Of a DNA stretch of 64,000 nucleotides, positions 1 through 64,000 are shown piece by piece (the first letter of the stretch is position 1; every line of letters begins with the position of its first letter). The notes beneath the pieces were generated by a model. The model was not told the DNA's origin, searched no databases, and worked only from the letters and a program-made list of their open reading frames with translations. Where the stretch lies: the NCBI GenBank assembly GCA_048939625.1, contig JBHLPH010000003.1, positions 64,001 to 128,000 on the forward strand, in the 5' to 3' direction. Made by a program: the position numbers and the translations under genes. The DNA comes from Promethearchaeota archaeon. GTDB taxonomy: Archaea > Asgardarchaeota > Hermodarchaeia > Hermodarchaeales > Hermodarchaeaceae.

Positions 1-2
1 CA

Positions 3-494
3 TTAATCTTTGACGAATACAAAGATGTCTCTGCGAAGGTAATTCGGGCTATTCCTTGGTCAAGGTATCGTATTCGCCCTGGAATGCCAATAGCAGCTTT
101 TGTGGCAGTTGTGAGTACAAAAATTCCATTCAAAACTGCCGGTAAGGAATTCATCGCTGATCTTACAGAATTAGAGTACGATATTCGAATGGGATTGATG
201 GAGTGCGCTCGTGGATTAAAAGGACACTTACGGCAGAAAGAAAAGGTACAAAGAGAAAGGGTTCGAGCCAGCGTTTACGAAAAGTACTTACCAATTATTG
301 CCAGGGATATTGCCGCATTAGCAGGAAAGCGGAAAGTTCCTGATACCAAATCGCTAGTCAAAAGCGCTTTGACGATTTCACTTGAGGGAGAAGAAGAAAG
401 CGAAGAAGAATCGCCTGCTGAAGAGGGACTACTACAAGAGTCTCCTCCTGAAATTGAAGAACCAGAGGACATGGAAGAAATGGAGGAAGCATAA
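3..494 (+). CDS. top6B: DNA topoisomerase VI subunit B, C-terminal part (5' truncated by window)
   Basis: The frame stays open to the window edge. VSTKIPFKTAGKEFIA is the transducer-domain motif; acidic tail; directly upstream of top6A. Confidence 0.92.
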   Translation, partial: LIFDEYKDVSAKVIRAIPWSRYRIRPGMPIAAFVAVVSTKIPFKTAGKEFIADLTELEYDIRMGLMECARGLKGHLRQKEKVQRERVRASVYEKYLPIIARDIAALAGKRKVPDTKSLVKSALTISLEGEEESEEESPAEEGLLQESPPEIEEPEDMEEMEEA

Positions 495-496
495 CG

Positions 497-1828
497 ATGG
501 CAGAATATACCCCCGACCACATTATTCGACAATTATCACGTCGATGGAAAACGACTAAGCGCCTAACAAAACTACTTAAAATCGACTCCACTCGACTTCG
601 TCGAGCACTGAAGAAAATGGAAGAAGAAGGGTTAGTGGAATCCCGTAAGCGAACTGGGCAACTTGAGTGGCGATTGGCTAAAGGTGAAGCAAAACGTATT
701 AGCCAAATCAAGAAGGAACCTAAGGCATTCAAAGAGGAGCAAAAAACATCTGAACAGATTCGCAATGATATGAAAGGAGTTGGTCAGACCCTATATCGGA
801 CCCTTTCAAGAGGTCAGTTTCCAGAAATTGAATTGCCAAGTCGTAGTACGGGTAATATCCGATTTGACCAAGAATTAGGCCAGTATGTACTTGCAGGAAA
901 AACCGTAACCCGGTCAACTAAGAATGTCGGTCAAATCCGAAGCTTCAGTCAATTTGTGTGGGTCATGCGGTTTCTAAAAGAATTGATCACTGAAGGTAAA
1001 TCCAGTACTTTACGAGATATTTATTACCAGTCATTTGGCTTCGGGGTGAAATTTGCTCAACAAAGTGAAAGTGATACAACGATCACTGATGTTGAAGCAA
1101 AGCTAAGGACTCCTCGTGAATCATTCCGAGTCTTTCCTGAGGAACGCGCAGCCATTTATGGTGATTTAACTGTTGAGTACACGTCACCTCCCAAATATGC
1201 AGGAAAACAGGTGAACTTAACTGATCACCCTGATGGCCTCATGATTGGTCCGTACCTGACATCTGCAAAATTCCTTAAGTGCAAAGCAAAGCGGGTAATT
1301 GCCATTGAATCGGGTGGTATGTTTACTCGATTCGTTGAAGATGGAGTTCACGAAACCCAAGATGCAATTCTCATTCATACCGCAGGCCAGGCGCCGCGCA
1401 GCGTTCGACGGACAATACGACGGCTTCGATATGAATTGAATTTACCAACCTTCCTGTTCGTAGACGCTGACCCTTGGGGAGCACATATTGCCATGGTAAT
1501 TATCTCAGGAAGCGCTTCTGCAGCACACCTTCGCGGACTGGCTACGCCAGATGCCATTTGGATGGGTGTTTGGGCTTCAGATATTCAGAAGTATAATCTG
1601 CCGAGTGATCCATTCACTGATACTGATAAGAAACGCACCCAAGATTTGCTGAAAGACCCTCGTTACCAAACCAAATTCTGGCAAAAAGAGTTGAATTTAT
1701 TCCTCAAAAATCAAAGAAAGGCAGAGCAACAGGCTTTCAGCCGGTATGGACTCAGTTTTGTCACCGAGGAATATTTGCCAAACAAGTTTAAGGAAATCAC
1801 TAAACTTCAACAACAAGGTATCCTCTAA
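497..1828 (+). CDS. top6A: DNA topoisomerase VI subunit A with extra N-terminal winged-helix region
   Basis: STLRDIYY (catalytic Tyr), IESGGMF, DADPWG TOPRIM motif, KAEQQA. Confidence 0.95.
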   Translation: MAEYTPDHIIRQLSRRWKTTKRLTKLLKIDSTRLRRALKKMEEEGLVESRKRTGQLEWRLAKGEAKRISQIKKEPKAFKEEQKTSEQIRNDMKGVGQTLYRTLSRGQFPEIELPSRSTGNIRFDQELGQYVLAGKTVTRSTKNVGQIRSFSQFVWVMRFLKELITEGKSSTLRDIYYQSFGFGVKFAQQSESDTTITDVEAKLRTPRESFRVFPEERAAIYGDLTVEYTSPPKYAGKQVNLTDHPDGLMIGPYLTSAKFLKCKAKRVIAIESGGMFTRFVEDGVHETQDAILIHTAGQAPRSVRRTIRRLRYELNLPTFLFVDADPWGAHIAMVIISGSASAAHLRGLATPDAIWMGVWASDIQKYNLPSDPFTDTDKKRTQDLLKDPRYQTKFWQKELNLFLKNQRKAEQQAFSRYGLSFVTEEYLPNKFKEITKLQQQGIL

Positions 1829-1854
1829 ATCTCAAATCCCTAACACAATCAAAG

Positions 1855-3180
1855 ATGGCGAAGGCAGAATTCTTTTGTACCGTAAGACTACCATTCTTAC
1901 GTCAGACTCATTTGGATGTGACGATGGTGGATACCGTTAGTTTTCCTTACGGAAAGGAACAGGTTCAATTGAAGATTCCAGACCGCAATTTTCTCGGCTT
2001 TTTAGACGCCAAACCAATGAAAGGAACCGCCAATCCAAACCAGGTAGTAACTGAGGCGATTCTGAATCCTATTGGCTCGCCGCAATTAAGTGAAATCGCC
2101 CGGCCAGGACAGACCGCAGCCATAGTCGTTGATGACCACACCCGAGGCTTACCCTGCCATATTCTGATTAACCCCCTCATGGATCAGCTTCGCGAAGCAG
2201 GAATCAAGGAAAAGGATGTCACCATCATTTTTGGAACGGGAACACACAGGGCAACAAACCTAGAAGAACAGCAAGCTCTTCTATGTGATGTCTCCTGTCA
2301 AAGCCACCGCGTTAAAGTTCATAGTTGTGACGCCAAAGATTTGGTCGATGTGGGCACCACCTCGTTTGGAACCAAAGTAGAAATTAACCCAACATTTCAT
2401 GACGCGGATCTTCATTTACTCACCGGAGATATCGGTTATCATTATTATGCGGGATTCGGAGGCGGTCGAAAGAGTGTATTACCTGCAATAAGTAGCCGTG
2501 CCACTATCAACAAAAATCACGGCATGTTAACAGACCCCAAGGCAACTACCGGAAATCTCGAAGATAATCCCATCCACCTTGATATGACTGAAGCAGCCCG
2601 TCTAGCCCGAACCGATTTTATCGTTAATTTCGTACGGAACACAAACAAAGAAATTGTCACGGCTTATGCAGGTGACCTAGAACAAGCGTTCTTGGAAGGA
2701 ACCAGTTTCGCCGATTCAATGGGTCGAGTGAAAATCAAGGAAAAGGCAGATATCGTAATCACTAGCTGCGGATATCCGAAGGATATAAACCTCTACCAAG
2801 GAACGAAAGCTATGGTTCACGCACTCGGTGCAGTACGAGATGGTGGTGTACTAATTGCTCTTCTTGAATGTCGTGAGGGAATTGGTAACCAAGTCTTCGA
2901 AGAATGGGCGCACAAGTATCCATCTTTTGATGAATTAAGTCACCAGATTCAGACTAATTTCATCATGGGTGGACACAAGATCTTTTACATGGCCCAAGGT
3001 GCAAACCGCGTGCATCAATATTTGATTTCTAGTCTTGATCCTAAGGAACTGGAACAGTTCTACTATGTTACTCCCTTCAATTCAATTGAGAAAGCCCTAG
3101 AAGCTGCTTTTGAGCAAGTAGGCAACGATTCAAGCGTATGGGCAATGCCCCATGGGACTGATGTTTTGCCCTCGATTTAG
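1855..3180 (+). CDS. larA: LarA-family nickel-pincer (lactate/2-hydroxyacid) racemase; probable start ATG 1924
   Basis: DDHTR, GTGTHR, HYYAGFGGGRKSVLP, GYPKDINLYQGTK, GGHK motifs. Confidence 0.88.
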   Translation: MAKAEFFCTVRLPFLRQTHLDVTMVDTVSFPYGKEQVQLKIPDRNFLGFLDAKPMKGTANPNQVVTEAILNPIGSPQLSEIARPGQTAAIVVDDHTRGLPCHILINPLMDQLREAGIKEKDVTIIFGTGTHRATNLEEQQALLCDVSCQSHRVKVHSCDAKDLVDVGTTSFGTKVEINPTFHDADLHLLTGDIGYHYYAGFGGGRKSVLPAISSRATINKNHGMLTDPKATTGNLEDNPIHLDMTEAARLARTDFIVNFVRNTNKEIVTAYAGDLEQAFLEGTSFADSMGRVKIKEKADIVITSCGYPKDINLYQGTKAMVHALGAVRDGGVLIALLECREGIGNQVFEEWAHKYPSFDELSHQIQTNFIMGGHKIFYMAQGANRVHQYLISSLDPKELEQFYYVTPFNSIEKALEAAFEQVGNDSSVWAMPHGTDVLPSI

Positions 3181-3210
3181 TCGAAAATATCTTCCCAGTA
3201 TTAACGAAGC

Positions 3211-4437
3211 TCAGGGAAAAGGTAATAAAAATCCCATAGTTAGCGGGGGAAGAAGGAGTATCACCATAACATAGGAGAGTGGTCCCACAATTTTCCTCCA
3301 AGTGCTAATCGGAGAAACATCATCAATTGGTCCTGGGTGCCGTCCTGCGAACAAAAAGAAGGCAATAAGTGCCATAAACCAATAACCAAAGATGAACAAT
3401 ACAAAAATGCCTACAAATGATACTAATCGGTGGAATCGGCCACCAACGAGGGCTCGGGAAACGTGCCCTCCATCAAGCTGCCCAATCGGGAAGTAATTTA
3501 GAGCTGTGATGAGAAAACCGACCCAACCTGCAAAAGCAACAGGATGCAGATACGCTGTATAACCTGCGGGAATACCAAAGGTGATTAACGCCCAAATCCA
3601 ATCAAAGAGAAGTGGTGTTGGAAGCGCACTGAAGGTAAGTCCATTGAGTTGCATCCACGCATATAGATCAGTGGATTGAGCTTGACTAAGAATGGGGCTA
3701 ATTGACAACCCAATCACCACGACTACTACTGAAACGAGAAAGCCAACGACTGGTCCACTGATTCCCAAATCAAAAAGGCTGTCTCGTGTTGGTGGAGGCG
3801 ATCGTTGAACAATGAGTGCACCAAAGGTTCCATAATAGAAACCTGGAATAAAGTAAGGCATCGAAGCTTCAACTTTATGATAACGACTTGCTCCAACATG
3901 TCCAAATTCATGAAGACCAATTATTGCTAGAAGGGCAATAGTATAGCCAATCATCACAATAACCGGATCATAGGTGATGCCGAAATAAGTAGCGTAAATA
4001 TAAGCAAATGCGGGATCAGTAGCGAAGAACCAGCCTGCAAAAAGAACCGTAATGACTGTAGCAACAAAGAGGATGATATTCATTGTATAGCTGCTGGCTC
4101 GTCGTGGGGGAGGAGCTGGAATCAGTTTAATCACTGTACTCTTTTCACCAGTCCCTGCGAACAGTTCAACGTGCCGAATTACAGCTAGCAGGTTGTGGGG
4201 TTCAAGACGTTTCGTTAGGCGATTTGATCGTTCCTTTATTTTCGAGTCAACTTCGATGACGAAAATAGGGAGATTATCATGAGCGTCAATGTATGCGTAG
4301 GTGACTACGAATTCTTCTTTGACGATATCTCTGAGCTTCAGAAGATAGGTATCTGGTATGAAGGTGTCTCCGCCCGAAAACATAGAAGTATCTTCTACGC
4401 TTGAATCTTTGACTGGGGGAGTTTCTTCATTTGACAA
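3211..4437 (-). CDS. Site-2 protease (peptidase M50) family membrane metalloprotease
   Basis: HEFGH zinc motif, NYFPIGQLDGGH, multiple TM segments. Confidence 0.9.
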   Translation of the reverse strand: MSNEETPPVKDSSVEDTSMFSGGDTFIPDTYLLKLRDIVKEEFVVTYAYIDAHDNLPIFVIEVDSKIKERSNRLTKRLEPHNLLAVIRHVELFAGTGEKSTVIKLIPAPPPRRASSYTMNIILFVATVITVLFAGWFFATDPAFAYIYATYFGITYDPVIVMIGYTIALLAIIGLHEFGHVGASRYHKVEASMPYFIPGFYYGTFGALIVQRSPPPTRDSLFDLGISGPVVGFLVSVVVVVIGLSISPILSQAQSTDLYAWMQLNGLTFSALPTPLLFDWIWALITFGIPAGYTAYLHPVAFAGWVGFLITALNYFPIGQLDGGHVSRALVGGRFHRLVSFVGIFVLFIFGYWFMALIAFFLFAGRHPGPIDDVSPISTWRKIVGPLSYVMVILLLPPLTMGFLLPFP

Positions 4438-4553
4438 AGGCGGTCACCGCAAAACTCTAAGCACGCCTGAGAGTCGAGGCACAAAAAGCTTTCCAAATAG
4501 TCAGGCGGTGAATTTTTAATGAACAATAGTATGGACTCTACTAGCTGATTTCA

Positions 4554-5039
4554 TTGACTGAGCTCCAAGGCATTGTCGTGCGAAAGGCAGAACCGACCGA
4601 TATCCCAGCAGTAATGAGGATCAATCTTGACACTCTGCCAGAGAATTACCCCGAATACTTCTTTCGCCAAATCCAAGAACGTTATGCTGAAGCGTTCTTT
4701 GTCGCTGAAAAAGAGGGGAAAGTGATTGGTTACATTATGTGCCGGATGGAGGGTGGGATTTCAAATTTCGGATTACGGTGGGTTCGTCGAGGGCATATTG
4801 TAAGCGTGGCGGTTTTACAAGAATACCGTCGCCAAAATATCGCATCGGAGCTTATCACACATTCTATGAAGACGCTTGAAACTGTATACGCGGCAAAAGA
4901 AATTATTCTTGAAGTGCGAATTTCAAATCATGCAGCGGTCAAGCTTTATGATAAACTTGGATTCAAGCGGATCCGAACCTTACCGACTTACTATCGAAAT
5001 GGTGAAGATGCGCAGCTTATGGCACTAAAACTTCGCTAG
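4554..5039 (+). CDS. N-terminal acetyltransferase, Ard1/Naa10/RimI family
   Basis: LPENY, GHIVSVAV, YRRQNIA, LEVRISN, YYRNGEDA. Confidence 0.9.
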   Translation: MTELQGIVVRKAEPTDIPAVMRINLDTLPENYPEYFFRQIQERYAEAFFVAEKEGKVIGYIMCRMEGGISNFGLRWVRRGHIVSVAVLQEYRRQNIASELITHSMKTLETVYAAKEIILEVRISNHAAVKLYDKLGFKRIRTLPTYYRNGEDAQLMALKLR

Positions 5040-5110
5040 CGCCGGATTTATGAAGCATTGAACGAATTGTCTTTGTTCCAAAGATTTCAGGATATGATGT
5101 ACGAGACAGG

Positions 5111-6640
5111 GTGAGTTTTGTTATGAAGTTGAAAGTTCAGATTTTAGATATTGATACTGGTGGTGTACATAAGATATTACTCAATCCCGTTGATATTACC
5201 CATTTAGCTATGTTTGCAGGAGAGCGCGTTCTTCTCAAGTTTCGCAACGAAGAAACTGTAGCGATTGCCGACTCCACGTCTCTAGTTGAGCCAGGAAAAG
5301 TGGGAGTATTAAATGAGGTTCAAAGGGAGCTCAATTTAAAGGAAAGGGACCTCATCGATGTTTCAGGCGATGTTAAACCTACCTCCATACGGGCAATCCG
5401 AAAGAAGATGGATGGACTAACATTAGATCGAGACGAAATCGAGGCTATAGTTGCTGATTTGGTCACGGGTCGGCTCGCTGATATCGATATCGCTGCCTTT
5501 TTAGTTTCTGAACAGATCAGAGGATTATCCCTTGAAGAAACTGTTCATCTCACCCGGTCAATAGCTCAAGAAGGCGAGCAACTAGATTTTGGAGCCAATG
5601 TTTTTGATAAACATAGTATTGGCGGAGTTCCGGGAAACAAAGTCTCTCTAGTTATTGTACCAATCGTAGCAGCAGCAGGCCTACTGATTCCTAAGACCAG
5701 CAGCCGGGCAATAACAAGTCCAAGTGGGACCGCTGATACAATGGAAGTTCTTGCGGATGTCGAGTTTAGTTCAGAGGAGTTGCTAGAAATTGTGAATGAG
5801 GTGAATGCAGCTATAGTTTGGGGTGGATCATTAAACCTTGCTCCTGCAGATGATCTCTTCATTCAAGTTGAACATCCATTGCGAATCGATCCTCGACCCC
5901 AAATGATTGCCTCTATTATGGCGAAAAAACTCTCAACCGGAATTCAATACCTAGTTCTAGATATTCCAACTGGGGATGGCTGCAAAGTCACTACCATGGA
6001 AGAAGCTAGAAAATTAAGCCATGATTTTATTACTGTTGGCAATGAACTGGGAATTAACGTCCACTGCGCAATGACATACGGTAGCCAACCAGTAGGGCAC
6101 GCAATTGGTCCAGCACTTGAAGCAAAGGAAGCATTAGAAACGCTCATGGGAAAAGGCCCAACAAGCCTTATAGAAAAATCAACAGGGCTCTCTGGTCTTC
6201 TTCTTGAAATGGGTGGATTGGCTGCACGAGGAGCCGGACGAAAATTAGCAAAAGAGATTTTGAGCCAAGGGAAAGCTTTGGAGAAAATGAGAGAAATCAT
6301 CAAGGCCCAGAATGGAAAATCAAACATTACTCCTGAAGAGATTCCCGTGGGAACTCACACCCATGATTTACACGCCCCCACGGATGGCTACGTTGCCACT
6401 TTGCAAAATCGCGCCTTAGTCCGTATTGCTCGAGCTGCAGGAACTCCCAAAATACAAGGAGCCGGGTTATACCTCCATGCAAAGATTGGCTCCCGTGTGA
6501 AGCAGGGAGAGCCCGTGCTAACTATTTATGCGGAAACCGAAGCAAAACTTAGTGACGCCATTGATGTTGCCAAAAGCTTAATGCCGTTTACTGTAGAAGG
6601 AATGCTCCTCCACACAATGACAGAAACGGAACAATTCTAA
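5111..6640 (+). CDS. AMP phosphorylase
   Basis: N-terminal double-psi extension; DKHSIGGVPGNK; KTSSRAITSPSGTAD; ~505 aa. Confidence 0.92.
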   Translation: MSFVMKLKVQILDIDTGGVHKILLNPVDITHLAMFAGERVLLKFRNEETVAIADSTSLVEPGKVGVLNEVQRELNLKERDLIDVSGDVKPTSIRAIRKKMDGLTLDRDEIEAIVADLVTGRLADIDIAAFLVSEQIRGLSLEETVHLTRSIAQEGEQLDFGANVFDKHSIGGVPGNKVSLVIVPIVAAAGLLIPKTSSRAITSPSGTADTMEVLADVEFSSEELLEIVNEVNAAIVWGGSLNLAPADDLFIQVEHPLRIDPRPQMIASIMAKKLSTGIQYLVLDIPTGDGCKVTTMEEARKLSHDFITVGNELGINVHCAMTYGSQPVGHAIGPALEAKEALETLMGKGPTSLIEKSTGLSGLLLEMGGLAARGAGRKLAKEILSQGKALEKMREIIKAQNGKSNITPEEIPVGTHTHDLHAPTDGYVATLQNRALVRIARAAGTPKIQGAGLYLHAKIGSRVKQGEPVLTIYAETEAKLSDAIDVAKSLMPFTVEGMLLHTMTETEQF

Positions 6641-6656
6641 CAATGAGCTGGTTCAG

Positions 6657-7841
6657 TTGACAGCGTATGAAGCTAATAATGTTAAAGATTCGCGTATTTT
6701 ATCTAGTGAACCAGCAGTACACAAAACCTTTAACATTTCACGACGCGAAGCTGTTCTAGCTTTAGTCCTTTTCGTTTTCTATTTGCTTTGCCTCTTTGTG
6801 TTCCAAAGCATTTTGTTATTAATTATTGGAACTGTGGCGTTGGCAGTTTGGTTAACATTTCGCGCTTCACATTTCGCCATTGATGGCTTGGAATCGTTAG
6901 GAGCCATCGCTGGATTAAGCGCATATTTCATTGGAGTACTCTCATCCATTGCTTCAAACACGCCTGAAGCAGTTGTGAGTGCACTAACCGCGTGGCGCGG
7001 TTATACCGCAGGAAATCCTGAATTGGTGGAAATAGCAGTTCTAAGCGTCATTATGGCTGCAGGATTTAATATTCTGTTATTAGGAATTGTTGTCATCCTT
7101 TCAACACGTAAAACACGAGAAGTAGAAGTTCCAAGTGAAGTCGTTAAGGATGATGCAGACCTAATACGATGGACCATTGTAGTAATGATTCTTCTCGTGG
7201 CATTTGGCATCCTCTTTTATGTTGATCAACTCATTCATGGTGTAATTCCTGAACTCACTTTTTTGCCTCCAGTTCTCGGATTCTTGATGGTGCTCTCATA
7301 TACTTTTTATGCAATTTATGCCGTCAAAAAACCCTCAGTAAAAGACAAACCAATTCCTCGACCTCGTCACTCTAAAAGGAATTCTGCAGTATTGGCAATT
7401 ATTGGATTTGTGGGCATCTTTATAGCCGGGTATCTCCTGACCGAAGCAATTGAGACAGCATTTGATTTAATACCATGGACAGTTTTTGGCCTAATCGGAT
7501 CCCAGCGTATTGCTATTATGGCCTTAATGATTGGAGCCGTGGGTGCACTTCCTGAACATGGCATTGCTGTAATTGCAGCTACAAAAGGCAAGGCAGACAT
7601 TGCTATTGGTAATACATTAGGAGGAACCACCCAAGTCTTGCTACTCATTGTAGGTGGCGTAGCTATGTTTCTGCCCTTACCACTGGACGCGGCGGTTCTT
7701 CTCCAGTTTGCCACAGCAGCAGGATCATTATGGTTCTTAAAACGTGCCTTAACAGATGATAAGAAGGTTGACATCTTTGAGGGCGCCATGATACTGTTGA
7801 TGCAGGCATTCGTTTTCATCCTCGTGCTGATGCCAATTTAA
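6657..7841 (+). CDS. Ca2+/cation (Na+/Ca2+ or H+/Ca2+) exchanger family membrane protein
   Basis: Two alpha repeats (ASNTPE and GALPEH...IAIGNTLG); about 11-12 TM segments. Confidence 0.8.
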   Translation: MTAYEANNVKDSRILSSEPAVHKTFNISRREAVLALVLFVFYLLCLFVFQSILLLIIGTVALAVWLTFRASHFAIDGLESLGAIAGLSAYFIGVLSSIASNTPEAVVSALTAWRGYTAGNPELVEIAVLSVIMAAGFNILLLGIVVILSTRKTREVEVPSEVVKDDADLIRWTIVVMILLVAFGILFYVDQLIHGVIPELTFLPPVLGFLMVLSYTFYAIYAVKKPSVKDKPIPRPRHSKRNSAVLAIIGFVGIFIAGYLLTEAIETAFDLIPWTVFGLIGSQRIAIMALMIGAVGALPEHGIAVIAATKGKADIAIGNTLGGTTQVLLLIVGGVAMFLPLPLDAAVLLQFATAAGSLWFLKRALTDDKKVDIFEGAMILLMQAFVFILVLMPI

Positions 7842-7946
7842 GATAACCGCAGAATCATGCTCAGACCTGTTTAGCTTAACAAACTCTTTTAGGTAACCAA
7901 AAGAGGGTCTAAAATTAGTTCTGAGCAATGAACTGGTGGGAATGCT

Positions 7947-8660
7947 GTGTCTTTTGATAGCATGGAAGGAGAAATGATTCAAATGCCAGCTACCATCCTA
8001 ACCCAGTTGGGATTAGTAGCACCTTCAGTGTTGGCACCAAGCATCAAGTTATCAAACTTCATTCCCACAGAACGAGTGGTCTTGGTAAATCTTGATAACT
8101 TTGGATTACTTGAAGTTGTATTACATAAACCTCAATTTCTACTCAAAGAAGCCCGTTTACTCTTAACTTTAGAGACGAACAATGGTTTTGCGTCAAATGT
8201 CATCCATGAGCTTATCCATGGGAATCGACCCGATGGATTCAATCTCTTTTCCTTTCTCATTCACCAAGGCAAAACAGCAGTTTTAGTAGATCGCGAAACC
8301 CAACGAGATAACGCGGGTCAAGCAACCTTCCACGTTGCTGATACGGATATGCGTACTTACATTGAAACCGCAAAACTCCTTAATCGTTCAGATTTATTGT
8401 ATATCCATTTCCTCGACTTTGATACACTATATAGAGAGCATATCAGTCGACCACCGTTAGAATTAGCTCAGAAATTACTTCACCGTACAGATCGTTGGCT
8501 TCTCGGATTTTACAAACAGGCCCGAGCCAATACACTTTTTCTTATCCTCGGTAATCAGGGACAACGCGATTATGGTTTGAAATACGAAGGTAAATACCAA
8601 GATTGGGCAGCTGCAAATGTGCCCATTTGCCTCGTTATTTACAAACCTGGCGGAGAATAA
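7947..8660 (+). CDS. Alkaline-phosphatase/phosphodiesterase-fold protein, degenerate
   Basis: VVLVNLDNFG, DLLYIHFLDFD and LFLILGNQG align with the AP-superfamily core strands. Confidence 0.5.
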   Translation: MSFDSMEGEMIQMPATILTQLGLVAPSVLAPSIKLSNFIPTERVVLVNLDNFGLLEVVLHKPQFLLKEARLLLTLETNNGFASNVIHELIHGNRPDGFNLFSFLIHQGKTAVLVDRETQRDNAGQATFHVADTDMRTYIETAKLLNRSDLLYIHFLDFDTLYREHISRPPLELAQKLLHRTDRWLLGFYKQARANTLFLILGNQGQRDYGLKYEGKYQDWAAANVPICLVIYKPGGE

Positions 8661-9027
8661 GAAAATGACCAGTCTAATTGAATCCGAGAACGAAAGCGAC
8701 GAAGAACCTCGCGAGCCCCTTGATCAGCTCGCCACAATTCTTTTTCTTGTATTTGGTGGAGCTTTGGGGTATTTACTTATTGCCTACAGTTATGGATTAT
8801 ACCCGTTTATTGTAGTAGACCCGATTCAATCACTTCTCCCCACCTGGGATGCTGTGATTACCTTCATTGCACTTCTCATCATTATGTTTGCAGGTCTAAT
8901 TGGTGGATTAGTTCGAATGCGCTATTCGATTTATCTAGTTGGAGCAGTCACCCTTATTGCGATTTTCGTGATCCTATTCTATGCTTTGCTTGCAGTTAGT
9001 CAATTAGTAGGTCCTTTAGCCCCTTAG
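8617..9027 (+). CDS. Small 3-TM membrane protein (probable start ATG 8665)
   Basis: Acidic N-terminus followed by three hydrophobic helices. Confidence 0.75.
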   Translation: MCPFASLFTNLAENKKMTSLIESENESDEEPREPLDQLATILFLVFGGALGYLLIAYSYGLYPFIVVDPIQSLLPTWDAVITFIALLIIMFAGLIGGLVRMRYSIYLVGAVTLIAIFVILFYALLAVSQLVGPLAP

Positions 9028-9091
9028 TAAGGACAAGATAAGCCTAAAAGCAAGTTCTCCATTTGATTCATATAACCGGAGCTACGCCTTC

Positions 9092-10066
9092 ATGACGCTT
9101 GCTGATTTGATGGATAAAGCGACTCTTCGTTTTCTCCTCTTTGGTGGAAAAGGTGGAGTAGGAAAGACCAGCAGTGCCGCTGCATCAGCGCTTTGGGCTG
9201 CAGAACATGGACGAGAAACACTCGTACTTAGTACAGACCCAGCTCATAGTCTTGGAGATTGTTTTGCTCAAGACATTAGTGGTGGTGAGATTATACCGAT
9301 TAAAGGCGTAAAGAATCTATACGGAATGGAAATCAATCCACAAAAGGCATATGAGCAATATAAAGAAACAGCCCAGCAATCAGATGCTGGTGATATGGAG
9401 GCGATGGGAGGGATGATGGGATTCGATGATTTGGCGGATATGTCCGCTCCTGGATCAGATGAAACCTTGGCTTTCGCAAAAGTATTGGAGTTCATCCATG
9501 AATGTGATTATGATTTAGTTGTCTTTGATACAGCTCCAACAGGCCACACTCTTCGGCTTTTAGGACTTCCAGAAATGCTGGATAGTTTCTTTGGTAAACT
9601 CATCAAGTTACGAATGCGATTCAGCAGTATGTTCAGCCGATTGAAAGTGATCTTTGGGAGAGGAGATTCATCAGAAGAAGAAAATCCAATGGAGAATTTA
9701 GAGAAACTCAAAGCTGCCATAAACGAAGCACGGGTTGAACTAACTGACCCAACCAGAACCAGCTTCGTCATCGTCATGATTCCAGAGGCCATGGCTGTAT
9801 CTGAGACTGAACGCCTTCTTCAAACACTTTACGAATATCAAATACCAACCAGTCACATCATTGTAAACATGATTTTTCCGGACGTTCCTGAATGCTATTT
9901 CTGTAAAGCCCGAAAGAACATGCAAAGCCAATATCTTACTCAAATTCATGATATTTATGACGATTTTACAATTTCTGAAGTACCCTTATTTGCGGATGAG
10001 ATTCGAGGAATCCCTGCATTAAGCAGACTATCGAATTTATTAACAACCGGATTACTTCCTGAATAA
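9092..10066 (+). CDS. Get3/TRC40-type ArsA-family ATPase
   Basis: GGKGGVGKT, STDPAHS, DTAPTGHT. Single domain, Met-rich helical insert, CYFC..R..MQ (Get3 zinc CxxC). Confidence 0.9.
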   Translation: MTLADLMDKATLRFLLFGGKGGVGKTSSAAASALWAAEHGRETLVLSTDPAHSLGDCFAQDISGGEIIPIKGVKNLYGMEINPQKAYEQYKETAQQSDAGDMEAMGGMMGFDDLADMSAPGSDETLAFAKVLEFIHECDYDLVVFDTAPTGHTLRLLGLPEMLDSFFGKLIKLRMRFSSMFSRLKVIFGRGDSSEEENPMENLEKLKAAINEARVELTDPTRTSFVIVMIPEAMAVSETERLLQTLYEYQIPTSHIIVNMIFPDVPECYFCKARKNMQSQYLTQIHDIYDDFTISEVPLFADEIRGIPALSRLSNLLTTGLLPE

Positions 10067-10077
10067 GGCGAAAAAGA

Positions 10078-10185
10078 ATGAGGAAAAAACAACAAAATCT
10101 ACTTGTCGCAATCATCCTGATGATTCTCATCATTGGCAGTGTATTCATTGGCATCCTCCTACTAAGCCTTCCCTTCTTACCATGA
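10078..10185 (+). CDS. 35-aa single-TM microprotein (not in ORF track)
   Basis: ATG 11 nt after the Get3 stop; translation MRKKQQNLLVAIILMILIIGSVFIGILLLSLPFLP*. Confidence 0.6.
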   Translation: MRKKQQNLLVAIILMILIIGSVFIGILLLSLPFLP

Positions 10186-10199
10186 CCTGTAATGGAACT

Positions 10200-10218
10200 G
10201 AGCAAAATTTATTAAGCG
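10200..10218 (+). promoter_or_regulatory. Putative BRE/TATA promoter for rpo12
   Basis: Purine-rich run followed by TTTATTAA about 40-45 nt upstream of the start. Confidence 0.45.
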
Positions 10219-10254
10219 ATGAGAGATGCCGTCTAGCAGTTCACACTTTTCGAG

Positions 10255-10470
10255 GTGCTCAAAATAACATTTCGTTGCGCTAAATGTGGGAAAACACTTT
10301 CGTGTCCATATTGCCAGACTCCGGTTCCATCGATGCCACCTAGTAATAGATGTCCCCATTGTGGAAAGCCGTTTGCAACGACCTTACCTTCCAGTAAATG
10401 TCCATTCTGCGGAGCCCGGATTATGTATAAGGAGCGCCCCCAAATTATCAAGAAACTTACCGCAAGGTAA
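10255..10470 (+). CDS. rpoP: RNA polymerase subunit Rpo12 (RpoP) with inserted second zinc ribbon
   Basis: FRCAKCG...KCPFCGARIMYKERPQIIKKLTAR is the RpoP pattern; two extra CxxC pairs lie internally. Confidence 0.8.
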   Translation: MLKITFRCAKCGKTLSCPYCQTPVPSMPPSNRCPHCGKPFATTLPSSKCPFCGARIMYKERPQIIKKLTAR

Positions 10471-10593
10471 TCCTTACGGGAGAGTAACCCCACAATCAGT
10501 TCTTAATTTTGAACCGATTTCCCAAGTAACTCCGTAAGCTTTTATAGGGGTTACATTGGATATCCCTATCACCATAACTCTCTGAGGTAAATA

Positions 10594-10902
10594 ATGTCAG
10601 AAATTTGTCCTATTTGCAGTTTGCCTAAAGAAATTTGTCGCTGCCAAGAATTGGCGAAGACCGAGCAGCGAATTAAAGTAAGCGTTGAAAGACGAAAATG
10701 GGGACGAGAAGTCACCCTTATCGAAGGCATTAACAGCCGAGACATCTCACTATCTGAGCTAGTCACAAAACTCAAAATGAAATGTGCCTGCGGAGGTAGT
10801 GCAAAGGAAGGCATCATCGTCCTTCAGGGAGACCATCGCCATCATATCAAAAACATATTAGGCGATCTTGGATTCCCTGCTGACAACGTCGACATCGCTT
10901 AA
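10594..10902 (+). CDS. Translation initiation factor aIF1 (SUI1)
   Basis: CPICSLPKEIC, RRKWGREVTLIEG, LKMKCACGG, LQGDHR. Confidence 0.95.
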   Translation: MSEICPICSLPKEICRCQELAKTEQRIKVSVERRKWGREVTLIEGINSRDISLSELVTKLKMKCACGGSAKEGIIVLQGDHRHHIKNILGDLGFPADNVDIA

Positions 10903-11062
10903 TACTGCAAGTCTCTCTGCCAATCTTGATAAGATTCCAAGTTTGCCACTGGCAAACGAAAAAGAGAGGACCGTATAAACTGCGGTTTCTATCCTTCAAG
11001 GCTGAGAGGAAACCTTTTTGTGGAAGCACTCGTTTCAACCTTTCTCCGTGCCGGGGCACCGT

Positions 11063-11217
11063 GCCGGGATTATGCTGGTAATTCCTTACCGGCTCCCGAA
11101 GGTGTAAACTGGTATTTGCCCAGGCGCAATGGTAGCATTGAAGCCTGTGGAATCCCATTTGTCCAGGTGGGATGCAGAAAGCTTTAGGTCGGGGTTCGAA
11201 TCCCTGTCCCGGCACCA
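11063..11217 (+). tRNA. tRNA-His(GUG) with three introns: exons 11063-11070, 11101-11107, 11130-11150, 11180-11217; CCA encoded
   Basis: The spliced sequence GCCGGGA TG GTGT AATGGTA GCAT T GAAGC CTGTGGA GCTTT AGGT CGGGG TTCGAAT CCCTG TCCCGGC A CCA folds as a 74-nt cloverleaf. Each intron has a BHB-like junction. Confidence 0.9.
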
Positions 11218-11262
11218 TTTTTCAATCCAAAGGAGGATAATAGATAGAAATTCGAATACGAG

Positions 11263-12756
11263 TTGAAAAACATGAAACGTGGAAAAGAGCTAGCCGTAGG
11301 TGGGTTTCGCGACTACTACCCAGAGCTTTACCAGAAAATCGATGTAATATTGCGCGCCTTCCGTGAAATCCCTAAGCTCTTCGGATATATCGAATACGAA
11401 TGCCCAACGGTAGAACCTCTGGAATTATACGAATTGAAATCGGGACCTTCCCTCGTTGAAGAAACTTTCAAAGTAACTGATCGGAAGAAGCGACGACTTG
11501 TATTACGTCCAGAAACCACACCGTCGTTAGCGAGGATGCTTGCAGTTCAACAACAAAATTATCCACGTCCCATCCGATGGTTTTCCATTTCACGTGTATT
11601 TCGAGACGAAACTCTACAACGAGGACGCGTCAAGGAATTTTGGCAATTAAACGTTGACATACTGGGTACAGAGGACGTCTCCGCTGATGCAGAAGTGATT
11701 AATGTTCTTGCAGCCATCATTCTGAGCTTAAACTTCACACCTGAAGACTTTGTTATTCGAATTAATGATCGCCGGCTCATCCAGAGCTTCATCGAATCCC
11801 TAGGTCTGCCAAATTATGTTGAGATTATCCGAGTGTTAGATCGTCGTGAAAAACTCTTACAAGAAACTCTCATTACTAAACTTACAAAGGCGGGTACCCC
11901 ACCAAAAAAAGCGGAAGAAATCGCACTCAAACTCCGTCATTTCTTTGTTGGTAAGCAGAAAGATATACCCAAACTTCCTCGCACAAAGCAAATAGAAGAA
12001 TTGAAAAAACAGCTTCCACGTCTTCAACGCGACGCACTAATGAAAACCTTATCTGATGCAGGTGTCCCTCAAGATGCTGCCCAACAACTCACAGATTTCT
12101 CAGCTATTCGAGGAACCCCAAAGGAGTTTCTTCAAAGAATGAAAGAGGTCAAACTAGATGAAGCTACAAAGAAAGCCTTAGAACCCCTTAGACAGCTAGC
12201 AGAACAGTTCGAAGATTTAGGATTAACGGAAGTCTGCGAATTCGATGCCGGAATTGCCCGGGGCCTTGATTACTATACAGGAATCGTCTTTGAAGCTTGG
12301 GATCGAAGTAGTGAATTACCTCGTGCAATTGCAGGAGGAGGTCGTTATGATGACCTTGTTGGCATTTTTGAGGGACAGCGCTTGCCAGGTACTGGATTTG
12401 GTTTTGGTGAGACTGTTATCATGGAGCTTGCTGAGGAAATGGGCATACTCTCACCACCTCCTCCACCAGCAGAAGTTTATCTCGCTCCTGTCTCCAAAAA
12501 GCAACTAAGCGTTTGTCGAGAAATTGCCACACAGCTTCGAGCAGCAGGAATCCGAACCATTTTCAATGGTTTCTCATGGTCCTTGTCTAAGCGTCTCGAT
12601 GATGCCAGTAAAAGACAGGTACCACTCGCCGCAATTGTCGGACCGCGCGAGCTTGAGCAAAAATCAGTAAATGTCCGAAATATGAAAAGCGGGAAAGAGA
12701 AAATTGTGAAAATAAGTGCCCTTGCAGACTATGTTAAAAGTACTCTGGATTCCTAA
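11263..12756 (+). CDS. hisS: Histidine--tRNA ligase with enlarged insertion domain
   Basis: GFRDYYP, LRPETT, FRDE..QRGR..EFWQ, RGLDYYTG, AGGGRYD, C-terminal anticodon-binding domain. Confidence 0.96.
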   Translation: MKNMKRGKELAVGGFRDYYPELYQKIDVILRAFREIPKLFGYIEYECPTVEPLELYELKSGPSLVEETFKVTDRKKRRLVLRPETTPSLARMLAVQQQNYPRPIRWFSISRVFRDETLQRGRVKEFWQLNVDILGTEDVSADAEVINVLAAIILSLNFTPEDFVIRINDRRLIQSFIESLGLPNYVEIIRVLDRREKLLQETLITKLTKAGTPPKKAEEIALKLRHFFVGKQKDIPKLPRTKQIEELKKQLPRLQRDALMKTLSDAGVPQDAAQQLTDFSAIRGTPKEFLQRMKEVKLDEATKKALEPLRQLAEQFEDLGLTEVCEFDAGIARGLDYYTGIVFEAWDRSSELPRAIAGGGRYDDLVGIFEGQRLPGTGFGFGETVIMELAEEMGILSPPPPPAEVYLAPVSKKQLSVCREIATQLRAAGIRTIFNGFSWSLSKRLDDASKRQVPLAAIVGPRELEQKSVNVRNMKSGKEKIVKISALADYVKSTLDS

Positions 12757-12855
12757 ATTCAAGCCGGATTATAGAACCCCTTTCGCATTGCTTTTTTTGT
12801 TAATGAAGAGAAGTCCTTTAATATTATTAGGATATTTTATCCTACGAGGAAGCAG

Positions 12856-13377
12856 GTGATGAAAAGCCATCTCATCATTGGACTTATGATGTTGTCAGCT
12901 CTTGGCATATTGATTACACCCCCTATTTCCTATAACCGCTCAGCCGCGACCATTATCCATGGATGTCTTGCTGCTGATATCGAGTTGACAATCGATTATG
13001 GCAATACAACACAACAGGTATTTTCTAACCAAATTGGAGTTACGGTTTTTGATATCCTGAACCAGACTAGTATCGTCACCTTTACCCAATACGCCTATGG
13101 TAAATTCATCACGTCGATTAACGGCGTTGAAAACAATGCTAATAATAATGGACGGTACTGGCAATATTGGGTCAATGACGAACTAGCACCAGTTGCAGCA
13201 GACAACTATCTTCTCACAGATGGCGATCAAGTCTTATGGAAATACTTAGCCTCAGAAACAACCCCCACAACCCCTCCGGTTCCTGGTCCTGAACTCTTAC
13301 TTGGCCTTGGATTAATTGTTCTTATCGGCGTTGTTACGGTTGTTGCAGCCTCAATTATCTATCTAAAGATTCGGTGA
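12856..13377 (+). CDS. Membrane-anchored DUF4430 (transcobalamin C-terminal-like) protein
   Basis: Signal peptide, GKFITSING...YWQYWVN...AADNYLL.DGD.V.W, Pro/Thr linker, C-terminal TM. Confidence 0.75.
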   Translation: MMKSHLIIGLMMLSALGILITPPISYNRSAATIIHGCLAADIELTIDYGNTTQQVFSNQIGVTVFDILNQTSIVTFTQYAYGKFITSINGVENNANNNGRYWQYWVNDELAPVAADNYLLTDGDQVLWKYLASETTPTTPPVPGPELLLGLGLIVLIGVVTVVAASIIYLKIR

Positions 13378-13386
13378 ACCCTTTCT

Positions 13387-14109
13387 ATGAGAGCAAAAAC
13401 ATCCATCGGAATCTGTTTCATCTTGTCCTTAACAGTAATTCTATTGTGGGTTCAGCCCACAATGGCACAGAACCTATCGTATGCACCAGGGTTATATCCG
13501 ACAGCTCTACATACGCATAAACTTCATTGGCGCATTAACAACGTTACCAATGCTGCCGTTGAATATGGATTTGGTTCAGGCACTTTCTGGCAAGCAGAAG
13601 CGGGCCAAACAATTAGCTTTGAAATCCAAGAAATCGTCAATGATGAATTACACGGCCTATTTACAATCGGGAACCTAACGATACCCGCAAATGATTCACG
13701 AATCGCGGCAGAAATCGTTTTCAGTATTTGGCCCTGGTTCCCGGGTCTAGTATCCCATCTTGACTGGAGTTCAGTTGATCAGTCAGCCACAGAAGTGGCA
13801 GCCAGCTTTTATATGAATGGGAGTTTAGAGATCGAGACTAAATCAACAACTAAAACTTATGAATATCACCAAGGACCTTGGGGAAACCAAAATACAACTC
13901 TTACCTACGATTTGGGAACAGGAATTTTACTTTCAGCTTATACGGAGTTCTTTTTCCTTAATGATTATCATTTAGGCATCGATTTCCTCTTAATTACTCA
14001 AAACCCCACAAACCTAGCGACCCTTCTCTTCGTGGCAATTTTAGTTGTCGTTCTCATCATAGTAATCGCTAGCCTCGCCATTACAAGAGTGCGAACCAAA
14101 AAGGAGTGA
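13387..14109 (+). CDS. Secreted protein with C-terminal membrane anchor, unknown function
   Basis: Signal peptide, N-glycosylation sequons, C-terminal TM and basic tail. Confidence 0.75.
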   Translation: MRAKTSIGICFILSLTVILLWVQPTMAQNLSYAPGLYPTALHTHKLHWRINNVTNAAVEYGFGSGTFWQAEAGQTISFEIQEIVNDELHGLFTIGNLTIPANDSRIAAEIVFSIWPWFPGLVSHLDWSSVDQSATEVAASFYMNGSLEIETKSTTKTYEYHQGPWGNQNTTLTYDLGTGILLSAYTEFFFLNDYHLGIDFLLITQNPTNLATLLFVAILVVVLIIVIASLAITRVRTKKE

Positions 14110-14732
14110 TTTACGTGAAAGAAAATGGAGGAGAGCCCCTATCCTCGGACAAAACCATAGCAATCCGAGTAGCCCTAATTGCGATTTTTGCCGCCTTAGC
14201 AATAGGTGGCAATTACGCGCTAAGCGCTATTCCCAATGTGGAACTATCTTCTGTGATGGTATTTATCAGTGGATTCCTCTTTGGACCTGTAATCGGTTCG
14301 CTTGTTGGATTTATTGCCATGGTCATATACCAAGTCTGGAATCCATGGGGAGCCTTCATCCCGCCCATTGGACTAGCTGTAATTGGATGTACCATTTTCT
14401 TCGGGATTGTTGGAGGAATCCTAGGAAAAGCCCTCCAAAGACTCGATTATTCAGATTGGCGATGGTTTCTTCTGCCAGCCCTATTTGGTGTCCTCCTGAC
14501 GTTGCTTTATGATTTAGTAACCAATTTCGTATATAGTTTCAGCTTCGGAGTCCCGTTCATCATTGCACTTATTACAGGATTTCCCTACCTTTTGGTTCAT
14601 GTCATTAGCAATGGACTTTTGTTTGGATTACTTACTCAACCAGTCACACAAGCAATTGATCATCTTCAACTGTCATATTTACAATCTTCAAATCATAAAA
14701 TAGCATCCAAGAAAGAAAAGCTATCCAAATGA
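14106..14732 (+). CDS. ECF transporter S component (possibly cobalamin, CbrT-like)
   Basis: ALIAIFAALA..., IPNVE, GFLFGP motifs; about 5-6 TM; DUF4430 neighbour. Confidence 0.8.
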   Translation: MIYVKENGGEPLSSDKTIAIRVALIAIFAALAIGGNYALSAIPNVELSSVMVFISGFLFGPVIGSLVGFIAMVIYQVWNPWGAFIPPIGLAVIGCTIFFGIVGGILGKALQRLDYSDWRWFLLPALFGVLLTLLYDLVTNFVYSFSFGVPFIIALITGFPYLLVHVISNGLLFGLLTQPVTQAIDHLQLSYLQSSNHKIASKKEKLSK

Positions 14733-14756
14733 TTTGCTAGAAGGATGAAACGCTGA

Positions 14757-15383
14757 ATGAAGCTTACTCAAATTCTAAACACTGACATCCGTCACGGACA
14801 TCCTAAGCAGTTTCATCCATGGCACCTTCTCGCAGCGTTCTACACCTTTTGTCAAAGCACTTCTCCTATCGGTCGGTACCAACTGGGTTCGAACCTTGGG
14901 CTAGGTGATGGAAGTATTCGCTCCCTTATTCGATTTCTACGAAACCAAGGACTCATTAACCCAGTAAAGCGGCAAGGTCACCGACTATCCCCTGATGGTG
15001 AACATTACTGCCAAAAGCTAACTCAAATTCTGATTAAATTCGTTGAACTTCCAGAGAATGAGTATACTATTGATGTGTTCAACTATGGTTGTCACCTACG
15101 ACAACTGGCTCCCTTTGTCACAGATGGTGTGCTCCAGCGAGATGCTGCCATGCGAGCTGGGGCAAGTGGTGCTACGACCTTCATCCAGGATTCAGAACTC
15201 AACACCTTAATCATGGCAAAGGACCATCGAATAGACAAAAACGATCTTAAGATAGTGCTTGAACAATTCGATATCGGAATTGGTGACGTATTAGTCATCG
15301 GATCAGGGACAAATTTTATTTCTGCACAACTTGGTGCATTTGCAGCATCGTTAACGCTACTTAAGAAGCGGGATGAATCCTAA
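14757..15383 (+). CDS. Archaeal winged-helix protein (DUF2111/DUF4443-like)
   Basis: PIGRYQLGSNLGLGDGSIRSL HTH; GVLQRDAAMRAGASGATT motif. Confidence 0.65.
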   Translation: MKLTQILNTDIRHGHPKQFHPWHLLAAFYTFCQSTSPIGRYQLGSNLGLGDGSIRSLIRFLRNQGLINPVKRQGHRLSPDGEHYCQKLTQILIKFVELPENEYTIDVFNYGCHLRQLAPFVTDGVLQRDAAMRAGASGATTFIQDSELNTLIMAKDHRIDKNDLKIVLEQFDIGIGDVLVIGSGTNFISAQLGAFAASLTLLKKRDES

Positions 15384-15934
15384 GAGGTTCGGTTTAGAAT
15401 GGTTCTAGCAAGTTCGGAGAAAGCAAAATCAACATTCGTATCTTCTTTTGCACTTGTTTCAACAAAGACCATCGAGTACTCCTCAGCCTTTTTTCTACCC
15501 TCTGCAGCCGACACTTTTGCATCAAGATCTGACTTATTGGCAATAAGAACCAGCGGAACATCTCCGCACCCACGTTTGACTTCATTCAACCAATAATCAA
15601 CCCGTTCGAAAGAATCTGGATTCGTCCGATCATATACAAGCAGAACCCCCTTTGCCCCACGATAATACAACTGACGAATTGGACCAAATCGTTCTTGCCC
15701 GCCCGTGTCCCATGCTTGTAATCGCAGGACATTCTCTCCTACAACAATATCTTTTACATGAAATGCCACACCAATTGTTAAAATATACGTTGGATTAAAT
15801 ATATTTTTTACATATCTAACAAGTAGGCTAGTCTTTCCGACAGCTGCGTCTCCGACTACGACAGCTTTAGCGATGTGGGTGTAAGGGCGCCTTGCGGTGA
15901 TTGGTTGGGTGGTGCTTTCGGTGGGATTACTCAT
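15380..15934 (-). CDS. Rab-like small GTPase
   Basis: GDAAVGKT, TIGVAF, LQAWDTGGQERF, YYRGA, NKSD, ETSAK. Confidence 0.93.
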   Translation of the reverse strand: MSNPTESTTQPITARRPYTHIAKAVVVGDAAVGKTSLLVRYVKNIFNPTYILTIGVAFHVKDIVVGENVLRLQAWDTGGQERFGPIRQLYYRGAKGVLLVYDRTNPDSFERVDYWLNEVKRGCGDVPLVLIANKSDLDAKVSAAEGRKKAEEYSMVFVETSAKEDTNVDFAFSELARTILNRTS

Positions 15935-16752
15935 AGGATTTCCATCACAATTTTTTCGGTTAAAGAGTAGGTTTTGAGGCGGGTTTCTTCCGTTCGAATA
16001 AGAGGGCTTATATGCTCGAAGACGAGGGACTGGTAGGTTTGCTTGGGCATTGTTTTGCGGGTAAGTAGTATTAATTCATGGAAGATTTGAAAAAGAACAT
16101 TTCGGAATTTTTGGTATTTTATTTGTTGGGGGTCGATGGATTCGTAGATAACCACGCCTGTTTCGTCGATTTGGATACCAACTAATTCCGGGATTTTTTC
16201 CATGTTTGTTTTAAAGATTTTTTCGATTTCTTTCTTGTATGTGCGACGTGAGATTTCTGTGAGAAATTGTTGGAGAATACTGTTGTAAAAGCGGGTAAAG
16301 ATTTCAAAGATGTCCATGACCTTTGCTGCCGTAATTGTGGTTTCACCCATCCACCAAGTGAGAACGAGATCGTCGATAAAGCCATCAAAACTTTTGAAGA
16401 GATTTGTATCAGTGGTTCCATCTTCATGAAGCTCTTCAAGCTGTTTTTGATACATCTGCACGAATTTCTTATTAAGAAGCCCAAGGTATTTCCTAAATCG
16501 GGCAGGGCTTTCGCTGACATCGGTAATGAAGACCAGTAGTAGACTGTTTGTTTCGTCGATTTGGAAGAAGAATCGGCGGTCTTTCATGTTTACGACGTTG
16601 ACATGTTGAGCGGCGACTTGCTGCGCCATGTGCTCCATGCTTGCAAGGAATCCTGAAAGGAGTGCGCTGTCGACATCGGATTGAGACCACTTCCTACTAT
16701 AGAGTGGAAAGCCTTCACGTAATCCGATGACGTAGAAACTGTGTACCGTCAA
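15931..16752 (-). CDS. Longin-like N-terminal domain protein with helical C-terminal domain
   Basis: FYVI..GFPLYSR..D..LLSGFLASM..beta hairpins..helix pattern typical of longin folds; overlaps the Rab gene start. Confidence 0.6.
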   Translation of the reverse strand: MTVHSFYVIGLREGFPLYSRKWSQSDVDSALLSGFLASMEHMAQQVAAQHVNVVNMKDRRFFFQIDETNSLLLVFITDVSESPARFRKYLGLLNKKFVQMYQKQLEELHEDGTTDTNLFKSFDGFIDDLVLTWWMGETTITAAKVMDIFEIFTRFYNSILQQFLTEISRRTYKKEIEKIFKTNMEKIPELVGIQIDETGVVIYESIDPQQIKYQKFRNVLFQIFHELILLTRKTMPKQTYQSLVFEHISPLIRTEETRLKTYSLTEKIVMEIL

Positions 16753-16908
16753 TACAAAAGTACCCTCTTAACAGCCCAACCTGTCTGAACAGATTCAAGT
16801 TTCCTCCTCGCACCACGTTACTAAAATATTGTGTTCAACAGCGATTTGAGACAGTTTCTTCTTGGATATTTGTAGCTGGGTAAAGCTGAATAAGACAGAC
16901 GCATCAGT

Positions 16909-18687
16909 TTGTTCGGGTTAGGTCTGATGTCTTCACAACCAATTGAAACACTTGAGTTTTCCCAAATTTCTCGTCAGCAACAGCTTGAGCGACTCAAGGA
17001 AAGAACTTGGGATATCATTGTAATTGGGGGAGGAATTAATGGTGCTGGGGTCGCATTCGAGGCTAGTCAACGAGGCTTGACCGTTGCCGTGTTAGAACAA
17101 AATGACTTCGGATTCGGGACATCCAGTCGATCTACAAAGCTTGTACATGGTGGTTTTCGTTACATCGCCCAGCTGGAGTTTGGGCTGGTACGAGAAGCAG
17201 CGACTGAAAGGAATTGGCTTCGAGAAAAGGGATTACCTCACCTCACACGCCCAACACGATTTCTTTACCCCATCCTCTCGGCGGATGAGAACGATGAACG
17301 CGAACTTCCGAAAAGCTGGAGTTACCGAGCTGTTCGGCTTGGTGCGTTTTTGTATGATTTAATAACTTGGTTTAAAAGTTTCAAAGGCGCCAAGGGGATT
17401 AAGAATGTGGAAAAAATCCAAGCTCTTGAACCACTACTCGAGGCGTCTCGTCTTAAAGGAGCCGTTACGTGGTATGATTCGAATATTGATGATGGACGAT
17501 TAGTCATTGAAACTTTCAAACAAGCAGTTTGGACGAATAACGCGTTACCCCTGAATTATGTTCAAGTTGTTGGATTCACTCACGATTCCAGCGGTCTAGT
17601 AAATGGTGTAGAAGCCATTGATGTTCATAGACCAAAGTCGATGAAATTTCAAGTACGAGGAAAAGTTGTCATCAATACAACAGGTGTATGGGCTGACCAG
17701 ATTCTATCCCTAAATTCTGACGAAGCTGAGAAAATAATACGACCAACGAAAGGTGTCCACTTAGCGTATCATAGAAAGGATTTCCCTATCAACGATAGCG
17801 TCGCAACAAATTCCATTGATGATCGCCGATTCTTCTTTGCCATTCGACGGAATGAGTGGGTACTTGTTGGCACAACAGACACCGATTTTGCAGGGGACCC
17901 AGCAGAGGTGTACTGCACTCGTGAGGATGCTGATTACCTCCGACGAACTATCAGAATTCTGTTTCCAAAGGCAAAAATTGATGATCATAATATCCATGGA
18001 AGTTACGCAGGACTGCGACCATTAGTCACAGAGACTGGAAAAGCGGAAAGTGACGTTTCCCGGAAACACACTGTGTTAGAACGAAAAGATGGCTTGTACA
18101 GTCTCCTTGGAGGGAAACTCACCACCTTCCGTAAAATGGCAGAGGACCTCTTGTTAAACCATGTGCGAAAAGCGCATATAAAGCATAACTTACCGAAATT
18201 CCTAGGAAAGAAAAACCTCACAAAAATTGCTTATGCCATATCACTCTCAGAAAGCGATTGGAACTCATTGCCGGAAGTACAGAAATCAACACTTTCACCT
18301 TTCATTCTTAGACATCTCTATCAACAATATGGTCGGGGTGGTAAAACAATCCTCCAATTAATCGAGAGCCAACCCGAATTAGCAGCCCGGATATTAGATG
18401 TGTCGGAATATCCCGTCGAAGTGGCACCTTGGATTGAAGCCGAAATCGATTACATACTACGCCATGAAGCTCCACTCCGCATCGAGGACGTGCTTTGCAG
18501 GCGCATGGAAATTAGCTGGTTGGTTCGTCCAGAATTTCAAGCACAAATCGCTGAGAAGGTCGCGAATAGTATGGAAAGAATTCTTGGGTGGTCTCCCCAA
18601 ACCAAAAGAGAGGAAATTGCCAACTATTTGGAGATCATCCGGAAGAACTGCTTCTTTTATGAAGGGAAGATACCAGTTCCACGATAG
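16909..18687 (+). CDS. glpD: FAD-dependent glycerol-3-phosphate dehydrogenase/oxidase (probable start ATG 16927)
   Basis: GGGING, GTSSRSTKLVHGGFRY, PTKGVH, GTTDT, AGLRPL, GGKLTTFR. Confidence 0.92.
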   Translation: MFGLGLMSSQPIETLEFSQISRQQQLERLKERTWDIIVIGGGINGAGVAFEASQRGLTVAVLEQNDFGFGTSSRSTKLVHGGFRYIAQLEFGLVREAATERNWLREKGLPHLTRPTRFLYPILSADENDERELPKSWSYRAVRLGAFLYDLITWFKSFKGAKGIKNVEKIQALEPLLEASRLKGAVTWYDSNIDDGRLVIETFKQAVWTNNALPLNYVQVVGFTHDSSGLVNGVEAIDVHRPKSMKFQVRGKVVINTTGVWADQILSLNSDEAEKIIRPTKGVHLAYHRKDFPINDSVATNSIDDRRFFFAIRRNEWVLVGTTDTDFAGDPAEVYCTREDADYLRRTIRILFPKAKIDDHNIHGSYAGLRPLVTETGKAESDVSRKHTVLERKDGLYSLLGGKLTTFRKMAEDLLLNHVRKAHIKHNLPKFLGKKNLTKIAYAISLSESDWNSLPEVQKSTLSPFILRHLYQQYGRGGKTILQLIESQPELAARILDVSEYPVEVAPWIEAEIDYILRHEAPLRIEDVLCRRMEISWLVRPEFQAQIAEKVANSMERILGWSPQTKREEIANYLEIIRKNCFFYEGKIPVPR

Positions 18688-18768
18688 CATAATATCCAGG
18701 AACACAATTTTCGAAACCCCACAACTTTTTGAGGATAAGACGAGGACCTAGACAAGGGCATCATAAAT

Positions 18769-19356
18769 ATGACATCGCGGTCTTGGTTCCACACAGATAA
18801 GCTGTGGATTCTCGTCACGAGTATTCTGTTTGTCTTAGCTTCAGGTGCCCATATCTGGATACAGATTACAGGAGGATATAGCGCGGGTTCATACCTGGAC
18901 ATGATTCCCCACTTCCTATTCGGAGCAGCAATTTGCGCATTCCTCCTGAACTTCAGCCTAATCCGATCCTGGAAGAAGACACTCCCAATCGTTCCGCCAC
19001 TCCTCTTGGTAATCCTCCCAGCAATACTTTACACTCTCGCCGTAGCTTTCACCTGGGAAATGTTCGAAGAATTTCTCTCCATCTTCTTTCCATGGCTCGG
19101 GATTTATTCCAATTTCTGGTGGAATGGAGTCCGCGACATTGTCATGGGACTTCTAGGAGCCACATTAGCCGCAGGATTATACTTATGGCATTTCCCCGTC
19201 CTCATGGAACAGCAGACTGCATTTGAAAAAACGACGTCAAGGAGGCGTGGTCAGGGATACATTCCAGGTAAAAGTGCAATGCAATACTGTGAAAACTGTG
19301 GATCTGTAATAGAACCAGGTTCAAAACATTGTTCTCATTGTGGTCATAGGCTCTAA
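18769..19356 (+). CDS. Membrane protein with C-terminal zinc ribbon
   Basis: D..PH / WEMFE / RDI motifs in TM helices; CENC...CSHC tail. Confidence 0.7.
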   Translation: MTSRSWFHTDKLWILVTSILFVLASGAHIWIQITGGYSAGSYLDMIPHFLFGAAICAFLLNFSLIRSWKKTLPIVPPLLLVILPAILYTLAVAFTWEMFEEFLSIFFPWLGIYSNFWWNGVRDIVMGLLGATLAAGLYLWHFPVLMEQQTAFEKTTSRRRGQGYIPGKSAMQYCENCGSVIEPGSKHCSHCGHRL

Positions 19357-19431
19357 CTTAAGATAATTACCAGAATTTTCGCTGGAACATAAAGATATTC
19401 AAGGGACACTCATGTATTATGACAAATCCTG

Positions 19432-20529
19432 GTGAAATCCATGAGTAGTGATCCTGTATATGAACGATTGCGAGAGCATCTCGACAATCTTCCGGTTGGT
19501 TTTCCAAAAACAGAATCAGGAGTAGAAATTCGAATACTAAAACAGCTTTTCACTGAAGAAGAGGCTGAGATGGCCATCCACTTAACCTATATTCCTGAAA
19601 CAGTTGACCAAATTGCTCAACGAGCGGGTCGAACCCCTGATGAGATTAAACCATTACTAGAACAGCTAGCTGACAAGGGATTGATTTTCCGCTCTCATAA
19701 AAGAGGAACTACTCAGTATCGGGCTGAATGGTTTGCTGTTGGTATTTATGAGCATCAAGTCAATAACATGACCAAAGAATTCGCTGAGGATTTCGAGCTG
19801 TATATGGAAGAGGCTTTACAGGATGAGCTTGTTGCCTCAGCTGACCCACCTCAACTCCGAGTAATTCCAGTAGCAGCAAGCCTATCTCCTTCAATGGGAA
19901 TCCTACCACATGAAGATGCCCGAGAAATCGTGAAGAAGCAAAGTAAAATCGCGGTTGCCCCCTGCATCTGTAAACGCGAGAAGGAGGCATTGGGTGAATC
20001 GTGCGATAAACCTGAAGAAGTTTGTATGGTCTTCTCATCTGGTGCATACTATTATATTGAAAATGGATATGGCCGCGAAATCACAGTAGATGAAGCGCTA
20101 AAGATTCTTGACCAAGCACACGAAGCTGGTCTGGTGTGCAGTCCAAGCAATGATCAAAAGGGCTTTGTTATTTGTAACTGCTGTGGTTGCCACTGTGGCA
20201 TCTTGACGAATCTAAAGAAGCTACCAAATCCTGCAAAACTGGTTGCTAGTAATTATTACGCAGAAGTTGATGTTGATAGTTGTACTGGCTGTGAAACGTG
20301 TTTAGATCGCTGTCAGATGGATGCCATTTCATTGGAAACCGGCACAGCAAAAATCGATTTAGATTACTGCATTGGCTGTGGATTGTGCGTTACCACTTGT
20401 CCCTCCGAGGCTCTTTCACTGAAGCGGAAAGACGAACCAGAGGTTAGCATTCCACCAGCAAATGCCTTTGAACTGTACCGTGAAATTGGTGAAAAACGCC
20501 TTCAGCGAAGAGTTAGCAGTTCAAATTAG
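19432..20529 (+). CDS. HTH + 4Fe-4S dicluster protein
   Basis: N-terminal HTH; CIC...C...C and CNCCGCHC clusters; two CxxCxxCxxxC motifs. Confidence 0.85.
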   Translation: MKSMSSDPVYERLREHLDNLPVGFPKTESGVEIRILKQLFTEEEAEMAIHLTYIPETVDQIAQRAGRTPDEIKPLLEQLADKGLIFRSHKRGTTQYRAEWFAVGIYEHQVNNMTKEFAEDFELYMEEALQDELVASADPPQLRVIPVAASLSPSMGILPHEDAREIVKKQSKIAVAPCICKREKEALGESCDKPEEVCMVFSSGAYYYIENGYGREITVDEALKILDQAHEAGLVCSPSNDQKGFVICNCCGCHCGILTNLKKLPNPAKLVASNYYAEVDVDSCTGCETCLDRCQMDAISLETGTAKIDLDYCIGCGLCVTTCPSEALSLKRKDEPEVSIPPANAFELYREIGEKRLQRRVSSSN

Positions 20530-20615
20530 TGTGAATCCTGTATCGAAAAATTACTAAAACGAGGAAAGAAGCAATAAGAGTGCTTCCAACTCTGCTTAAA
20601 TCTAGGAAGCGGTTT

Positions 20616-21386
20616 TCATTCTAAGATGACATACTCCCGCTGAGAAACCTTGTTAAACCCAAGCTTTTGGGCGATTCGAACTGAGGGCAAATTATCATCA
20701 CCTGCACTCCAAACAGGCGTAATTTTACGTTCTTGTAAAGCCTCTGCCACAATCGAAGCCGCAGCACTAGCTAATCCTTGATTTCGCCAATCTTCTCGTG
20801 TGATCACTCCAATATCAGCATATTTCGTGGTATGTCCACCAGTATGGGCAATCGAAATTATCTCACCGGAGGCAATCCCACAGGCAACTAGCCCATCTTC
20901 AAGCAACCCACGTGGTGAACCATATCCGTGCCCACGAAATTCCTTAGGCGCAACCTCTAACAACTCCAAATCCTCAATGGTTAAACTTCTGACAAGCTCA
21001 TGCTCAAATCGTTTAACAGGAACCGAGAGAGTGTAATAGAAGTCATTACAATAGCGGACTGGTCGTTTCAGTTGTTTCTGCACGAACGAGCCAACAGTCG
21101 AGGCTATCTCCGCTGGGACATTCACACAGTCCCATCCTTTAATAGTTTGAAGTAACACCCAAACTGCATCAAGATTAGTTCCAAAAATACTAGGCTCGTG
21201 CGGCATGTTGATAAACTGTATCAGAGCAGCCTTCACCTCGGGAATCTCGCCAACAACAGTTGCCTTACAATATAGTCGTTTCAATGCATGGACAGCAAGA
21301 ACGGTTTCAGGGGAATCACCTAGAAACTCTGCTAACATGGACATTTGTTCTGCATCCAACACAAAATATGATTCTAGATTATTCAA
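20616..21386 (-). CDS. GNAT family acetyltransferase
   Basis: IGVITREDWRNQGLA; NLPSVRIAQKLGF. Confidence 0.85.
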   Translation of the reverse strand: MNNLESYFVLDAEQMSMLAEFLGDSPETVLAVHALKRLYCKATVVGEIPEVKAALIQFINMPHEPSIFGTNLDAVWVLLQTIKGWDCVNVPAEIASTVGSFVQKQLKRPVRYCNDFYYTLSVPVKRFEHELVRSLTIEDLELLEVAPKEFRGHGYGSPRGLLEDGLVACGIASGEIISIAHTGGHTTKYADIGVITREDWRNQGLASAAASIVAEALQERKITPVWSAGDDNLPSVRIAQKLGFNKVSQREYVILE

Positions 21387-21444
21387 TGCAGATTCCCTGG
21401 TGAATGAAAGGTATGTAAAAGATGAAAAATTTTAGCAAAAAAGT

Positions 21445-21480
21445 ATGGAGAAACCCTCCCAGCAGAAGGGAGAGTTCCTT
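21445..21480 (-). terminator. Putative hairpin terminator of the acyl-CoA ligase gene
   Basis: CTCCC...GGGAG stem a few nt past the stop, followed on the minus strand by a T-rich tract. Confidence 0.35.
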
Positions 21481-21487
21481 TCTGTTA

Positions 21488-23227
21488 CTATTTTGTTAAT
21501 TCTTCATCCCGAAGGACACGCCGAAGAACTTTACCCACGGCCGACTGTGGTAGCGAGGTTCGAAATTCGATAACCCGTGGACGTTTATAGCCTGCCATAC
21601 GGTCCTTAGCCCAGGTGATGATTTCTTCTTCTGTCGCCGATTCACCTGGAGTAAGTACCACAAAGGCTTTCACAGTCTCATTCGCAGGATCATCTTCACG
21701 TGGAACACCAATCACTGCAGCCATCTGGATCTTCGGATGCTCAACCAGCATCTCCTCGATTTCGGCGGGATAGGCTTTGAAGCCTGAAACGTTGATCATG
21801 TCTTTCTTGCGGTCGGTGATGTGGAGGTAGCCTTCTTCGTCGAAGTGTCCGATATCGCCGGTGAGGAAGAAGCGTTCGCCTTTGATGTCACGCATGACAG
21901 CTTCGGTGGCTTTGGGTTTCTGCCAGTAGCCTTTCATGACTTGTGGTCCTGAAATGGCTACTTCGCCGTCTTCGCCAGTTTTCTTCTCCTTGGTTCCGGT
22001 TTCGAGGTCGAGGATTTTGATGACGGTGTCTGAGATTGGGAAGCCGACGGATCCGAATTTACGTGTGCTGAGTTTGGAGGGATCAGCGCTTGCGAGGGGA
22101 GAGGTTTCGGTAAGTCCGTATCCTTCAAAGAGAACGGCTCCGGAGGCGGCTTCAAAGGCTTTGGCTGTAGCGGGTGGCAGTGGAGCTGCTCCTGATCCAC
22201 AGGCTTTGAGGCTAGTCAGGTTGTATTTTCCGATGTCTGGATGGTAGGCCATACCTGCGTAGATGCTTGGTACGGCATGGAGAAGAGTGCCTTTATTGTC
22301 TTGGGTTTGTTTGAGGAGATCTGAGAGCGGGGGTTTTCCGGCGCGGGGATCGGGTATGCAGACACAAGCGCTTCGGTGGTAGACTGCTGCTATCATGGTG
22401 AGGGTGAGACCATAGCTGTGATACCAGGGTAAAGCGCCGATATAGACTTCTTTGCCGGTTTCGAGGGGTTGGGCTTTCCCGCCACCTTTAGGTTCGAGTT
22501 TGACCCATTCATCGTATTGCATGACGTTTGCGTAGAGGTTGTAGTGAGTTAACATGGCGCCTTTGGGAACGCCAGTGGTTCCTCCAGTGTAGAGGATGAG
22601 GGCAAGATCGTCTTTGGGTTTCAGTTTGATACTCGGTAGTGTGGGTTCGTATTGGTCCATGATGTCGGAGTAGAAGGTTGTTTTGTCTTCTTCGTAGTAT
22701 TTGCTTTTTGGAATTTTGCCTAAAAGCCCGCCAAGAACTGCTTTTCCTTTGGAGAGGAAAGGTTTGATGCTGCAAACGATTACATGACTACAGTCAGTAT
22801 CAACTAGTGCATCATAGCTATTAGGGACAAAAATCGGATGGTCGAATACGAAAACTGCTTTCGCTCCAGAATCTTTGAGTTGGTGGTGCAATTCGGCTGT
22901 CTTGTATTGTGGGTTACATGTAACGACCGTAGCGCCTGCTTTGAGAATGCCAAAGAATGCGGAGGGATAGTGGGGAACATTTGGCATGTAGATGGCTACA
23001 CGGTCACCTTTCTTAATTCCGAGTTTGACCAAAAAATTGGTAATTCGATTGGCGCTTTCATTCACTTCTGCGAAGCTTTGGGAGTTCCCTGAATAGACTG
23101 TATATGGTTTGTCACCGGCTTCTTGAGCTGCTTTGTCGAGGATTGCGAAGAGTGGCTCTTCGGGGTATTTGATGGTTTTTTTGACCTCTTCGGGCCATTT
23201 ATGTTTGTGCCATAGCATTTCTTTCAT
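21488..23227 (-). CDS. Long-chain fatty-acid--CoA ligase
   Basis: YTGGTTGVPKG, EGYGLTE, TGDIG, DRKKD, GKVLRR. Confidence 0.92.
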   Translation of the reverse strand: MKEMLWHKHKWPEEVKKTIKYPEEPLFAILDKAAQEAGDKPYTVYSGNSQSFAEVNESANRITNFLVKLGIKKGDRVAIYMPNVPHYPSAFFGILKAGATVVTCNPQYKTAELHHQLKDSGAKAVFVFDHPIFVPNSYDALVDTDCSHVIVCSIKPFLSKGKAVLGGLLGKIPKSKYYEEDKTTFYSDIMDQYEPTLPSIKLKPKDDLALILYTGGTTGVPKGAMLTHYNLYANVMQYDEWVKLEPKGGGKAQPLETGKEVYIGALPWYHSYGLTLTMIAAVYHRSACVCIPDPRAGKPPLSDLLKQTQDNKGTLLHAVPSIYAGMAYHPDIGKYNLTSLKACGSGAAPLPPATAKAFEAASGAVLFEGYGLTETSPLASADPSKLSTRKFGSVGFPISDTVIKILDLETGTKEKKTGEDGEVAISGPQVMKGYWQKPKATEAVMRDIKGERFFLTGDIGHFDEEGYLHITDRKKDMINVSGFKAYPAEIEEMLVEHPKIQMAAVIGVPREDDPANETVKAFVVLTPGESATEEEIITWAKDRMAGYKRPRVIEFRTSLPQSAVGKVLRRVLRDEELTK

Positions 23228-23487
23228 GTGTCATCCTACACTCCATTGGAGTAATTGTAGTTAGTGTGAATTTAGTATCGGGTATTGGTACTGTTCTAGT
23301 TGAATTACCTTTTGGCAGAGTGAGAAAATGGCGACAAAAATCAGCAATTGTAGGTTTCTCAACACGAGTATATGCGCTATATTCGTTGTTTTGGTTGAAA
23401 TCAAATAGACATAGATGTGAAGAGGACTAGCGTGTTTTGTGGATTCTAGGAAGAAAAGGTGAGAAAAGCTGGATCTGAGCTAGTTAC

Positions 23488-24528
23488 TCAGACCTCAACT
23501 TTGAGACCGAGTTCCCGGACAAGTTCTTTGTAGCGGTTGCGTACAGTGACTTCGGTGACTCGGCTGATTTCGGCAATTTCACGTTGGGTACGGCGTTCGC
23601 CTTCCTGGATGGAGGCAATGTAGAGGCTAGCTGCGGCGAGACCGGTGGGGTCTTTGCCAGCTGTGATACCTTTGGATCGGGCTTGGTCCACAATCTCTGC
23701 GGCTGTGTGTTGAACATCACCACTAAGCTCTAAGGCTTGAGCAAAACGTGGGATGAAATCGGTAGGTGAGGCGATTGGGATTCGAACTTCGAGTTCCCTG
23801 AGAAGGAGTCGATAACAGCGTCCGAGTTCTTTGCGGCTGATTCGACTGTGATGAGCAATCTCATCGAGGGTTCGTGGAACCTGGCGGAGGCGACAGGCTG
23901 CATAGACACAGGAAGCTATCATAGCTTCAATACTGCGACCCCTGATAAGGTGGTGTTCGATGGCACGGCGATAGAGGATAGCTGCTGCTTCCTTTACGGG
24001 TCTGGGAACGCCAAGTTGACTGGTTAACCTGTCCAATTCACTCATAGCGTAGGCGAGGTTTCGGTCTATGCTGGAGTGTACCCGTGTTCGGATTTGCCAT
24101 TTTCGGAGTCGATAAATTTGCGCTCGTCGGCTGGGAGCTAATTTCTTTCCATAGGCGTCGCGATTCCGCCAGTCAATCATGGTGCTTAGGCCTTTATCGT
24201 GCACCGTATAGGTCATTGGGCTTCCAACTCGACTACGTTTGTCGCGTTCTTCCGAGGTAAAAGCCCGCCATTCGGGTCCTTGATCAACCATATGGGCATC
24301 AAGTACAAGTCCGCAGTTTCGACAGATAATTTCACCGCGTGTGGTATCACGGATGACCTCTTGGCCACTACAATCTGGACATCGAGTTACTTGTTGAGGA
24401 GAGTCTGGCGGACTGACCCGTAGTTTTTCTTCTACAAAAGGAGCTTCTTCAACCATTACTCTTTCGACCTTCTTTCTCCGATGAAGAGGGGACCGGGGAT
24501 ATTGAGAGAGTCTGCTCTCTAAGAGCAT
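23488..24528 (-). CDS. tfb: Transcription initiation factor IIB (probable start ATG 24456)
   Basis: CPDC..CRNC zinc ribbon, GPEWRAF B-reader, two cyclin repeats, TEVTVRNRYKE. Confidence 0.97.
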   Translation of the reverse strand: MLLESRLSQYPRSPLHRRKKVERVMVEEAPFVEEKLRVSPPDSPQQVTRCPDCSGQEVIRDTTRGEIICRNCGLVLDAHMVDQGPEWRAFTSEERDKRSRVGSPMTYTVHDKGLSTMIDWRNRDAYGKKLAPSRRAQIYRLRKWQIRTRVHSSIDRNLAYAMSELDRLTSQLGVPRPVKEAAAILYRRAIEHHLIRGRSIEAMIASCVYAACRLRQVPRTLDEIAHHSRISRKELGRCYRLLLRELEVRIPIASPTDFIPRFAQALELSGDVQHTAAEIVDQARSKGITAGKDPTGLAAASLYIASIQEGERRTQREIAEISRVTEVTVRNRYKELVRELGLKVEV

Positions 24529-24835
24529 CGTCCCAGTCTGTTGGTAGGTATTTCAAGCCATTTTTTCCATCGTCCGCTGGTTACGACGGAAAAGGATGCT
24601 ATCATCTAGTGTATTTGTGGTATTTTTCCCCGCTTGGTCTGGCGAAACCTTTATAAGGTTCGCCAGTAGGGAACGGGCTTCCAGCCTTTTAAAGCTTTCT
24701 TCAATCATATGTGTAAACATAATAACGTTAATGATAGCTTTACACATATCTTCGTATTACCCGACTCAAATCCGTTTTTTCACAAGTTTTTTCGATTTCA
24801 TCGATTCGTTGGAAAAAAATCAAATTTTTTTAAAT

Positions 24836-25852
24836 TTATTCGGTGGTGAGTTCAATGCCGTCCTTGGTGATTAAGAAGGTATGTTCGGTTTGGGCAACCT
24901 TACTACCCTTAGTGTCGGCGAGCACACTGTACTGTCGAAGAACTTTCTTTGTGGTAAGTTCGCGTAATCCCATCGCTAGACTAAGTTTGGATATATGCTT
25001 GGTCAAATAGCGGCGACTAAATGGTAGACCTTTGAATTCACGAGCTACGAGGCGGAGAATGTCACGGGCACCTTGAGTTCGGACTGGGGTTCGTGTGGGA
25101 TTTAGGCTGAAGATATAATATTGACCTGTTTCATGAACGCTCCCAGTACCCGTGGTAGCAAATGTTTCAAGGGCGTAGGCTTCGCCTTCTTCAAGGATGG
25201 AGCCATGAGGAACAGCAATGTTTGGGAGACTCTTGGGTCCATGGAGAACGTACTCGTCTAATTGATGGCCACTGAGATCTCGAATCGGGCGATAGCCATA
25301 CCCGCGAATTGTGTTTTCTATGATTTTTCCAAGATCTTTGCTGTTGGTTTTGGGTCGGATAAGAAGAAGGGCTTTACTAAGAGCCTCACGACTTGCTTCA
25401 ACAAGGGAATCCAATTCGGTGTCAAAACTGACCGTAGTTGCTGTGTCAGCAATATATCCATCGATATGAACGCCGATATCGATTTTGACGATGTCGCCTT
25501 CCTGAATTACTGTTGTATCTTCTTCAGGGCTAGAATAGTGGGCTGCAACCTCATTTATGGAGACATTGGTCGGAAAACCAATTCCACCACCTAATTCAAT
25601 AATTCGTGCTTCTACAGTTTCACAAAGCTCAAGAGCGCTAGCTCCAATCTTTATTTGAGGGAGGATTTCTCCACGGACTTGGCTTGCAATTTTTCCTGCC
25701 CGCCGGTATTTGTCCTCAGGACTTTCTTCGGACTCCTGTTTCTCTTCTTTCTCCAGTGTTTTTTCTTCCGAAGTAGGAGGAACAGGTGGGGTTTCCGTGG
25801 CTTTTTCTGGTTTCTCGTCTGGTTTTTCCTTAGCTTTTGTTCGCTTTGCCAT
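24836..25852 (-). CDS. map: Type II methionine aminopeptidase with charged N-terminal extension
   Basis: FPTNVS.NEVAAHY, KIDIGVHIDGYIADTA, GHQL, ALETF, QTEHT. Confidence 0.95.
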   Translation of the reverse strand: MAKRTKAKEKPDEKPEKATETPPVPPTSEEKTLEKEEKQESEESPEDKYRRAGKIASQVRGEILPQIKIGASALELCETVEARIIELGGGIGFPTNVSINEVAAHYSSPEEDTTVIQEGDIVKIDIGVHIDGYIADTATTVSFDTELDSLVEASREALSKALLLIRPKTNSKDLGKIIENTIRGYGYRPIRDLSGHQLDEYVLHGPKSLPNIAVPHGSILEEGEAYALETFATTGTGSVHETGQYYIFSLNPTRTPVRTQGARDILRLVAREFKGLPFSRRYLTKHISKLSLAMGLRELTTKKVLRQYSVLADTKGSKVAQTEHTFLITKDGIELTTE

Positions 25853-25955
25853 GATGATTGCAGCCTCTTTGTGTGGTTTGCCAGTTGAAGGGGGATTCTT
25901 TAAGGTTTACGTTCCTCAATAGGAGAGGTATAGCTTCCCTTTCTAAATTTGCGCA

Positions 25956-26384
25956 TTGACCAGAACAATTTTAGCTGTTTTGAGATATTTACGAAAAGGG
26001 GTTCTGTTAATGTCGGCTACAGCCAAGAATCTTCAAGCCCTCCTTCGCCAAATGGAGAGTACGACACCGGGCATCGAAGCAAGCGCTATTGTCACGGCTC
26101 AAGGGTTACCAATTGTAGCAGCGATGCCTCAAACCGTCAATGAAGCCATCGTCGCTGCAATGACAGCGGCGTTATTGGGTGTTGCAGAGCGCGCGTTAAC
26201 AGAGATACCACGTGGGAAACTTATGCAGATTACTGTGGAAGCAGAAAATGGTTATATTATTTTGAAAGGTGCAGGAGAAAATGCAATCCTCACTTCTTTA
26301 GTAAAGAAAAGTGCGAATCTTGGAATGATATTCTTGGTTATGAAGCGATATAGTAGCCAAATCGAATCGATCCTCCAAGCCTAA
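25956..26384 (+). CDS. Roadblock/LC7 (MglB-like) protein (probable start ATG 26010)
   Basis: ASAIVTAQGLPIVA...VAAMTAALLG...QITVEAENG...NLGMI. Confidence 0.9.
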   Translation: MTRTILAVLRYLRKGVLLMSATAKNLQALLRQMESTTPGIEASAIVTAQGLPIVAAMPQTVNEAIVAAMTAALLGVAERALTEIPRGKLMQITVEAENGYIILKGAGENAILTSLVKKSANLGMIFLVMKRYSSQIESILQA

Positions 26385-26440
26385 CAAACGATTCGAGTAA
26401 TTGTTGGAGCTTTTTTTGATTTGGCGATTGACAAAAAGGT

Positions 26441-26512
26441 GGCGGCTCTAGTCCGCCCGTCGTTCACTTCATCTTGGTATCAGTGCGATCAGGTTTCCTC
26501 TTCATTGCCGCC
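26441..26512 (-). ncRNA. Box C/D guide sRNA
   Basis: Minus strand reads GGCGGC-A-ATGAAGA(C)-guide-CTGA(D')-..-ATGAAGT(C')-GAACGACGGGCGGA-CTAGA(D-like)-GCCGCC, then a T-tract. The D guide is complementary to the conserved SSU rRNA CCGCCCGUC. Confidence 0.8.
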
Positions 26513-26534
26513 GAGATAAGAGGAGAGCTAAGCG

Positions 26535-27149
26535 TTACTTAAGGGTTGTGAGCAGATTATCGATTTGCTGTTGAATTTGGTTTTGCACTTCACGAATCGA
26601 GCACGTTGCATCAATTATCGTGAAACCATTTTCTTGTGCCCTTTCAATGAAGATTTGTCTTACCTTCTCGAGGAAGGTGACATATTCGAATTTTTCTTTT
26701 GGTTTTGGTCTTCTCTTTCGTGCTAAAGCAGTTTTGGGGGCAATATCGAGCACGAAGGTGATGGTTGGAGTGAGGGCATACCGATTTAGGTTCTGCACCC
26801 ATTCGCGATCAAGTCCGGAAGAACATTGATAGGCAAAGGATGATTCAACATAGCGATCCGTGATGACGATTTGTCCTTTATCCAGAGCCGGCTGAATTTT
26901 GTTCAATGTATTATCAATGCGATCAGCTGCAAAAAGTAAGGCATCAATTGCAGGCGATACCGTTGTGTCTTGTAATATTTGCCGTATCAGCTTTCCAATT
27001 CGTTCATCTGTTGGTTCATGGGTTTCGACTACTTCGAACCCTTTTTTTCTCAGCCATTTGCTCAGTAATTTTGTGTGAGTGGTTGTACCACTTCCATCGA
27101 TTCCTTCTAGCGCAATGAAAAGTCCTTGTTGCATTTCAAGCACACTCAA
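26535..27149 (-). CDS. tmk: Thymidylate kinase
   Basis: EGIDGSGTTT, THEP, LLFAADR, DRYVESSFAYQ. Confidence 0.93.
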   Translation of the reverse strand: MSVLEMQQGLFIALEGIDGSGTTTHTKLLSKWLRKKGFEVVETHEPTDERIGKLIRQILQDTTVSPAIDALLFAADRIDNTLNKIQPALDKGQIVITDRYVESSFAYQCSSGLDREWVQNLNRYALTPTITFVLDIAPKTALARKRRPKPKEKFEYVTFLEKVRQIFIERAQENGFTIIDATCSIREVQNQIQQQIDNLLTTLK

Positions 27150-27219
27150 GAGAACTTGTTTTGGTCCTGAATGAGTTAGAGGTTATTAAATAAAAAGGGA
27201 GTGATGAGATTCTTTATTT

Positions 27220-27735
27220 ATGAATGTCCAGCCACTATTTGCCTCTTCCGTCTTTACAATATCTTCGAACCTTGAAGTATACCAGGTAATCAATTATGAT
27301 TATTCTGATCCAGAAGGGGTGTACGCAGAGATTCTTGAAGATGAGGAAGCGGTCGAAACTGAAATCACCAAGATTCATTCTAACATGGCTGAATTTCTTG
27401 AAGCAGAAAAGGTGTATATTAACGGCACTCAAGTAAGACAAGAAATTGTGCATGTCGATATTGGATTGCGTGGAACACCTGAAATCGCGTATTTCCAATG
27501 GGTTATTCATTTCCAGGGTGCACCAATAAAGGATGAAAACATCTTAGCGAGTGATGTTGAAACAGAAGTAGCAGAATATGATATCGAAGTACTGTATTTG
27601 TTTCCAAAGAACACACGAATTCTTGAAGTCATCACTCCGATGGAATCTGAGATTCGTGGACCATTGTTTTTTGTTTGGGCACTAAAAGGGGATCTTGTTG
27701 GAGGACATGAATCAGTTCGATTCCGATTTACTTAG
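27220..27735 (+). CDS. Hypothetical acidic beta-rich protein
   Basis: 171-aa ORF fills the intergenic gap; no family recognised. Confidence 0.65.
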   Translation: MNVQPLFASSVFTISSNLEVYQVINYDYSDPEGVYAEILEDEEAVETEITKIHSNMAEFLEAEKVYINGTQVRQEIVHVDIGLRGTPEIAYFQWVIHFQGAPIKDENILASDVETEVAEYDIEVLYLFPKNTRILEVITPMESEIRGPLFFVWALKGDLVGGHESVRFRFT

Positions 27736-28637
27736 CGTTGAAGCAGCCGCCCACAGGAATAGCACCACTTAGTTCCTAGAGTGATTTTTGCTTGACAGTA
27801 AGGACAGATACCTTTTCCTTTCTGATCTGTTTTCTTCTTCTTACTAGAAGTAGATTCGGTTGGTTGGGTAAGAGGAGCGGCCACTGTTCCTAGGATTGAA
27901 CGAAGCCCTGCGATGATACTTGTTGTTTTATTGAGTTCATCGTCTATTGCCTTCAGCTGTTTATTCACATCCTTTTTTGATACCTCATCGATACGGGCGC
28001 GAATCTGAAGTGTCTCTTTTTCAAATTCGAGTTGTTGTTTACGCTCTTCTAATTTCGCTAGCCAACCATTTGCTTGGGAGAACTCATTTTCAAGCTGTTG
28101 ATTTGTTTCAGCTAGTTTACTTCCATACTCAGAGGACAACCGCTGATAAATCGCGTCATCAACTTCTCCAGATTTCCGAAGATCATCAAGACGTTGAATA
28201 CGACCTTCTTGGACTTTCTTTTCTTGTTGAAGTTGCTCAAGTGGTGTAATGGCTTTGTTTTCCAAGTCATCGATTTCTTTTGAAATAGGATCTAATCGGG
28301 TTTGTAGCTTTTCAGACTGGGATGTTGCCTCTTTTTCTGATAACTCGCCCACGAGTTGTTTTACTTTGATGGTTTCTTGCTCTTCATCAAGAGCGGCTTT
28401 TTGTGATCGAAGCCTCTCGAGTTTTCCGCGCATGATTAGGGCTGATTCTGCCATGGGAGGGATGGCTTCGACCTCTTTTATCAGTTCGTTTGATGGAGTG
28501 GGTGCTGCACTCGTTGTTTTTGGTTGAACAGCGGTCGCCATTCTTTGCCGGGCAGTTAGTGAAACTCCGCAATATGAACAGAACTTGGCGTTAGGCTTTA
28601 ATTTTCGCCCGCATTCGGGGCATTGTTGATTTGACAT
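27732..28637 (-). CDS. Zinc ribbon - coiled coil (SHOCT/CdvA-like repeats) - zinc ribbon protein
   Basis: CPEC..CSYC at the N-terminus, long heptad region with GEL/GEV/DEV turns, CPYC..CYSC at the C-terminus. Confidence 0.75.
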   Translation of the reverse strand: MSNQQCPECGRKLKPNAKFCSYCGVSLTARQRMATAVQPKTTSAAPTPSNELIKEVEAIPPMAESALIMRGKLERLRSQKAALDEEQETIKVKQLVGELSEKEATSQSEKLQTRLDPISKEIDDLENKAITPLEQLQQEKKVQEGRIQRLDDLRKSGEVDDAIYQRLSSEYGSKLAETNQQLENEFSQANGWLAKLEERKQQLEFEKETLQIRARIDEVSKKDVNKQLKAIDDELNKTTSIIAGLRSILGTVAAPLTQPTESTSSKKKKTDQKGKGICPYCQAKITLGTKWCYSCGRLLQR

Positions 28638-28712
28638 CGTTCTCAGTCCTATCAGCTATCTTGAAAGAGCAGGAACGAACTTATAAAGTCGGGGGATTAG
28701 GCTACTCGCCCT

Positions 28713-30002
28713 TCAAAGGAAATAGTAAATTCCTAAAAATTGGAGAATCGTCAAAATCGTAGCTGTTATAATAGGCACCGCAAGGTTGTCATCTAACCGT
28801 AAAGGGAGGAGCTCAATAACCGCTGCGATGATTACTGTTAGGAGCGCCGAGATTGGAGACACAATAAGGATGAGAACGAAAAATGCTGAAGTAAACCCGA
28901 TTAATGTGCCTTCAATTGTTTTCTTACGATTGAAAGGATAATGGTGTCTTCCTAAAAAGATCCCGCCTATAGTGGAGAAGGCATCACCTATCAGGAATGC
29001 AATTATGCTTGCTACTGCAATATGTGGGAGTTGAAGTAGAGTGCCGAAAATGAGAAGTGGAAGTGTGACTCCTGCAGCGAAATATAAAGGAGAGAGCACA
29101 TAACTATCAATCTCTTCTTCTCGACCCGCGGCGAGTACCATATTTGAAATTAAAGGTATCTTTATCCCAAAACTCCTGAGAACCTCGGAGAGGATAAACA
29201 ACAGTGTTAGACTCCCAATTAATATGTAGATTAAACTGTGCCATGAAACATCTAAAAACCAAAGAAGCGGGATAAATACCGCACTTGCATGGAGAAGTTG
29301 ACGAAGGAGTTCTTGCCCTAGCCGTCGGGGGACGTGGACTTGTAAAGAAGGAGAAGTTAAGTAAGGCAGCAGGGCACGTAAATCTGGTGTGTTTACAACA
29401 ACCCGAACATATTGGCGTGCAACTTGATCTGGGCGGAATCCAATGGCCAAGTTAACGTATTTGAAAAGTGGAACGTTGTTGCGATCATTCGCGACTGCTA
29501 CAGTTTCATAATCAGATAACTGGTGCCTATCAATCAAATCTTCGAGCGCATCGACTTTGGTTTTCCCTCGACAGTCTAAAGCGGCAATGTGACCTGTTAG
29601 TCGGTTTTCTTCGAGCTCAACTCGGATTCCGCTAGCAAAATGAGCTCCCAGAGTTTTACTTAGCCGCGCTACGGCGAAATCAGGAATGCCTGAACTCGTC
29701 AGTACAATGATATGGTGTTGTTGTCTGAGGATTTTGAAGGACTGCTCAACACCTCGATGTAAATACACCTGGTCAGTCATGCGGATGAGCCAATCTTTTG
29801 GGACTCCACGAAGTAATCGATAGGAATATCGCATGAAGGAGGCAACTTCCATGATTCGAGCCTCATAAAGAATTCCTAATACACCGAACACAAAGGCTTT
29901 GACTAGGCCGAGTCGTGCAATGATTTGAGATAGCCAGAAACCATTGACGATTGTTCCATCAACATCAAAGGCAATTATGCGACGAGAGTTCGACTTGGCC
30001 AT
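28713..30002 (-). CDS. Fusion of HAD (SerB-like) domain and dolichol/phytol kinase-like (CTP_transf) membrane domain
   Basis: AFDVDGT in the N-half; RQLLH, GDAFSTIGG, KKTIEG, DDNLAVP in the C-half. Confidence 0.8.
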   Translation of the reverse strand: MAKSNSRRIIAFDVDGTIVNGFWLSQIIARLGLVKAFVFGVLGILYEARIMEVASFMRYSYRLLRGVPKDWLIRMTDQVYLHRGVEQSFKILRQQHHIIVLTSSGIPDFAVARLSKTLGAHFASGIRVELEENRLTGHIAALDCRGKTKVDALEDLIDRHQLSDYETVAVANDRNNVPLFKYVNLAIGFRPDQVARQYVRVVVNTPDLRALLPYLTSPSLQVHVPRRLGQELLRQLLHASAVFIPLLWFLDVSWHSLIYILIGSLTLLFILSEVLRSFGIKIPLISNMVLAAGREEEIDSYVLSPLYFAAGVTLPLLIFGTLLQLPHIAVASIIAFLIGDAFSTIGGIFLGRHHYPFNRKKTIEGTLIGFTSAFFVLILIVSPISALLTVIIAAVIELLPLRLDDNLAVPIITATILTILQFLGIYYFL

Positions 30003-30134
30003 GAGTTATTCTACACTTCGTTTGTCCTTTTATCAATAGCTAAAATATAGCTGTAGGTAAGTAGTTTCCTAGGTTGACAACAAAGTTTTACCCACATCAA
30101 CTCTAAAATTGGGTTGAAATAAGTGAGGTGCTAG

Positions 30135-30632
30135 TTGATGCGACAATTTCTCTATGCGGACCCTACAGTGTGTGTTGGTTGTCGAATCTGTGAAGCCATC
30201 TGTAGTCTACATTATGAAAAGACAATAAACCCCAAGAAATCACGTATCCGAGTACGTCGAGTCAATCCTGGGCTAGATGTAGTTGTTGCTTGCCGAAATT
30301 GCGATCAGGCTTGGTGTATTGAAGCGTGTCCAGAGGAAGCTCTACGAAAAAATCGGAAAGGGATTGTGATTGTGGATTCGAAGAAATGCAAGGGATGTGG
30401 GGCATGTGTGGAGGCATGCCCTTTTGGAGCGATATTCTTGAACCCTGATACACAAAAAGCCATCAAATGCATTGCATGTGGATTCTGCACGAAATATTGC
30501 CCTGTTGAAACCCTTCGCATTCTGACAGAAGAGGAATTGGCAGCGTTGAAGCAGCAGAAGGTGATTCAACATGAATGTAGAGATCTCCTTGATGAGCTTA
30601 GAATAGAAGAAGCTGAGGGGGGTGAGAGCTGA
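30135..30632 (+). CDS. Polyferredoxin (4x[4Fe-4S]) small subunit of AOR-family enzyme
   Basis: Four Cys clusters (DmsB/HydN type); stop overlaps the AOR start. Confidence 0.9.
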   Translation: MMRQFLYADPTVCVGCRICEAICSLHYEKTINPKKSRIRVRRVNPGLDVVVACRNCDQAWCIEACPEEALRKNRKGIVIVDSKKCKGCGACVEACPFGAIFLNPDTQKAIKCIACGFCTKYCPVETLRILTEEELAALKQQKVIQHECRDLLDELRIEEAEGGES

Positions 30633-32554
30633 TGGGGAAGAAAGCGAAGCTTGGTGGATATTCAGGGCAGCAGTTACATGTGGATATGACAAAAGAAACA
30701 TGTAAGCCGGTCCCAATTGACAAAGATTTAGCTCTCATGTATCTTGGCGGACAAGGCTTTGCCTCACGAATTATGTATGATCACGTTGGACCAACAACTG
30801 ACCCACTGAGTCCTGATAATATCCTCATTTGGGCAACAGGTCCCTTCACGGGGACATTATGGCCTCAAGCAGCCCGTTATGTTGTAGCAGCTAAATCGCC
30901 TTTGACAGGCATCTTTGGTGAAGCCCATTCAGCGGGGCATTGGGGACCCGAACTCAAATTCGCAGGGTTTGACACAATCATCGTAACTGGACGGGCAAAA
31001 AAACCGCTTTACTTAATTGTTGATAATGGTTCAGCCAGATTAGTCGATGCTCAGGATCTATGGGGGAGGAATACATCCGAGACTGAAGACATGATTAAAG
31101 AAGCGCAAGGTGATCCAAACTTTCGCGTCTCTTGCATCGGGCAAGCAGGAGAAAATCTTGTCAGATTTGCCGCAATAATCAATGACTATGATCGAGCCGC
31201 CGCTCGCTCTGGTATTGGTGCTGTGGCAGGAAGTAAACGGCTCAAAGCAGTTGCAGTCCGAGGGGGACAAGATATTCCTATTGCGAAGCCTGATCGCTAC
31301 CTTGATGTAATTGATGAATTGCATCGAAAAATGCTGGCAAGCCCCTTCACGGCTAGTCGGGCTATGTATGGGACAACTAACTTAGTTGAACTCATGCAAG
31401 AAATCGGTCGGCTTCCTAGCTACAATATGCGTTCTGGCGTGTTTGCTGAATATCAGAAAATCAGTGGTGAAACAATTCGAAAGAAGTACCTTGTAAAACC
31501 ACGCGCAGATTTTGCATGTTTACAACGTTGTGGGCGATACACACGGGTCAAAACGGGTCCCTATGCTTATTGTGGAGGATCTCCTGAATATGAAACTCAG
31601 GCAGCTATGGGGAGTCGATGTGGAAATGATAATCTTGAATCCATTCTCTATGGACACCATTTAAGCAACCTATATGGGATGGATACGATCTCAACCGGCG
31701 CGACTATTAGTTGGGCGATGGAAGCCTGGGAAGAGGGACTTATTACTGCTGAAGATACAGGCGGCATTGATTTGAGTTGGGGGAACCATGAATCGATTAT
31801 CAAACTAATCCACATGATCGCGAAACGTGAGGGATTTGGTGACATTTTAGCCGAAGGGAGTTTCCGTGCTGCACAACGCATTGGAAGAGGTACTGAGAAA
31901 TTCGTAATGCATTGCAAGAAACAAGAAATCGCTGGACAAGAACCCCGTGCACAAAAATCAATGGGATTAGCAGCGGCCACAGCAGCGCGTGGTGCGGATC
32001 ATCTCTATGCATTTCCTGTTCTTGATGAGGTCGGATTTGATGAAGAAATCGGAATACGATATGGCACAGAATACCTTCCGGAAATTGGCGACCGCCTTGA
32101 TCCGAAATATAAGGGCATCATGGTGAAAGAAAATGAAGACTTTTGTGCTGTCGTTGAATCACTGGGTGTCTGTAAATATGGAACCCTAATTCCTCCTGTC
32201 CTCTTTTACGAAGATGTTGTAAAAGCCTTTGATGTGACGGTGGGTGTCGCGATAACAGAGAAACAATTACGAGCAATAGGAGAAAGGATCGTCAACCTGA
32301 ATCGTTGTTTCAATGTGCGTGAAGGTATTCGCCGAAAGGACGACTCATTACCAGCCCGGCTAACTGATACTCCTGCTCCAGAAGGTCCATCAAAAGGGCA
32401 GATAGTCGAATTAGAACAGATGCTCGATGAATACTACGAATTACGTGGATGGCGACTGAAAGACGGGCTTCCCACTAAGCATGTATTACAGCGTTTAGGG
32501 CTTGAAGACTTAATCACTGATCTCGAAAAATATGGTATAATTTTACCTGAATAA
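30632..32554 (+). CDS. Aldehyde:ferredoxin oxidoreductase (W-pterin, WOR) family enzyme, copy 1
   Basis: KSPLTG, LKFAGFD, AARSGIGAV.GSKRLKA, GMDTISTG, RGADHL, MLDEYYELRGW. Confidence 0.93.
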   Translation: MGKKAKLGGYSGQQLHVDMTKETCKPVPIDKDLALMYLGGQGFASRIMYDHVGPTTDPLSPDNILIWATGPFTGTLWPQAARYVVAAKSPLTGIFGEAHSAGHWGPELKFAGFDTIIVTGRAKKPLYLIVDNGSARLVDAQDLWGRNTSETEDMIKEAQGDPNFRVSCIGQAGENLVRFAAIINDYDRAAARSGIGAVAGSKRLKAVAVRGGQDIPIAKPDRYLDVIDELHRKMLASPFTASRAMYGTTNLVELMQEIGRLPSYNMRSGVFAEYQKISGETIRKKYLVKPRADFACLQRCGRYTRVKTGPYAYCGGSPEYETQAAMGSRCGNDNLESILYGHHLSNLYGMDTISTGATISWAMEAWEEGLITAEDTGGIDLSWGNHESIIKLIHMIAKREGFGDILAEGSFRAAQRIGRGTEKFVMHCKKQEIAGQEPRAQKSMGLAAATAARGADHLYAFPVLDEVGFDEEIGIRYGTEYLPEIGDRLDPKYKGIMVKENEDFCAVVESLGVCKYGTLIPPVLFYEDVVKAFDVTVGVAITEKQLRAIGERIVNLNRCFNVREGIRRKDDSLPARLTDTPAPEGPSKGQIVELEQMLDEYYELRGWRLKDGLPTKHVLQRLGLEDLITDLEKYGIILPE

Positions 32555-32646
32555 AACGACGCAAAACCGACGCGGAAGCAAGGTTTAAATTAAAACCTCA
32601 TGAGATTGAATTATCCGCGGGGCGTTCTCGGGGCAACCCCTATCAC

Positions 32647-33357
32647 TTGAATGGGTCGAAAATAAAGGATTTTGATAAAATGAAAGTACTCGTTACAGGA
32701 CCGCATTTATCAGGAAAAAGCTACCTCATTAAACAACTCGCTGAAGGGAACGTAATCAACATTCAGGCAAACGGTACAACAGTTGGCCTTGACCATGGTG
32801 TCGCTGAGGTATTTGGAGTTCCTGTTCGTTTGTTTGGTACACCGGGATTAGCCCGGTTCAAAGTTTTACGTAGAATCATTTCCGAAGGTGCTGATGGCAT
32901 TATCTTTGTGGTGGATGCAAGTAAACCGGATGGTGATGCTGAAGCCCGTTATATTTGGACAGAAATTAGCGATCTGCTTCCAAACGTTCCCTGTATTGTC
33001 GCTGCAAATAAACAGGATTTAAGGGCTTCCAGAACACCCGATAGAATCCGTAAGGATTTTAGTTTCATGGTCGGTGTTCCTGTAATTCCTATTAGTAATA
33101 AAACTGAATACAACTTGGACAAACTGCTTCCAGCTATGGTGATGCTTATTGTTTATGAATGGAGCCCGATTCTCCGAGCCTTTGGAGCCACAGGAAAAAC
33201 AGGTTTCGTGAATCTTGCAAAGAATCTTCATGTCAGTGAAAGCCAAGTCCGGAATTATTTGCGTTGGTTTGAACTTCGAAAATTAGTCATTGTGGACTGG
33301 GATAAAGAAACAGCACATGTGGCACCAGGCGTAGTTAAAATCCTTGCCCAACGATAA
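32647..33357 (+). CDS. Small Arf/MglA-like GTPase with C-terminal winged helix (probable start ATG 32680)
   Basis: GPHLSGKS, TTVGLD, FGTPG, NKQD; HTH-like LAKNLHVSESQVRNYL. Confidence 0.8.
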   Translation: MNGSKIKDFDKMKVLVTGPHLSGKSYLIKQLAEGNVINIQANGTTVGLDHGVAEVFGVPVRLFGTPGLARFKVLRRIISEGADGIIFVVDASKPDGDAEARYIWTEISDLLPNVPCIVAANKQDLRASRTPDRIRKDFSFMVGVPVIPISNKTEYNLDKLLPAMVMLIVYEWSPILRAFGATGKTGFVNLAKNLHVSESQVRNYLRWFELRKLVIVDWDKETAHVAPGVVKILAQR

Positions 33358-33402
33358 CAAAGTTAAAAGCTTGAACTGTATGCTTGAATCCAGGGAATTA
33401 GA

Positions 33403-34176
33403 ATGACAAAAACCGGTCCGGTTTGGAAAAGCATCCTCAAAATCATCGAAGACGAAAAGGTTGCCCATTTAACACTAATCGATCCTGACCCTATGAAACA
33501 ATCCGCTGAAAAAGCAGGTGAGATAGCTAATCTCGCCGAGAAGGCAGGAAGTAATGGCATCATGGTTGGCGGCTCAACTGCTTTTGGCATTATTGATGAG
33601 ACAGTGGAAGAGATTAAGAAACACGTTAATATTCCTGTAATTTTATTCCCTGGGAATGTTTCAGGGCTTTCACATTCGGCGGATGCTGTTTTCTTCATGA
33701 GTCTTCTGAATGCTCGAACCACCTACTGGATGATAGATGCTCAAACTCTCGGGGCGCGTCACATCAAAGGCTATAATATTGAACCCATCTCGATGGCCTA
33801 CCTTATTGTCCAACCCGGAGGCACCGCAGGATTTGTGGGCGACGCACGACTGCTCCCTCGGGATAAACCAGAAATCGCACTCGGCTACTCATTAGCCGCG
33901 CAGTACATGGGATTCAAATTCATCTATCTTGAAGCCGGTTCTGGTGCTGAAAATGCGGTTCCCCTTAACATGATTAAATTAGTTTCGAAAACTATTGATG
34001 TTCCCCTAGCTGTTGGTGGAGGAATCTACACCCCCGAGCAGGCAGCCAAAGCCTCTGCGGCAGGTGCAGATATCATCGTGCAAGGAACTATTATAGAACG
34101 CACAATTCTGAAAGATAGGGGCAAGGAGTTATCAGCTACAGTGCAGGCTATGCGCCAGGCCAAGAAAAGTAGCTAA
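33403..34176 (+). CDS. Geranylgeranylglyceryl phosphate synthase
   Basis: LIDPD, MVGGS, ILFPG, YLEAGSGA, VGGGI. Confidence 0.95.
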   Translation: MTKTGPVWKSILKIIEDEKVAHLTLIDPDPMKQSAEKAGEIANLAEKAGSNGIMVGGSTAFGIIDETVEEIKKHVNIPVILFPGNVSGLSHSADAVFFMSLLNARTTYWMIDAQTLGARHIKGYNIEPISMAYLIVQPGGTAGFVGDARLLPRDKPEIALGYSLAAQYMGFKFIYLEAGSGAENAVPLNMIKLVSKTIDVPLAVGGGIYTPEQAAKASAAGADIIVQGTIIERTILKDRGKELSATVQAMRQAKKSS

Positions 34177-34492
34177 GAGTCGAATAATACCCCAATAAAC
34201 TGCTGGCTCCACCACCTATCGGAGGAAATATCGCTACAACATCTCCATCAGTTAAAGGTGTTTGTAGTCCTTTTTGGAGTCTGATGTGTCGTCCATTAAC
34301 GAGAACATGGAAATAAGATTTGAGTGAGCCATCAGGTTCTAAGACCATTTTTTTGAATTTTTCTCCGAATCTTTCACTGAGAATGTCAATGACTTCTTGG
34401 ACAATTTCTGCTTTGAGTTGGGTTTCTCGGACTCCAGTTAGGGCACGGAGACTAGTGAACATGCGAACTGTGACCTGTGGCTTTTTGGTCAT
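34148..34492 (-). CDS. MoaD/ThiS/SAMP ubiquitin-like protein with C-terminal extension
   Basis: VLVNGRHI...LTDGDVVAIFPPIGGG followed by 19 further residues. Confidence 0.85.
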   Translation of the reverse strand: MTKKPQVTVRMFTSLRALTGVRETQLKAEIVQEVIDILSERFGEKFKKMVLEPDGSLKSYFHVLVNGRHIRLQKGLQTPLTDGDVVAIFPPIGGGASSLLGYYSTLSYFSWPGA

Positions 34493-34507
34493 AGGTTTGT
34501 TCTCACC

Positions 34508-35695
34508 TCATCCACTGGTTTGGAAGGAGAGGGCGCGGTGGGGGCAGATGCTCACACAGACACCGCAGCCATAACAGAGTTCGGAATCCACTTGGGCTTT
34601 TTTGGTTTTTGGGTTGACGGCTATTGCAGAATATGTACAGGATTTATTGCAGAGTCCACAGCCTGAACAGGCTTCTTCATCCACAGTTGGAGGAAGACTT
34701 TCGATTCGGAGTGTTTCTTTGGGAAGATGTTTAAGAGCAACACCACGAACGTCAAGGGGGGAGTCGTGCCCATGGTTTTGGAGGAATTCAGCAATTTCGG
34801 TAGCGATGCGTCCATATACGGAGTGACCTTCCAAGATAGCTGCCGTACACACTTGGACTGCTGTGGCTCCACACATGAAGAACTCGATGGCATCGGCACC
34901 AGTGCTTACTCCACCAACGCCGATGACTGGTTTGGATGTTCCACGGGCAATATCTGCAACACAGCGGACCGCGAGTGGTTTGATAGCAGGTCCCGAAAGC
35001 CAACCAACGCCTCCCGGACCACCAAGCAGGGGACGCCTTGTTTCGATATCAATGTGCAAACAGGGTCCTAGAGTGTTAATTGCAACAAATCCATCAACAT
35101 ATTTCTCGACTGCCTTTGTGAAAATTGTCAGGTCTTTGACATGGGGACTCATTTTTGCAAAGACTGGGATTTCGACGGCTTCCTTAATCGTTTTAGCGAC
35201 TTGGTTGAACACTTTGGGATCTGTTTCAATGTAATGGGTGCTGAATTCTATACCGTCGACACCCGCTTTTTCAACAAGAGGAGCAAGTTTCTGCAATTCG
35301 TCAGGAGTATAGCCTACAGAGGCAATCAGAGAAAGCCCTGCTTCCTTTGCTCGAGGGTACTCATGCTTAAGCCATTTTTTAAATGGTTTATCGCTCCAAA
35401 GTTCATGGTTCAATAAACCGTACGCACCGCGTACTCGTATTCGTTCAAAATGAACCACTTGGTTTTGCATGGCTGTAGCAAGAAGCCATTGGCTATGACC
35501 ACGGTCAAGCGTTTGCATATTAGGTCGGGGAACTTCGGCAGGTTTGATACTGATTGTTTTTGCAACTAAGCCACCTACTCCACCTCTAGCCGCCTGGAGT
35601 AGCGTCTCCCCATCCCGGCTAGTTGGTCCTGCCGCAGTTAACACGGGGTTTCGAAGCGGAATACCGGCAATATCAACATTCAAATTTACAGTCAT
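34508..35695 (-). CDS. Dihydropyrimidine/dihydroorotate dehydrogenase-like (PreA-type) FMN enzyme with C-terminal 2x[4Fe-4S]
   Basis: NPVLTAAGP, VAKT, FAKMSP, AINT, WLSGPAIKP, GVGGV, AVQVCT; two CxxCxxCxxxC motifs. Confidence 0.85.
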   Translation of the reverse strand: MTVNLNVDIAGIPLRNPVLTAAGPTSRDGETLLQAARGGVGGLVAKTISIKPAEVPRPNMQTLDRGHSQWLLATAMQNQVVHFERIRVRGAYGLLNHELWSDKPFKKWLKHEYPRAKEAGLSLIASVGYTPDELQKLAPLVEKAGVDGIEFSTHYIETDPKVFNQVAKTIKEAVEIPVFAKMSPHVKDLTIFTKAVEKYVDGFVAINTLGPCLHIDIETRRPLLGGPGGVGWLSGPAIKPLAVRCVADIARGTSKPVIGVGGVSTGADAIEFFMCGATAVQVCTAAILEGHSVYGRIATEIAEFLQNHGHDSPLDVRGVALKHLPKETLRIESLPPTVDEEACSGCGLCNKSCTYSAIAVNPKTKKAQVDSELCYGCGVCVSICPHRALSFQTSG

Positions 35696-37632
35696 TAATC
35701 TTCCACCAATTTACCCATTTTTGCTAAATCGTCTGCAACATCGCTCAATCCCAATCGGACGAGTTCTGATCGCTTTGGAAGTCCATCTTTTGACCAATTT
35801 CGCACCTCATAATACTCGTCAAGCATTGGTTCTAGGTTACACACTTGTCCCTTTGCAGGACCTTCGGGAATGGGTTCTTCAGTGAAGCGTGGGTGTAGTT
35901 GTTCGTTTTCACGGGTTACTCCTTCTCGGACGTTGAAACAACGTCGAAGATTACTTATGCGTTCAGCAATTATGCGGAGTTGATTTACGTCCCCAAATTC
36001 CTTGATTCCTGTAAGAGGTGCAAGCATCTCAGCAATAAGATCAAAGTAATAGATAGGAGGCCACATGCTACCATATTTGCAAAGAATGACACTGTCAATT
36101 ATCACATACAAATCTTCTTGGTCTTTGATAAGATGCCCTTTGTATGTCGTGCTGTGTAAATCCATTACGTCAGCAGCATGATCTTCACCGAACCGTTCAA
36201 TAGCCACGTCAGGAAAACCGAGTTCCTCATAACAACTAAGACTACGTAAGTGATCTGCACCGCGAACGTTAGTAGCATAAGTTAGTCCTACACTTTGCTG
36301 TGGTCGGGGATCTTGACCTGAGGCTTCGAGCCCTTTCACATGAATGGCAAACCGCTCTGCCCCTTTCCCGATTTTCTGAGCTGCCCGCATGGACCCCTCA
36401 GCAAGCATGTTTCCAATCCCTTCACGGTGTGCGATTTTTTCGATAAGTGCTATTATCGTTTTGTCGTTTCCCCACGACAAGTCAAGTCCATCGGCTTCTT
36501 TTGAGGAAATTAACCCGTTTTCAGCTGCTTCCATAAGAAAGGCAATGGTACACCCTGTGCTGATGGTGTCTAGCCCATAACGGTTGCAGAGCTGATTCGC
36601 ATAAAGAATGGACTCAATATTACTATTCAGGCAGTTGCTGCCAAAGGCCATGAGGGTTTCGTATTCGGGTCCCCCGGTTTTAACTTTGTAGGGACCTGAT
36701 TTGACCTGAGACGTAAACTTACATTGTAAGGCGCATCCAAAGCAGGCTTCTCTGCTTGTACGGTAATGCTTCCGAATAGTTTCGGGACCAATGGCGTCAG
36801 CGTCTGGGTAAACACCAGTGGTATGGTTCTTTGTGGGAAGTCGTCCAATTTCCCCGATAGCGGTAACTAGATTTGTGGTTCCGTATTTTCCTAGGGATTC
36901 TTCGTTCATTTCTCCCCATTTTCCCGTTGTTGTCTGTTCGAAGGCTTTGCGGGAAGCTGCAAGGAATTTTCCATGCTGTGCAATTTGGACTCCACCCAAC
37001 CCGCGGGCAGCAATCGCTTTGAGATGTTTACTTCCCATTACAGCACCCCCGCCCGCGCGTCCAGCTGCCCGATAATACGAACCAATAATTGCAGCGTACT
37101 TAACCAGGTTTTCTCCAGCTATACCAATGGATGCGACTTCAATATCATTGTCGCCATGCTCTTTTTTGATGAGATCGGTAGTTTCGGTTGTGTCACGAGT
37201 CCAAAGATGCGAAGCATCCAGAATCTTCACATCTTTATTCTGAACCATAAGGTAGACGGGATTGGGTGCTTTGCCATGAATAAGTAGCATATCAAACCCC
37301 GCATATTTCAGTTGAGGTCCCCAATGTCCTCCACAATGTGCTTCGCCCCATACACCAGTTAGGGGTGATTTGAACGCTACCATGAAACGCCCAGAAGGCG
37401 AGAAGAATGCTCCTGTAACGGGACCAACACCAAATATCAGAGGGTTCTTCGGATCAAGAGGATCGGTTCCAGGTTTAACTCGTTCCCACAGGATTCGTGA
37501 AGCAAAGCCCGTTCCCCCGAGATAACCTTTCGCAAAATCACGATCCAAAGGCAGTATTTCAACCTTAGAATTTGTCAAATCAATATCCGCGATTCGACCA
37601 GCGTATCCATAATAAACGTCTTCCTTACTCAT
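35695..37632 (-). CDS. Aldehyde:ferredoxin oxidoreductase (WOR) family enzyme, copy 2
   Basis: KSPLTG, AAGRAGGGAVMGSK, ACFGCALQC, GLDTISTG, RGADHL. Confidence 0.93.
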   Translation of the reverse strand: MSKEDVYYGYAGRIADIDLTNSKVEILPLDRDFAKGYLGGTGFASRILWERVKPGTDPLDPKNPLIFGVGPVTGAFFSPSGRFMVAFKSPLTGVWGEAHCGGHWGPQLKYAGFDMLLIHGKAPNPVYLMVQNKDVKILDASHLWTRDTTETTDLIKKEHGDNDIEVASIGIAGENLVKYAAIIGSYYRAAGRAGGGAVMGSKHLKAIAARGLGGVQIAQHGKFLAASRKAFEQTTTGKWGEMNEESLGKYGTTNLVTAIGEIGRLPTKNHTTGVYPDADAIGPETIRKHYRTSREACFGCALQCKFTSQVKSGPYKVKTGGPEYETLMAFGSNCLNSNIESILYANQLCNRYGLDTISTGCTIAFLMEAAENGLISSKEADGLDLSWGNDKTIIALIEKIAHREGIGNMLAEGSMRAAQKIGKGAERFAIHVKGLEASGQDPRPQQSVGLTYATNVRGADHLRSLSCYEELGFPDVAIERFGEDHAADVMDLHSTTYKGHLIKDQEDLYVIIDSVILCKYGSMWPPIYYFDLIAEMLAPLTGIKEFGDVNQLRIIAERISNLRRCFNVREGVTRENEQLHPRFTEEPIPEGPAKGQVCNLEPMLDEYYEVRNWSKDGLPKRSELVRLGLSDVADDLAKMGKLVED

Positions 37633-38135
37633 TTCTTGGAACCTCCGGTGATGATGTGAAGATAATCGGCTGCTCTTTTCACGCCTTTCTCCCTAAGTCG
37701 GGCCGTTAATCCACTTGGTTCAAGATACAATATCGCTCCACGAGGACAAAATTGAGCGCACATCGCATACCCCTCACATAAATCGCATTTCACGGTACGA
37801 CCATCCGTTGTATCAATATGGATACCCCCAAATGGACAGGCAATAAGACATTGATGACAACCAATACAATTCTCCTGATTGATACAAACGGCATTCGTCT
37901 GGGGATTACGATAAATCGCATCTGCAGGGCAACTTTCCATACAGAGAGGAACCTCACAATGTTGGCAGATTACTGGGATGTTTACTCCACTTTTTTCATC
38001 ACGTATAATAGTGAGGAGCGCACGGGAAGGGTTGTATTCCTTGTTATGTCGGAAGGAGCAGACGAGCGTGCATATGCCACAGCCCGTGCATTTCTCTGGG
38101 TCGACAACTAGAACCTTATGCGATAACTTGTTCAT
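37629..38135 (-). CDS. Polyferredoxin (4x[4Fe-4S]) small subunit, copy 2
   Basis: Four Cys clusters; overlaps the AOR copy 2 start. Confidence 0.9.
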   Translation of the reverse strand: MNKLSHKVLVVDPEKCTGCGICTLVCSFRHNKEYNPSRALLTIIRDEKSGVNIPVICQHCEVPLCMESCPADAIYRNPQTNAVCINQENCIGCHQCLIACPFGGIHIDTTDGRTVKCDLCEGYAMCAQFCPRGAILYLEPSGLTARLREKGVKRAADYLHIITGGSKK

Positions 38136-38214
38136 AGAAATTCACGCCTTGAAAAATGGGACATAGAAGCCTTAAAGGGTTACTCGATTACCATTATTCA
38201 CCCATTCGGTTTGT

Positions 38215-39561
38215 TTGGAGTGTATTATTATGCGTACACTGATAAAAAACGCATTAATTGTCACGATGGATCCAAAGCGACGTGTCCTCCCCAATGCTGA
38301 CCTTCTAATTGAGGATACGCATATCGCAGCAGTTGGTCCTAATCTGAAGGACTCTGCTGACAGGGTCGTTGATGCCACCGGTCGTATATTGTTGCCTGGA
38401 TTCATTTGTGGTCACACCCACCTCTATGGGATCATGCTTCGTGGAGCCCCCCTGGACATCAAACCTACAACTGATTTTCTCCAGATTCTCGACCGTATAT
38501 GGTGGAAAGTGGATTCAGCATTTGTCAACGAGGACGCTTATGCAAGTGCCTTAGCCTCCTGTTTTGAGTTTATTCGTAGCGGGACCACATGTTTTGCCGA
38601 CACCTATTCAGGACCAGGTTCAATTGAGGGAGTTTTAGATGCTGTTGCAAAAGGTGTCACAGAAACAGGGATGCGAGGAATCTTGGCTTTCGAGGCAACA
38701 GAAAGGAATTCAAAAGAAGAAGGTGAACGTGGACTCAAAGAGAATGTCCGCTTTCTCAAAAAGCTCCAGAAAAAACCGAATGAGCTTCTTTCTGGAATGT
38801 ATAGCCTCCACGCTTCTTTCACATTGAGTGATGAACTTATTCAAAAGACCCGCGAACAGGCTGACCAGTTACCTGCCCCACTTACTATTCATACTAGCGA
38901 AGGACTCATCGATGTGTATCATAATATCGAAAGATATGACAAACGCACCGTTGAGCGCCTGTTTGATTTGGGACTACTTGGATCTGATGTGATATTAGCC
39001 CACTGTGTTCATGTTAATCATGACGAGTTACAACTCATTAAAGCTAGTGGAGCCACAGTTGCCCATAACCCCATGAGCAACATGAATAACGCAGTTGGTG
39101 TGACCCCCGTCAAAGAAATGTATGAATTGGGTATACCGGTGTGTTTAGGCAATGATGGATTCATCTTCGATGCCATTGAAAATATTCGCACGGCTTATCT
39201 CATACATAAGGTTCATCACCTCGATACACGTGTAACAACTCCACAGCAAGTCATTGAGATGGCTACGATTAATGGGGCGCAAGTCTACGGACTTGGAGAT
39301 AAGTTAGGATCCATCGAACCAGGGAAAATGGCAGATTTAGTAATACTCCACCCCAATCCACGAATTACCCCATTACTTCCAACTGGAGTTTATGGATATA
39401 TTGTGTATGGTTGCACCGCACATGACGTAGAGCATGTTTTCGTGAACGGTAAGAAGGTTGTAGAAAATCACCAAGTAGTTTCTGTCGATGCAGAAATTGT
39501 GGAAAAGGCGCTTGGACGCGTCGTACCAACGCTTTGGGAAAAACTTGGAATCGACCTCTAA
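38215..39561 (+). CDS. ssnA: SsnA-like metal-dependent amidohydrolase (probable start ATG 38230)
   Basis: GHTHLYG..RG...FLQILDRIWWKVD, LHASFTLSD, HTSEG, HNPMSNMNNAVG, LGND. Confidence 0.8.
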   Translation: MECIIMRTLIKNALIVTMDPKRRVLPNADLLIEDTHIAAVGPNLKDSADRVVDATGRILLPGFICGHTHLYGIMLRGAPLDIKPTTDFLQILDRIWWKVDSAFVNEDAYASALASCFEFIRSGTTCFADTYSGPGSIEGVLDAVAKGVTETGMRGILAFEATERNSKEEGERGLKENVRFLKKLQKKPNELLSGMYSLHASFTLSDELIQKTREQADQLPAPLTIHTSEGLIDVYHNIERYDKRTVERLFDLGLLGSDVILAHCVHVNHDELQLIKASGATVAHNPMSNMNNAVGVTPVKEMYELGIPVCLGNDGFIFDAIENIRTAYLIHKVHHLDTRVTTPQQVIEMATINGAQVYGLGDKLGSIEPGKMADLVILHPNPRITPLLPTGVYGYIVYGCTAHDVEHVFVNGKKVVENHQVVSVDAEIVEKALGRVVPTLWEKLGIDL

Positions 39562-39845
39562 AGTACTCCTCCAGCTACAGGTGGAAATAAAGCAACGACA
39601 TCGCCATCTGTGAGAGGTGTTTCAAGACCCTTAAGAAGATGAAGCCCTCGGCCATTTAGTAAGACTTTGATGTACCTGCGAAGTTGACCATTTTCATCAA
39701 AAATGATATTGCAAAATTTCTGCCCCCGTTCTTCACAGAGTTGGCTGAGTAAATCACTCACGGTGCGCCCTTTGAAATTCACTGTTAATTGATGAAAACC
39801 GAATTGATCAGAAAATGGCCCAATTGTTCTAACGGAAACGTGCAT
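39558..39845 (-). CDS. MoaD/ThiS/SAMP ubiquitin-like protein ending GG-VL
   Basis: LLNGR...LTDGDVVALFPPVAGGVL*. Confidence 0.88.
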   Translation of the reverse strand: MHVSVRTIGPFSDQFGFHQLTVNFKGRTVSDLLSQLCEERGQKFCNIIFDENGQLRRYIKVLLNGRGLHLLKGLETPLTDGDVVALFPPVAGGVL

Positions 39846-39961
39846 CTATTAGATTCTCCGATTCGGCAAAGGTTTGGCGCTAGATAAACATGCTGGTATC
39901 CTTCTTCTTTGAGAAACCCAATCCTTAATAAGAATAAATCGCATGCTCACTGCTGATTCCC

Positions 39962-41353
39962 ATGGCAGATTTGATTATTGATGAGGCAACTGTCATAACC
40001 GTGGATCCAAAACGACGTATTATTTCCGATGGAGCAGTAGTTGTGGAAGACCAACGGATTATCGCTGTTGGAAAATCTCATGAAATCAAACAGAAGTTTA
40101 GTGCTGACACAAGGATATCAGGAAAGAACAAGATACTCATCCCGGGTCTCATTGACTGTCACGTACACCTTGCTCAAGCCCTGATTCGTGGAACTGCTGA
40201 CGATGTGGATCTAATTCCCTGGCTTCGTGATTACGTTTGGGTTTTACAGGGTAACTTTACACCTTCAGACGGGAAGGTAAGTGCAGAACTTTGCATTGCC
40301 GAGATGCTAAAATCAGGAACTACGAGTTTTCTTGAAAGTATGATTCATAAACGGTATGGGATGGATGGAATAGCTCAGGTCGTTGAAAAAACTGGTATTC
40401 GTGGTTGCCTCTCGAAACTTTTCATGGATTGGACTGGATATGCTGATGAAGAAGCGATTATGTATGAGGGGATGATTGAAGATCCTGAGGAGTGCATCGC
40501 TGAAACTGTATCGATGCATAACAAGTGGCAAGGCGCTGCGGATGGTCGAATCTTTATTTGGTGGGGAGCTCGGACACCTGGTGCGGTTAGCCCTGAATTG
40601 TATCGCCGTGTTGCTGAGTTAGCCCGGAAACGCCATATGGGAATTACCATGCACCTCGGTGAGGTAAAAGAAGACGTCGAGTATACAAAGGCACAGTTCA
40701 ATCAGCTGCCTGCAGAATTCGCACGCGATGTAGGGATGATGGGTGATAACGTCGTGTTAGTACATGGGGTCTGGATCACTCCTGAGGAATTCCCGATTTA
40801 TGTTGAGACTGGAACTCACATGTGTCACTGTCCAGCAAGTAATTCTAAGCTTGCTTCAGGCATTGCGCTTATCCCCGAAATGCTTGCAGCGGGTATCAAT
40901 GTTTGTTTGGGTTGTGATGGAGGACCTAGTAATAACGCCTATGATATGTTCCGAGAAATGTTTCTGGCGGCAGTAATCCATAAAGCACGAACACTGGATC
41001 CCCTGACAATGCCAGCTGAAACCGTTTTAGAAATGGCTACGATTAATGGTGCAAAAGCCATTGGAATGGAAAAAGAGATTGGAAGTATTGAAATTGGAAA
41101 ACGAGCAGACTTGGTACTAATAGATACAACTCAACTAAACCTTGCTCCAACATACAATCCTGTGAGTAATATTATCTATGCAGCGAATGGCTTCAATGTG
41201 TATACTACAATCGTGAATGGGCAAATCCTTGTTCATGAAGGAAAACTTCTGATCATGGATGAAGAGAAAGTTATCGAAACCGCAAGAAAACACGGAGAAC
41301 AACTTCTCGAACGAGCAGAAGTTGAAATTCAAAGTCGATGGAAAACAGAGTGA
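39962..41353 (+). CDS. TRZ/ATZ (COG0402) amidohydrolase, probable nucleobase deaminase
   Basis: DCHVHLAQ, HLGE, HCPASNSKLASG, GCDGGPSNN. Confidence 0.85.
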   Translation: MADLIIDEATVITVDPKRRIISDGAVVVEDQRIIAVGKSHEIKQKFSADTRISGKNKILIPGLIDCHVHLAQALIRGTADDVDLIPWLRDYVWVLQGNFTPSDGKVSAELCIAEMLKSGTTSFLESMIHKRYGMDGIAQVVEKTGIRGCLSKLFMDWTGYADEEAIMYEGMIEDPEECIAETVSMHNKWQGAADGRIFIWWGARTPGAVSPELYRRVAELARKRHMGITMHLGEVKEDVEYTKAQFNQLPAEFARDVGMMGDNVVLVHGVWITPEEFPIYVETGTHMCHCPASNSKLASGIALIPEMLAAGINVCLGCDGGPSNNAYDMFREMFLAAVIHKARTLDPLTMPAETVLEMATINGAKAIGMEKEIGSIEIGKRADLVLIDTTQLNLAPTYNPVSNIIYAANGFNVYTTIVNGQILVHEGKLLIMDEEKVIETARKHGEQLLERAEVEIQSRWKTE

Positions 41354-41448
41354 ACTACCTTTGTAAGATTGCAGGGGTTTTCATCGAGTCCCCCTCAATT
41401 CAAAATTAGCGTGATAGCAGATTAATTCTTTAAAGCGATTCAATTAAA

Positions 41449-42567
41449 TTGAAAAGATTAAAAGGACCTCTCGATTTAGTCGCAGTAATTCAAGGTGACT
41501 CAAATATGGGTGTTAATATAGTTGGTAAATACCATGGCCGTGATTGGTTGACTATCCAGGAATGGAGCCAAGAAGATTTACAAACGTTGATTGATGCAGC
41601 AATCGAAATAAAAGAGCTGCAAAAGGCACGAAAACCCCATGATTATCTTGCCAGACAAACCTTGTTTATGATTTTCTTCAATCGATCTTTACGAACTCGA
41701 AACTCATTCGAGGCAGGCATGACTCAAATGGGTGGTCACGCCCATTTCCTCTCTCCGCAGGATGTTTATCGACCTGCTCTGCCTGATGATGAAGAAGCAT
41801 ATACCAGTGAAAGGATTTCAGATGTAGCACGAGTTCTAGCACGGATGGGCGATGGGATTGCGATTCGCATTTATGGATCACACGCTAAGTGGATTTATGG
41901 TCGCGGTCACCGCATTCTTCGTGAATTTGCTAAATGGTCAGATATTCCCATTATTAACATGGAAGATGACGTTTATCATCCCTGCCAAGCGATGGCGGAC
42001 ATGCAAGCTATTCAAGAACATTCACCCAATGTGCAAGGAAAAAAGTTCGTCATGAGTTGGGCCTATAGCCCGAGTACGCAAAAACCACTTGCTGTTCCAC
42101 AGAGTGGGATATTGATGGGTACTAAATGGGGAATGGATACGGTATTGGCTCATCCAAAAGGCTTTGAACTGGATCCGAAAATCATTGAGATGTGTGAGAA
42201 AAACGTTGCCGAGTATGGAGGGTCCTTTGAAATAACTAATGATATGGAGGAAGCTTTCGCTGGTGCTCATTACGTATATCCAAAGTGTTGGACAAGTAAA
42301 CATCACATTCCTCCGATTGCTCCCGCCGAGGACTGGGAGGGCGCTAAGAAGCTATTTGAAGCAAATAAGGATTGGATTGCGACTCCAGCGAAAATGGATC
42401 TTGGAGCAAAAGGCGTCAAGTATATGCATTGTTTACCAGCGGATCGGGGGTTTGAAGTAGCCGATGAAGTCTTAGATGGCAAATGGAGCATCGCGTTTGA
42501 TGAAGCTGAAAATCGACTCCATACTCAGAAAGCCATTATGGCTGCAATTATGGGTCAACCCCAGTAA
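41449..42567 (+). CDS. YgeW/AOTCase-like carbamoyltransferase (probable start ATG 41506)
   Basis: SLRTRNSF, HPCQ, SWAYSPSTQKPLAVPQ (YgeW-like), HCLPADRG, AENRLH. Confidence 0.85.
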   Translation: MKRLKGPLDLVAVIQGDSNMGVNIVGKYHGRDWLTIQEWSQEDLQTLIDAAIEIKELQKARKPHDYLARQTLFMIFFNRSLRTRNSFEAGMTQMGGHAHFLSPQDVYRPALPDDEEAYTSERISDVARVLARMGDGIAIRIYGSHAKWIYGRGHRILREFAKWSDIPIINMEDDVYHPCQAMADMQAIQEHSPNVQGKKFVMSWAYSPSTQKPLAVPQSGILMGTKWGMDTVLAHPKGFELDPKIIEMCEKNVAEYGGSFEITNDMEEAFAGAHYVYPKCWTSKHHIPPIAPAEDWEGAKKLFEANKDWIATPAKMDLGAKGVKYMHCLPADRGFEVADEVLDGKWSIAFDEAENRLHTQKAIMAAIMGQPQ

Positions 42568-42582
42568 TAGGTGCACGCAGAT

Positions 42583-43602
42583 TTAGAGCAAGTTATCCTC
42601 GCTCATTACTAACGAGAGAAGCCCCTTCTGTAGATGCAACCGATTCTCTGCCTGATCAAAGATAACACTTTGAGGGCTGTCGACAACTTCGTCAGTGGCT
42701 TCCTCACCACGAAAGACAGGAAGACAATGCATATAGATAGCATCTTTGCTAGCTAAATCCATAAGTTCGGAATTACAAATCCAGTCTTGATATTTCTCAT
42801 GGAGTTGGGCTTCCGTTTCTTCCCCCCATTTATCTATGCCGACGGCTGAGCATTCTGCACTCATCCATGACCGCGGATAGACAACGTGAGCACCCGAGTA
42901 TGCATCTTTGATATTATTGGTTATGGAAAAGTCGCCGCCAGACTCATGGGCATTTTGATGACACCATTCCATAATTTCCGGGTCTAATTCGAAACCCGGA
43001 GGATGAGCAAGCGTAACATCCATTCCAAATCGTGTAGCCGTTAGAATAGCACTCTGCACACTACACCATGAGCGGGAGTGACGGCTATATGCCCATGAAA
43101 ATAAGAACTTCTTTCCTTGTATTTTCGGAAATTTCTCTTGTACTGTCATCAGGTCGGTGAGCGATTGGCAGGGATGAAACTTGTCATCTGCCATATTGAT
43201 AATGGGTATGTCAGAATATTTAGCATAGTCACGTAAGACTTGGTTGCCCCGTCCATAGATGTATCCAACCGCTTTTTCAAGAATACGAATACCGATACCG
43301 TGACCATATCGAGCTAGTGTGTTCGCAGTGTCTTTCACACTTTCTCCTTCACCAAGTCGCATCGCACCAGGTTCAAGGAATTGCGCGTGTCCACCTAGTT
43401 CGGTTAAAGCCGCTTCAAAGCTGGCGCGAGTTCGTGTGCTGGTATTGTAAAAAAGCATGAAAAACGTCTTATCCGATAAAAGGTGTGGCGATTTTCCTGC
43501 CTTGGTTTTTTTCTTCAAATCTTTTGCGAATCTGAGAACTGCTTCGAGTTCTTCTCTAGTCCACTCCTGGGTGGTTATCATGTCTCGGCCACGAAGATCC
43601 AT
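42583..43602 (-). CDS. Second YgeW/ornithine carbamoyltransferase-like protein
   Basis: STRTRASF, HPCQ, SWAYS, TRFGMDVTLAHP, HCLP, AENRLH. Confidence 0.85.
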   Translation of the reverse strand: MDLRGRDMITTQEWTREELEAVLRFAKDLKKKTKAGKSPHLLSDKTFFMLFYNTSTRTRASFEAALTELGGHAQFLEPGAMRLGEGESVKDTANTLARYGHGIGIRILEKAVGYIYGRGNQVLRDYAKYSDIPIINMADDKFHPCQSLTDLMTVQEKFPKIQGKKFLFSWAYSRHSRSWCSVQSAILTATRFGMDVTLAHPPGFELDPEIMEWCHQNAHESGGDFSITNNIKDAYSGAHVVYPRSWMSAECSAVGIDKWGEETEAQLHEKYQDWICNSELMDLASKDAIYMHCLPVFRGEEATDEVVDSPQSVIFDQAENRLHLQKGLLSLVMSEDNLL

Positions 43603-43628
43603 ATTAATCAGCTTCAGAATCTAAATAT

Positions 43629-44465
43629 GTGGATGCGGTGGAGCCAAAACCTTTTGAAGCTTTCGAGAGGACGCTAACGGGAAGGGATTTCGTCGTGCGG
43701 TTATTTGATACTCACTCCCATTTAGAGATGCCACGACTCTTTCCGAAAGCTGAAGCAATTGTGCGACGTGCGCAGGCAGCAGGAGTTATCGGTGTCGTAG
43801 TGAGTGCCATTGAGCCAAAATTCTATCCTAAGGCATTAAATTTGAAAGAACGGTTTCCAAACTATGTTTGGCCCACTTTTGGGCTTCATCCTCCACGGGC
43901 AACGCCTCACATGGTTAAGCAGGCAAAAGATGCTATCATTGCTCATCAAGAGGAGATTGTAGCAATTGGTGAAGTGGGATTGGATTATTACTGGGTTAAG
44001 GACCCAAAAGAACGCAAATATCAGAAGAGCGCATTTATCGAGTTTATTCATCTTGCTGATGAGTTGAATTTGCCCCTAGTTGTGCATTCTCGAGATGCTG
44101 AAGCAGATGCGATAAGTATTCTACGTGATGAGAAGATGTTTGATGTGCAGCTCCATTGTTTTAATAATCCTGATTTTGTGATGCAGGCAGCTGAAGATCG
44201 CTTCTTTATGAGTGTTCCAACAAGTGTTGTTTCTCGTAAACGGATGCAGCGTATTGCAAAGGTGATGCCTTTGGAAAATATGTTATTGGAAACTGATGCG
44301 CCATATCTATCTCCTGTTCCCGGGCAAACCAATGAGCCATCAAATATTCCAGAGGCTGCCAAAAAAATTGCAGAATTGAAAGGAACAACTCCTGAAGTTA
44401 TTGCAGCTTCTACAACAACGAATGCCCTGAGTTTTCTTCATCTCCAGCACGTCTACAAGCAATAG
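43629..44465 (+). CDS. tatD: TatD family nuclease (probable start GTG 43695)
   Basis: DTHSHL, GLHP, IGEVGLDY, VHSR, HCF, LLETDAPY. Confidence 0.93.
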   Translation: MDAVEPKPFEAFERTLTGRDFVVRLFDTHSHLEMPRLFPKAEAIVRRAQAAGVIGVVVSAIEPKFYPKALNLKERFPNYVWPTFGLHPPRATPHMVKQAKDAIIAHQEEIVAIGEVGLDYYWVKDPKERKYQKSAFIEFIHLADELNLPLVVHSRDAEADAISILRDEKMFDVQLHCFNNPDFVMQAAEDRFFMSVPTSVVSRKRMQRIAKVMPLENMLLETDAPYLSPVPGQTNEPSNIPEAAKKIAELKGTTPEVIAASTTTNALSFLHLQHVYKQ

Positions 44466-44488
44466 ACAGAAAACAAGGGGTAAATTGG

Positions 44489-46315
44489 TTAGCGAACAGT
44501 CAAAGTTTTGCTTATATTTCGAGGATAGTCGGGGTCAATATCTTTGTACGTGGCTAAGTGATATGCCATAAGTTGAAGTGGTATGGCCTGAAGAATGGGG
44601 CTTAGGTATTGATTTGATTTGGGAACAATAAGGAAGTCTTCTTCCTTCACATAGCGACGAAGGAGGGGGTGATCTTCACCGGTCGCAATTATCCGAGCGC
44701 CTCGACATTCAACTTCCGCAAGATGATTAACAATATGCTCTGCGTCGTTGGGTGCAATTGTAAAAACGATTGGATAGCCTTCATCGACGATGCTCAGAGG
44801 TCCGTGTTTGAATTCACTAGAATACATGCCATCTGCAACGATATAACATACTTCTTTAATTTTCAACGCACCTTCAAGGGCAACCCCATGGGTTAAGCCA
44901 TGTCCAAGAACGTAAAAATGCGAATATTCTGATAAATAGGGAGCGAGAGTCCTTGCTTTTAAGGTCGTTGTTGATATCGTTTCATCAATCAGAGCTGGAA
45001 GCTTAGTTTTGAGATTGTTTATCAGGGATTTAGCCGATTTTGCGCTAAGGGTGGCTTTCTTTTCACCGGCTTTAATGGCAAGGAAACTAAAGAGAGTCAC
45101 TTGGCTGGTGTAGGTTTTGGTTGCAGGTACGCTGATTTCAAAACCTGATCCTATAGGTAAGTAAAGGTCGCTGAGATGAGTTAGCGTTGAGCCTAAAACG
45201 TTTACAACACTTAGGATTTTGGCCTTACGTTTTCTAACGTGATGAACGACGTCAATGACATCTTTTGTTTCACCACTTTGGCTAATGCATACAACTACAT
45301 CGTTTTCATTAATGGATTCGCCATATAGTGAGATGAACTGGCCACCGATAACTGGAATAGCCGCAATATTTGCCAAATCATTAAAAAAATAGCTCCCTAC
45401 AACGGAAGCATGAAAACTGGATCCACATGCAACAAAAAACACTCGTTCAGCTTCAATAAGTGTGGCTATAAATTGGCTGATATAGGGTTCACGAATTGCA
45501 CTGAAAAGCGTCCGTGTCGCACTGACTTGTTCATGAATTTCTTTAAGCATGAAGTGAGGATATCCACCTTTTTGGGCTACCCGGATGTCAGCATCAGAAA
45601 TGTAGGGTTTTCTTTCTATTAGTTCTCCATCAGAAATTCGCCGGAGTTCAAGCGTTTCAGGGGTAAGTATAACCATTTCTCCATCATGTATGTTGACAAT
45701 TTTCCGAGTGACAGGTAAAATACTGGGTAAATCACTACTCACACAAGTTTCCCCTTCACCGATTCCGGCAAATAAACTGGACCCCATCTTTACAGCGTAG
45801 ACTTTGTCATCATCTCGATGCATGACCGCAAATGCATAATCGCCTTTAAGATCACTACAACCACCACGAATTGCTTCGAGCATATCCCCAGTTTGATCAA
45901 AGTATCTTTCGACTGCGTGAACACAAATTTCTCCGTCATTCATACTTCGGACAATATGACCTTCTTTGGTGTATTGTTCACGAAGAGGTAGAAAATTGAG
46001 AATGTTACCATTGTGGGCAGCACAGAGATCTTCATCGCAGTCGAGGTGTGGTTGAGCGTTCAGTTTACTAGGAGCACCAAATGTTGCCCATCGAAGTTGA
46101 GCAATTCCTTTTGAGCCACGCATTTCGTGCAGGCGAAGCTTTTCAGCAACCTCATCGAACTTGCCTTTGTCTTTTCGGAGTTGGATGGAATTCTTATACA
46201 CTGTAGCAATACCGACGGTGTCATACCCACGGTAGGTGAGCTTCTCAGCACATTCGACAAGAATTTCGCCTATGTTATTCCGTTTGTTACTGGTAATTGC
46301 GAAAATGCCGCACAC
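44489..46315 (-). CDS. glmS: Glutamine--fructose-6-phosphate aminotransferase (divergent)
   Basis: N-terminal CGI, YRGYD, HNG, SQSGET, EGALKIKE, KHGP, PRNISKTLTV. Confidence 0.88.
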   Translation of the reverse strand: MCGIFAITSNKRNNIGEILVECAEKLTYRGYDTVGIATVYKNSIQLRKDKGKFDEVAEKLRLHEMRGSKGIAQLRWATFGAPSKLNAQPHLDCDEDLCAAHNGNILNFLPLREQYTKEGHIVRSMNDGEICVHAVERYFDQTGDMLEAIRGGCSDLKGDYAFAVMHRDDDKVYAVKMGSSLFAGIGEGETCVSSDLPSILPVTRKIVNIHDGEMVILTPETLELRRISDGELIERKPYISDADIRVAQKGGYPHFMLKEIHEQVSATRTLFSAIREPYISQFIATLIEAERVFFVACGSSFHASVVGSYFFNDLANIAAIPVIGGQFISLYGESINENDVVVCISQSGETKDVIDVVHHVRKRKAKILSVVNVLGSTLTHLSDLYLPIGSGFEISVPATKTYTSQVTLFSFLAIKAGEKKATLSAKSAKSLINNLKTKLPALIDETISTTTLKARTLAPYLSEYSHFYVLGHGLTHGVALEGALKIKEVCYIVADGMYSSEFKHGPLSIVDEGYPIVFTIAPNDAEHIVNHLAEVECRGARIIATGEDHPLLRRYVKEEDFLIVPKSNQYLSPILQAIPLQLMAYHLATYKDIDPDYPRNISKTLTVR

Positions 46316-46386
46316 ACAACTTCGCTCCTTATAGATGGCTTCACTGGGAAAATTCGTTTAACTGTGTTTCGTTGTAACACACTTTG

Positions 46387-47649
46387 TTAATTCTGGAGGT
46401 CAAGAGCGTTCTGGAGTTGTTTTAAGTCGGCATCAATTACTGGTGGTTTAGGCATTCGCTGGATCACTACATCCTGATCTTTTAATCCGCCACCAGTAGC
46501 CTCTATTAAGATTGTTTCTGAGGGATCTTGCTCTCCAGAGTCTAGCTGGTCAATGAGACCTGCAAGACCTGTGACGCCTGTGGGTTCTGCGAAAATTCCT
46601 TCATACTTGGCGAGTAATTGTTGAGCTTGAAGAATGGCATCATCTTCAACTGCAATTGCACAACCCTTGGATTTCCGAATGGCGTTGAGCGCCAAATCGC
46701 CATCCCAAGGTAAGGGATCACATAACCCTTCAGCTACGCTATGTGGTGAGGCACACGGAATAATCTTGAAAGGATCCTGGTTAGTACGAAACGCCTGAAC
46801 CAAAGGAGCACACCCTGCTGCTTGGACTGCGACCATTCGTGGACGTGTTTTAACAAGTCCAAGGGTATGAAAATCGCTAAATCCGCGCCATTGACCTCCT
46901 AAAAGGCCCCCCGCCCCCACTTGGACATAGGTTACGTCTGGAACCTCCCATTCTAATTGTTCAAGGATTTCATATCCGAGTGTTTTAGGACCTTCAGCCT
47001 GATAGGGATTGAAAGGGCCAAAGCTAGGACAAGGCGTCCAGCCATAACTGGAGCACGCTTCACGGAGAAGTTTCACGGTTGGATCATCACCTTTATGTAA
47101 TCCCCGTAAACGAACGACTTTCGCGCCGTATAACAGTAATTGTGCAATTTTTCCCATAGGAGCGATATCGGGTACAAAGCAATAACATGTAAATCCGGCT
47201 CGAGCACAATAAGCCGCTAATGCAGCAGCAGCATTGCCGCTACTGGCCGATGCAAGGGTGGTAGCTCCTTGTTCTTTCGCTTTGGACACACCAACCGTCA
47301 TTGGTCGATCTTTGAAAGACCATGTGGGATTACGCGTTTCGTCCTTTATGTATAGTTCACGGAGTCCTAGTTTCTTCGCGAGTCGTTTGCTACGAAGAAG
47401 TGGAGTTCCACCTTCACCAAGGCTTATGATATTTGCACGATTTTCGATTGGGAGTAATTCAAAGTAGCTCCAAACACCTAATGGTCGATTTGCCAGACTT
47501 TTCTTTGTAATAACTTCCCTAAGACGAATGTAATCATAATGAATATCAATGCGTGCTTCACAGCCATGGGTCTTACAAAAGAATGGATTTTCGGAGAGGT
47601 TATACTTAGCGCCACATTTCGGACATCGTAGGTGAGTGACATAGGACAA
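46387..47649 (-). CDS. thrC: Threonine synthase-like PLP enzyme
   Basis: N-terminal CxxC; SLGEGGTP, NPTWSFKDR, ASSGN, EGIFAEP, TGGGLK. Exact function uncertain. Confidence 0.75.
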   Translation of the reverse strand: MSYVTHLRCPKCGAKYNLSENPFFCKTHGCEARIDIHYDYIRLREVITKKSLANRPLGVWSYFELLPIENRANIISLGEGGTPLLRSKRLAKKLGLRELYIKDETRNPTWSFKDRPMTVGVSKAKEQGATTLASASSGNAAAALAAYCARAGFTCYCFVPDIAPMGKIAQLLLYGAKVVRLRGLHKGDDPTVKLLREACSSYGWTPCPSFGPFNPYQAEGPKTLGYEILEQLEWEVPDVTYVQVGAGGLLGGQWRGFSDFHTLGLVKTRPRMVAVQAAGCAPLVQAFRTNQDPFKIIPCASPHSVAEGLCDPLPWDGDLALNAIRKSKGCAIAVEDDAILQAQQLLAKYEGIFAEPTGVTGLAGLIDQLDSGEQDPSETILIEATGGGLKDQDVVIQRMPKPPVIDADLKQLQNALDLQN

Positions 47650-47651
47650 GG

Positions 47652-48311
47652 TTAGTCCTCCTCCTGAAGGATTTCTCGGTGTAAAGTAATAAGCCCATCT
47701 CGAATAATTGCATATCGCTGTGAAGATGCCTGAAGATATTCATAAAGAGTAGAATAGTCTGATCGGATCCTGAGAGTGGTTTTTGTTTCCAGTTCATCTA
47801 TGGGAACCAAGGACCGACGATTTATGGACCGGCGTAATGCAATCGCAACGCGATACCCGTCTTCGCGACTCCGTGCTTTCTGCGCCTTTTCCGAAAGCAG
47901 ATTTCGAATGTCTTGAAGCCGTGCACTCATCTGGGTTGGATCATCAACGATTACAAGACAGGCTGCTTGCAAAAAGAGTGTCCCAATCATTTCCTTTTCC
48001 CACCAAGTTAATCGTGCTTTTTGGTTCATCAGACTTAATGCCACTTCTAAACATCGATAGCTAGTTACGAGATTGTGGTCTAAGTAGAATAGGTCACTGG
48101 CTTCTAACAAGATTCCAGCGGCTCGGGTCAGTTGGTGTTTGCGCCAATAGTATTCCGCACTGACAAGAACAATGAGCAGGGCGTCTTTGTAACGTTTGGT
48201 TCTCCGAAGTTTTTTCGCTTCTTGAAGATACTGACCCAGCTTTGTTTTTGCAACTTCAGATTCTGGTGAGGTCATGAGACCGGTTAAGCGTAATTCAGCC
48301 TCTGTTTCCAT
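47652..48311 (-). CDS. Alpha-helical repeat (TPR/SNAP-like) hypothetical protein
   Basis: 219-aa helical ORF 2 nt upstream of the thrC-like start. Confidence 0.6.
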   Translation of the reverse strand: METEAELRLTGLMTSPESEVAKTKLGQYLQEAKKLRRTKRYKDALLIVLVSAEYYWRKHQLTRAAGILLEASDLFYLDHNLVTSYRCLEVALSLMNQKARLTWWEKEMIGTLFLQAACLVIVDDPTQMSARLQDIRNLLSEKAQKARSREDGYRVAIALRRSINRRSLVPIDELETKTTLRIRSDYSTLYEYLQASSQRYAIIRDGLITLHREILQEED

Positions 48312-48529
48312 TGACCGGTCCTGATTTTGTATCTCTTTATAGAGACCACGCCAGATGTTTTGCAGATTAACACCTCGTACGAGAATGGTAAAACCCTGAG
48401 CATCAGTCCTTAGTTAATAGGATAGAAAAAGATTCGGTGACCTCAGAAACTGCAACAATTCTGTTGTTCCTTTGTCTGATTTAGCAAAGTTTATGTTGGC
48501 TTATTCTTTGGTTCAGTTGGTGGCAACAC

Positions 48530-51500
48530 GTGGTTTCCAAGCGGTCAGTAGTAGCAGCTATTTCCGCAGTTATTATCATAATGCTAATTCTAAGTTTTTT
48601 GATGCCACTTATTTTTCTGCCTCCAATTCCCCGTCAACGACCTTACGATGATGTCGAAGATTGGGGAACAGGTGTCACTGTTGAAGGGGGAGACGATACC
48701 TTCCTTGACAATATTACAATTGATGACGTCACCTTAGATTTGAATTGGTCATTTGACCCTTCATTTGTCGTAGCCATAATCTCTCCTGCAGAGCCCCCAA
48801 GGTATTGGCGAAACACCGCCTATGACCGGTATATTGGAACCGATTGGCAAAAGAGTTCTAATACAACTACTCCTCTTGCTGGTGTAAATCCTGGAAGTGA
48901 AATCGTTTATACAGTGACACAAAATATCACCAACCAAGGCTTCAGTGGAACTTTTCCTCTTCTAACATTATGGCCAGACCCCATGATTATTAATAACTCC
49001 CTTCAGTTCCCGTATCTATCAAATCCAACCTCATATAACTTTGAAATTGATGATTTCGGCACTGCTTTCTTCAATGGTTTCTTTAGTCAAAATGGGACAG
49101 CAACCCTTCAGTATGATGTTACGTACATTCCCCGTAATTGGACTCTAATCCGTCCCCAGTCTCTATCTGCAAGTTCAACCCCTGGACCAATTCTTGCTCA
49201 ATATCAACAGCAGGGACTCAACTTCATGAATCCAGCTACACGAGCTTCATTGCAAACCCAACTCGCAACCATTCTAGCGGGTGTGCCAAATACCGCCTTT
49301 GAGCAAGCTTTCGCCATCCAGAATTATTTCAAAACTAACTTCGTATTTGACCCCTTCACCCCACGACCAGGTCCAAACGATGAACATGTCGAATGGTTTC
49401 TACAAGAAGGAGGAGGAATTGGTCTTGATTTTGCCACCTCCTATACGATGTTTCTCCGCGAAGCAGGGATTGCTGCTCGACCAGTCTTTGGAGCAATCCT
49501 TGGCGAGGATCAGGGAACTCAAAGAGTTCTTCACCTAATGCATATACACTTCTGGGTTGAGGTGTATATTCCCACAGCGACACAGGATTATTGGATTCAA
49601 TTTGATCCAACTCCCTTGCCTAGCTTCATTACCGATGGTAGTCCTCCTCCTACTCCCTCTGACAAGTCACCAAGTCCTGTTTTACCCGATGAAGACCCGT
49701 GGGTGGTCAGTACATACTATAACCTCACCCTTGACGCTTCTCCAATCGTTGTTAACAGGCTTGAGCAATTCACAATCACTGCAACCCTAACTCAAGATGG
49801 AGCCCCACAATCAGGAGAAACGATTTCCTTCTATGATGAAACGGAACAGTGGTTTTTGGGCAGTAATATTACTTCGGCTTTGGGTGAAGCTAGTATTACC
49901 TTTAACTATAACAACTCAGCCATTGTTGGCGCCCACCTATTACGAGCTGAGTTTAGTGCATTAAATGCATTCAATGCAGTCGGACTCCATGGTCCAGCGA
50001 ATCTGTCCATCTCGATGACCCCCGTAGAGGCGAATCGAAGTAGCGTAGTGCAAATTAGTGGTTATTTGCGGGATGTCATCAATGGGCGGGGAATTTCTGA
50101 AAATGAAACAGGATTTACAGGAGTCAGTATCGCCTTCAACTCAATTTTGGCTACAGAACCCCTTACAGACAGTGTGGGATATTACACGGTGAACTATCCT
50201 ATTCCCTTATCTCAAGCTCCTCTCGGTTCGACATCTGTCCAAGCGACTTTTACGCTTCCAGGTATCATCGATCCGATTGTTAGTTCCATTGAGATATTGA
50301 ACGTAACTGCAACTTCTCAGCTTTCTGTTCAAGCGGTTCCGAACTCAATACGATTGCACAGCAATACGACCCTTCAGGGATATTTGCAGTATGATAATGG
50401 CACGGGTATTGCTAGTCAAACGATCCAGTTGTATTGGAATGGTACACCAATTGGGGTGGCAAGTACTGACAGTGTTGGTTACTATTTCATGGAGTATAAT
50501 GCAACAACGATTGGACAAGTTACCATTGAGGCTGAATTTTCAGGTGCACAGTATGTATATGGCACAAGAGCTTCAAATAATGCCTTAGTTCACGAAGAAG
50601 GCACAATAGTTGTATTTGTAGACGATGATGATGGTGATGATTTAACGCAACGAGGGAACACCATATACTTCTCAGGTTGGGTAGAAGACCAAAATGGGAC
50701 CCGGCAAGGAGGAGTAACGGTCCTTATCCTTCTAAATGGAACCCAAGTTGCATCCACGATGACATTTCCTAATGGATCGTTTTTTGTTAGCTATCAGATT
50801 ACGGCCACGCAACCAATTGGTATTCGAGAAGCCACAGGCAATATTGTACATCCAACTCTAGTGGTGATTTCGAGTTACGATTATTTCACGATTAATTCAT
50901 CAACCCAAATACAGAATCTTATGATTGATTTTTCTCCAGTTCTACTAGGAGAAACTGTAACATTAACAGGTCAACTAATTGACGATCAAGGAGTAGGAAT
51001 TTCAGGACAGCCCCTCGACATTGACATTTCATATCTAGCTATCTCGGTTTCCGTCGGAACCATTTTGACTCAAACAGGTGGTTCTTTTTCGTTGACTTTG
51101 GCAATTCCTACAAGTGTACCTACAAGTGTTTCGACTCTCTCCTTTGATGTCTCATATGCAGGAGCCCTCTATTATGGAACTAGTTCCGATTCTGAACTCC
51201 TTGATGTGTTTTCAAATGCGACTTTAGTGATTGATGTACCACCTGGACCCTTTGCGTGGAATACAAGCATTGTGGTTAATGGAACCCTTGTTGATAACTT
51301 TGGACGGGCAGTCCCTAACCGAGATGTTTGGCTTCTCGTTAATGGAACAAGTAGCATTTCCACTGCATCAAACCAAATGGGTCATGTGGGTTTTGTGCTG
51401 AGATTCGCGCCTTTAGGAATCAACGATATTTCCTATACACTTCAGCTTCGACACGAAACGATAATTACCTTTAACTCATCTGTAAGAAACATAATTGTGG

Positions 51501-52033
51501 AGGCCCAACAACCCATGCAACCACCACCAGTACTACCTATCCCCATTGAATGGATCATTGCACTAGTTGTAGTCATAGCCTTTGTAGTAGTAGCCATCCT
51601 TGGTTATCGCTACTGGAAACGCCGTCCGCGAAGATCAGCTGCACCCTCGATTGATGCAGCTGCGATGCTGACTTCACTCCGCCAACTGTTAACCGATAAG
51701 AAATACCGTGAAGCAATAATCTATGCATTCCGTATGTTTGAGACAATCATCCAGGCCCAGCTCGGCATATACCGGGACCCCAGCATTACTGTGCGCGAGT
51801 TTGCCAACCTGACTATTGCCCACGGTCGCTTAGATTCACGAACCATGGGAGTTTTTATTCGAGGTGTCGAGGAAGCCCGATATAGCGATCATCCCATTAG
51901 TTACAATCTTGCTCTCCAAACATTAAGCGCCTTTGCCAGTTTGTACAACTCCTTAACCGGAGGCAATTTGCGGTTTGTCACGCAAGAACAACAGCAACCT
52001 GAATCAGATGCCCAACCAACCGAAAGCGGCTGA
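48530..52033 (+). CDS. Large surface glycoprotein: transglutaminase-like domain, Ig-like repeats, TM, DUF4129-like C-terminus
   Basis: YWRNTAYDRY, LREAGIAARPVFG, HFWVEVY, WIQFDPT; repeated G.L.D..G beta motifs; many NxS/T; TVREF and EEARYS. Confidence 0.85.
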   Translation: MVSKRSVVAAISAVIIIMLILSFLMPLIFLPPIPRQRPYDDVEDWGTGVTVEGGDDTFLDNITIDDVTLDLNWSFDPSFVVAIISPAEPPRYWRNTAYDRYIGTDWQKSSNTTTPLAGVNPGSEIVYTVTQNITNQGFSGTFPLLTLWPDPMIINNSLQFPYLSNPTSYNFEIDDFGTAFFNGFFSQNGTATLQYDVTYIPRNWTLIRPQSLSASSTPGPILAQYQQQGLNFMNPATRASLQTQLATILAGVPNTAFEQAFAIQNYFKTNFVFDPFTPRPGPNDEHVEWFLQEGGGIGLDFATSYTMFLREAGIAARPVFGAILGEDQGTQRVLHLMHIHFWVEVYIPTATQDYWIQFDPTPLPSFITDGSPPPTPSDKSPSPVLPDEDPWVVSTYYNLTLDASPIVVNRLEQFTITATLTQDGAPQSGETISFYDETEQWFLGSNITSALGEASITFNYNNSAIVGAHLLRAEFSALNAFNAVGLHGPANLSISMTPVEANRSSVVQISGYLRDVINGRGISENETGFTGVSIAFNSILATEPLTDSVGYYTVNYPIPLSQAPLGSTSVQATFTLPGIIDPIVSSIEILNVTATSQLSVQAVPNSIRLHSNTTLQGYLQYDNGTGIASQTIQLYWNGTPIGVASTDSVGYYFMEYNATTIGQVTIEAEFSGAQYVYGTRASNNALVHEEGTIVVFVDDDDGDDLTQRGNTIYFSGWVEDQNGTRQGGVTVLILLNGTQVASTMTFPNGSFFVSYQITATQPIGIREATGNIVHPTLVVISSYDYFTINSSTQIQNLMIDFSPVLLGETVTLTGQLIDDQGVGISGQPLDIDISYLAISVSVGTILTQTGGSFSLTLAIPTSVPTSVSTLSFDVSYAGALYYGTSSDSELLDVFSNATLVIDVPPGPFAWNTSIVVNGTLVDNFGRAVPNRDVWLLVNGTSSISTASNQMGHVGFVLRFAPLGINDISYTLQLRHETIITFNSSVRNIIVEAQQPMQPPPVLPIPIEWIIALVVVIAFVVVAILGYRYWKRRPRRSAAPSIDAAAMLTSLRQLLTDKKYREAIIYAFRMFETIIQAQLGIYRDPSITVREFANLTIAHGRLDSRTMGVFIRGVEEARYSDHPISYNLALQTLSAFASLYNSLTGGNLRFVTQEQQQPESDAQPTESG

Positions 52034-53429
52034 AGCGAAAAAACGAAGCAAGTTTTTCACTCTCTTTGTTTTCTGCTTCGTATTCGCCATAGCCTGGCTA
52101 CCTATTATTCTCAGTATTAGCGGTGTGGGTGGAATCGATAATCTCGCCTTTTCCATTTACAATACTAGCCCAGTCCTAGGTGATGGATGCTCAGAGCTAT
52201 CATTGGAATTAGAAAATAATGGTTTTGAAGTTAGTCCACTAATTAGTTCATTGAGTGTGGTAAACGGTATTCCAGGTAATCATGTTCTCTGTATCATAGG
52301 CCCCACCCATTACTTTTCAATCGTCGAAATATCAGCGCTTCTAGATTTCTTCTTAGATGGGGGTAGTTTGCTGTTAGTAGATGATTTTGGGTCCGCAAAT
52401 ACCTTGTTAGATGGACTTGCGCTTTATCTCTCAGAGTTTGGTTGGCCGACCCGGATGGAGAATCTAATGAGGGTCTCCGCGATTCGATTCACGCGAAATT
52501 TACTGCTTGATGCGGGTAGTAATGATGGAGGACGTCCACTATTACCTGCAATTAATTCCTTCAATGATGGGGGACTTATCTTCTCGTCTGGACATCATGT
52601 TGTCATGAATTATGCTACAACAATTGAAGTACCAGGGGGGACTGGCCTAGCAATGACTTCAACCAATTCTTGGAGCGTTGCAGGCGATGTCTTAAGCCAC
52701 ATCCAACAAGGAGGAGATCCCAATTACATTATCTATAATGCAAGTCGCGGAGACCAAATTGGTCCTTTCCCCGTAATGGTGGAGATTCAGATACCAAATG
52801 GAACCCTTATGTTGCTCAGTGATCCAAGTATTTTCATTAACAATATGATTGATCGGGGGACCAACCGACAATTCGCTGTGGAACTCTTTAGGTATCTGGC
52901 TAACAAGGGGAATACGAATTCAATCATTATTGATCATAATCATCTGGGTTGGTCACCCCAGTCACCTGTTCTGTATGTGGGTCTGATGCTGGGCCAAATC
53001 ACTTATGTATCCACAAATTGGCTCCTTGCACCTTTGGCACCACTTCTTGCGATTTGGATGGTGCGACGCTACTTGCCCTATGGTCGACCTGAGAAACAAA
53101 AGCCGATGGAGCTGTATCGGTTGAAAGGGCAAACCATGTTTACAAAATCGCTTTACGATTACATCAACAATCATCGCTATAATGATGCATTGGAGATAAT
53201 ATACGGTCAATTAAAGCGCGATTTACGCCGACGTTACGGGTTACGAATTTTCGATGTACCACGATTATTAGTAACCGTTTCACGAACCCGCCAACCAGGT
53301 GATATTGCGCTATTAACAAGCGACTTTGAAGCGATAGAAAAGGCAATTCAAGAATCAAAAAAGATGAACCGAGAAGCATTTCTGGACCTTTTCTTTAAAA
53401 TTGAACGAATTCGAGATAATATCGGGTGA
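51975..53429 (+). CDS. DUF4350-like membrane-anchored protein
   Basis: FSIYN, GGSLLLVDDFG, LSDPSIFINNM; MoxR operon context. Confidence 0.75.
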   Translation: MSRKNNSNLNQMPNQPKAAEAKKRSKFFTLFVFCFVFAIAWLPIILSISGVGGIDNLAFSIYNTSPVLGDGCSELSLELENNGFEVSPLISSLSVVNGIPGNHVLCIIGPTHYFSIVEISALLDFFLDGGSLLLVDDFGSANTLLDGLALYLSEFGWPTRMENLMRVSAIRFTRNLLLDAGSNDGGRPLLPAINSFNDGGLIFSSGHHVVMNYATTIEVPGGTGLAMTSTNSWSVAGDVLSHIQQGGDPNYIIYNASRGDQIGPFPVMVEIQIPNGTLMLLSDPSIFINNMIDRGTNRQFAVELFRYLANKGNTNSIIIDHNHLGWSPQSPVLYVGLMLGQITYVSTNWLLAPLAPLLAIWMVRRYLPYGRPEKQKPMELYRLKGQTMFTKSLYDYINNHRYNDALEIIYGQLKRDLRRRYGLRIFDVPRLLVTVSRTRQPGDIALLTSDFEAIEKAIQESKKMNREAFLDLFFKIERIRDNIG

Positions 53430-54407
53430 ATGAAAATGAGCCGAAGACGTCAAAGCAGAGATGGCATGTCCATTGCTGAATTTAGAAAAAACGCTGCTAC
53501 AATTCTTGATGAAGTTGGTAAAGTCATTGTAGGAAAACGTAACATCCTCCAAGACATACTGATAGGACTCCTCGCAAAGGGCCACATACTTCTCGAAGGG
53601 GTCCCAGGCATCGCCAAGACTTACATGGCGAACGCCTTCGCCCAAGCCATCGGATGCGATTTCAAACGCATTCAATTTACTCCAGACATGCTTCCCGCAG
53701 ACATTGTAGGGACAAATATCTACGACCCAAACACCGGAGAATTCCGCTTACGCAAAGGTCCAGTATTTTCAAATCTAGTCCTAGCCGATGAAGTTAACCG
53801 ATCACCACCCAAAACTCAATCAGCGTTACTCGAAGCAATGCAAGAAGTTCAGGTAACTATCGAAGGTTCGACCTTACCGCTTCCCCAGCCTTTCATGGTT
53901 CTTGCGACTCAGAACCCCATTGAACTGGAGGGCACATATCCTCTTCCTGAAGCACAGGTGGATCGATTCTTGTTTAAATTACATGTTGATTATCCATCGG
54001 ATGCAGAGGAAGTAGAGATTCTCCGAAGGAAACACCAACCTGAAGAGGTGGAATTGGAACCTGTCGTTGATCCTCCAATATTGATTCAGATGCAGGAAAC
54101 GACCAAACGTGTATTCGTGGAACCCTATATTATGTCCTATATTCGAGACATTGTCGTTCGAACCCGAAATGATCCCCAGATTTTAATTGGGGGATCTCCA
54201 CGAGCTTCGATTGTGTTATTGGACACTTCGAAAGTCCATGCAGCGCTGAGTGGCAGGGACTATGTTACACCTGATGATGTGAAAGCTTTAGCTCAGCATG
54301 CGCTAAATCATCGATTAATTCTCAAACCCGAATCAGAACTAGAAGGGACTTCGGTGCATGCTGTTATTGATCGAATTCTGAAGCAAATCAGTGCACCGGG
54401 AGCGTAA
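53430..54407 (+). CDS. moxR: MoxR family AAA+ ATPase
   Basis: GVPGIAKT, RIQFTPDMLPAD, ADEVNR, ATQNP, YPLPEAQVDRF, SPRA. Confidence 0.96.
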   Translation: MKMSRRRQSRDGMSIAEFRKNAATILDEVGKVIVGKRNILQDILIGLLAKGHILLEGVPGIAKTYMANAFAQAIGCDFKRIQFTPDMLPADIVGTNIYDPNTGEFRLRKGPVFSNLVLADEVNRSPPKTQSALLEAMQEVQVTIEGSTLPLPQPFMVLATQNPIELEGTYPLPEAQVDRFLFKLHVDYPSDAEEVEILRRKHQPEEVELEPVVDPPILIQMQETTKRVFVEPYIMSYIRDIVVRTRNDPQILIGGSPRASIVLLDTSKVHAALSGRDYVTPDDVKALAQHALNHRLILKPESELEGTSVHAVIDRILKQISAPGA

Positions 54408-54413
54408 ATTTTT

Positions 54414-55736
54414 GTGTTCTCTGAACGTGGACGAACTGTCCTCCTCATAGGAATCTTCATCCTCGTATCAGGGTTCGCTTTCATCAATTATGTTCTCGTT
54501 CTTGCAGGTATTTTCCTCATAATTGGCTCAGTTGCTAGCTCCCCCTATTTTCAACTGACTATGCCGGTTGAAACCTTAGAGGTGACGCGAGAAATTGATA
54601 AACGGAAAATTTTCCAAGATGACTTCGTTCACATAAAACTCACTATCAAGAATACAGGATCGCATCGAATCGATTCAGTGGATATCTTTGATGTTTACCC
54701 TGAAATTTTCCGGTTGGTCTTGGGAAAGAATCGTATTCGCACTCGTATCGATCCAAATCAAGTGGTTAAGTTTTCTTATATTCTTCAAGCACCATTACGA
54801 GGTAAATTTACCTTTGGACCTACAAAATTCCAAATATATGACCGGTTGGAATATCGGTTTGAGGAGATGTCTGGAGAAAACTTTGAAGAGTTGCTGATAT
54901 ACCCGAATGTTGAAGAAGTTCGGATAATGGAAAGTCTTGCAAAGAAGCGAAGATTAGGTCATATGTTTGGGATACACAAAACCCGGCAGATGAGTTTAGG
55001 CACAGATTTTACTGGTATTCGAAAGTATGAGATAGGTGATGAATATCGCCGTATTGATTGGAAATCCTCAGCCCGTTTGCAAAAACTCATGATGCGCCAG
55101 TATGAAACTGAGCGCAATATTCGCATGTTTATTCTTCTTGATACCGGCGCAACGATGGCTGCAGGGCGACCAGAATATAGTAAACTTGAAGCAGCCATTC
55201 GCGCGGCCTTGATGCTTGCCAAAACTGCAATGGAACGAAAAGATCATGTTGGGTTACTAGCATGGTCAACGAAACATCATTCGTTTCTCAAACCCGGTCT
55301 TGGGGATGCACACTACCACCGAATGCTCGATCAACTCGCCGAAATTGAGCCTGGCGGGGAATTTGATCTAACAGCAGCAGTCGAGTATCTGGCTCCACGA
55401 ATTAACCAACAAAGCTTTTTCATCATTATTACAGATCTCGAATCCAATCGAAGACGATTAGAGAAAGGAATCAGACTCATCCGAGGCTACAAACATAACG
55501 CTCTCATTATTCGACCCTTTGGTCCCTGGTTTGAAATCGAAGAGATTTATCTTTCACCGGTAGAACAAGCAATTGGCGAAGCCATCGTTCATAAGCTTCT
55601 CGAAGAACAGTCCCAGATAGCCAAAGGCTTTCAACGAGTGGGCGTTTCAATAATTCCCGTAGGACCGGGTGATTTTCTCCCCACGGTACTCAGCGAGTAT
55701 CTGAAAGCCAAGAAACGGAGTGTTGCGGTGATATAG
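54414..55736 (+). CDS. DUF58/VWA domain protein
   Basis: IRKYEIGDEYRRIDWKSSAR; LDTGATM; ITD. Confidence 0.9.
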   Translation: MFSERGRTVLLIGIFILVSGFAFINYVLVLAGIFLIIGSVASSPYFQLTMPVETLEVTREIDKRKIFQDDFVHIKLTIKNTGSHRIDSVDIFDVYPEIFRLVLGKNRIRTRIDPNQVVKFSYILQAPLRGKFTFGPTKFQIYDRLEYRFEEMSGENFEELLIYPNVEEVRIMESLAKKRRLGHMFGIHKTRQMSLGTDFTGIRKYEIGDEYRRIDWKSSARLQKLMMRQYETERNIRMFILLDTGATMAAGRPEYSKLEAAIRAALMLAKTAMERKDHVGLLAWSTKHHSFLKPGLGDAHYHRMLDQLAEIEPGGEFDLTAAVEYLAPRINQQSFFIIITDLESNRRRLEKGIRLIRGYKHNALIIRPFGPWFEIEEIYLSPVEQAIGEAIVHKLLEEQSQIAKGFQRVGVSIIPVGPGDFLPTVLSEYLKAKKRSVAVI

Positions 55737-55755
55737 AAATGGAGGGAAACAATAC

Positions 55756-57027
55756 ATGACACGGTACATTCTCTGGGCACTCCGAAGTGTCGCTATCGCG
55801 GTATTCGTTGCCTTTGCCGCAATCATCCTTGTAGGTTTAGATCCTTTTGTTTGGCGTGTTACAGGGCCAGCGGGGATTTTCACGTCACTACTAGACTTTG
55901 CCGTTGGACTACGAAATGTCCTGACACTAATGGTGTTTCTTTTTGTGGAAGTGGCTGCCTTTTTGAGTGCCGCTATTGGATCAAGTATTTACCATGTTCC
56001 ACCCGAAAGTCTTTATCAATTCTATCGAGAGAGCATTGTTGCTTATTTCCAAGCCTTTGGCTTCACTCTCTCAACCGTTGTACCCCCAGAACAGCTGATT
56101 TTCTATATTTTCAACTTCCTTCAGAGTTTGTATTTTCTATCATTTTGGTTGTTACTTTTTGTAGCTATTGCCGCAGGGATAATGTCCTTTCTTCGCATCA
56201 GTGGTCGATTAGCTACTCTTTGTTTTGTCACTATGATGGGGTTAGCGATTCTGGGTGCCGCAGGAATTGCCCTAAATATTCCAGGAGGTGAAAATGGTTA
56301 TTTTATGCCCCTTATAAGCACCAATCTTCCTGACCTGAATTTTCTTTTCTTTTTACAATCCCCTGTGTTTCTTGTTGCCCTTATGAGTTTTATTTACCTT
56401 GAGGTCTCCTTCCAAGTCGTGTACTTCTATTCCCTACTTGAGCCACCGACTCTTCGTGAGGAACAATTACGAAGACAACTTAACCAATTACAAACCGATG
56501 CTCAAAGACAAGTTCCCATTCAGACCCAAGATATTCCGGTGCCAAAAGCCTTGCAACGTATGTTAGGATCTGATGCGTTCCGTCTAATGCGTCAAGTCAT
56601 TGAACGGAAACTGCTTCGCCGAGAATGGCTGGTTGAACTCAAGGATGCCCACGAAGTTCGTCGACTCAACACGTTTGTTAATCGCTTATTCCGAGAGGAT
56701 CCTGAAGCAGAATCTACGCTAACGGCACGAGCGTCGATGCCTTCTCTGACACGGATGACTGCGTTATCGATTGGATCATCAGTTGTACGTTTTGTGTTTG
56801 TGATTTTAATTGCGTATATTTGTATTCACCCGGCAATATTTCTCGCTTTTATGAATGCACCGCCAATTATCATCGAATCAGTAGAACTACTATTTTTACC
56901 AGAGAAGACCTTGCTGTTTCTGTTACCCTTGGTACTCCTATTTCCACTTGCTGCAACTATAATTGGGTATATACGACAGCGTCGAGCCCAACCTGCGGAG
57001 CCCATTAGACCGACATTGACACAATAG
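55756..57027 (+). CDS. Multi-pass membrane protein of unknown function (last gene of MoxR operon)
   Basis: About 7-8 TM with a ~110-aa charged loop. Confidence 0.75.
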   Translation: MTRYILWALRSVAIAVFVAFAAIILVGLDPFVWRVTGPAGIFTSLLDFAVGLRNVLTLMVFLFVEVAAFLSAAIGSSIYHVPPESLYQFYRESIVAYFQAFGFTLSTVVPPEQLIFYIFNFLQSLYFLSFWLLLFVAIAAGIMSFLRISGRLATLCFVTMMGLAILGAAGIALNIPGGENGYFMPLISTNLPDLNFLFFLQSPVFLVALMSFIYLEVSFQVVYFYSLLEPPTLREEQLRRQLNQLQTDAQRQVPIQTQDIPVPKALQRMLGSDAFRLMRQVIERKLLRREWLVELKDAHEVRRLNTFVNRLFREDPEAESTLTARASMPSLTRMTALSIGSSVVRFVFVILIAYICIHPAIFLAFMNAPPIIIESVELLFLPEKTLLFLLPLVLLFPLAATIIGYIRQRRAQPAEPIRPTLTQ

Positions 57028-57481
57028 CACGGGATGAAGCACTTTCGGCAAGACTAACTTGAATCTTAGAGATTTTCGGAAAATCAGTTGAAAGATTTTC
57101 CTTCAGTTTTTGACATAAAAGCCGTGCTAGCTCTTCTGCGGTTGTTTCTACAACATCTATAACTCGGACATCTTTGGATGGAAAAGAATAGGTGCCTGTA
57201 GGTGTTGTGACCTGAGTCTGTTGACCTTGCTGGCTGGTTGTAATCAACTGTGATGCTGCAGGTAACAAAATGAAATGATCCCACTGTTTACAGAGGTCTC
57301 CTATCCGCTGTTTTAGGATGCGGAAGTCAATCACCATGCCATATTCATTGAGTTCTCCATGGACTGTGACTGTTACATGATAATTGTGACCATGAAGTTG
57401 TTCACAGGTTCCACCTTCACTCACAAAATGAGCTGCAGCAAAATCGATACCGGAAACCTCTACGGCAGCATGCTTAGACAT
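57005..57481 (-). CDS. queD: 6-carboxytetrahydropterin / 6-pyruvoyl-tetrahydropterin synthase family
   Basis: FAAAHF, CEQLHGHNY, VIDF, TTAEELA. Confidence 0.85.
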   Translation of the reverse strand: MSKHAAVEVSGIDFAAAHFVSEGGTCEQLHGHNYHVTVTVHGELNEYGMVIDFRILKQRIGDLCKQWDHFILLPAASQLITTSQQGQQTQVTTPTGTYSFPSKDVRVIDVVETTAEELARLLCQKLKENLSTDFPKISKIQVSLAESASSRAIVSMSV

Positions 57482-57519
57482 AATAATTACCCACTACTCA
57501 TACGTAACAAGAAGTAGAA

Positions 57520-57566
57520 AAAGAATAGGAAAAAAGAAAGATTGGCGCCCGCCAAAGCGGACGCTT
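57520..57566 (-). terminator. Putative terminator of the thermosome gene
   Basis: GCGTCCGC-TTTG-GCGGGCGC hairpin on the minus strand followed by TCTTTCTTTTTT. Confidence 0.5.
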
Positions 57567-57568
57567 GT

Positions 57569-59236
57569 TTACATCATTCCAGGCATACCGCCCATACCAG
57601 GAGGCATGCCACCCATTCCTGGAGGCATTCCGCCAGCACCAGCGGGTGGACCGGCGCTTCGTTTGGAAGCGATAACATCATCAATTCTGAGAATTAGTGA
57701 TGCGGCTTCTGTGGCAGAGCGGATTGCATGGGTCTTTACGCGAAGCGGCTCAAGGACGCCTGCTTTCAGCATGTCTTTGGCTTTGCCTGTCAAGATGTCG
57801 ACGCCTATGGTGTTCTTCTTACTTCCGTGTTCAGCGCGGAGTGCAACAATTACATCGATGGGATCGTGCCCAGCGTTTTCTGCAAGAGTTTTGGGAATGA
57901 TTTCCATGGCATCAGCAAATTTGTTTACTGCAATTTGCTCACGACCCTTGAGTGTTGAAGCGTATTCGCGAAGGTGGGATGCCACTTCGACTTCTGGGGC
58001 ACCGCCTCCTGGGACGATTTTGCCATCTTCAACTGCATCTCGAACAACTGAGACGGCATCATGGAAGGCTCGTTCAGCTTCATCAACAACACGTTCAGTG
58101 CCGCCACGAATGAGTACACTTACTGTTTTAGGATCTTTACAGCCTTCGACGAAGACCATCTTGTCATCGCCTACTTTTCGTTCTTCTACAGTATCACATT
58201 TGCCAAGATCCTTAGCTGTAAGGTGGTCGATTGTGGATACGACTTGTCCTCCTGTGGCGCGAGCCAGAGATTCCATATCACTCTTTTTCACTCGGCGTAC
58301 AGCAATAATGCCATCCTTTGCGAGATAGTGTTGCACTTTGTCATCAATTCCCTTTTGGGCAAAGACGACGTTTGCACCAACTTCTTTCACCTTTTCGGAG
58401 ATGCTTTTTAGCATTCGTTGTTCTTCATCAAGGAAGGATTGCATTTGTTCAGGATTGGTAATTCGAATTTCTGCATCCATCTCTGTTTTCTCGACTTCCA
58501 TCGAAGCATTGAGAAGAGCAATTTTTGCACCATTGATACTACGAGGCATTTCAGAATGCACAATTTCTTTGTCAATGATTACTCCGCGAACTAATTGAGT
58601 CTCACGGATGGAGCCGCCTTCCTTCTTCTCAACTTTTATATGGTCGATATCGGCGACGATTCCATCAGGAGTGACCTCTGTGATCTGGATTACGGAGTCA
58701 ACCGCTATGGGAGAGAGAAAATCTTTGGCTTCAGCAATGAGTTTACTTGCCATTGAAGTATTACTGACCTTCAGAAGTTTATCACGAGCTTCAACGGGGC
58801 AATCGATGGCCATGTTGTTTAGAATTTCACTTGCCTTGTCTACGGCTTTTCGATATCCGGAGATGATGACGGTTGGATGGACGCCTGATGTGATGAGACC
58901 CAGTGCTTGCTTGAGATATTCACCGCACAGGACTACTGCCGATGTGGTGCCATCACCTGTTTCAGAGTCTTGGGCTTTGGCTACCTGAACAAGCATTTTG
59001 GCAGCAGGATGCTGAACTTCAATCTCATCAAGGATAGTAGCACCATCATTTGTGATGGTGACATCGCCCAGGCTATCCACGAGCATTTTATCTTGACCAC
59101 GCGGACCCAAAGAGGTGCGAACTGCATCAGCTAGTGCTCGCACAGCCATGATGTTGTTTTCACGAGCATCACGACCTCGGGCGCGTTCAGTTCCTTCTTT
59201 AAGTATTAATACCGGCACGCCTTGCATTTGTGCCAT
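57569..59236 (-). CDS. Thermosome (group II chaperonin) subunit
   Basis: SLGPRG.DKM, ITNDGATIL, GDGTT, GGGAPE, GGM-repeat tail. Confidence 0.97.
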   Translation of the reverse strand: MAQMQGVPVLILKEGTERARGRDARENNIMAVRALADAVRTSLGPRGQDKMLVDSLGDVTITNDGATILDEIEVQHPAAKMLVQVAKAQDSETGDGTTSAVVLCGEYLKQALGLITSGVHPTVIISGYRKAVDKASEILNNMAIDCPVEARDKLLKVSNTSMASKLIAEAKDFLSPIAVDSVIQITEVTPDGIVADIDHIKVEKKEGGSIRETQLVRGVIIDKEIVHSEMPRSINGAKIALLNASMEVEKTEMDAEIRITNPEQMQSFLDEEQRMLKSISEKVKEVGANVVFAQKGIDDKVQHYLAKDGIIAVRRVKKSDMESLARATGGQVVSTIDHLTAKDLGKCDTVEERKVGDDKMVFVEGCKDPKTVSVLIRGGTERVVDEAERAFHDAVSVVRDAVEDGKIVPGGGAPEVEVASHLREYASTLKGREQIAVNKFADAMEIIPKTLAENAGHDPIDVIVALRAEHGSKKNTIGVDILTGKAKDMLKAGVLEPLRVKTHAIRSATEAASLILRIDDVIASKRSAGPPAGAGGMPPGMGGMPPGMGGMPGMM

Positions 59237-59354
59237 GTTAGTTTTCCTCCTGAGTAATTATTGGTTTTTCAAGTAGGATGAACTGCTCCGGCAATCCTTG
59301 CACTGACATAAAAAGCTTACGCCATTTCTGGTTCGAGTTTATAATGAATCTATT

Positions 59355-59981
59355 CTACATTTCGGTGAGTGGAGTATAATCCCAGGCGGTAAATATCGTC
59401 TTTAGCAGCTTGACTATTCCCCGAGAGAGAAAGATGGTCTCCATAAGAAATGCCATAAAGAGAATCTCAATCCAAGCTTTCCCAACTATTCCCATTGCAA
59501 TAATTAGGACGAATTCCGCGGGTATAGGAGTTAGGAAGGGAACGACAAAAACGAAAAGCCAAATTGTAAAGATGCACTCTGGTACATATCCAAGGATCAC
59601 AGACAGAAATGGACGTTTCAGAGTCCTTTGTGCGATTCCGCTGGTGAATCCAGTCATGGCTTTTCCCGCGGGTAGACCGATAAGCCCGACTATTCCTAGC
59701 TGACCCCATATGTAACCAAACGCAATTCCAGGATAGATTCCTACTATAGCGCCAGTTATGGCGCCAAGGATAGCGCCACCTGGAATGGCCACCATAAAAG
59801 TTCCAAGATGGCTCAAATCCAGTGAAATCTGAGTAGCACCCAGTTGAACAGTGTTTATTGTTAAAATTGAGACTGCGGTGCCGAGGGCAGCCATGATAGC
59901 AACATAAACGATAATTTTTGTACTATACAATTGCGATTTTGCGTTAATTGCCACCGTGATGCCTCCATGGAGTAGGCGCAT
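59355..59981 (-). CDS. ECF transporter S component-like membrane protein
   Basis: VAIMAALGT, LDLSHL, about 6 TM. Confidence 0.65.
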   Translation of the reverse strand: MRLLHGGITVAINAKSQLYSTKIIVYVAIMAALGTAVSILTINTVQLGATQISLDLSHLGTFMVAIPGGAILGAITGAIVGIYPGIAFGYIWGQLGIVGLIGLPAGKAMTGFTSGIAQRTLKRPFLSVILGYVPECIFTIWLFVFVVPFLTPIPAEFVLIIAMGIVGKAWIEILFMAFLMETIFLSRGIVKLLKTIFTAWDYTPLTEM

Positions 59982-60093
59982 TGAAATGTCCAGATATATA
60001 AGAGTAGCTACTCGTTTTTGAGTAGAACCGTACCTTGGTTGTGGAGAAAGCTATTTCTGATTCGGGTTTACGAACAGTGGTGAGGTTGATTCA

Positions 60094-61500
60094 GTGTCCA
60101 ACTTTCGTCATTCATTCCTCCCCACCGTTGGCAAGCAAGAGGCAGAAATGCTTGCAACTCTGGGGATAAAGCACATCCATGAGTTATTCGAGGATATTCC
60201 ATCAAAGTTTCAATTGAAAGAACGGTTGAAAATTCCTGATTGCTTATCTGAAAGTGAAGTCAGCATCAAGATCTCTGAAGCACTTTCGCAGAACTGGAAT
60301 CCAGAGCATGGCATCACTTTTTTGGGAGGCGGGGTTTGGCCCCATCTTATTCCTGAAGCGGTTAAAGCAGTAGTGAATCGTACAGAGTTTCTAACGGCAT
60401 ACACACCTTATCAGGCTGAAATTAGCCAAGGTATGTTACAGGCCCTTTTTGAGTATCAGAGTCTGATGGCTGAGCTTGTAGATCTTCCGATTGTTAATGC
60501 ATCGATGTATGACTGGGCGAGTGCTTTAGGAGAAGCAGCGCTATTAGCGAGTCGGGTTACCAATCGAAATCGATTTCTTATTCCCCAACTTGTGTCACCT
60601 AATCGCCAAGCCGTTTTACAGACCTATGCTAAGCCTGCAAATATACAGATTGAGAGTATCAGTTATGATCAGCGGACAGGGCAACTAAATCTTGAGCAGT
60701 TGAAAGAGTTGCTTAAAACTAACACCGCCGGTGTGTATTTTGAAAATCCTGGATATCACGGCGTTTTACAGGATGATGTTGACGCAATAGCTGATATTGT
60801 GCATGATGCTGGAGCCCTGCTGGTGGTTGGTGTCGATCCGATCTCGCTGGGAGTGATTCGACCCCCTGGCAATTATGATGCAGACCTTGTTATTGGAGAA
60901 GGACAGCCTCTGGGAAGCTCCATGAATATGGGTGGTCCGTTATTAGGGATTTTTGCTAGCAAAGATGAACGGAAGATTTTACGTCAGCTTCCAGGTCGCA
61001 TTATTGGTCTAACGACGACTCAGAGCGGGAGCGAAAGGGGGTTTGTTATGACTATTCAAGCACGTGAACAGCATATTCGAAGAGAAAAGGCTACCTCGAA
61101 CATTTGTTCTAACCAGGCGCATTCTGCAATTACAGCAGCAGTCTATCTTTCATTACTAGGACCGCAAGGCATGGTTGAACTTGGAAAGAAAATCCTACAA
61201 CTAGGCAAATATGCTACCAAACAACTTAACGCAGTTGAAGGAATTAAAGCCCCCTATTTTGAGTCCCCACATTTCAAAGAATTTATCGTATCAATTGAAA
61301 TCAGTTCCGGAAATCAAACTGGCGGGATTCGAGCTGTTTTGGAACGCATTCACCAGTGTGGCATACTCGCAGGTGTCCCTCTAGATCAGAGCTTTCCTGA
61401 CCTTGGACAATCGGCACTTGTGTGTGTTACCGAAACGCATAGTCAGGAAGCTATAGACCAACTGGCACTTGCATTTCAACAAGTAATGGAGGGTGAATAA
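60094..61500 (+). CDS. gcvPA: Glycine dehydrogenase (decarboxylating) subunit 1
   Basis: TAYTPYQAEISQG, NASMYD, REQHIRREKATSNICSNQ. Confidence 0.96.
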   Translation: MSNFRHSFLPTVGKQEAEMLATLGIKHIHELFEDIPSKFQLKERLKIPDCLSESEVSIKISEALSQNWNPEHGITFLGGGVWPHLIPEAVKAVVNRTEFLTAYTPYQAEISQGMLQALFEYQSLMAELVDLPIVNASMYDWASALGEAALLASRVTNRNRFLIPQLVSPNRQAVLQTYAKPANIQIESISYDQRTGQLNLEQLKELLKTNTAGVYFENPGYHGVLQDDVDAIADIVHDAGALLVVGVDPISLGVIRPPGNYDADLVIGEGQPLGSSMNMGGPLLGIFASKDERKILRQLPGRIIGLTTTQSGSERGFVMTIQAREQHIRREKATSNICSNQAHSAITAAVYLSLLGPQGMVELGKKILQLGKYATKQLNAVEGIKAPYFESPHFKEFIVSIEISSGNQTGGIRAVLERIHQCGILAGVPLDQSFPDLGQSALVCVTETHSQEAIDQLALAFQQVMEGE

Positions 61501-63020
61501 TGAAGTTTCATCAAGCAAAATGGGATGAACCACTCATCTTCGATCGAACTCGATCGGGAACAATTGGTTATTCGCTTCCTCAACACAGTAAAGCAATCAA
61601 AAATACGCTTCCTAATCCCACCTCATCCATTCCCGAAGCCCTTCGTCGTAAAGATCCTCCAGCCTTACCTGAATTATCAGAGCCTGAAGTTGTCCAGCAT
61701 TTTGTTCGACTATCACAAATGAACTATTGCGTTGACTTGGGTCTTTACCCGCTTGGCAGTTGTACAATGAAGTATAACCCAGCATTGAATGAAGCGATTA
61801 TCAAAAACCCTTCCTTTTCGCAATCCCATCCGAGTCAAGATTGTTCTACGCTGCAAGGCATTCTTCGTATTTTATTTGAATTACAACAATGGCTTTCTGA
61901 GATTACGGGGATGGATCAACATTCCTTACAGCCTTCAGCAGGAGCCCAAGGAGAATTGGCAGGGGTTCTAATTATTCGCGCCTATCATGAGGATCACGGC
62001 GAACTTCAAACTCGACGCCAAATTCTTATTCCTGATTCAGCCCATGGGACAAATCCTGCAAGTGCGGCAATGGCTGGTTTTGACGTTGTCGTTGTTCCTT
62101 CAAACAAACAGGGACAGGTTGATATTCAGGCCTTGAAAAGCGCAGTCTCGGAGCAAACGGCGGGGTTGATGTTAACAAACCCCAACACACTTGGATTATT
62201 TGAGCAGAAGATTGAAACAATTGCCGCGGTTATCCACAAAGCGGGTGGATTACTGTATTATGATGGTGCTAACCTGAACGCAAACCTTGGACGAGTTCGC
62301 CCAGGTGATATGGGATTTGATATCATCCACACCAACCTACACAAGACTTTTGCCACGCCTCATGGAGGAGGTGGTCCTGGTGCGGGACCGGTTGGGGTCA
62401 AACAACATCTTGCACAATATCTTCCCGTGCCCGTCATCTCTTTTGATGGCAAGCAGTATTATTCAGACATTGACCGACCGAAATCAATTGGTCGTCTACA
62501 TGGATTCTACGGGAACATCGCGGTTTTGCTAAAAGCCTATGCATATATCATGAGAATGGGTTGGCAGGGGCTACATGCTGTTTCAGAATATGCAGTATTG
62601 AATGCAAATTACCTAATGAAACGCATTGAGGGCACCAAAGGTTACAGCATTCCCTTCGCCCCGGGTGTATGGCGAAAACATGAGGTTGTTATAAGTGCAA
62701 AACCGCTTGAACGTGATACAGGTGTCAACGCACGAGATGTTGCCAAAGCACTCCTCGACCGAGGCTTACATGCTCCAACCTTTTATTTTCCAGCAATAGT
62801 TGAGGAAGCTCTAATGATTGAGCCTACAGAGACCTTTAGTAAAGCAGAGTTGGATCGTTTTGTTGACGCATTGCAGGAAATTGCTCAACTAGCTTATTCT
62901 GATCCTTCGCGTATTACTGAGGCTCCGAAGAATACGACTATTGAACGTTTGGATGAGGTTAAAGCCGCTCATCCACGCACAATGACTTTATCGTGGAAGA
63001 TGCTGCGACAGCATGATTAA
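61500..63020 (+). CDS. gcvPB: Glycine dehydrogenase (decarboxylating) subunit 2
   Basis: PLGSCTMKYNP, SAHGTNPASA, NLHKTF.TPHGGGGPG, MIEPTE. Confidence 0.96.
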   Translation: MKFHQAKWDEPLIFDRTRSGTIGYSLPQHSKAIKNTLPNPTSSIPEALRRKDPPALPELSEPEVVQHFVRLSQMNYCVDLGLYPLGSCTMKYNPALNEAIIKNPSFSQSHPSQDCSTLQGILRILFELQQWLSEITGMDQHSLQPSAGAQGELAGVLIIRAYHEDHGELQTRRQILIPDSAHGTNPASAAMAGFDVVVVPSNKQGQVDIQALKSAVSEQTAGLMLTNPNTLGLFEQKIETIAAVIHKAGGLLYYDGANLNANLGRVRPGDMGFDIIHTNLHKTFATPHGGGGPGAGPVGVKQHLAQYLPVPVISFDGKQYYSDIDRPKSIGRLHGFYGNIAVLLKAYAYIMRMGWQGLHAVSEYAVLNANYLMKRIEGTKGYSIPFAPGVWRKHEVVISAKPLERDTGVNARDVAKALLDRGLHAPTFYFPAIVEEALMIEPTETFSKAELDRFVDALQEIAQLAYSDPSRITEAPKNTTIERLDEVKAAHPRTMTLSWKMLRQHD

Positions 63021-63146
63021 CTAAACAGATCTGGATTTTTATTCGGCAAAGGCGTTTTCAATGAATGCTGCAGATTAGCTGAATAAACAACGGCTTAAAA
63101 GTTCACGGTCAGTTCCGATACATGAATTCTTTTAGAATCTGTTTGG

Positions 63147-63698
63147 TCATGCTTTGGGGAGTATACGCTTTCTACGGGGAATGATGAAGGGTACTGCTTC
63201 TCGGTACATACCATACGTATCGCCAAAGCGTCGTAGCAGCTCAAATTCCTCATAACCCAGCAAGGCGAGTTGAAGGGATGTAAAGAGAACGGCAATGATA
63301 AGAAAGGGGACTAAGTCAAACATCAACGCTAATGCTGGGTTCATAAGAATTAAGCCCAATGTCTGGGGATGACGGCAATAAGAATATGCTCCCACGGTCA
63401 CAAGAGTTGAAGTACGCCGACTGAGCCCTATCTCACCACCTTGTGTCCGATCCCGACCCAGAGATGTCACCCCCCATACGATGAACATAATCGCAAGTAG
63501 GAGCAGAATCGTTCCCACTAATAGCTCGAGAAATCTCCATGGGTTCAATAGACTAGCCCCAGGAAGCAATTGCCATGGAATCTGTGGGAGATACGCTGTC
63601 AATAGAATAGCGATAATGACTATCACTAAGTAGAGGATATTTGGTAAAATGATAATTCTTGCTTGTCCCTTTGATATATGCCGAATTGATTCAGCCAT
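63147..63698 (-). CDS. Isoprenylcysteine carboxylmethyltransferase/PEMT family membrane protein
   Basis: LVTVGAYSYCRHP, EEFELLRRFG..Y..Y...VP. Confidence 0.8.
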   Translation of the reverse strand: MAESIRHISKGQARIIILPNILYLVIVIIAILLTAYLPQIPWQLLPGASLLNPWRFLELLVGTILLLLAIMFIVWGVTSLGRDRTQGGEIGLSRRTSTLVTVGAYSYCRHPQTLGLILMNPALALMFDLVPFLIIAVLFTSLQLALLGYEEFELLRRFGDTYGMYREAVPFIIPRRKRILPKA

Positions 63699-63857
63699 GC
63701 AGGGTCCTCCGATATATTTGTCTTAGGTATCTAGACACCTTACTTATCAGTGATATCTGCAACGAGTAAATTAATCCCTACAATAAATATACCTTCAGTC
63801 GATTATTCACGAATGATCAGCTCTCAAAGTATCCAAACCCTGTCGAGGAATCTCCCT

Positions 63858-64000
63858 ATGGACAACCGTTCTAAAGCTGCAGAACTAATCCGAACCGCAA
63901 AACACCTGGTCGCCCTTACAGGCGCTGGTATTTCCAAGGAATCCAATGTCCCTACCTTCCGAGGTAAAGATGGTCTCTGGAAACGCTATAATGTCATGAA
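63858..64000 (+). CDS. cobB: Sir2/CobB NAD-dependent deacylase, N-terminal part (3' truncated)
   Basis: MDNRSKAAELIRTAKHLVALTGAGISKESNVPTFRGKDGLW. Confidence 0.9.
   Translation, partial: MDNRSKAAELIRTAKHLVALTGAGISKESNVPTFRGKDGLWKRYNVM

Follow-up and report, generated by a model that had tools for sequence, protein, structure and literature searches.

The only tRNA-His(GUG) gene detected in this Hermodarchaeota archaeon carries A at the discriminator position (A73), encodes no G at position -1, is split by three BHB introns and lies directly upstream of hisS, which codes for a HisRS of a distinct clade (hereafter, type A). The best reading of this arrangement is a tRNA-His/HisRS pair that probably functions independently of G-1 (we put the probability at about 0.75), rather than a eukaryote-style system in which Thg1 provides this nucleotide. 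The observations behind this reading are the conserved structure of the gene, the agreement of tRNA type with HisRS clade, the absence of Thg1 from the genomes searched in the A73 families, and the substitutions at the G-1-contacting residues of HisRS.

G-1 on tRNA-His is among the most conserved of all tRNA identity marks. A 2023 review of tRNA identity gives only '-1, C73' for Archaea, and the G-1-less exceptions mentioned in reviews are limited to alphaproteobacteria and a few protists (PMC9976931). A full-text search of the literature on tRNAHis or HisRS together with Asgard, Lokiarchaeota or Heimdallarchaeota yielded no earlier report of a G-1-less tRNA-His in archaea. If the reading is correct, this would be the first time that the histidine identity rule is seen rewired in archaea, and the third, independent rewiring of histidine identity overall, in the archaeal phylum closest to eukaryotes.

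Structure of the tRNA-His gene

The tRNA-His gene is called neither by ARAGORN, with the intron option on or off, nor by Rfam at the gathering threshold, and the best that RF00005 yields at this locus is a 20-bit partial match. At default settings, these programs report zero tRNAs across the whole window, that is, the entire stretch of 64,000 nucleotides analysed here; they are blind to the tRNA-His gene because it is split by three BHB introns. Once the four exons are joined, ARAGORN recognizes a tRNA-His(gtg) of 74 nt with a clean cloverleaf. The exon map (Table 1) was derived from an alignment with 13 loci from the same genus and 4 loci from the sister genus, in which invariant blocks alternate with variable, covarying hairpins.

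Table 1 Features of the tRNA-His/hisS locus in window coordinates (exon positions in tRNA numbering)
Feature	Positions	Strand	Description
123-aa ORF	10847-11218	minus	spans the whole tRNA-His gene; most likely spurious
T-rich element CCTTTTTGTGG	11012-11023	+	conserved as (C)TTTTTGTG in 17/17 homologous loci
Degenerate tandem copy of the leader and exon 1, CCGT GCCGGGGC A	11046-11058	+	
5' leader CCGT	11059-11062	+	G at -2 (11061), T at -1 (11062); no G at -1
tRNA-His(GUG) gene	11063-11217	+	A73 at 11214, encoded CCA at 11215-11217
Acceptor 5' strand GCCGGGA	11063-11069	+	
Exon 1	11063-11070	+	positions 1-8, GCCGGGA plus U8; invariant in all loci
Intron 1, 30 nt	11071-11100	+	position 8/9; relaxed BHB motif
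Exon 2, 7-nt micro-exon	11101-11107	+	positions 9-15, G9, D-stem GUGU, A14 A15; invariant
Intron 2, 22 nt	11108-11129	+	position 15/16; strict BHB (BHB scan)
Exon 3	11130-11150	+	positions 16-37, remaining D arm, anticodon-stem 5' strand, C32-G37; anticodon GTG at 11147-11149
Intron 3, 29 nt	11151-11179	+	canonical 37/38 site; strict BHB, central helix CUGU/GCAG (BHB scan)
Exon 4	11180-11217	+	positions 38-76, A38, anticodon-stem 3' strand, variable loop, T arm, TCCCGGC, A73, CCA
T arm CGGGG-TTCGAAT-CCCTG	11190-11206	+	
Acceptor 3' strand TCCCGGC	11207-11213	+	
T5 run	11218-11222	+	TTTTT right after CCA in 13 same-genus loci
hisS	11272-12756	+	494-aa type A HisRS (P0001), Pfam PF13393 and PF03129; 55 nt downstream of tRNA-His

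The first intron forms a relaxed BHB, with a 4-bp central helix (CGGG/CCCG), two 3-nt bulges (AU-N and AN-G) and an irregular inner helix. Its hairpin varies among 13 loci with compensatory changes, and it is missing, precisely at the predicted junction, in three alleles of the sister genus (L015, L017 and L018), in which exon 1 is contiguous with exon 2, so that GCCGGGAT runs directly into GGTGTAA. In the spliced cloverleaf, the GUGU of the micro-exon pairs with GCAU to form the D stem. An alternative candidate for the 5' strand of this stem, ATGC at 11072-75, was dropped: it varies freely in relatives, while GTGT at 11102-05 is invariant and pairs with GCAT. In the second intron, the central helix is GUGU/GCGC and the inner hairpin CUGG/CCAG, with a loop that differs in length among the loci; locus L014 has GCAC, which preserves the pairing (G.U to A-U). 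The third intron is missing in L016, L017 and L018, again precisely at the 37/38 junction. Thus, the 8/9 and 37/38 junctions are both confirmed independently by intron-free sister-genus alleles. At the 3' end of the tRNA-His gene, one sister-genus allele (L017/L030) reads GGC-A-CCA-CCA, that is, the encoded CCA is duplicated.

The flanks of the gene contain several conserved elements. The T-rich element upstream is possibly a TATA-like promoter box, and the T5 run that follows CCA is likely to act as a transcription stop; in the sister-genus loci, a TTTT run is found two or more bases downstream of CCA. The degenerate copy of the leader and exon 1 is located 13 nt upstream of the genuine CCGT GCCGGGAT and, in the minimum free energy fold, can pair with the 3' strand CCCGGCAC. 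Of the same-genus loci, 12 extend over this region and all 12 have the copy (upstream sequence is truncated in the 13th, L008); it also occurs in L016/L031, and intron 1 is present in each of these loci. The copy is absent from the alleles without intron 1 (three or four alleles). Intron gain may have left this pseudo-copy behind as a footprint, or else it may be a decoy that frees exon 1 for BHB formation. The BHB scan found no motif in the leader or in the pseudo-copy that would be able to splice a G into position -1.

Conservation and copy number

The 3' end TCCCGGC-A-CCA adjoins hisS in every locus that was read, in 13 genomes of the same genus and 4 of the sister genus, and the named Hermodarchaeota records retrieved via the HisRS protein, some of which represent the same genomes, show the same A73 3' end. 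In each of the family loci read, tRNA-His is directly upstream of hisS. Across 17 species-level genomes, the exons are invariant and the introns drift. Scanning the whole genome for a GUG anticodon arm combined with a T arm and a matching acceptor recovered only the locus in the window and no second tRNA-His; in the relatives, the second-best matches of the covariance model are tRNA-Asn, Gly, Asp and Ser. We conclude that this locus is functional and is the sole detected tRNA-His(GUG) gene of this archaeon. The sequence-only reading, which had placed the discriminator A at 11214 before CCA and T at -1 (11062), is borne out on both counts, with the refinement that L014 has A at -1. It had named a sequencing error at 11214 or a functional C73 tRNA-His elsewhere as what would overturn it; each locus read has A73 together with encoded CCA, and neither the genome nor its relatives yielded a C73 copy.

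The scan of the genome identified at least 29 tRNA genes, all with encoded CCA and none with C73. Only 13 are detectable if introns are disallowed, and many contain non-canonical or multiple introns, so automated annotation of this lineage would under-call tRNAs; for tRNA-His, with its three introns and 7-nt exon, such annotation could wrongly call the gene absent. RNase P RNA is present in the genome (179.6 bits). Just outside the window, a tRNA-Ser(UGA) gene (G000:C38:131309-131420) has an acceptor stem identical to that of tRNA-His (GCCGGGA/TCCCGGC) and a similar T arm, but differs at N73, with G against A in tRNA-His; hence, the acceptor helix cannot separate the two identities.

A distinct HisRS clade matches A73 across Asgard families

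Relatives of the HisRS encoded next to the tRNA gene, at 64-81% identity, come from Hermodarchaeota records, including Ca. Hermodarchaeum yapensis; further type A relatives, at 39-47% identity, are named Heimdallarchaeota, Heimdallarchaeaceae or 'Asgard group'. When this protein was compared with 151 genomes, full-length matches of about 500 aa (E <= 1e-106, 36-46% identity) were found only in families f1 (Hermodarchaeota), f4, f13, f25 and f27; in all the remaining families, the matches were only weak and split into two segments, to proteins of about 435-470 aa. In the maximum-likelihood tree, the type A sequences form a single clade (94/97 support), with the HisRS of f9, a C73 family, as the sister group; the HisRS of f6, f12 and f14 is placed in another part of the tree, together with DPANN sequences. 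Type A enzymes share an enlarged insertion domain, of 132-143 aa (about 133 in the window HisRS) compared with 73-79 aa (about 76) in other Asgard HisRS, so that this domain is about 55 aa larger in every type A enzyme. We considered whether the enlarged domain is uniformly basic, and it is not, with the net charge ranging from -9 to +12.

The tRNA side was surveyed with a covariance model of positions 16-76, for which sister-genus alleles poor in introns were used; with this model, 151 genomes of the phylum were searched and the best loci were read. The tabulation of N73 that the sequence-only reading had called for thus gives A73 in five families and C73 in eight. A73 without G at -1 is found in Hermodarchaeota, f4 (5 genomes), f13 (2), f25 (1) and f27 (1), so this combination is not unique to Hermodarchaeota; the four further A73 families carry Heimdallarchaeota or Heimdallarchaeaceae labels in their NCBI names. 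C73 goes with an encoded G-1 in seven of the eight C73 families (f6, f9, f12, f15, f16, f19 and f21). The eighth, f10 (genome G027), has C73 with T at -1 (L086, G027:C228:8409-8709), lacks an encoded G-1 and carries Thg1 (G027:C212:5302-5673); such templated addition of G-1 is the classical route of archaeal Thg1, and f10 serves as an internal positive control. All A73 Asgard tRNA-His genes have G1-C72, with no G1.U72 wobble. Apart from -1 and 73, inspection by eye of position 32, pair 7:66 and the D arm revealed no tRNA position that consistently separates A73-type from C73-type Asgard tRNA-His. Family f27 has two copies of tRNA-His(A73) (L144 and L145; G123:C94 and G123:C64), both with an intron at the same 15/16 site as in Hermodarchaeota; one of them, at 3 kb from hisS, shows two mismatches in the acceptor stem and is possibly in decay.

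HisRS clade and tRNA type match perfectly: all five type A families have A73 and all eight families read with other HisRS have C73. The tRNA-His/type A HisRS pair arose once within the evolution of Asgard HisRS and is common to Hermodarchaeota and several families labelled Heimdallarchaeota.

Substitutions at the G-1 contact residues of HisRS

In the Thermus thermophilus HisRS-tRNA complex, G-1 is held by Arg7, Arg115, Arg122 and the Gly72'-Gly73' pocket, and in the G-1-less system of Caulobacter, HisRS has DD at the position of the two glycines (PMC4357726); the insertion domain clamps the acceptor stem in the complex. We aligned the window HisRS by HMMER to T. thermophilus HisRS (4RDX), without gaps in the contact regions. 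In this enzyme, Arg7 corresponds to Gly10, Gly72-Gly73 to Lys72-Lys73, Arg115 to Thr115 and Arg122 to Lys122.

Set against 15 other Asgard HisRS, 27 type A sequences extend this pattern. Position 115 is Thr in all 27 type A sequences and the first pocket Gly is absent from all of them. The equivalent of Gly-Gly is K[KNDE] in 14 Hermodarchaeota HisRS, DD, EE, DE, EK or EN in f4, SE in f25, SG in f27, and NG or FG in f13, the second Gly being kept in f13 and f27. Bulky or charged residues thus take the place of the pocket in Hermodarchaeota and f4, and do so only in part in f13 and f27. Among the families with other Asgard HisRS, 7 of 12 have GG, and some C73 enzymes have GD, GQ or KG; the Arg115 equivalent is also lost in C73 families, to Ala in f9 and Asn in f12. 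The motif-2 loop of type A is R-[DN]-E-T-x-Q-[RK]-G-R-[VLS]-[KR]-E, as against R-Y-[ED]-x-P-Q-x-G-R-[YR]-R-E in most other Asgard HisRS, with f19 and f21 departing from this pattern. In the window HisRS, this loop is RDETLQRGRVKE, with the Gln retained and no 2-residue insertion.

The HisRS of Escherichia coli has Asn-Gly at the Gly-Gly position. Given this, and the GD, GQ or KG of some C73 Asgard enzymes, Gly-Gly is not strict for G-1 dependence; conversely, the G-1-independent HisRS of trypanosomes keeps Gly-Gly, so the pocket signature is no reliable predictor of G-1 dependence. The residue signature of type A is therefore suggestive of a lost use of the G-1 pocket, but is not a proof of it.

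Under the G-1-independent reading, the primary transcript of tRNA-His would include a short leader, its three BHB introns (8/9, 15/16 and 37/38) would be excised by the archaeal splicing endonuclease and ligase, and RNase P would then cleave at the ordinary +1 site. The predicted mature tRNA-His would combine an acceptor stem of 7 bp with A73 and CCA, and would lack G-1 at its presumed 5' end. It would be charged by the HisRS encoded 55 nt downstream, a type A enzyme that may no longer use the G-1 pocket and presumably depends on the GUG anticodon, A73 and contacts made by the enlarged insertion domain.

Thg1 and other explanations for the missing G-1

The sequence-only reading had left two options, eukaryote-like Thg1 activity or a G-1-independent HisRS. 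The second is favoured by the substituted G-1-contact residues, and the Thg1 route is disfavoured by a search for Thg1/TLP, which that reading had itself proposed and which produced no match over the cut-off in the genome. The search was performed with PF04446, with a cut-off applied, across 201 genomes of the phylum, and was negative for all 52 genomes of the five A73 families (the window genome, 18 others of f1 and 33 from the other families, namely, f4 0/21, f13 0/7, f25 0/2 and f27 0/3). One weak match in the window genome (G000:C57:3705-3881; 15 bits, E 0.03), with two in-frame TGA, was discounted as noise. The genomes are MAGs that are 72-95% complete, so the absence of Thg1 is statistical rather than absolute. 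For a eukaryote-like route to operate, RNase P would have to cut at +1, after which an untemplated G-1 would be added opposite A73 by a missed Thg1 or by an unrelated enzyme, with a HisRS that is still G-1-dependent. A73 is the eukaryotic discriminator, opposite which eukaryotic Thg1 adds G-1 (PMC3245924), Caenorhabditis elegans obtains G-1 without Thg1 (PMC4338351), and all the genomes searched are incomplete. We nevertheless consider this route very unlikely. The same profile that gave no match over the cut-off in the A73 families did so in 13 other genomes of the phylum, and the search also detected Thg1 in the Methanosarcina control; archaeal-type Thg1 requires C73 (PMC3245924); and both the HisRS pocket and Arg115 are substituted, the pocket with opposite charges in different families (KK vs DD or EE), which therefore resembles relaxed constraint rather than a new mode of reading G-1.

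The extra nucleotide could also be a templated one, if U-1:A73 and G-2:C74 pairs lengthened the precursor helix, such that RNase P cut one nucleotide upstream, as happens with bacterial G-1:C73, and HisRS read U-1 in an 8-bp stem. A pairing of the leader GU with A73 and C74 is possible, GT is kept at -2/-1 in 15 of the 17 Hermodarchaeota loci (T at -1 in 16 of the 17 readable ones), and the HisRS of Aeropyrum pernix accepts A-1 or C-1 (PMC9976931). However, -2/-1 is AA in L014, the one locus with A at -1, and AT in L016, and the other A73 families have T, A or C at -1 (T, T, C, T and A in the f4 genomes). Moreover, T at -1 is a general leader preference of this genome (14/28 tRNA genes), and T-1 with A73 is the commonest combination among all its tRNA genes (11/29), so that a U-1:A73 pair would not be specific to tRNA-His and could not single it out. 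With the pocket for the -1 nucleotide filled by Lys or acidic side chains, we find this processing scheme very unlikely. Finally, the gene could be a decaying copy, or A73 an assembly error, with a working G-1:C73 tRNA-His hidden in the 12% of the genome that did not assemble. Completeness of the MAG is 87.6% and its contamination 6.3%, and the gene, with its three introns and micro-exon, is unusually fragmented; but the constancy of its exons against drifting introns, the same state in every named Hermodarchaeota MAG, the lack of any other GUG tRNA found in the genome, the other specificities of the next-best tRNA matches in relatives, and the covariation of HisRS with tRNA type make this extremely improbable.

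Comparison with known G-1-less systems

The G-1-independent pair proposed here resembles that of Caulobacter crescentus (Ardell & Andersson 2006; Yuan et al. 2011, PMC3064791), which also combines A73, no G-1 and a divergent HisRS clade that covaries perfectly with the tRNA type. In both systems, the Gly-Gly pocket has become charged (DD in Caulobacter; DD, EE or DE in f4, and KK or K[NDE] in Hermodarchaeota) and HisRS has acquired peptide insertions, here the expansion of the insertion domain by about 55 aa. The two nevertheless belong to different domains of life, the Asgard pair having arisen independently within the archaeal HisRS clade. In Caulobacter, the G1.U72 wobble is an identity element, as opposed to G1-C72 in Asgard; and the Asgard system differs further in the retained motif-2 Gln and in a tRNA gene that contains three introns and directly precedes hisS.

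In Trypanosoma brucei and in Acanthamoeba castellanii, both of them protists, likewise, there is neither an encoded G-1 nor Thg1-dependent addition of G-1, as in Hermodarchaeota, where no Thg1 gene was found; recognition by the protist HisRS has shifted to the anticodon (Rao & Jackman 2015, PMC4338351), and presumably did so in Hermodarchaeota as well. The differences are U73 in T. brucei and, in trypanosomal HisRS, the preserved Gly-Gly and a short insertion domain. G-1 independence is biochemically proven for the protist enzymes and predicted for the Hermodarchaeota one. With the canonical archaeal tRNA-His (G-1:C73, or C73 with an archaeal Thg1), the Hermodarchaeota tRNA shares the anticodon, the cloverleaf and the encoded CCA, but both G-1 and C73 are absent from it. 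Should the pair prove to be G-1-independent, the timing and cause of the rise of A73 would become testable with recombinant enzymes, and type A HisRS with its tRNA-His would offer a naturally orthogonal pair.

Relationship to the eukaryotic system

The sequence-only reading had labelled this tRNA eukaryote-style, a designation that fails beyond A73. Eukaryotic cytosolic tRNA-His shares the A73 discriminator and an unencoded G-1, but there G-1 is added by Thg1, which was not found here, and eukaryotic HisRS has Ala-Met-Thr in place of the motif-2 Gln118 (PMC10100707), a Gln that type A retains. Among solved structures, type A is closest to Thermoplasma HisRS (E 4e-67), followed by the enzymes of T. 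brucei and T. cruzi (about 1e-55 to 2e-58), with human cytosolic HARS far behind (E 1e-32). In comparison with human HARS, the HisRS of the C73 family f14 gives E 1e-71 and that of f9 gives E 1e-26, which is type A-like. Judged from these similarities, type A HisRS is not eukaryote-like.

The origin of A73 has been placed in early eukaryotes (PMC3245924). A conceivable, if unlikely, scenario is that A73 on tRNA-His predates eukaryotes: an Asgard lineage from the side of Heimdallarchaeia, one that includes Heimdallarchaeum, would have fixed it and lost G-1:C73, the Thg1-added G-1 of eukaryotes would be a secondary regain on an inherited A73, and the cassette of tRNA-His and hisS would be the unit that spread the rule between Asgard lineages.

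More generally, Asgard HisRS falls into two deep types (L120, L123 and L124 vs L122 and the window hisS). One, with LR[FY]DLTVP and KRY motifs like those of human cytosolic HisRS, is found in f6, f12 and f14; the other, with LRPExTP and IRW motifs like those of Thermoplasma and trypanosomal HisRS, comprises f9 and type A.

Follow-up and report, generated by a model that had tools for sequence, protein, structure and literature searches.

tRNA genes interrupted by three introns were first described in the Thermoproteales (PMC4390854), and in some multi-intron genes the introns lie so close to each other that one of them may need to be removed first (PMC8450103). The text of a review (PMC4090602) names 3/4, 20/21, 22/23, 25/26, 29/30, 30/31, 45/46, 53/54, 56/57 and 59/60 as sites of such introns. 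Heavily interrupted tRNA genes are also known from the Asgard archaea. In three complete genomes of this group 92-95% of the tRNA genes contain introns, the number listed for a single gene reaching four (PMC11291895, 2024), and a tRNA-His with three introns is listed there for Atabeyarchaeia-1 (PMC11291895, Supplementary Data 4). A census of 90 genomes in a recent preprint (Goswami et al. 2026; 10.64898/2026.10.13.758758) gives, for three Asgard families, a mean of 2.2 intervening sequences per gene and a maximum of five. The same preprint reports that introns in the D-arm are often missed by tRNAscan-SE and leaves open the route by which the introns arrived.

The window analysed here, a stretch of DNA of 64,000 nt, contains at 11063-11217 on the plus strand what is very probably a functional tRNA-His(GUG) gene of a Hermodarchaeia archaeon, with three introns that would be excised by the tRNA splicing endonuclease EndA and exons that would be joined by RtcB. 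The homologues of the histidyl-tRNA synthetase (HisRS) encoded by the flanking gene come from Candidatus Hermodarchaeota/Hermodarchaeum (64-81% identity), which places the host among the Asgard archaea (Hermodarchaeia) and not in the Thermoproteales. Its metagenome-assembled genome, G000, comprises 2.31 Mb in 83 contigs with 44.6% G+C and is 87.6% complete. The preliminary description of the locus had considered triple-intron tRNAs to be rare and described mainly in Thermoproteales; this picture is outdated, given that the host is an Asgard archaeon and that Asgard tRNA genes with three to five introns have been published (PMC11291895; 10.64898/2026.10.13.758758).

With the Asgard sets of these two studies (PMC11291895; 10.64898/2026.10.13.758758) the locus shares the phylum, the presence of several short bulge-helix-bulge (BHB) introns per gene, many of them in the D-arm, the failure of annotation programs to find such genes and the possession of two EndA paralogues. 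It departs from the preprint (10.64898/2026.10.13.758758) in that 'Hermod' is absent from the latter, where the few 'acceptor stem and junction' introns are lumped as 'other', and neither study discusses leader copies or the site 8/9 specifically. The Thermoproteales genes, as the 2007/2008 work is recounted in the review text (PMC4090602), are similar in carrying up to three BHB or relaxed-BHB introns per gene that depend on an (alpha-beta)2 EndA with the specificity loop; they differ in belonging to another phylum, and the site 8/9 is absent from those named in the review text, the full catalogues lying outside the search. As in the 3/4 introns of Thermoproteales (Sugahara 2008, via PMC4090602), one splice motif is drawn from the 5' acceptor strand and is incompatible with the mature stem, but here, unlike in those introns, the site is 8/9, just beyond the acceptor stem. 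The gene is thus a well-documented new example of a kind of heavily interrupted Asgard tRNA gene that is already known. Its four exons (8, 7, 21 and 38 nt) and three introns are arranged as follows:

11063-11070, plus strand: exon 1, tRNA positions 1-8, GCCGGGAT (in RNA form GCCGGGAU), invariant in 16 of 16 orthologues
11071-11100, plus strand: predicted intron 1, 30 nt, site 8/9, relaxed BHB (HBh', weak outer helix)
11101-11107, plus strand: exon 2, GGTGTAA (GGUGUAA), a 7-nt micro-exon, tRNA positions 9-15, invariant in 12 congeneric loci
11108-11129, plus strand: predicted intron 2, 22 nt, site 15/16, HBh' type, without exon-side helix
11130-11150, plus strand: exon 3, tRNA positions 16-37, with the anticodon GUG at 11147-11149 (ARAGORN); 1 of 21 columns variable
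11151-11179, plus strand: predicted intron 3, 29 nt, canonical 37/38 site, strict hBHBh'
11180-11217, plus strand: exon 4, tRNA positions 38-76, with A73 and an encoded CCA (11215-11217); 1 of 38 columns variable

When the exons are joined at the cuts originally proposed, the resulting 74 nt are called by ARAGORN as tRNA-His(gtg), a clean class I cloverleaf with a GUG anticodon, and the exons are 95% identical to the tRNA-His genes of the sister genus. The claim that this is a tRNA-His gene whose introns fall at 8/9, 15/16 and 37/38, and one of whose exons measures 7 nt, is supported by the spliced cloverleaf, with which the intron-less alleles described below agree. Carrying predicted EndA-type introns at 8/9, 15/16 and 37/38, that is at least two in one gene and at least one of them non-canonical, the locus is a multiple-intron tRNA gene. 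The expectation that standard finders would overlook it was correct for the two used here: on the unspliced window ARAGORN reports 0 tRNA genes and Rfam no tRNA at its gathering score, the best sub-threshold Rfam match to the locus reaching 20.1 bits against a cut-off of 29 and having a wrong 5' half. An ORF on the minus strand (10847-11218) that overlaps the gene is without a family match and was treated as spurious.

A brute-force combination of BHB removal with ARAGORN accepts 8 different tRNA-His parses of this locus, so that motif and cloverleaf do not define a unique solution and it is the comparative data that select the parse given above. The same combination, when applied as a genome-wide census of interrupted tRNAs, was set aside as unspecific, with the 8 parses for the His locus and 100 for a Leu locus. 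When 40 related genomes were searched, 12 members of the same genus proved to have the locus in full (82-96% identity), and the complete family loci, from two genera, numbered 16; a 17th, L007, ends at a contig edge. The 12 congeneric genomes keep all three introns, and in them 2 of the 74 exon columns are variable as against 53 of the 86 intron columns, with intron 1 showing variation in 27 of 32 alignment columns (84%). Among the sister-genus alleles L016 and L017 have only intron 2, L014 has introns 2 and 3 and L015 has introns 1 and 2. Intron 1 is missing exactly at the predicted joint in L014, L016 and L017, exon 1 there directly abutting exon 2, and intron 3 is likewise missing exactly at its joint in L015, L016 and L017; as a consequence GCCGGGAT/GGTGTAA and CCTGTGG/AGCTTT occur as contiguous sequences in natural alleles. 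Intron 2 is present in 16 of 16 complete family loci, and in L007 as far as the contig reaches. The intron-less tRNA-His of G080, from another Asgard family, spans the joints 8/9 and 15/16 as TGGTGTAATGGTA / GGTGGTGTAATGGTAACAT, which confirms the joint 15/16, where every family member has an intron. In this way natural sequence variation establishes the exon/intron boundaries, the constraint on the exons and the covariation in the intron helices. At the site 37/38 L014 (genome G015) has an unrelated intron sequence of 31 nt, and G016, G017 and G018 have none; the different intron in G015 suggests turnover or independent gain there.

The same alleles bear on two other ways of parsing the gene, one with a single long intron (11071-11120) beside the canonical one and a D-stem in which GCGC (11124-11127) replaces GUGU, the other with intron 2 shifted to 11114-11135. 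ARAGORN accepts their products (76 and 74 nt) as tRNA-His, both have 4/4 central helices, GCGC is the D-stem of the sub-threshold Rfam alignment, and the ends of intron 2 mimic the adjacent exons (GGCGCAA against GGTGTAA and ACTGGTA against ATGGTA). Such a parse is nevertheless very unlikely, given that GCCGGGAT and GGTGTAA are contiguous in the three alleles lacking intron 1, that the intron-less G080 tRNA-His has GTGTAATGGTA, that the change of GCGC to GCAC in G008 and G016, although favourable to pairing with GUGU, would disrupt a GCGC/GCAU D-stem, and that no central helix is left to the shifted intron 2 in L017, in which exon 3 begins TGGC. The likeness of the intron 2 ends to exons 2 and 3 (11101-11135) may reflect an origin by local duplication.

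In an archaeal BHB four exon bases ending two before the 5' cut pair with four intron bases ending two before the 3' cut. A scan for this motif in G000 recovers all three introns of the noted parse, with 4/4 central pairs in each, and inner flanking helices of 8, 4 and 7 bp are found in introns 1, 2 and 3 respectively. Intron 1 has the central helix C3-G6/CCCG, a 3' bulge AA|G and an inner hairpin of 8 bp; its 5' side forms the 3-nt bulge AU|U only on condition that intron A2 pairs with the U preceding CCCG, and is otherwise a 5x1 loop. This single A-U pair is missing in some orthologues, leaving a 5x1 loop and no clean 3-nt 5' bulge there, and on account of this possible loop on the 5' side the motif is classed as relaxed. 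In intron 2 GUGU pairs with GCGC (two G-U pairs), with bulges AA|A and AA|U and an inner helix CUGG/CCAG but no outer helix, and in intron 3 CUGU pairs with GCAG, with bulges GG|A and AA|A, a 7-bp inner helix and the anticodon stem as outer helix. Introns 2 and 3 have exact 3-nt bulges, and the predicted cut positions follow from the intron-less alleles. Of the motifs as originally described, the coordinates, the central helices and the bulges of introns 2 and 3 therefore stand, and the 5' bulge AT^T of intron 1 is conditional on one A-U pair.

Across the 12 orthologues the central helices of introns 1, 2 and 3 are paired in 100%, 100% and 95.8% of alignment cells, and for the proposed helices taken together 96.4% of cells pair, as opposed to 36-45% with slid partners (12-sequence alignment). 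Changes on both sides are seen at 10 pairs, 8 of them in the intron 1 hairpin, a number equalled in 0 of 500 shuffles. In the inner hairpin of intron 1 8 of 9 pairs have both-side changes; in the central helix of intron 2 a G-to-A change in G008 and G016 turns U-G into U-A, the inner helix CUGG/CCAG being invariant; and in the 7-bp inner helix of intron 3 pairing amounts to 94%, both partners having changed at 2 pairs.

The gene is set between elements that are themselves conserved, and is followed by the gene for its cognate synthetase:

11010-11023, plus strand: A/T-rich box AAACCTTTTTGTGG, which may serve the tRNA-His transcript as an archaeal promoter (BRE/TATA-like)
11218-11222, plus strand: T-run TTTTT, a likely transcription terminator, invariant in 12 congeneric loci
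11272-12756, plus strand: HisRS gene, with Pfam matches to tRNA-synt_His (171 bits) and HGTP_anticodon

The A/T-rich box is conserved as AAAGSTTTTTGTG in 16 of 16 orthologous loci. A CRISPR-DR43-like Rfam match (10985-11013; 16.7 bits, E 7.3) overlapping it was treated as a chance match. The HisRS gene lies 54 nt downstream of the tRNA-His gene on the same strand, and this pairing is kept in 15 Hermodarchaeia loci (L033-L047); a HisRS-anchored search in Heimdall-type genomes found no tRNA-His upstream of HisRS. The upstream neighbors of the tRNA-His gene encode SUI1 and an ArsA/Get3-like ATPase.

No other tRNA-His was found in the 87.6%-complete G000 by ARAGORN with introns allowed, the Rfam tRNA model or BLAST with the mature sequence, and in the genus relatives BLAST with the mature sequence found a tRNA-His at this locus only. 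G000 has 17 tRNA loci above the Rfam cut-off and 26 by ARAGORN, some of the latter doubtful, and many of its tRNA genes are probably hidden by non-canonical introns. Histidine decoding would hence seem to be missing from an annotation unless such genes are resolved manually or by comparison.

The base G-1 is the usual identity element of tRNA-His and is either encoded or added by Thg1. Position -1 (11062) is a T here and an A in G008, so that G-1 is not encoded, and all family members have A73 (11214) as discriminator. Searches for Thg1 (PF04446) gave no match in G000 and six further family genomes, and found it in 12 of 61 Asgard genomes. From this combination it would seem that the tRNA-His either lacks G-1 or receives it from an unrecognised enzyme. 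The lack of an encoded G-1 and of a detected Thg1, together with an unspliced Rfam score of 20.1 bits and a genome completeness that leaves room for a second, intact tRNA-His, is what one might expect if the locus were a decaying or non-functional relic and histidine were decoded by another gene that is unassembled. Such a state of affairs is highly improbable, however: the exons are near-invariant in 16 genomes of two genera while the introns diverge, conservation extends to the CCA, to the promoter-like box and to the terminator, and no other tRNA-His was found in the 13 other genomes of the genus that were searched.

The complement of splicing enzymes fits a functional gene with non-canonical introns. 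Two matches to PF01974 identify two EndA paralogues in G000. The first, EndA alpha, can be aligned along its entire length to the EndA catalytic subunit from Aeropyrum pernix (3P1Z_B, 163 bits), keeps the Tyr/His/Lys triad and has a loop IRKPK aligned to EKPRG, with a Lys matching Lys44 of the broad-specificity loop. The second, EndA beta, encoded on contig C46, has T/A in place of the catalytic His and looks like a structural subunit. Judged by these residues, G000 is predicted to have an EndA of the two-subunit broad-specificity (alpha-beta)2 type, with one catalytic and one structural paralogue, and Asgard archaea have been reported to possess (alpha-beta)2 EndA bearing the specificity loop (PMC5829648). 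A broad-specificity EndA, which such introns had been said to need, thus appears to be encoded by the genome, in the form of an alpha subunit with triad and loop Lys and a beta subunit without the catalytic His. RtcB is present as well (570 bits). The genes for the EndA catalytic subunit (C38:8416-8976) and RtcB (C38:132107-133417) share a contig with the tRNA-His gene, lying about 66 kb upstream and about 57 kb downstream of it.

The leader of the gene has a peculiarity of its own in that it contains a second version of the acceptor strand, with a further segment that could engage exon 2:

11048-11056, plus strand: leader copy of the 5' acceptor strand, GU-GCCGGGG (GCCGGGG at 11050-11056), a proposed placeholder ('decoy') for the 3' acceptor strand
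11056-11060, plus strand: leader segment GCACC, complementary to exon 2 (GGUGU)

The copy lies in the first unit of a 13-nt tandem duplication (11046-11058 / 11059-11071; CCGTGCCGGGGCA / CCGTGCCGGGATT) and matches exon 1 in 6 of 7 positions at -13, the best upstream match of 24 other G000 tRNA genes to their own acceptor strand being 3-5 of 7. It is found in all carriers of intron 1 and is absent from L014, L016 and L017, which lack that intron. A spacing of 36 nt separates the A/T-rich box from the copy downstream of it here, and the same spacing separates the box from G1 in L016, which lacks intron 1; in all three intron-1-less alleles the distance from G1 to the box equals that from copy to box here. 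By its flanks and this distance the upstream copy (11050-11056) occupies the place of G1 of the intron-less alleles, the tRNA-Leu of G002 shows the same correspondence between G1 and an upstream copy, and positions 3-6 of the copy could make the same central helix; one might accordingly ask if it is the true exon 1, with an intron 1 of 43 nt that includes the second copy. We hold this to be extremely improbable, since the downstream GCCGGGAT is invariant in 16 of 16 loci, whereas the upstream copy varies at positions 3 and 7 and has C or A in place of U8 at position 8. With a C and not a U at this position, and a 1-nt deletion in one orthologue, the leader copy is not the exon.

Being drawn from acceptor positions 3-6, the central helix of intron 1 is incompatible with the acceptor stem. 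The leader copy in turn can pair with the 3' acceptor strand (11207-11215), with a predicted pairing probability of 0.89. In the fold model the intron 1 central helix has a probability of 0.0-0.23 without the leader versus 0.90-0.99 with it in 9 of 12 orthologues; no gain in this helix from the leader is predicted for two His orthologues (G002 and G005) and for all Leu orthologues. According to the energy model the copy prevails over the true acceptor stem, and does so even after splicing. The variation in this helix is all on the leader side, and the copy thus shows no true, two-sided covariation because its partner strand never varies. Between the segment GCACC and exon 2, 98.3% of cells are paired among the 12 orthologues, three leader-side changes preserving the pairing, and this pairing is present in the minimum-energy fold of leader plus precursor. 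Speculatively, it might act as an outer helix or as a clamp that holds the 7-nt exon.

The site 8/9 is not confined to this gene and recurs in two others. One is the tRNA-Leu(CAA) gene of G000 (C42:40408-40594; L089/L090), in which removal of four candidate introns leaves a clean 88-nt cloverleaf:

C42:40416-40436: candidate intron at 8/9, 21 nt
C42:40462-40491: candidate intron
C42:40499-40519: candidate intron
C42:40551-40577: candidate intron in the T-loop

Its leader copy, GCGGGGG at -42, matches in 7 of 7 positions and is followed by a covarying hairpin; the copy is invariant in 12 carrier genomes, and G002 (L101) has neither the 8/9 intron nor the copy. The other is the tRNA-His of a different Asgard family (L082, G025:C78), with a 22-nt 8/9 intron with CGGG/CCCG and a second intron near 30/31. 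In this G025 gene G-1 is encoded and position 73 is a C, and its leader contains two copies (GCCGGGA at -22 and GCCGGGG at -13). Every gene with an 8/9 intron that was examined therefore carries a leader copy, and the intron-less alleles are without it. Two genome scans for further 8/9 introns, combining acceptor complement, CCA and BHB, gave 655 and 239 matches that were mostly chance or ordinary tRNAs, and 3'-half BLAST matches in other Asgard families proved to be other tRNAs.

These observations lead us to propose, tentatively and with confidence not far short of even, that introns that borrow the 5' acceptor strand, such as those at 8/9, come with a helper in cis: the leader copy would pair with the 3' end of the tRNA and free the real strand for the EndA signal. 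A literature search found no published account of a spare acceptor strand encoded in the leader. The nearest parallel is in the split and permuted tRNAs of Nanoarchaeum, Caldivirga and Thermofilum (PMC3218864, PMC4033280), where pairing by sequences that are not part of the mature tRNA likewise serves to present the EndA substrate or to stabilise it. In those genes the BHB itself is built from the additional sequences, either between two transcripts or across the permuted ends, whereas in the present case the leader would imitate a strand of an exon that belongs to the same transcript.

The copy could also be a neutral scar of the arrival of intron 1, left for instance by the 13-nt tandem duplication or by an insertion that brought a second 5' end with it, with no role in splicing; this is an appreciable possibility, though one we would rate distinctly below even. 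The form of the tandem repeat (11046-11058 / 11059-11071) is what such an event would leave, the intron-less alleles are flanked like the upstream copy, the variation is one-sided only, and the fold model gives no benefit for Leu or for two His orthologues. A scar would on the other hand be expected to decay like intron 1 with its 84% of variable columns, and yet pairing of the His copy with the 3' acceptor strand is kept in 99.1% of cells, no change is seen in the Leu copy GCGGGGG among the 12 carriers while the bases just 5' of it vary at nearly every column, and a copy at -13 is also present in the G025 tRNA-His.

In the pathway that we envisage for the tRNA-His gene, the conserved upstream box would drive a single precursor transcript with a short leader, in which a heterotetrameric (alpha-beta)2 EndA would cut the three BHBs, relaxed at 8/9, HBh' at 15/16 and strict at 37/38. 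RtcB would then ligate the four exons of 8, 7, 21 and 38 nt, and RNase P would trim the leader to give the 74-nt tRNA with its encoded CCA. During splicing of intron 1 the spare 5' acceptor strand of the leader would hold the 3' acceptor strand, and intron 1 would be removed before 5' trimming. That EndA cuts at these motifs, that the steps follow in this order and that the leader plays such a part are all inferred from sequence.

The three central helices use different nucleotides and could therefore form together. Overlaps are confined to exon-2 positions 10-13, which belong to the intron 2 central helix and for which the leader helix and the weak optional outer helix of intron 1 (positions 10-13 with G-2 to C2) compete. 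These overlaps in exon 2 are compatible with a possible ordered splicing, as suggested in the preliminary description. The energy model almost never predicts the central helices of introns 2 and 3 in any intermediate, and is for this reason uninformative on the splicing order.

The interest of the gene lies in its rare 8/9 site, in the clean gain/loss polymorphism among its relatives and in the leader copy as a possible helper. With introns 1 and 3 polymorphic for presence and absence and intron 2 retained, the family offers a compact natural series for the gain and loss of tRNA introns, and does so within the Asgard archaea, the closest prokaryotic relatives of eukaryotes. With regard to mechanism, the leader copy affords a cheap test of the way in which EndA is offered a splice motif that is in competition with the acceptor stem. 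If it does act as a helper, splicing would be tied to a step that precedes trimming by RNase P, and the tandem duplication, uniting decoy and exon, would be a footprint of how such introns are gained or kept.

What the first reader, a model, noticed from the sequence alone, without database searches (positions are those of the whole stretch)
30135..43602. Candidate archaeal anaerobic purine (nucleobase) degradation system built on AOR-family tungstoenzymes
Seen: within 13.5 kb lie two polyferredoxin+AOR pairs, two ubiquitin-like sulfur carriers, a PreA/DPD-like flavo-FeS enzyme co-transcribed with AOR2, an SsnA-like hydrolase, an HxHxxQ deaminase and two carbamoyltransferases, one with the YgeW-type WAYSPS..KPL.VPQ motif. 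Known: bacterial anaerobic urate/purine catabolism uses xanthine-dehydrogenase-family enzymes, YgfK (DPD-related), SsnA, HyuA, YgeW, YgeY and DpaL, and yields carbamoyl phosphate. Inference: here W-pterin AOR-family enzymes take the redox role of the Mo-Xdh enzymes, which would be a new substrate class for the family. AMP phosphorylase and glycine cleavage genes in the window could supply bases and consume products. Caveats: no HyuA, YgeY or carbamate kinase in the window; the genes span several transcription units; two unrelated genes (GTPase, GGGP synthase) interrupt the cluster; pyrimidine catabolism is an alternative reading.
Basis: partly seen in the sequence, partly recalled or inferred. 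Interest (0 to 1): 0.85.

Follow-up and report, generated by a model that had tools for sequence, protein, structure and literature searches.

The report
Tungsten-enzyme purine breakdown in archaea
An uncultured Asgard archaeon carries the anaerobic purine-breakdown genes described in gut bacteria in 2025, but it lacks the molybdenum enzymes those bacteria use and has tungsten-type 'aldehyde' enzymes in their place, which predicts a new, untested job for that enzyme family.

Summary
All genes are present as described; the host is a Hermodarchaeota archaeon. The purine reading is well supported. The 'PreA-like' gene matches UacX, the clostridial 2,8-dioxopurine reductase (39-42% identity, shared motifs, catalytic Cys loop missing), and a true pyrimidine cluster lies elsewhere in the genome. 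The SsnA-like protein groups with E. coli SsnA. Both AORs belong to one clade with Gln replacing aldehyde-binding Tyr427. Three paralogs of that clade recur with UacX, SsnA, hydantoinase, twin carbamoyltransferases and carbamate kinase in reshuffled clusters of other archaea. No Xdh-family gene was found in 19 family genomes. Among 50 genomes carrying this carbamoyltransferase, 13/13 without Xdh have these AORs, against 7/37 with Xdh. Best reading (0.6): the AORs do the purine hydroxylation/dehydroxylation of XDH/DOPDH; this is inferred, never assayed. Main rival: aldehyde oxidation supplying electrons. Caveat: no pterin-cofactor synthesis genes were found in 17 of 19 family genomes, this one included. 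No paper found; this scan noted the same idea earlier on other genomes.

The parts
30135..30632 (+). WorS polyferredoxin of WOR-A
   Evidence: Fer4 domains; 1-bp overlap with AOR1
30632..32554 (+). WOR-A (AOR1), AOR-family large subunit; T243/E313/H448 kept, Y427 replaced by Q; Asp at the first cluster Cys
   Evidence: orthologs at 55-65% identity in purine clusters of other lineages
34148..34492 (-). MoaD/SAMP-like (WorX-type) protein 1, 19-residue tail after GGG
34508..35695 (-). UacX-type FMN/2[4Fe-4S] ring reductase (predicted 2,8-dioxopurine reductase), not PreA
   Evidence: 39-42% to Xdh-linked clostridial and Cetobacterium UacX-type proteins vs 29% to E. coli PreA; shared ELWS and STHY motifs; SCP loop absent
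35695..37632 (-). WOR-B (AOR2), Y427 replaced by Q; usually directly upstream of UacX
   Evidence: model pLDDT 93, TM 0.90-0.91 to AOR structures
37629..38135 (-). WorS polyferredoxin of WOR-B (16 invariant Cys)
38215..39561 (+). SsnA-clade amidohydrolase (predicted ring opening)
   Evidence: best model SsnA, 385 bits vs cut-off 444; best genome hit of E. coli SsnA; SsnA clade support 0.999
39558..39845 (-). MoaD/SAMP-like protein 2
   Evidence: TIGR01687 above cut-off
39962..41353 (+). HxHxxQ amidohydrolase, probable aminopurine deaminase; substrate not resolved
   Evidence: orthologs in clusters L197, L200, L204, L246
41449..42567 (+). Catabolic-type carbamoyltransferase CT1 with the YgeW substrate-loop motif
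   Evidence: homologs flanked by carbamate kinase in 22 of 80 loci
42583..43602 (-). Carbamoyltransferase CT2, paralog of CT1 (47%), predicted second ureido cleavage in place of YgeY
46387..47649 (-).
   Evidence: in 21 of 67 non-Hermodarchaeota CT1 loci; no homoserine dehydrogenase in 5 genomes searched

Best explanation
The cluster encodes a ferredoxin-linked, reductive 2,8-dioxopurine-type purine catabolic pathway in which AOR-family (WorSL, probably tungsten) enzymes replace the Mo-hydroxylases XDH and DOPDH. Proposed flow: deaminases give hypoxanthine and xanthine; three Gln427 WOR paralogs (A and B here, C at G000 C78:16672-18594) add or remove ring oxygens to reach 2,8-dioxopurine, with WOR-B the best candidate for the DOPDH step; UacX reduces the ring; SsnA and a hydantoinase open both rings; CT1 and CT2 phosphorolyse the two ureido groups to carbamoyl phosphate; carbamate kinase (C81) makes ATP; the ThrC-like enzyme releases pyruvate and ammonia. 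Shown here: gene content, conserved linkage, placement of UacX and SsnA, clade and residue pattern of the WORs, no Xdh found. Inferred: every catalytic assignment, the metal, and which paralog acts at which ring carbon.
For: UacX and SsnA placement. Separate canonical pyrimidine locus with a PreA and a dihydropyrimidinase above family cut-offs. No Xdh in 19 family genomes and no XdhA/B/C/D, YgfM, YqeB, YqeC or MocA hit in G000, so the entry steps need another enzyme. One WOR clade with Q427 (core SH-aLRT 99, whole group 77). Among WORs fetched by AOR2 alone, 23/35 Q-type vs 2/30 others have catabolic marker genes within 10 kb; UacX or SsnA in 12/28 vs 0/24 loci. A/B/C paralogs together with UacX in L204, L206, L242 and, with B cut off, L243. 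The same SsnA subclade sits beside Xdh in Caldarchaeum but beside WORs here. 13/13 Xdh-negative vs 7/37 Xdh-positive CT1-bearing genomes have Q-WORs. Tyr427 is the proposed aldehyde-positioning residue (PMC12096430).
Against: No WOR is known to act on an N-heterocycle (PMC13328260, PMC12096430). T243, E313 and H448 are intact and a Tyr-to-His AOR still oxidises aldehydes. Seven Xdh-positive genomes also have Q-WORs, and L133 has both in one locus. The 13 Xdh-negative genomes are only 3-4 lineages. About a third of Q-WORs have none of the marker genes nearby (one flanks an acyl-CoA ligase). No cluster-type hydantoinase and no YgeY ortholog was found in G000. moaA/C/E, moeA and tungstate-binding genes were not found in G000, and moaC/moeA in only 2 of 19 family genomes, so cofactor supply is unexplained.
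Confidence: 0.6

Rival explanations
1. The cluster degrades purines, but the WORs are aldehyde oxidoreductases (or other donors) that only supply low-potential electrons to UacX, which lacks an NAD(P)H module; the oxopurine substrate is taken up ready-made.
For: T243/E313/H448 kept; UacX needs a ferredoxin-type donor (bioRxiv 10.1101/2025.05.19.654654); FeS2-AOR2-UacX overlap; Q-WORs coexist with Xdh in Chloroflexi.
Against: The genome has seven other AOR-family genes, including a Y427 type. It does not explain three separately conserved paralogs or Q427 throughout the clade. Without Xdh no known route makes 2,8-dioxopurine. UacX also works in genomes with Xdh and no Q-WOR (L051/L052).
Confidence: 0.2
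2. Same architecture, different substrate: modified or oxidised purines (8-oxoguanine, isoguanine, methylated purines) or another fused N-heterocycle such as a pterin.
For: SsnA-like and both carbamoyltransferases fall below their family cut-offs; the deaminase is unassigned, with hits to MTA/SAH, atrazine and 8-oxoguanine hydrolases; some Q-WORs flank AllG, AllH or PurP-like genes.
Against: UacX motifs are shared with proteins of standard uricolytic-type clusters; adenine deaminase and Bmp-family ABC importers recur in related loci.
Confidence: 0.13
3. Reductive pyrimidine catabolism (PreA, dihydropyrimidinase, ureidopropionate cleavage).
For: Best NCBIfam hit of the flavoprotein is PreA, though below cut-off.
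Against: The NxSCP catalytic loop is missing; a separate pyrimidine locus lies at G000 C61:39.7-46.2 kb; pyrimidines need no hydroxylase.
Confidence: 0.04
4. Chance juxtaposition of general aldehyde oxidoreductases with unrelated genes, kept only by synteny in one genus.
For: GTPase, GGGP synthase, TatD and GlmS genes interrupt the region; several transcription units.
Against: The interrupting genes are absent from the distant clusters, while WOR-UacX-SsnA-CT linkage survives reshuffling in several lineages.
Confidence: 0.03

Closest known systems
Reductive uric acid / 2,8-dioxopurine pathway, C. difficile variant (XdhD, UacX, SsnA, HyuA, UacY, YgeY, YgeX) and E. coli / C. sporogenes variant (YgfK, YgeW, YqeA); bioRxiv 10.1101/2025.05.19.654654, 10.1101/2025.04.24.650524, PMC12990295
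   Same: UacX-type reductase, SsnA-clade hydrolase, YgeW-motif carbamoyltransferase, carbamate kinase, hydantoinase and a fold-type II PLP lyase
   Different: No Xdh-family enzyme or its maturation factors found; AOR-family enzymes in the cluster; two carbamoyltransferases and no YgeY; ThrC-like instead of DpaL; described so far only in bacteria
Class II WORs (WorL + WorS): P. furiosus WOR5/ASOR, C. bescii GOR; AOR sensu stricto (1AOR, 9MQX, 8C0Z)
   Same: Fold (TM 0.90-0.91), cluster ligands, T243/E313/H448, polyferredoxin partner, adjacent ThiS-like WorX
   Different: Y427 replaced by Q and the Y452 position by F or L; distinct clade; purine-catabolic neighbourhood; no characterised member
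Class II benzoyl-CoA reductase BamB (AOR-family ring reductase)
   Same: AOR-family scaffold acting on an aromatic ring; 28% identity
   Different: BamB lacks the second-shell residues that AOR1/AOR2 keep; here ring reduction is assigned to UacX

Membership tests
AOR/WOR family, Class II | AFOR_N + AFOR_C domains and AOR fold | tested here: met
AOR/WOR family, Class II | Adjacent four-cluster WorS gene | tested here: met
AOR/WOR family, Class II | W-bis-pyranopterin cofactor bound | not testable with these tools
   Metal cannot be read from sequence; cofactor synthesis genes not found in G000
AOR sensu stricto (aldehyde oxidising) | Second shell T243, E313, Y427, H448 | tested here: not met
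   Y427 is Q in both; the other three are kept
BamB/YdhV clades | Loss of second-shell residues, Cys ligand to metal | tested here: not met
   Second-shell T/E/H kept; the Cys position itself was not mapped
2,8-dioxopurine pathway | Xdh-family entry enzyme (XdhD/DOPDH) | tested here: not met
   0 of 19 family genomes, 72-91% complete
2,8-dioxopurine pathway | YgfK or UacX ring reductase | tested here: met
   UacX-type by identity, motifs and context of its closest plasmid-borne bacterial relatives; C. difficile UacX itself was not available
2,8-dioxopurine pathway | SsnA | tested here: inconclusive
   In SsnA clade but 385/368 bits vs cut-offs 444/455
2,8-dioxopurine pathway | HyuA hydantoinase | tested here: inconclusive
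   Not in the window; the only candidate is the pyrimidine-locus enzyme, 37% to HyuA; present in Thorarchaeota and other distant clusters
2,8-dioxopurine pathway | YgeY and YgeX/DpaL | tested here: not met
   No ortholog found; CT2 and ThrC-like are the proposed substitutes
YgeW (TIGR03316) | Family score and substrate-loop motif | tested here: not met
   Motif present in CT1 but 148 and 163 bits vs cut-off 500; both closer to N-acetylornithine carbamoyltransferase
PreA / dihydropyrimidine dehydrogenase | NxSCP catalytic Cys loop, family cut-off | tested here: not met
   195 vs 335 bits; loop absent
2,8-dioxopurine pathway | Enzymatic conversion of purines to pyruvate and carbamoyl phosphate | not testable with these tools
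   Needs assays

The most novel reading that the evidence does not exclude
A dedicated Gln427 clade of three conserved AOR-family paralogs forms a complete Xdh-free purine hydroxylase/dehydroxylase set, the first N-heterocycle chemistry in this tungsten family, feeding an archaeal pathway that conserves both ureido groups as carbamoyl phosphate; in most Hermodarchaeota it runs on a scavenged pterin cofactor.
Probability: 0.5. Interest if true: 0.85.

Novelty: new variant of a known kind. Interest (0 to 1): 0.7.

Why it matters
Only five of 92 WOR clades have a defined physiological role (PMC13328260), and none acts on N-heterocycles. This gives a specific, assayable substrate prediction for a wide clade. 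If true, purine C-H hydroxylation evolved twice on unrelated pterin scaffolds, the 2025 gut-bacterial pathway extends to sediment archaea in a selenium- and Xdh-independent form, and AOR genes in Asgard genomes now read as peptide-fermentation enzymes (PMC8163825) are partly misassigned.

Tried and rejected
Complex prediction of WorS-B with UacX gave no answer (score 0.00): no evidence either way. No RNA holder listed; only DNA contigs could be laid and none spanned the stretch, so expression and co-transcription are untested. Sigma-70 promoter/terminator scan was at or below shuffle level and does not suit archaea. The careful IQ-TREE run did not finish; the quick tree was used. Characterised WORs and C. 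difficile UacX could not be put in the trees, so no number among the 92 clades is assigned. Literature searches for AOR + dioxopurine (0 papers), Hermodarchaeota + purine, and tungsten + purine hydroxylase + archaea found no description (titles and abstract starts only; library incomplete). Rejected as parts: GTPase, GGGP synthase, TatD, GlmS (linked only in Hermodarchaeota), AMP phosphorylase and glycine cleavage genes (real, but distant). A frequent 'cluster 8' appears to be an antisense shadow ORF of the carbamoyltransferase (no family hit).
Full report
Observation. Close relatives at about 90% identity are labelled Hermodarchaeota or Promethearchaeota, and the gene order is kept in those loci as far as their contigs reach. 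FeS2-AOR2-PreA-like overlap by 4 and 1 bp, and FeS1-AOR1 by 1 bp. That suggests translational coupling, but no transcript data exist.

The pathway is purine-type. The key gene is the 'PreA-like' flavoprotein. Its best matches among plasmid records (35-40%) lie in clusters of Cetobacterium and Clostridium annotated with ssnA or a related amidohydrolase, ygeY, dpaL, a hydantoinase and xanthine dehydrogenase genes. This is the position of UacX, the FAD-less PydA homolog that replaces YgfK in C. difficile (bioRxiv 10.1101/2025.05.19.654654). The window protein shares ELWS and STHY motifs with these proteins, is 39-42% identical to them versus 29% to E. coli PreA, and lacks the NxSCP catalytic loop. 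The genome has a separate pyrimidine locus (C61:39.7-46.2 kb) with a true PreA, an aminotransferase, a nitrilase-like protein and a dihydropyrimidinase; PreA and the dihydropyrimidinase pass their family cut-offs. The SsnA-like protein is the best genome hit of E. coli SsnA and falls in the SsnA clade, though below the HMM cut-off. CT1 carries the YgeW substrate-loop motif, but CT1 and CT2 score far below the YgeW family and closer to N-acetylornithine carbamoyltransferase. They are a separate subfamily whose homologs sit with carbamate kinase, Xdh subunits, hydantoinase, adenine deaminase and Bmp-type ABC importers. Carbamate kinase and adenine deaminase are on contig C81. A ThrC-like PLP enzyme at 46387-47649 occurs in 21 of 67 non-Hermodarchaeota CT1 loci, and homoserine dehydrogenase was not found in five genomes. 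It is therefore more likely the terminal lyase than a biosynthetic enzyme (inference).

The AORs are a dedicated clade. AOR2 folds as a standard AOR (pLDDT 93; TM 0.90-0.91 to 1AOR, 9MQX, 9G7J). Both keep T243, E313 and H448 of P. furiosus AOR but have Gln for Tyr427, the residue proposed to position the aldehyde (PMC12096430). All Q427 proteins form one group (FastTree 0.85; IQ-TREE SH-aLRT 77, and 99 for the core holding AOR1 and AOR2). Among WORs fetched with AOR2 alone, excluding close Hermodarchaeota orthologs and short flanks, 23 of 35 Q-type versus 2 of 30 others have UacX, SsnA, hydantoinase, carbamoyltransferase, carbamate kinase or adenine deaminase nearby. At locus level UacX or SsnA occurs in 12/28 versus 0/24 (Fisher p 1.6e-4, overstated because kin are not independent). 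Three paralogs recur: A (AOR1), B (AOR2) and C (G000 C78). All three lie together with UacX in L204, L206 and L242 (and L243, where B is cut off), in different gene orders; L204 also holds SsnA, a hydantoinase, both carbamoyltransferases, carbamate kinase and the ThrC-like gene. Thorarchaeota-type genomes cluster A and B with UacX, the deaminase and a hydantoinase, and keep C elsewhere.

Substitution for Xdh. No Xdh-family molybdopterin domain was found in the 19 family genomes, and G000 has no hit for XdhA/B/C/D, YgfM, YqeB, YqeC or MocA. Among 80 CT1 loci, 25 hold Xdh genes and 14 hold Q-WORs, none both. Among 50 other CT1-bearing genomes, all 13 without Xdh have Q-WORs (mostly Thorarchaeota, three Bathyarchaeia, one Thermoproteota), against 7 of 37 with Xdh (motifs checked). 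The same archaeal SsnA subclade sits beside Xdh in Caldarchaeum and beside WORs here. The pattern is strong but rests on few lineages, and Chloroflexi, one Atribacteria genome and one Thermoproteota genome have both systems.

Mechanism (inferred). In bacteria XDH oxidises hypoxanthine and xanthine to urate and DOPDH removes the C6 oxygen. From my own knowledge, these are formally the same hydride-transfer and oxygen-exchange reactions that AORs perform on aldehydes and acids, and Xdh-family enzymes do both kinds. Reaching 2,8-dioxopurine from hypoxanthine needs chemistry at C2, C8 and C6, which would fit three paralogs. WOR-B, usually directly upstream of UacX, is the best DOPDH candidate. Oxidative and reductive steps could balance through ferredoxin. 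UacX, SsnA and a hydantoinase would give 2,3-diureidopropionate, two carbamoyltransferases up to two carbamoyl phosphates (YgeY was essentially absent from these loci), and the lyase pyruvate. Confidence 0.6. The main rival is that the WORs only supply electrons from aldehyde oxidation (0.2).

Gaps. G000 has no cluster-type hydantoinase, so the pyrimidine enzyme would have to serve both routes. moaC and moeA were found in only 2 of 19 family genomes versus 21 of 22 other Asgard genomes. In those two they lie on low-GC contigs with few close orthologs in G000, and that MoeA has only one close relative cluster in the protein database. G000 also lacked moaE and tungstate-binding proteins. Either the cofactor is scavenged, as an earlier scan note proposes (e1-5519698; importer not tested by me), or the locus is lost in binning. 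The metal is therefore unverified.

Novelty. The pathway is known since 2025 in bacteria with Mo enzymes. The 2026 WOR classification does not mention purines, and my searches found no paper on this link. It works like the 2,8-dioxopurine pathway but fails membership on Xdh, YgeY, YgeX and the YgeW cut-off: a new variant of a known kind. This scan's earlier notes reached a similar reading on other genomes; those are unchecked and are not counted as support. Interest 0.7.

Noticed in passing
G000 whole genome; relatives G001-G018: Molybdopterin synthesis genes (moaC, moeA) found in only 2 of 19 Hermodarchaeota genomes although each has 2-16 AOR-family matches; G000 also lacks moaE and TupA/WtpA hits. 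Suggests cofactor scavenging or systematic binning loss.
   Followed up: partly
L191 (G000:C61:39.7-46.2 kb): Reductive pyrimidine locus: FeS protein, PreA without an adjacent PreT, aminotransferase, nitrilase-like protein, dihydropyrimidinase.
   Followed up: partly
L195:8673-10595 (G000:C78:16672-18594): Third Gln427 WOR (paralog C) with its WorS, unlinked here but inside the purine cluster in other archaea.
   Followed up: partly
window 34148-34492 and 39558-39845: Both MoaD-like proteins have tails after the Gly-Gly; tail presence and length vary among relatives, implying trimming by a protease or a role not needing a free C-terminus.
   Followed up: partly
window 31499-31528 (AOR1): First cluster ligand position is Asp rather than Cys; WOR5/ASOR is also reported with three Cys and one Asp; may tune the cluster potential.
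   Followed up: no
L153-L165, L066, L245, L248: A second UacX-like subgroup with a different active-site loop travels with other Q427 WOR subclades and a divergent SsnA in Chloroflexi and Bathyarchaeia; possibly another substrate.
   Followed up: no
L142:7715-9085; L141:6050-6994; L208:16158-18165: Some Q427 WORs lacking the main markers flank a PurP-like gene (DUF1246/DUF1297), an AllH gene, or cyclase plus AllG genes.
   Followed up: partly
L194:8525-10551 (G000:C81): Carbamate kinase divergently paired with a serine/threonine dehydratase-like PLP lyase, a second candidate for the terminal lyase.
   Followed up: no
window 1855-3180: LarA-family nickel-pincer racemase (closest model LarAH6 malate racemase, below cut-off).
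   Followed up: no
L210 (Clostridium novyi plasmid pCN1): A UacX/Xdh purine catabolic cluster lies on the same plasmid as an annotated C2 toxin component gene.
   Followed up: no
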